A stretch of DNA of 12,831 bases from positions 1-12,831 of the forward strand of contig JAWCFL010000046.1 in assembly GCA_038858525.1 (NCBI GenBank), given 5' to 3'. Made by a program: the position numbers and the translations under genes. Positions within the stretch are counted from its first letter, which is position 1. Each line of letters begins with the position of its first letter. The notes beneath the pieces were generated by a model. The model ran no database searches. It had not been told where the DNA came from and was given only the letters and a program-made list of their open reading frames with translations. This document shows, piece after piece, positions 1-12,831 of the stretch. Source of the DNA: Candidatus Jordarchaeales archaeon (lineage in GTDB: Archaea; Asgardarchaeota; Jordiarchaeia; Jordiarchaeales; Freyrarchaeaceae).

Positions 1-1
1 T

Positions 2-616
2 CCCGCCTTCTCCTGTTTTCCTGATGCGGACGTTTGGACGCTGCCTGTTCAGGTAAATTTTTTGTTTCTCGAACTCCTTTAGCATGACGGAAACTTGGAA
101 AGTAGGGTCCAAGCTCAAATCGACAACTAAGGCGACCACGTCGGCATTCCTGATCAGCGAAAAAATTCTTGGGCCATTAACGCTTTCAGCGCACCCGTCG
201 AAAATGGGAGGCACTTCTACAATTTGTATCATTGCCCCGCCAAAGTTGAGGATTCCAACCTCGGGGGACGTGGTTGTGAAGGGGTAAGCGCCAACTTTAG
301 CGTCTGCACCCGTAAGGCGGTTCAGAAGGAGGCTTTTCCCACTGTTCGTCAACCCTACAAGAACCACTTGGCCACTGCCCTCTTTCTTAATGTTGAAGGA
401 GGGAGCGCTTCTAGCCCTGCGAGCCTTCTCTCTTTCGACTTCCTCTCTAAGCTTGGCAAGGCGCTTTTTAAGTTGACGCTCAAGCTTCTCGGTGCCCTTA
501 TGCTTGCTCATTTTCGCGAGCAACTCTTCTATAGCTTGAATTTGCTCTTCCTTCGTCTTCGCTTCTTCCAGCTTTTTAAGAGCCACTTGGGCTTCTGCAC
601 CAAGGTTCACGGGCAC
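2..616 (-). CDS. drg: DRG/Rbg-like OBG-family GTPase, N-terminal 205 codons (runs off the left edge)
   Basis: Hand-translated from GTG at 616, with SD GGAGG at 624-628: MPVNLGAEAQVALKKLEEAKTKEEQIQAIEELLAKMSKHKGTEKLERQLKKRLAKLREE...QVVLVGLTNSGKSLLLNRLTGADAKVGAYPFTTTSPEVG...QIVEVPPIFDG...LIRNADVV...NVRIRKTGEGG. It has the DRG-type N-terminal helix (HKGTEKL..LK.RLAKLR), G1 GxxNxGKS and G2 YPFTT. No stop before the window edge, so it is missing from the ORF track. Confidence 0.9.
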   Translation of the reverse strand, partial: MPVNLGAEAQVALKKLEEAKTKEEQIQAIEELLAKMSKHKGTEKLERQLKKRLAKLREEVEREKARRARSAPSFNIKKEGSGQVVLVGLTNSGKSLLLNRLTGADAKVGAYPFTTTSPEVGILNFGGAMIQIVEVPPIFDGCAESVNGPRIFSLIRNADVVALVVDLSLDPTFQVSVMLKEFEKQKIYLNRQRPNVRIRKTGEGG

Positions 617-654
617 CGGAGACCCTCCAACTGTAGCTTCATGTTTAAGGTAAT

Positions 655-671
655 GAAAAGAGAAAGAAAAA
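655..671 (-). terminator. Pyrimidine/oligo-T tract after prmC (possible archaeal terminator)
   Basis: The minus strand reads TTTTTCTTTCTCTTTTC, starting 6 nt after the prmC stop codon. Confidence 0.4.
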
Positions 672-676
672 CATGA

Positions 677-1276
677 TCAATGAGGAGAGAAAGTTACGAG
701 GCATATTTCCTCAAAGAAGAAACGTTTTCTCGCATTTATTACGTATTTGAAGCCGAGAGCGGATAAATGCTTTAGTAATTTTTTGGGTTTCATGAGGGAG
801 GAGAAGATCACTTGATACCTTTTTTTAGGTGATTGTAAATGATTTTTAACCATATCAATGAAGCGCCCGACAACTTTCCGGCCGGTTTTTCCGCCGCTCC
901 ATGCTAGTCCCCAGTTTCCCGGGTCTTCAGTAGGGAGGTAAGGCGGATTAAATACCACAAGGTCAAAGGGGGAAATGGTTTTGAGGAAAGTTAAGAGGTC
1001 ACCTATTATTATGTCCACTTTGTCTTCGTAACCGTTCCTTTTAGCATTTATGAGCGTGTTTTTTGCAGCTAAAGGCGATATATCGATTGCGACGACGCGC
1101 CTAGCTCCTTTAGCAATGGCGAAAAGCGATATGATGCCTGTGCCGGAGCCGACGTCCAACACAACGTCACCTGGCTTGACAGCTAAGTGGTCTGCCAAAA
1201 GGAGGGAATCATCAGCGGGATCATAGACGCCGTCAAAGACAAGAAGAGAGAAATTATCTATTTTTCGTTCTCTCAT
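677..1276 (-). CDS. prmC: HemK2/Mtq2-family SAM-dependent methyltransferase (release factor glutamine methyltransferase)
   Basis: 199 aa with VYDPADDSLLL, motif I VLDVGSGTG, motif IV FNPPY and WSGGKTGR. It lies downstream of ksgA, the usual archaeal context. Confidence 0.9.
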   Translation of the reverse strand: MRERKIDNFSLLVFDGVYDPADDSLLLADHLAVKPGDVVLDVGSGTGIISLFAIAKGARRVVAIDISPLAAKNTLINAKRNGYEDKVDIIIGDLLTFLKTISPFDLVVFNPPYLPTEDPGNWGLAWSGGKTGRKVVGRFIDMVKNHLQSPKKRYQVIFSSLMKPKKLLKHLSALGFKYVINARKRFFFEEICLVTFSPH

Positions 1277-2084
1277 GGAGGACCCCCTTTACCCAGAAAG
1301 CTAGTTTCTTCACTTCGTCAGGTGTGAGGTGCCGAGGGCGTTTTTCAGACAAAGGCGATTCCTTCACAAGTTGTAAGGCGAGGCTTTTTGGGATGCCGAA
1401 GCGCTCGAACAGAAGAAGAAGACCATGCTTAACTTTTTTGTTCGGCGCCATGAACAAGCAACGGGAAATCTCTGAGAAAAATGGTTCGTCGACCTCAGCT
1501 GGCTTAGGCGTCAGAAGAACTATCGCTGAGTCAACTTTGGGGGAAGGATAGAAATTTTTTCTGTTAACGACTTCTAAGATTATAGTGTTCAGATAAGTTT
1601 GAGCGCTTACCGAGAGACGACCATAATCTTTAGATCCTGGCGACGCTACTAAACGAAGAGCGAACTCTAACTGAAGGGTCAACACTGCTTTTTCGAAGCT
1701 TAACCGGGCTATTTTAAATATTAAAGGAGCTGAAATGGAGTATGGTGGGTTTGAGACCATCTTGTTGAAGGCAGGCGGATCTATTTTGAGGAAGTCGGCG
1801 TTGATCACCTCGACGTTGTTAAAAACGGATAGATATTCTTGTAGAAAAAGAGCGAGCCTCTTGTCAGCCTCTACAGCGTAAACCCGTTTTGCACGTTCGG
1901 CTAAGGCGTATGTCAGCCCTCCCAACCCTGCCCCAACTTCTAACACGACGTCTTTCCCTGATACTTCGGCGTAGTCCACCTCACGCCTTATTATTTGAGG
2001 GTTTATGAGGAAGTTTTGCCCTAGGCGCCTACTGGGATTTACACCGTATTTTTTCAGTATAATTCTTATTTCTTGACTATCCAT
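1254..2084 (-). CDS. rsmA: 16S rRNA adenine dimethyltransferase KsgA/Dim1
   Basis: LGQNFL, VLEVGAGLGGLT, SNPPY, YGRLSV and PSPKVDSAIV motifs. Start moved from the track's 2180 to ATG 2084 (MDSQEIR, 276 aa), which leaves an 8-nt overlap with the DUF655 stop instead of a 104-nt overlap. Confidence 0.95.
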   Translation of the reverse strand: MDSQEIRIILKKYGVNPSRRLGQNFLINPQIIRREVDYAEVSGKDVVLEVGAGLGGLTYALAERAKRVYAVEADKRLALFLQEYLSVFNNVEVINADFLKIDPPAFNKMVSNPPYSISAPLIFKIARLSFEKAVLTLQLEFALRLVASPGSKDYGRLSVSAQTYLNTIILEVVNRKNFYPSPKVDSAIVLLTPKPAEVDEPFFSEISRCLFMAPNKKVKHGLLLLFERFGIPKSLALQLVKESPLSEKRPRHLTPDEVKKLAFWVKGVLHERTKNR

Positions 2085-2739
2085 GTGAAGGCCCCTTAAC
2101 TTTGGAGGGTCTTTTATAGTGGAAGTCTTCAGGGGGTTCAGGTGATGGAGGTCTAGTGAAGAGACGATACTTGTCTTCACCCTTAAGCTCGGAGATTATC
2201 CTGCTAACTATTGCTTTTTTAGGTTCATGCAGTTTTCCTCGCTCTGCTAGGTCATTAAAGTCCTTGAATGGTTCCTTCTCCCGTTCTTCTAGGAGATGCC
2301 ACATTGTTTTGTCGCCAACGCCCGGTATTAGCTTAAGTTGATGCAGACGAGTGGATATGGGTTGAGCGTTGTTGAAGAAGTCGACGAAGCGTTTCTCGTT
2401 CTTTTCAACTATTTTCTCGACAACTATTGGAAGCTCGCTCTTAGCAACAGAGGTTAAATCGTCATATGTAATGCGTCTTTCAACATGGTCTATTTTTCTA
2501 CGCTCACCCTTTCCTATGTATATGCGTTCATGAGGAGAAAATGAGACGCCTTTTTTAGGTGACAGCTCAAGCAATGTAAAAAATTCCTCCCCAACAACTT
2601 GAACGATAGGCTTCCGCTGATATACAGGTCTCCTATCATCAACACGCCCCTGTGGTAAATAATCTAACACGTAAACGTGATCTTCAAATCGTTTCTTAGC
2701 ATAAGTTTTATCTACACCCATTTTTCTCCGCTCCCCCAC
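2077..2739 (-). CDS. DUF655-family putative nucleic-acid-binding protein with a helix-hairpin-helix motif
   Basis: YVLDYLPQG, VGEEFFTLLEL, IYIGKGERRKI, HhH motif LKLIPGVGDKTM. Sits between rpo4 and ksgA. GTG start with upstream GTGAGGG; ATG 2721 is an alternative start. Confidence 0.88.
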   Translation of the reverse strand: MGERRKMGVDKTYAKKRFEDHVYVLDYLPQGRVDDRRPVYQRKPIVQVVGEEFFTLLELSPKKGVSFSPHERIYIGKGERRKIDHVERRITYDDLTSVAKSELPIVVEKIVEKNEKRFVDFFNNAQPISTRLHQLKLIPGVGDKTMWHLLEEREKEPFKDFNDLAERGKLHEPKKAIVSRIISELKGEDKYRLFTRPPSPEPPEDFHYKRPSKVKGPSHG

Positions 2740-2778
2740 CCCTCACAAAAAAGGACTCATCAGTAAACGTCTTTTACG

Positions 2779-3123
2779 TTATTCAGGCTTTTCAGAAAAT
2801 TCGCGGATGAGATTCACCATACCCTCCAGCTCTTCTTTCCTAAAGGATTTAGTTTCATAAGCTAGAAAAACCTTTAGCTCATCAACCGTTTGAGGTAATA
2901 CGTTGACTATTTGCGTTGCAGTCAACTCTTTTAACTCGTACTTTTCAACCAATAAATTAACAAGCTCCCTCGACTTACTGGCGGATAGCTTCGAAAACAG
3001 CCTTACATAATCCAGTGTGGCTTTCTGAGCATGGCTTAACCTTCCCTCTTTTTCCCTTTCCTCTAATAACTCCTTAACTTCAGACAAAGTAAGACATTTT
3101 TCCGATAAAACTTTGGGAGGCAA
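2779..3123 (-). CDS. rpo4: RNA polymerase subunit Rpo4 (RpoF, Rpb4 homolog)
   Basis: LTLSEVKELL, QKATLDYVRLFSKL, ATQIVNVLPQTVDELK. TTG start with SD GGAGGT at 3132-3137. Follows rpl21e. Confidence 0.92.
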   Translation of the reverse strand: MPPKVLSEKCLTLSEVKELLEEREKEGRLSHAQKATLDYVRLFSKLSASKSRELVNLLVEKYELKELTATQIVNVLPQTVDELKVFLAYETKSFRKEELEGMVNLIREFSEKPE

Positions 3124-3138
3124 GTGAAATAACCTCCT

Positions 3139-3438
3139 TCATGCAGTTTGTAATGGGCGAAGATGTTCAGGCCTAACTATCACTTTCTTAATCTTGCTAC
3201 CTACCTTCAACGCCACAACATATGCTCTGCCCCTCTTCTCTATTATTTTACCGTTTTTCCCATGAAAACGCTTATGAGGCTGCCCCTTATGTATGCTCGG
3301 GTCTATCAAAATGACGACTTGCTCTCCAACTTTGTAATCGTAAAGCAGCTTGTCAGGTGAAGGAACCCCTCTCATTCTGGGGGGCTTTTTCAGCAATTTC
3401 CTAGTCCGACTCCTATAACCCTTAGACTTTCGAACCAA
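3139..3438 (-). CDS. rpl21e: 50S ribosomal protein L21e (eL21)
   Basis: SKGYRSRTRKLL, DPSIHKGQPHKRFHGKNG, VRPEHL. TTG start with SD GGAGGT at 3447-3452. Confidence 0.97.
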   Translation of the reverse strand: MVRKSKGYRSRTRKLLKKPPRMRGVPSPDKLLYDYKVGEQVVILIDPSIHKGQPHKRFHGKNGKIIEKRGRAYVVALKVGSKIKKVIVRPEHLRPLQTA

Positions 3439-3542
3439 CTCCCTAAACCTCCATAAGGTAAAGTATCCAACACCATTAAGAATGTGAAAGTAATAGGATG
3501 ACTCTATGATTCAACTTTTGGAATAGTGGTATCTTTGACAGG

Positions 3543-3555
3543 TATATAAATTTTT
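3543..3555 (-). promoter_or_regulatory. BRE/TATA promoter of the rpl21e operon
   Basis: The minus strand reads AAAAA-TTTATATA about 105 nt upstream of rpl21e, implying a start site near 3520 and a leader of about 80 nt. Confidence 0.55.
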
Positions 3556-4009
3556 AGAGACCAAAATTTTAGATGTTATGTTCATTTAATTAGTTGAGCT
3601 TCGCAAGGGTGGCTGTTCAACATAGATTCTCACGCATAGTTGCGTTACCTCCTTTAAAGCAAGATCTAAAAGAGGGCACCAGCACTCTTCGTTACACTCC
3701 ACCGCTTCCCGCATCTTTATAATTTTCTTAGTGGACTATTTGACTTCTAAGAGAAAAAGATCATTTATTTGGCTTCTGCATATTTCTATTGCTAAGTTCA
3801 CTAGTTAAGGGATCCATTTTCCGAGAAACACCATACAGCGCTTCTTCACAGAAAACGTTTCTCAGAATATTTCCTCTTAATAAAAGGTAAACTCTCTGAT
3901 TTCTTATCGATTTTTAAGCAGGCGATTTTATATTCCCTTCCTTATGGCTTATGGATGACTGATGAAGGAGGTACGGATTTTAACAGCCAATACTGTCCCT
4001 GCGGTAAAA

Positions 4010-4025
4010 AGCCTTAAAAAAGGCT
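4010..4025 (-). terminator. Hairpin followed by a T run downstream of nmd3
   Basis: The minus strand reads AGCCTT-TTTT-AAGGCT-TTTT, about 50 nt after the nmd3 stop. Confidence 0.45.
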
Positions 4026-4077
4026 GACAGAGGAAAAGGAATTCATGAGTTTCACGATGGCTTCCTGAAAGCAGGTT

Positions 4078-4833
4078 TCACGGCTTGGTTTCGCCGCCGG
4101 CTTTGATGGGGGCGGCGCTTTCAGGTGGAAGACGAATTGAAATTGAGAGAATTCCTTTCTTTCCGTCATTTACTCCTTTTAGCTTAAATGTTTCTTTGAG
4201 TTCGGCGTTGAATATTTCCTTTATTCTTTGAGCAATGCTTCGCGCAAAGCTTTGTGATGAAAGTTTAACGTCAAACCATGTTTTTCCATCTTCCACTTTG
4301 TGAGAGACGCCTTTTAGACGTGCTTCCTTCTCTATAATGGAGAGGATTTTTTTGCGTAGCTGAGCATTAATTTTCCCATCAAAACTTCTAAACTGCAAAA
4401 CAGCTTCTTTAGGTTCCTTCCTCATTTTTACGCAGGAGGGACAATTTACGAATTTGAAATCGAAAAAAACGGTTACATTTTCTTTTAAGGTCAACTTAGG
4501 CTCTTTATAGTACACGGCTAACACGAGACGGGTTTTTCCCTCTTTAAGGTGAAATTGCTCGTGCTGAAATTTAAATGAGACAGTACCTTTAAACTCAGGC
4601 GGAAGACTGATTTCGATGCCTTTCTCAGTGATCTCTTCAATGATTTCGCTTAGCAGCGTAGAACTTGGCTCGAACCATTTTCCCTTAACTCTGTAACTTA
4701 GGCAGGAAGGGCAGAAAGATGCTCTAACGTTAAAGGCGCTACGGCTCATCTCTCGCTTAAAGTAGCAAGGCAAACACACGTTTTCGATCAGCATAATTTC
4801 TGTTTTACCACAGAAAGCGCAAAATTTAACCAT
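4078..4833 (-). CDS. nmd3: NMD3-family large-subunit biogenesis factor, short form (251 aa)
   Basis: Zn-binding pairs CAFC...CLPC and CPSC...CPSC, the KW motif, EAVLQFR, and a terminal SIRLP. Adjacent to DUF424 and aIF2-beta. SD GGTGA. Confidence 0.85.
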   Translation of the reverse strand: MVKFCAFCGKTEIMLIENVCLPCYFKREMSRSAFNVRASFCPSCLSYRVKGKWFEPSSTLLSEIIEEITEKGIEISLPPEFKGTVSFKFQHEQFHLKEGKTRLVLAVYYKEPKLTLKENVTVFFDFKFVNCPSCVKMRKEPKEAVLQFRSFDGKINAQLRKKILSIIEKEARLKGVSHKVEDGKTWFDVKLSSQSFARSIAQRIKEIFNAELKETFKLKGVNDGKKGILSISIRLPPESAAPIKAGGETKP

Positions 4834-4858
4834 TAATTTTCACCAGGGTAGGATGTTT

Positions 4859-5155
4859 TTACAGGATCACTTTTTGTGCATGCGCCACTCCCTGAATTCT
4901 TATCACGCCTTCAGGATGAATCAAGCCTGCCTCTATGGCTTTTGATATTATCATGTTGCCCGCCAAGTTTACTATTGTAGCTTGCTCTATGGCTTTTAGC
5001 GCATCCTCAACCTGTACCAGTCTTCCACCATAGAAGGATTCTTTCACCTCAAGTTTAAGGTTTCCCTCTCGAAAGGTTTTTCCAATTATGTCTTCGTCAC
5101 AAACTGCGACCAAAATGTCGCGCCCCACGTACTTCTCTGAGAGGTATACTTTCAT
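4859..5155 (-). CDS. DUF424-family protein
   Basis: DILVAVCDEDIIGKTFREG.LKLEVKESFYGG, ATIVNLAGN, IQGVAHAQ. Located between eif2b and nmd3. Confidence 0.88.
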   Translation of the reverse strand: MKVYLSEKYVGRDILVAVCDEDIIGKTFREGNLKLEVKESFYGGRLVQVEDALKAIEQATIVNLAGNMIISKAIEAGLIHPEGVIRIQGVAHAQKVIL

Positions 5156-5168
5156 TGCGTTTACCTTC

Positions 5169-5582
5169 TTACAAATGCTTCACAGGAGAGCGGGCCCCAC
5201 ACGCCTCGCATATAAGGTAGTGAATTCGCTTTTCCTTTTTTATCTTCGTATCTGGGCGGCCACACTCATGGCATATGACGTAACTTTGCACGTAACGCTC
5301 GATCAACTTATTGAAAACCGAGTCACTGAAAGTTCCTTGAAAAACCGCCCTAGTCCCTTCAATCGTTCCTGCAGTTGCTAGTTCCCTGGCCAAGAACCTC
5401 AAAAGGTGCTGAGGATCCCTGTTAAGACGATCAACTATTTCTTTGAAGTTTCTGAGAGTCGTCCTGTTACCCTCAATGAATACTGAGGCATGTGGAACAT
5501 CGAAACGAGACCACTCTGAAATCCCCCTTGGAAGACGACTTATGGCCCTGTCAAGAAGGGCTTCATATTCTGTTTCATCCAA
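5169..5582 (-). CDS. eif2b: Translation initiation factor aIF-2 beta subunit
   Basis: YEALLDRA, EGNRTTLRNF, LNRDPQHL, ELATAG, and the C-terminal Zn ribbon CHECGRPDT...CEACGA. TTG start with SD GAGGG. Confidence 0.96.
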   Translation of the reverse strand: MDETEYEALLDRAISRLPRGISEWSRFDVPHASVFIEGNRTTLRNFKEIVDRLNRDPQHLLRFLARELATAGTIEGTRAVFQGTFSDSVFNKLIERYVQSYVICHECGRPDTKIKKEKRIHYLICEACGARSPVKHL

Positions 5583-5585
5583 AAC

Positions 5586-6224
5586 TTATCCCTCACTATT
5601 TTCGTCATCCAAACTACCTAACCGTTTATAAGAGCCATTACTGGTCTCGTATATTATGCCTTCTCTTAGTAGCATGTCAAGTTCTCGCTCTAACTCGTCA
5701 TCGGGCACATTTAAAAACTTCTCTAATGTCTCCTTAGTGACTCCATCACCCATGTCTAAGCTATCTATGAGTTTCAGAATGCTTCTATGAAGAGAAACCT
5801 TCCGTGTAACTCGTTCTCCAATGCTGAGAGAAGAGAAAAGGTATAGTTCAAGTTCTCTAACCAACTCCCAGTTTGGGTCTTCAACTCTGATTACCAGTTC
5901 CGGAACCAAATACACTTCATCTCTATAAGAACGTATTAGACCCACAACGTCAACTACTCCACCGATCTTAATGTCACTTGTTGATGTTTTTCCTCCCCAA
6001 ACCTTAACTCTAATTGTTCCGGTGCCATCGTCAAGGGTGAAATTCATGTAGTCACTTAGCTCGCTTCTAAATACATCAACGATAGTCCCCATCACTCTCA
6101 CCCTGCTAGCTCGAATGCCTGACTTAGTTATGAGGATAAATTTACCTTGCTCGTCTGAGCGTTCAATGGAGCCTTCAATAACTTCAGATATGCATAGCTT
6201 GTAAGCGGGTTCCCAAAGAGACAT
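5586..6224 (-). CDS. rpa2: Replication protein A RPA32/Rpa2-like subunit (OB fold plus C-terminal winged helix)
   Basis: OB fold (RVRVMGTIVD, FTLDDGTGTIRVKVW, VVGLIRSY, EDPNWE), a linker, then a winged-helix-like C-terminus (ILKLIDSLD.GDGV...ELDMLLREGIIYETSNGSYKRL). Confidence 0.8.
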   Translation of the reverse strand: MSLWEPAYKLCISEVIEGSIERSDEQGKFILITKSGIRASRVRVMGTIVDVFRSELSDYMNFTLDDGTGTIRVKVWGGKTSTSDIKIGGVVDVVGLIRSYRDEVYLVPELVIRVEDPNWELVRELELYLFSSLSIGERVTRKVSLHRSILKLIDSLDMGDGVTKETLEKFLNVPDDELERELDMLLREGIIYETSNGSYKRLGSLDDENSEG

Positions 6225-6242
6225 TTATGAGACCTCTGCCCT

Positions 6243-7112
6243 CTAAAGCTTAACCCCGTTCTTAACTTGGATCTCAACTCCATATATCTTCTCCGGGTTT
6301 TCCTTGCATATTTTCCAGAAGGCGGCTTCGCTTGCCCCCTTTAAAAGTAACCGTCTAATCGTTCTCGGAGTGCTTCTCGGGTCTAGAACGGCGCCAGGGC
6401 GCTTGGGGTCATCGATAAAGTCAGTTTCCATGAGGAAGCACGTGCCAGAAGACAAGGCTCTCGTAACGTTTTTTACCGTTGAAAGTACTGACGGAAAAAA
6501 TCCCCATTTGATAAGTGGCTCTATGTTGGGAGGCGCAAAGTGCTTTATTATGCGGTCAGGTTTTAACCCCACCTTTTTAGCTGCCTCCGAGATGGATGCG
6601 ATTTCTTTTTCGTTAAGATGGCCTGTATGTAACTGAACGGGGCATCCTGCATCCTTAGCCAATATTAAAGCGTACTCTAAAAGCTGATTTGATGCCTCAA
6701 GAATCTCTTTGCCTACAGGATAGTGTGGAAGGCCGACCTCCCCGATCGCCACCGCCCGCTGCTCGCTAACCCACATAGCTGCTCTTTCAAGACCCTTCTG
6801 GATCAGTTCGACGGCTTCGTTTAACGGAACACCCTTGCTGAGCATGAATGTTAGTTCCGCTGGGTGAACTCCCACTATGGCGAAGGCTTGTACTCCCAGT
6901 TCCGAAAGCTTTTCGATAGATGAAAAGGTGAGCGAGTAGCAACGTTCAAAGTCAAGTGGATTTTTAACTGATACATCGTAGCTCCAACTAGGTAAACTAA
7001 CAACGAACAAAGCTGTTCCACCACAGGACTTAAAGAGCTTTCCAACATACTCAGCACCCATGCCTTTAATAGGATTAATATGAATATGATTGTCGGTCGC
7101 CGGAACAAGCAT
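6243..7112 (-). CDS. tatD: TatD-related metal-dependent hydrolase (amidohydrolase fold)
   Basis: DNHIH, GVHPAE, AIGEVGLPHY, VQLHT, KHF, METDFIDDPKRPGAVL. ATG 7112 preferred over TTG 7121 because SD GAGGGT (7121-7126) sits 8 nt upstream of it. Confidence 0.85.
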   Translation of the reverse strand: MLVPATDNHIHINPIKGMGAEYVGKLFKSCGGTALFVVSLPSWSYDVSVKNPLDFERCYSLTFSSIEKLSELGVQAFAIVGVHPAELTFMLSKGVPLNEAVELIQKGLERAAMWVSEQRAVAIGEVGLPHYPVGKEILEASNQLLEYALILAKDAGCPVQLHTGHLNEKEIASISEAAKKVGLKPDRIIKHFAPPNIEPLIKWGFFPSVLSTVKNVTRALSSGTCFLMETDFIDDPKRPGAVLDPRSTPRTIRRLLLKGASEAAFWKICKENPEKIYGVEIQVKNGVKL

Positions 7113-7236
7113 AAAGATCAACCCTCAAGTTTCAACGTGCTCTCTGAAGAAATAAAAATATGGAGGACATTGAAATTCATGAAATAAGCCAAGAAAGGCT
7201 GCATATGAGACACGCGGTAGAGCAGCTGGTGGTAAA

Positions 7237-7563
7237 ATGGTTGTGGTGGTTTTCGTGACAGCGAAGGAAGATGATGCTGAGAAGATCGCCCTCGAAATCA
7301 TTAATAAGCGATTGGCTGCCTGCGTTAACATAGTGCCTAGTGTGGCTTCGGTCTACTGGTGGCAAGGAAAGATCGAGAGAGACAAGGAGAGTTTACTGAT
7401 AATTAAGTCTGACGAGAAGGTTTTGGAGAAACTTGTTGATGCCGTTAAAAAAACGCATAGCTACTCTTTGCCTGAAATAATAGCCATGAAGGTCGTTGGA
7501 GGATCAAAGGAATACATTAAATGGGTCGAGGAAACGCTATCGAACGAGAATGGTGACCGTTAA
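7237..7563 (+). CDS. cutA: CutA divalent-cation tolerance protein (PII-like fold)
   Basis: RLAACVNI, SVYWWQGKIE, HSYSLPEII. SD GGTGG. Confidence 0.95.
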   Translation: MVVVVFVTAKEDDAEKIALEIINKRLAACVNIVPSVASVYWWQGKIERDKESLLIIKSDEKVLEKLVDAVKKTHSYSLPEIIAMKVVGGSKEYIKWVEETLSNENGDR

Positions 7564-8274
7564 GTGGCAAAAAAGCCTGTTAGACATAGTGACAGGGTTG
7601 AAGTTATTTATTCAAGTGAAAGGTGGAGAATTTTAGTGGAACTTAGGCGTAAAGCGATGCAAGTAATTGATGCACTCAGGAGGCATGGATTAGACTCTTT
7701 TGTTCATGGCAGCGTCGCACGGGGGGACGTTACGAAGAATAGTGATATTGACATTGTGATACCGTACCAGGTAGCTTCGTTTAGAATTGAGACAGCCTTA
7801 AGAGAGATATTTCCAACGTTTATGGAGAAGCTTATTGTTCAAGCCACCCCTCAACACGCACCCAAAGCGTATATTCAGGTTGACGAAAAATTGACTGTTA
7901 CTTTTCCTCTAGCTAAGCTTAGTAGATTAGAGTATGAGTTCTACGGTTTTGGTGGAGTCGTGAGGTTTGACCAACTTGAAAGGGGGGAAAGGGTGCCAGG
8001 CGTTGATAAGAGACTTATGTTCATAGAGCCCACAGAAAGAGGACACTTTGAGAGCCAGGTTATAGGTAGAGAAAGCGTTGTCGCGAAGAAGTTAGGCGTG
8101 AGCATCGAGGCTGTCCAGCAAAGGATTAGAGTGTTAACGAGAAGGGATGAAGTAGGAAGAACAGGAGTATACCTTAAGAAGAGCTTGGAAAGCGATGAGA
8201 GCTTCGAAGATGTTTTGAAAAAAATAGCGGATCACGATCCAGTTGTAAGAGGCAGAATTAGGTGGAACACATGA
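7564..8274 (+). CDS. Pol-beta-superfamily nucleotidyltransferase (archaeal COG2413-like, 236 aa)
   Basis: Catalytic signature HGSVARGDVTKNSDIDI, plus EYEFYGFGG, RVPGVDKRL, GRTGVYLK. GTG start directly abuts the cutA TAA. SD GGTGA. Confidence 0.85.
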   Translation: MAKKPVRHSDRVEVIYSSERWRILVELRRKAMQVIDALRRHGLDSFVHGSVARGDVTKNSDIDIVIPYQVASFRIETALREIFPTFMEKLIVQATPQHAPKAYIQVDEKLTVTFPLAKLSRLEYEFYGFGGVVRFDQLERGERVPGVDKRLMFIEPTERGHFESQVIGRESVVAKKLGVSIEAVQQRIRVLTRRDEVGRTGVYLKKSLESDESFEDVLKKIADHDPVVRGRIRWNT

Positions 8275-9350
8275 AGCTACGTATACTTCAAGATAAGCGT
8301 TCTTGGGTTTTAGGAAAGTTGCCGGAGGGGTGCGAGTTCTGTGCGAGGGGATCGAAACTAGTGCTTTTCGTAACTGGAAAATGCGTTTTTCCTCGGGAGT
8401 GTTCATGGCTTTGCCCAATATCTAATGAGAGAAGAGGGAGAGACGTGATATATGCTAATGAAAGGCCAGTGACCAGAAACGAGGACGTTGTGGAGGAAGC
8501 CAAGTTAATTGACGCTGAGGGATCGGGAGTCACTGGGGGAGAGCCACTCTTAGTTTTAAGCCGCACTATAAGTTTCATTCAAACATTGAAGGAAAACTTT
8601 GGTGAAAAGCACCACGTTCACCTTTATACCTCTGGGAAAAACGTCACGGACGAAGCACTTAGTATGTTGATTGATGCGGGTCTTGATGAGCTTAGAATAC
8701 ATTTACCAACTTTTAACATACTTAAGATGGCGCTAGAATATCCCATTAAGGTGGGCGTAGAGGTCCCTGTTATTCCTGGAGCGGAAGACGCACTCAAAAA
8801 ATTGGCTGAAGAGCTGGATCAACTCGAAGTGGATTTTCTTAACTTGAACGAGCTGGAGTTCTCTGAAAGCAATGCAGAGGAATTAATAAAGAGAGGAATT
8901 AATCTTAGGACAGATAGTTTTGCTGCTGAGGGGAGCGAGGAAACAGCCAGTCGGCTTCTATATTGGGCTAAGGATTCGTTATCACTTAATATTCATTACT
9001 GTTCGGCTTCCTTTAAGGATGGGGTTCAGCTTAGAAATAGGTTTCTTAGAAGGGCGCTTAGAGTTGCCCAGCAGTATGAGATGGTAACAGAGGACGGGTT
9101 GCTCGTTAAGGGCGTAATACATGGCGTGCCACTCTCGGAGCTAGAGAAGCTGGCCACGTTCTTAATGAAAGAATTCAGAATTAAACCAGAGATGATGAGG
9201 ATTAATGTTGAAAAAGGTAGAATAGAGACTTCAGTTAAAATCGCGTGTAGGATTGCGAAGAAACTTAAGGAGAGGGGATTCGAGGTGGGTATACTGGAGG
9301 AGTACCCAACATATCCTCCAAGGTTGGAAGTGGAATACACTCCGCTCTAA
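8271..9350 (+). CDS. Radical SAM protein (COG2108-like, uncharacterized)
   Basis: GCEFC...KLVLFVTG.C, YANERPV, GVTGGEPL, HLYTSG, GLDELRIH, FLNLNELEFSE, HYCS..FKD.VQLRNR. Start set at ATG 8271, forming an ATGA overlap with the upstream TGA; SD AGGTGG. Confidence 0.85.
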   Translation: MKLRILQDKRSWVLGKLPEGCEFCARGSKLVLFVTGKCVFPRECSWLCPISNERRGRDVIYANERPVTRNEDVVEEAKLIDAEGSGVTGGEPLLVLSRTISFIQTLKENFGEKHHVHLYTSGKNVTDEALSMLIDAGLDELRIHLPTFNILKMALEYPIKVGVEVPVIPGAEDALKKLAEELDQLEVDFLNLNELEFSESNAEELIKRGINLRTDSFAAEGSEETASRLLYWAKDSLSLNIHYCSASFKDGVQLRNRFLRRALRVAQQYEMVTEDGLLVKGVIHGVPLSELEKLATFLMKEFRIKPEMMRINVEKGRIETSVKIACRIAKKLKERGFEVGILEEYPTYPPRLEVEYTPL

Positions 9351-10249
9351 ATACTGGCGCCCATTTCTTCTTTTTCTTGGAGTTCACGAAAAGCTTGTTT
9401 TGACGTTAGATCACTCAACGAGTCTTCCAGTAATTCGAGAATACGTTGTCTATAGTGAGGGGCAACTGCCACCATTCCATGAGCCTTTATGCCGAATATT
9501 TCACTAATTTTTTCGGGCGGGATGGCATTTGGAAGGTCTTGCTTGTTCGCTACTAAGATGATCTTTGTGGGATTCAGGAATTTCGAAATTTGTTGAAATA
9601 GCTCTCTTGCCTCGTATACACCTTTAGGCGTGGATTCGCATACGAATAGAATTATGTCAGCGTCCTTGGTGAGCTTTTCCCAAAAAGGCCTAAATTTCTC
9701 CTGTCCTCCTATGTCCCAGAAAATCAGTTTAACGTTAAAAACAGGCATCTCGTATTCCTTAATGTCGATCAACATTGTTGGGGTGTAGTTTCCCCCCACG
9801 TTTTCTCCCATAATTAGATTTAGGAGGGAGGTTTTGCCTACTCCATCCTTGCCTATTAGAGCGATTTTAACGTGAGATTTCATTATGTCATCTGCTATGG
9901 ACTCGAACCTCTTAAAAACAGATATATCTCCGTCCCATTTTTTTATTTCTTTTGAGAAAAGGCTTAGAAAGCTGTCCCTCAACATCTTCAGTTTCTTCTT
10001 TAAGAGCTCGTCTCTTTCATTTTTGTCAGCGCATATAATGAAGAGCAACTCGTCATATGACGAGTAAACGAACTTTATATTCCTCATAACCACAGATTCT
10101 ATTTCTTCTTCAGAATCAAAGGACTTTATGAAAGAGGCGAAGGCCGTTAAGAAACCCGAAATTATGCTTTCATCTATCCACTGTTTGTGGTATGATTTAT
10201 GGAATAAACAGATGCCGGAAGACGTAATGACGTAAATGTCCCATATCAA
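9347..10249 (-). CDS. Longin-like domain fused to an Arf-like small GTPase (300 aa)
   Basis: Residues ~1-123 have a longin-like pattern (IYVITSSGICLFHKSY...DESIISGFLTAFASF...IESVVM..IKFVY...LLFIICAD). The GTPase domain has G1 GKDGVGKT (133-140), G2 YTPT, G3 WDIGGQEKFR (178-187) and G4 NKQD (235-238). TTG start with SD GGAGG. Confidence 0.85.
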   Translation of the reverse strand: MIWDIYVITSSGICLFHKSYHKQWIDESIISGFLTAFASFIKSFDSEEEIESVVMRNIKFVYSSYDELLFIICADKNERDELLKKKLKMLRDSFLSLFSKEIKKWDGDISVFKRFESIADDIMKSHVKIALIGKDGVGKTSLLNLIMGENVGGNYTPTMLIDIKEYEMPVFNVKLIFWDIGGQEKFRPFWEKLTKDADIILFVCESTPKGVYEARELFQQISKFLNPTKIILVANKQDLPNAIPPEKISEIFGIKAHGMVAVAPHYRQRILELLEDSLSDLTSKQAFRELQEKEEMGASI

Positions 10250-10438
10250 TAAGGTTCCTCCAAGAACCGTAAACTTCTCACTCAGAAAGAAATTAATTTA
10301 CAATTTTCTTAAAAAGATTTTGAAAAAATAACAGAAATAGTAAGCAAGGCTTTCTTTAAGTGGCTCTAGCGTCGGCTAAGGAAAATCTTAAAAGTTTGAG
10401 GGAGCGAAGGTTCCCTCGTTGTGAAAGGAGGGTTTGTT

Positions 10439-10753
10439 TTGAAAATAATTGCGATTGGAGATAAGGATATGGTGCTTGGATTTAAACTGGCCGGCATCTC
10501 CTCTGCTTTAGAAGTTAATAACCCTGAGGAGGCAAAGGCGGCTTTAAAGGACGCTTTTCAGAGGCGTGACGTGGGAATAATATTGATTTCGGAAAGGCTA
10601 GCGGAGGAGTTAAGGCCTTTCATAAGCAAATTAGTTGAGGGAGCCGACTTACCGATCATTGTTGAGGTACCCGGCAAGGAGGGCACTAGAACTGGAGGAG
10701 ATGTTATTAAAGAACTTGTCAAGAGGGCAGTGGGTATAGAAATTAAAATTTAA
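10439..10753 (+). CDS. atpF: A/V-type ATP synthase subunit F
   Basis: MKIIAIGDKDMVLGFKLAGI, DVGIILISERLA, PIIVEVP, LVKRAVGI. Start set at TTG 10439 (104 aa), with SD GGAGGG at 10427-10432. Confidence 0.93.
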   Translation: MKIIAIGDKDMVLGFKLAGISSALEVNNPEEAKAALKDAFQRRDVGIILISERLAEELRPFISKLVEGADLPIIVEVPGKEGTRTGGDVIKELVKRAVGIEIKI

Positions 10754-10757
10754 AAAA

Positions 10758-11234
10758 TTAGATGTATCGGAGGATTTCATCAGAATTCATCAATTTACCA
10801 CAATACTCGCACCTAATTAGTAGTGGGGCTCGTTCTTCAACTCTGAAGCGTTGACTGACCGGCTCGCCACTATTCGTTATACAATTGGGATTAACACATT
10901 TGGGAAAACCTTCTATTACCTCAGGTAACTTAACTTTCTCCTTCTTTATTATTTTGTAGTCTCTCACAATGTTTATCGTTGCGCTAGGAGAAATCAACGC
11001 TATTTTGTCTACCTCTTGAGGATCAAGTTCTTTGCCTTCGATCTTAACGATGTCTTTTCTTCCAATTTTTTCGCTTGGAACATGCATTACTATGCTGACT
11101 ATGTTATCCTCCTTGCCGCAAATGCCGAGAATTTTTAAAACTTTTAGGGCCATACCGTTAGTTATGTGGTCGATGACAGTTCCATTCCGTATTTTTCTAA
11201 CTCTGAGTTCTCTCTCAAAATTTTCATCACTCAA
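10758..11234 (-). CDS. pyrI: Aspartate carbamoyltransferase regulatory chain
   Basis: IRNGTVIDHI, KIGRKDIVKIE, ATINIVRDY, and Zn ligands CVNPNCIT...CEYC. Confidence 0.97.
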   Translation of the reverse strand: MSDENFERELRVRKIRNGTVIDHITNGMALKVLKILGICGKEDNIVSIVMHVPSEKIGRKDIVKIEGKELDPQEVDKIALISPSATINIVRDYKIIKKEKVKLPEVIEGFPKCVNPNCITNSGEPVSQRFRVEERAPLLIRCEYCGKLMNSDEILRYI

Positions 11235-11287
11235 AATGGACCCCTCACAAGTTCCGACATCGGGAAAAAACTACTGTAAAAGAAAGA

Positions 11288-11306
11288 TTAATTATACCAT
11301 AAAAAT
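11288..11306. promoter_or_regulatory. AT-rich bidirectional TATA-like element between divergent pyrI and pyrB
   Basis: The plus strand has TTAATTATA (11288-11296) after purine-rich AAAAGAAAG. The minus strand has TTTTTATG and TATAATTA. Confidence 0.4.
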
Positions 11307-11356
11307 GTATCATTTTCCGCTAAATGGTTCAAGCAATATGTCAAGGAGGGGAATCG

Positions 11357-12280
11357 TTGACGAGCGGCATCCTAGGACTGAAAGACGTTGTTTCAATAAA
11401 GGACTTTTCTAGAAGGCAGATCGAGTGGCTCTACGAGGAAGCAGAAAAAATGGAGAACGTTTTTAGAAGGGGAAGCGACGTTCTGAGAGGCAAAATACTG
11501 GCAACATTATTTATGGAGCCTAGCACGCGCACGCGCCTCTCCTTCACGACAGCGATGTATAAGCTAGGAGGTCAGGTTATAGGTTTCGAAAGCGTGGAAG
11601 CCTCTTCAATAGCTAAAGGAGAAAACCTAAATGATACTGTCAAAACAGTTGAAAACTACTGTGACGCCATAGTGTTACGTCACTGGTTGGAGGGAGCAGC
11701 CAGATTTGCGTCCGAAATAGCGAACGTGCCCGTGATAAACGCGGGCTCAGGCACTGAGGAGCATCCTACTCAAGCTCTCCTAGACATATTCACAATAAAG
11801 CGTGAAGTGGGAACAGTTGATGGATTAAAGGTAGCTATAATGGGAGACCTCAAATATGGACGCACTGTTAAGTCATTAAGTTATGGGTTAGCTAATTTCG
11901 ACGTGGAAATTTATCTAGTGTCGCCTGAAAGCTTAAGGATGCCTGAAGACGTCATTCGCTACTTAGAAAAAAAGAAAATGCACGTAGAGGAGTATAACAC
12001 GCTAGACGAAATAATAAGGAAGATCGATGTATTATATGTGACACGACTTCAGAAGGAGAGGTTTCCGGACGCAGCTGAATACGAAAAACTACGAGGGAGT
12101 TATAAAGTAGATGTTAAAACGCTGAGCGAGGCAAAGCCGAACATGATCCTTCTTCATCCATTGCCGAGGCTAGACGAAGTAGACCCGGAGGTGGATAAAA
12201 CGCCGCATGCAAAATACTTTAAACAGCCGTTTTATGGTGTGCTGGTGAGGATGGCTATTCTTAAAGCCCTTCTCTCTTGA
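11357..12280 (+). CDS. pyrB: Aspartate carbamoyltransferase catalytic chain
   Basis: FMEPSTRTRLSF, EHPTQALLD, GDLKYGRTVKSL, YVTRLQKER, HPLP. Start set at TTG 11357 (307 aa) behind SD GGAGGGG at 11345-11351. Confidence 0.98.
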   Translation: MTSGILGLKDVVSIKDFSRRQIEWLYEEAEKMENVFRRGSDVLRGKILATLFMEPSTRTRLSFTTAMYKLGGQVIGFESVEASSIAKGENLNDTVKTVENYCDAIVLRHWLEGAARFASEIANVPVINAGSGTEEHPTQALLDIFTIKREVGTVDGLKVAIMGDLKYGRTVKSLSYGLANFDVEIYLVSPESLRMPEDVIRYLEKKKMHVEEYNTLDEIIRKIDVLYVTRLQKERFPDAAEYEKLRGSYKVDVKTLSEAKPNMILLHPLPRLDEVDPEVDKTPHAKYFKQPFYGVLVRMAILKALLS

Positions 12281-12281
12281 A

Positions 12282-12830
12282 TTAATCCCAGAATCGCCTT
12301 GTCTTGATGTATTTTCGTTCTTCCTCAAGGATCGCCATCCAGAAATCATCTTCGAAACGGCATGGCTTGTTAAGAATGCGGATGGCTGCTCTGGGCCCTA
12401 CTCCTTTAGCGGCCATGCAAATGACAGCCTTTTTACCGTAAGATGAAACAATTTTTGCAGTCTCTAAGCCTCTCCTTAGAGTTTTATCATCCTCACTCGA
12501 GAGGGGAATGCCCTGCCTCTTTAATCGTATAGCTCTGCTAAGACCTGCTTGGTCGTTCGGGTAAGTTACTGCGACAAAGGATCCACCGCAAATGGGACAG
12601 ATTATTCTCTCTGGTAAAGTTTCGACCGTCCGCAGCGACTCCCAACCTTTACAGCTGGGCCATAAGCAAATCAGTTTAACTTGTTCCTTAAGTAGGCGGT
12701 CTTTTACCATTTTTGCTATTTGCGCTGTTGGAGTTTTAGGTTGAACGAGTTCTCTACTTACTTGCTCCAGGGCGTCTTTGGCCAATGGTGATGGGTACAG
12801 CCTAACACTGCAGTAAATGGATATTTTACC
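12282..12830 (-). CDS. lhr: C-terminus of an Lhr-like DEAD/DEAH helicase with C-terminal Zn finger (partial, enters from the right edge)
   Basis: The frame is open to the window edge (GKISIYCSVRLYPSPLAKDAL...). It has Zn ligands CLWPSC...CPICGG, A.IVSSYGKKAV..MAAKGVGPRAA.RIL, and the terminal EEERKYIKTRRFWD typical of archaeal Lhr C-termini. Helicase motifs lie outside the window. Confidence 0.8.
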   Translation of the reverse strand, partial: GKISIYCSVRLYPSPLAKDALEQVSRELVQPKTPTAQIAKMVKDRLLKEQVKLICLWPSCKGWESLRTVETLPERIICPICGGSFVAVTYPNDQAGLSRAIRLKRQGIPLSSEDDKTLRRGLETAKIVSSYGKKAVICMAAKGVGPRAAIRILNKPCRFEDDFWMAILEEERKYIKTRRFWD

Positions 12831-12831
12831 A

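Follow-up and report, generated by a model that had tools for sequence, protein, structure and literature searches.

What do a CutA protein, a nucleotidyltransferase and a radical SAM enzyme do together in an archaeon? The question is raised by three tightly packed genes in a window of 12,831 nucleotides (the whole stretch of DNA that was analysed) from Candidatus Jordarchaeales archaeon, for which a preliminary description had proposed a two-step pathway of activation by nucleotidylation and radical chemistry. Neither the nucleotidyltransferase (NTase) nor the radical SAM enzyme (rSAM) belongs to a family with an assigned function, as that description had stated; the family-specific part of the rSAM is DUF8061 (PF26257, precomputed; name from Pfam 38.1), with no specific NCBIfam model. 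In the literature on COG2108, COG2413 and DUF8061 we found no paper assigning a function, and the NTase-rSAM pair is mentioned neither in a review of archaeal 'dark matter' (PMC6393860) nor in a paper on release-factor evolution (PMC6514570). PDB searches with both enzymes (by sequence, Foldseek and VIA-align wide) returned generic core matches and no close relative. Our best guess, to which we give a probability of about 0.4, is an activity directed at tRNA or another RNA, associated with thiolation and regulated by CutA.

Organization of the cassette

The three genes form one operon (Table 1). The stop codon of cutA abuts the NTase start, which was confirmed base for base, and the NTase stop overlaps the rSAM start (ATG, 8271-8273) as ATGA at 8271-8274, both as first described; since these stop and start codons abut or overlap, the genes are probably translationally coupled. 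Homologues back both internal starts, the N-termini MAKKPV of the NTase (alignment A1) and MKLR... of the rSAM (alignment A2) being kept, and GGTG-type purine-rich motifs lie 3-7 nt 5' of the cutA, NTase and rSAM starts. The divergence from tatD on the opposite strand likewise holds, and an A/T-rich, TATA-like stretch can be read at about 7150-7161, between tatD and cutA, where the cassette promoter may lie. Elsewhere, tatD stands beside the cassette only in a genome of the same genus (G006), while the Longin/Arf-like GTPase gene, which is convergent with the rSAM gene and shares 4 nt with its 3' end, adjoins the cassette in both G006 and G066. Scanning the window for Rfam families and tRNA genes gave no matches.

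Table 1. Features of the cassette and its immediate surroundings, with positions in the window
Feature	Position	Strand	Description	Remarks
tatD-family hydrolase	6243-7121	-	PF01026 at 1.5e-31	Divergent from cassette; lineage-specific context
tatD/cutA divergent intergenic region	7122-7236	.	115 bp	Presumed cassette promoter region
cutA	7237-7563	+	108-aa CutA1/PII-like protein	ATG 7237 to TAA 7561-7563
NTase gene	7564-8274	+	236-aa Pol-beta-superfamily nucleotidyltransferase	GTG 7564, TGA 8272-8274
NTase catalytic signature	7705-7752	+	HGSVARGD (residues 48-55) and SDIDIV with D61, D63	Invariant in alignments A1, A3
NTase winged-HTH-like element	8065-8184	+	Residues ~168-207	Includes invariant RRDxxGRTG loop (residues 193-201)
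rSAM gene	8271-9350	+	359-aa radical SAM enzyme, archaeal COG2108-like/DUF8061 family	
rSAM N-terminal CxxC	8331-8342	+	C21, C24	Invariant (A2)
rSAM cluster motif	8382-8414	+	C38-x5-C44-x3-C48	Three Cys invariant (A2)
rSAM C-terminal alpha/beta domain	9063-9347	+	Residues ~265-359, beta-alpha-beta-beta-alpha-beta-beta	Model secondary structure
Longin and Arf-like small GTPase	9347-10249	-	Arf 3.9e-22, Fuz_longin_1 4.4e-9	Context only

Linkage across archaea and flanking genes

Both enzyme families occur in Asgard archaea, Bathyarchaeia, Methanomethylicia, Nezhaarchaeia, Hadarchaeia, Methanopyrus and Pyrodictiaceae, with thousands of sequences per family and about 45-55% identity between phyla (for the NTase, ~3000 homologues at roughly 55% identity in several archaeal phyla). 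A gene-neighbourhood check across archaea had been proposed beforehand, and it found the NTase and rSAM genes strongly linked. Both are present in 110 of 151 Asgard genomes and, counted by eye, adjacent in about 102 of those 110, and the two rSAM copies found among 61 Bathyarchaeia genomes (G180 and G159) both adjoin an NTase gene. The order is NTase then rSAM in 10+23+12 loci, rSAM then NTase in 3+2, and convergent in 2+1; for Euryarchaeota, where the context comes from one metagenome scan, the two genes of a Methanopyrus-like locus lie 2.8 kb apart. Chance falls far short of explaining an arrangement in which many lineages share this adjacency in several geometries, and the cassette is an ancient, widely conserved archaeal module. 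The partnership of cutA with the NTase gene, also part of the initial proposal, is conserved across lineages as well: cutA is co-directional with the NTase gene and directly upstream of it at 7+10+15 loci (median gap 17-42 nt), several Asgard families and the Bathyarchaeia included, and convergent and downstream of it in 3+2 loci. Its presence tracks the NTase and not the rSAM.

The coupled operon of the proposed two-step pathway is real, but obligate pairing is not supported. Closed genomes carry the NTase alone (G012, G023) or the rSAM alone (G026, G069); most Bathyarchaeia and the Asgard families f11, f13 and f18 have the NTase without the rSAM, and Asgard family f5 the reverse. Because each enzyme stands alone in some lineages, their steps are not strictly interdependent. 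One might go further and regard the genes as independent housekeeping genes that share no pathway and are held together by co-expression or inherited order, a view also compatible with Asgard family f20, where NTase and rSAM genes lie on separate contigs, and with the lack of an NTase-rSAM fusion among the best 150 family representatives (all <=296 aa). We consider this unlikely, as the adjacency is kept between phyla without a conserved general gene order, outlasts inversions and changes of order, and holds for both of the rare Bathyarchaeia rSAM copies, and as the cassette was relocated as a unit in the source lineage.

The usual gene order is an ncsA/ttuA-like tRNA 2-thiolase gene, an M50 protease gene, cutA, NTase, rSAM and pelota. 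At 63 of 80 genome loci and 43 of 80 metagenome loci, the gene next door in divergent orientation is the NcsA/TtuA-like one (NF047749 at 6e-67, with PP-loop and TtuA_LIM_N). At four Asgard loci from three families (f7, f24 and f16) it is co-directional and lies 17-81 nt upstream, and in f5, where the NTase has been lost, it still adjoins the rSAM gene. Pelota (TIGR00111 at 1e-78) follows downstream in 50/80 genome loci and 37/80 metagenome loci, and in f18 the NTase gene is followed by that of a YchF/Obg-like GTPase with a TGS domain. Neither ncsA nor pelota is in the window; in the source genome, the M50-ncsA pair was left behind on another contig (C5) when cutA-NTase-rSAM was relocated as one unit.

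This flanking by NcsA/TtuA and Pelota is the most informative context of the cassette, and it was missed in the preliminary description. A place with a tRNA-thiolating enzyme on one side and Pelota, a ribosome-rescue factor, on the other points to an undescribed role linked to RNA or translation, though the two flanks could also be inherited synteny of housekeeping genes.

The two enzymes and CutA

The NTase, a single-copy gene in the source genome (G000), has one Pfam match, NTP_transf_2 (PF01909; 9e-8, 32.8 bits, cut-off 21), which spans only residues 34-79 of the 236, and its AF2 model has a pLDDT of 90.6. Residues 12-130 or so form a Pol-beta core, and the C-terminal half, which is specific to the family, contains a winged-HTH-like part. 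The active site is intact and invariant across the family, as had been claimed: the superfamily motif hG[GS] followed by [DE]x[DE] is present as HGS (residues 48-50) and D61xD63, and the alignments offer the conserved E/D76, E123/E125 and E163 as candidates, not placed in 3D, for the third catalytic carboxylate. The winged-HTH region gives weak but recurrent HTH matches (HTH_24, AsnC-type and NirDL-like, in 4-7 of 16 members) and a match to AF2008 (1sfx) at E 0.03, and its RRDxxGRTG loop is flexible in the model (pLDDT 57, residues 191-200). Such an element could equally bind DNA or protein. Structurally, the core comes closest to RNA-specific transferases (Cid1, TUT4/7, GLD-2 and CCA-adding enzymes); these matches are weak (Foldseek E about 1e-3, Z <= 6.2) and cover the generic core alone. 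Both enzyme families are basic (median pI 9.35 for the NTase and 9.22 for the rSAM), and the two parts of the source-genome rSAM are acidic (pI 5.6 and 6.8).

It is extremely improbable that the NTase is an MNT-type antitoxin or a defence nucleotidyltransferase, to which it bears a weak match in the MntA model (20 bits, cut-off 60) and in the minimal NTase 1wot. The initial reading had already set it apart from a minimal MNT and from HEPN partners, and rightly so: at 236 aa the protein is twice MNT size, and none of the window ORFs that were scanned has a HEPN domain. It is, moreover, single copy, about 55% identical between phyla and placed in a fixed housekeeping neighbourhood, so that an MNT-HEPN toxin-antitoxin system is contradicted by the absent HEPN gene, the size and the conservation pattern alike.

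The rSAM combines a generic radical SAM core (Radical_SAM, PF04055; 1e-9, 39.2 bits, cut-off 29.5) with DUF8061 and is the single member of its family in the source genome, where the one other match is a weak, unrelated rSAM (E 6.6e-4). At the columns of the cluster motif most family members have CX3CX2C, and a 2+1-residue insertion turns this into CX5CX3C in the Jord/Frey lineage and a few others (A2); CX5CX3C as a family hallmark was therefore ruled out. The SAM-binding GGEP (residues 89-92), H242 and C244 are invariant too (A2), and from this pattern C21, C24, H242 and C244 may be proposed as ligands of an additional metal or cluster site. The AF2 model (pLDDT 93.7) has as its top fold matches viperin (Z 16.8), NifB (15.9) and PFL-AE (15.4), with QueE and MoaA also listed, and the best profile-to-PDB match is MoaA (E 1.3e-3); the C-terminal domain was scarcely covered by the fold searches. 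We also tried and rejected the rSAM as a stand-in for Elp3, the tRNA U34 cm5 enzyme in which a radical SAM domain is fused to a KAT domain, as a genuine Elp3 (TIGR01211, 716 bits) is encoded elsewhere in the genome and the rSAM has no KAT domain.

CutA is a PII-like trimer that lacks the T-loop. The cutA product, the sole CutA in the source genome, matches CutA1 (Pfam PF03091; 6e-35, 119.4 bits, cut-off 22.4, residues 4-99) and scores 103.9 bits with the NCBIfam CutA equivalog NF041095, under its cut-off of 120. Bacterial CutA has been described as a trimeric PII-like assembly that binds a ligand (pteridine or Cu), and pteridine binding is now reported for CutA proteins (PMC12685090), which points towards small-molecule chemistry. 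Together with the fold matches to viperin, QueE and MoaA, the MoaA profile match, the many invariant basic and His residues of the rSAM barrel (A2) and the recurrence of cutA as an operon partner, this would fit a nucleotide- or pterin-derived small-molecule pathway in which the rSAM rearranges an NTP- or pterin-type substrate, the NTase makes or uses a nucleotidylated form, and CutA binds the product or a precursor. Every rSAM match, however, is generic core similarity, and cutA, which most loci lack, follows the NTase instead of the rSAM. The genes that recur around the cassette loci serve tRNA and translation, with no further cofactor-biosynthesis gene among them, and the NTase carries a winged HTH of nucleic-acid type; we therefore think this pathway unlikely.

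Protein modification is quite unlikely. Here the NTase would nucleotidylate CutA or another protein, as GlnD does PII, and the rSAM would act on a protein in the manner of glycyl-radical activases. PII and its partners GlnD or GlnE provide a well-established precedent, a PII-like gene lies directly 5' of a Pol-beta NTase gene in many lineages, and PFL-AE is among the top rSAM fold matches. At most NTase loci there is nevertheless no cutA close by (about 32 of 197 have one), and the missing T-loop of CutA speaks against the parallel. A glycyl-radical activase was tried as a candidate for the rSAM and rejected: it matches neither TIGR02494 nor TIGR02493, and each of the two glycyl-radical enzymes in the genome adjoins its own TIGR02494 activase (335 and 347 bits).

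Proposed role and comparison with known systems

In the RNA-directed role that we favour, the NTase and the rSAM would target one and the same RNA, with tRNA the likeliest candidate, as part of a process tied to 2-thiolation. The basic winged-HTH part of the NTase would hold the RNA for the transfer of a nucleotide, which would either activate a position or tag the 3' end; the radical reaction of the rSAM would be a further, separable step on that RNA. Being a PII-like trimer, CutA may be a ligand-sensing regulator of the NTase, comparable to PII acting on the Pol-beta-type transferase GlnE. In its most specific form, which we offer tentatively and with well under an even chance of being right, the NTase and the DUF8061 rSAM would constitute an undescribed archaeal tRNA/RNA modification or 3'-end tagging activity beside NcsA/TtuA 2-thiolation and ribosome rescue, gated by CutA as a PII-like sensor. 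If true, this would give a function at once to CutA, to two orphan enzyme families and to an unassigned piece of archaeal RNA chemistry; the fixed place by a tRNA thiolase and Pelota makes it a concrete and testable idea of what is missing from the picture of archaeal RNA or translation biology. The role of CutA, a protein conserved across every domain of life, is still a matter of debate, and a recurring operon partner therefore gives a new handle on it. Should these be housekeeping genes that merely share a location, only a neat annotation is gained.

Compared with known systems, the NTase shares with MNT/MntA (PF01909) the Pol-beta core with hG[GS]x9-13[DE]x[DE]. Unlike MNT proteins (about 100-130 aa), it has an additional beta-hairpin, the winged-HTH-like element, the RRDxxGRTG loop and a helical tail, and unlike MNT-HEPN modules it is vertically conserved. 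Its catalytic core resembles that of Cid1, TUT4/TUT7, GLD-2 and class I CCA-adding enzymes, its best structural matches, and we count the basic family and the neighbours of tRNA and mRNA surveillance as a further likeness to RNA-specific ribonucleotidyl transferases; it differs from these enzymes in lacking a PAP-associated domain and a CCA head/neck/tail.

The cutA-NTase pair is reminiscent of PII with GlnD/GlnE in that a gene for a PII-fold trimer lies beside a gene for a Pol-beta-superfamily NTase, a gene order that suggests regulator-enzyme or substrate-enzyme coupling. CutA differs from PII in having no sequence similarity to it, and the NTase from GlnD/GlnE in having no HD, ACT or second NTase domain. 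Like viperin, PFL-activating enzyme, MoaA and NifB (Z 15-17), the rSAM has a partial TIM-barrel core, a three-Cys motif and GGEP. It is only about 14-19% identical to them, gave no match to the curated activase, MoaA and viperin models, and is distinguished by its extra invariant CxxC and HxC, the C-terminal alpha/beta domain (DUF8061) and, in the source lineage, CX5CX3C.

Known TtuA/NcsA (Ncs6/Ctu1) systems work with ubiquitin-like sulfur carriers and E1-like enzymes, and we know of no NTase or rSAM partner described for them. While the source genome departs from the usual setting by having the thiolase gene on another contig, Asgard archaea, Bathyarchaeia, Methanomethylicia and related groups have kept this gene beside the module, and in some Asgard families it belongs to the same operon.

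Linkage of the two enzyme genes

Among the 151 Asgard genomes of our sample with a completeness of 80% or more, the gene for the Pol-beta-type nucleotidyltransferase (NTase) is found in 121 and that for the radical SAM enzyme (rSAM) in 132; 110 carry both, 11 the NTase only, 22 rSAM only, and 8 neither. The preliminary description had left the linkage of the two to gene-neighborhood statistics, and linked they are: they are adjacent in about 102 of the 110 two-gene genomes (counted by eye from two tables), and among 61 Bathyarchaeia, of which 50 contain the NTase and two rSAM, both rSAM genes adjoin the NTase, though these counts overstate the statistical weight because related genomes are not independent samples. 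In one Methanopyrus-like metagenome locus the genes lie 2.8 kb apart. The gene order is not fixed: the NTase may precede rSAM or follow it, and some pairs are convergent. The adjacency has therefore been kept through rearrangements, which goes beyond inherited gene order. Co-location without shared function is unlikely, and we regard cutA-NTase-rSAM as very probably a genuine, ancient functional module.

Profile searches did not find the NTase in two closed genomes of Asgard family f5 (G026 and G069), nor rSAM in two closed genomes of family f13 (G012 and G023), which confirms that the two genes need not occur together. Given that either enzyme may be present without its partner, they probably share one target but would act on it in separable steps. 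Of the two-step nucleotidylation and radical pathway proposed earlier, the linked gene module holds, while an obligate activate-then-radical order is not supported.

Neighborhood and cassette geometry

Clustering all neighbors of the NTase revealed a cross-phylum block consisting of an ncsA/ttuA-like gene (a PP-loop tRNA 2-thiolase) and an M50 peptidase gene on the minus strand, cutA-NTase-rSAM on the plus strand, and pelota on the minus strand. The block is found in many families of Asgard archaea, as well as in Bathyarchaeia, Methanomethylicia/Culexmicrobium, and relatives from metagenomes. Four loci from the Asgard families f7, f24, and f16 have the thiolase gene co-directional with the NTase and 17-81 nt upstream of it; rSAM stands alone between thiolase and pelota in f5; and in the rSAM-less family f18 the NTase is followed or flanked by a YchF/Obg-like GTPase that carries a TGS domain. 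In the source genome (2.09 Mb, 92.7% complete), M50-ncsA are together on contig C5 and the cassette lies beside tatD on C46, a complete 12.8-kb contig, so cutA-NTase-rSAM moved as one cassette; two related genomes (G006 and G066) have the same layout. The closest protein relatives carry the label Jordarchaeales, an Asgard group.

Feature coordinates (contig C46 unless another locus is named)
Feature	Position	Strand	Remarks
GTPase, methyltransferase, KsgA/Dim1, DUF655, Rpo4, L21e, NMD3, DUF424, aIF2-beta, RPA-like OB-fold protein	1-6224	-	run of information-processing genes
L21e/NMD3 gap	3439-4077		about 640 bp
tatD	6243-7121	-	divergent, 115 bp upstream of cutA
cutA	7237-7563	+	
NTase	7564-8274	+	GTG start immediately 3' of cutA TAA
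rSAM	8271-9350	+	ATG start shares ATGA with NTase TGA
CX5CX3C motif	8382-8414		in rSAM
longin-Arf-like GTPase	9347-10249	-	convergent, overlaps rSAM 3' end by 4 nt
V-type ATPase subunit F	10421-10753		lone gene
pyrI	10758-11234	-	
pyrB	11324-12280	+	
Glycyl-radical enzyme	L214:5648-9155		contig C15, with adjacent activase
Glycyl-radical enzyme	L215:5072-8381		contig C7, with adjacent activase
TGS GTPase (f18)	L115:4760-6696		span includes NTase; GTPase directly 3' of it, same strand, 3-nt gap
TGS GTPase (f18)	L116:5992-7914		span includes NTase; GTPase flanks it, convergent

An ORF listing and the raw sequence reproduced to the single base the abutting and overlapping cassette genes and the divergent tatD described earlier. 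The NTase and rSAM start codons are credible since homologs start at the same residues in alignments, and a GGTG-type purine-rich motif precedes each of the three cassette starts. The rest of the contig holds mostly translation and information-processing genes. The longin-Arf-like GTPase, a fusion typical of Asgard archaea, also adjoins the cassette in G006 and G066. Separately, pyrI and pyrB are divergent, as opposed to the usual pyrBI operon, with the ATPase subunit gene beside them. The L21e/NMD3 gap, which has no ORF of at least 60 aa, tRNA, or Rfam match (E up to 1), could contain an unannotated RNA or a regulatory region.

The two enzymes

The Pfam match of the NTase is confined to residues 34-79, and the active-site signature reported as intact is invariant across the family (HGS.ARGD and D.D). 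In its AlphaFold2 model (pLDDT 90.6), a Pol-beta core leads into a beta-hairpin and a pair of helices; next come a flexible loop, which contains an invariant RRDxxGRTG, and a helical tail. Winged-HTH matches to the two helices and loop are weak but recurrent. Foldseek and VIA-align returned generic core matches only. The best rows include RNA-specific transferases (Cid1, TUT4/7, GLD-2, and CCA-adding enzymes); Pol lambda/X and CdnE are statistically equivalent to them, and every one of these matches is weak (E about 1e-3, Z at most 6.2). The family is tight, with 353 representatives (50% identity, E<1e-3), nearly all of 220-245 aa, no long fusion among the best 150, and a basic median pI of 9.35. 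An MNT-type antitoxin is a highly improbable identity for this protein.

The rSAM model (pLDDT 93.7) combines a standard radical SAM barrel with an additional C-terminal alpha/beta domain, and best matches viperin (Z 16.8), NifB, GDGT-MAS, and PFL-AE; its family-specific portion is DUF8061 in Pfam 38.1. The CX5CX3C motif is a variant confined to the Jord/Frey lineage plus a few further members and created by a 2+1-residue insertion; most of the family reads CX3CX2C at the same alignment columns. Judging from the family alignment, the likewise invariant C21, C24, H242, and C244 could be ligands of a second metal or cluster. This family, too, is basic overall (median pI 9.22).

Possible function and the role of CutA

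No function is assigned to either family in searchable curated models, solved structures, or literature. Because of the tRNA and translation partners, the basic families, the winged HTH of the NTase, and the RNA-transferase folds, we tentatively favor a tRNA- or RNA-directed activity associated with 2-thiolation (probability roughly 0.4). A nucleotide- or pterin-derived small-molecule pathway is about half as probable, and is kept in view by the recent demonstration that CutA binds pteridines (PMC12685090). Protein nucleotidylation or radical activation is quite unlikely, as both glycyl-radical enzymes of the source genome (PFL2/glycerol-dehydratase type) have their own adjacent activases.

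CutA, which clearly belongs to PF03091 and has no second copy in the genome, is tied to the NTase, since the two genes pair in Bathyarchaeia without rSAM and no cutA lies near rSAM in the rSAM-only family f5. In 7 of the 80 genome loci, cutA is immediately 5' of the NTase and in the same orientation; the corresponding figures are 10 of 37 for Asgard loci and 15 of 80 for metagenome loci (median gap 17-42 nt). Five more loci have cutA downstream and convergent. Of the roles suggested for CutA from the sequence (sensor, chaperone, or substrate), this tie would fit a PII-like regulator, or a substrate, of a Pol-beta transferase, for which the PII-GlnE and PII-GlnD systems are precedents.
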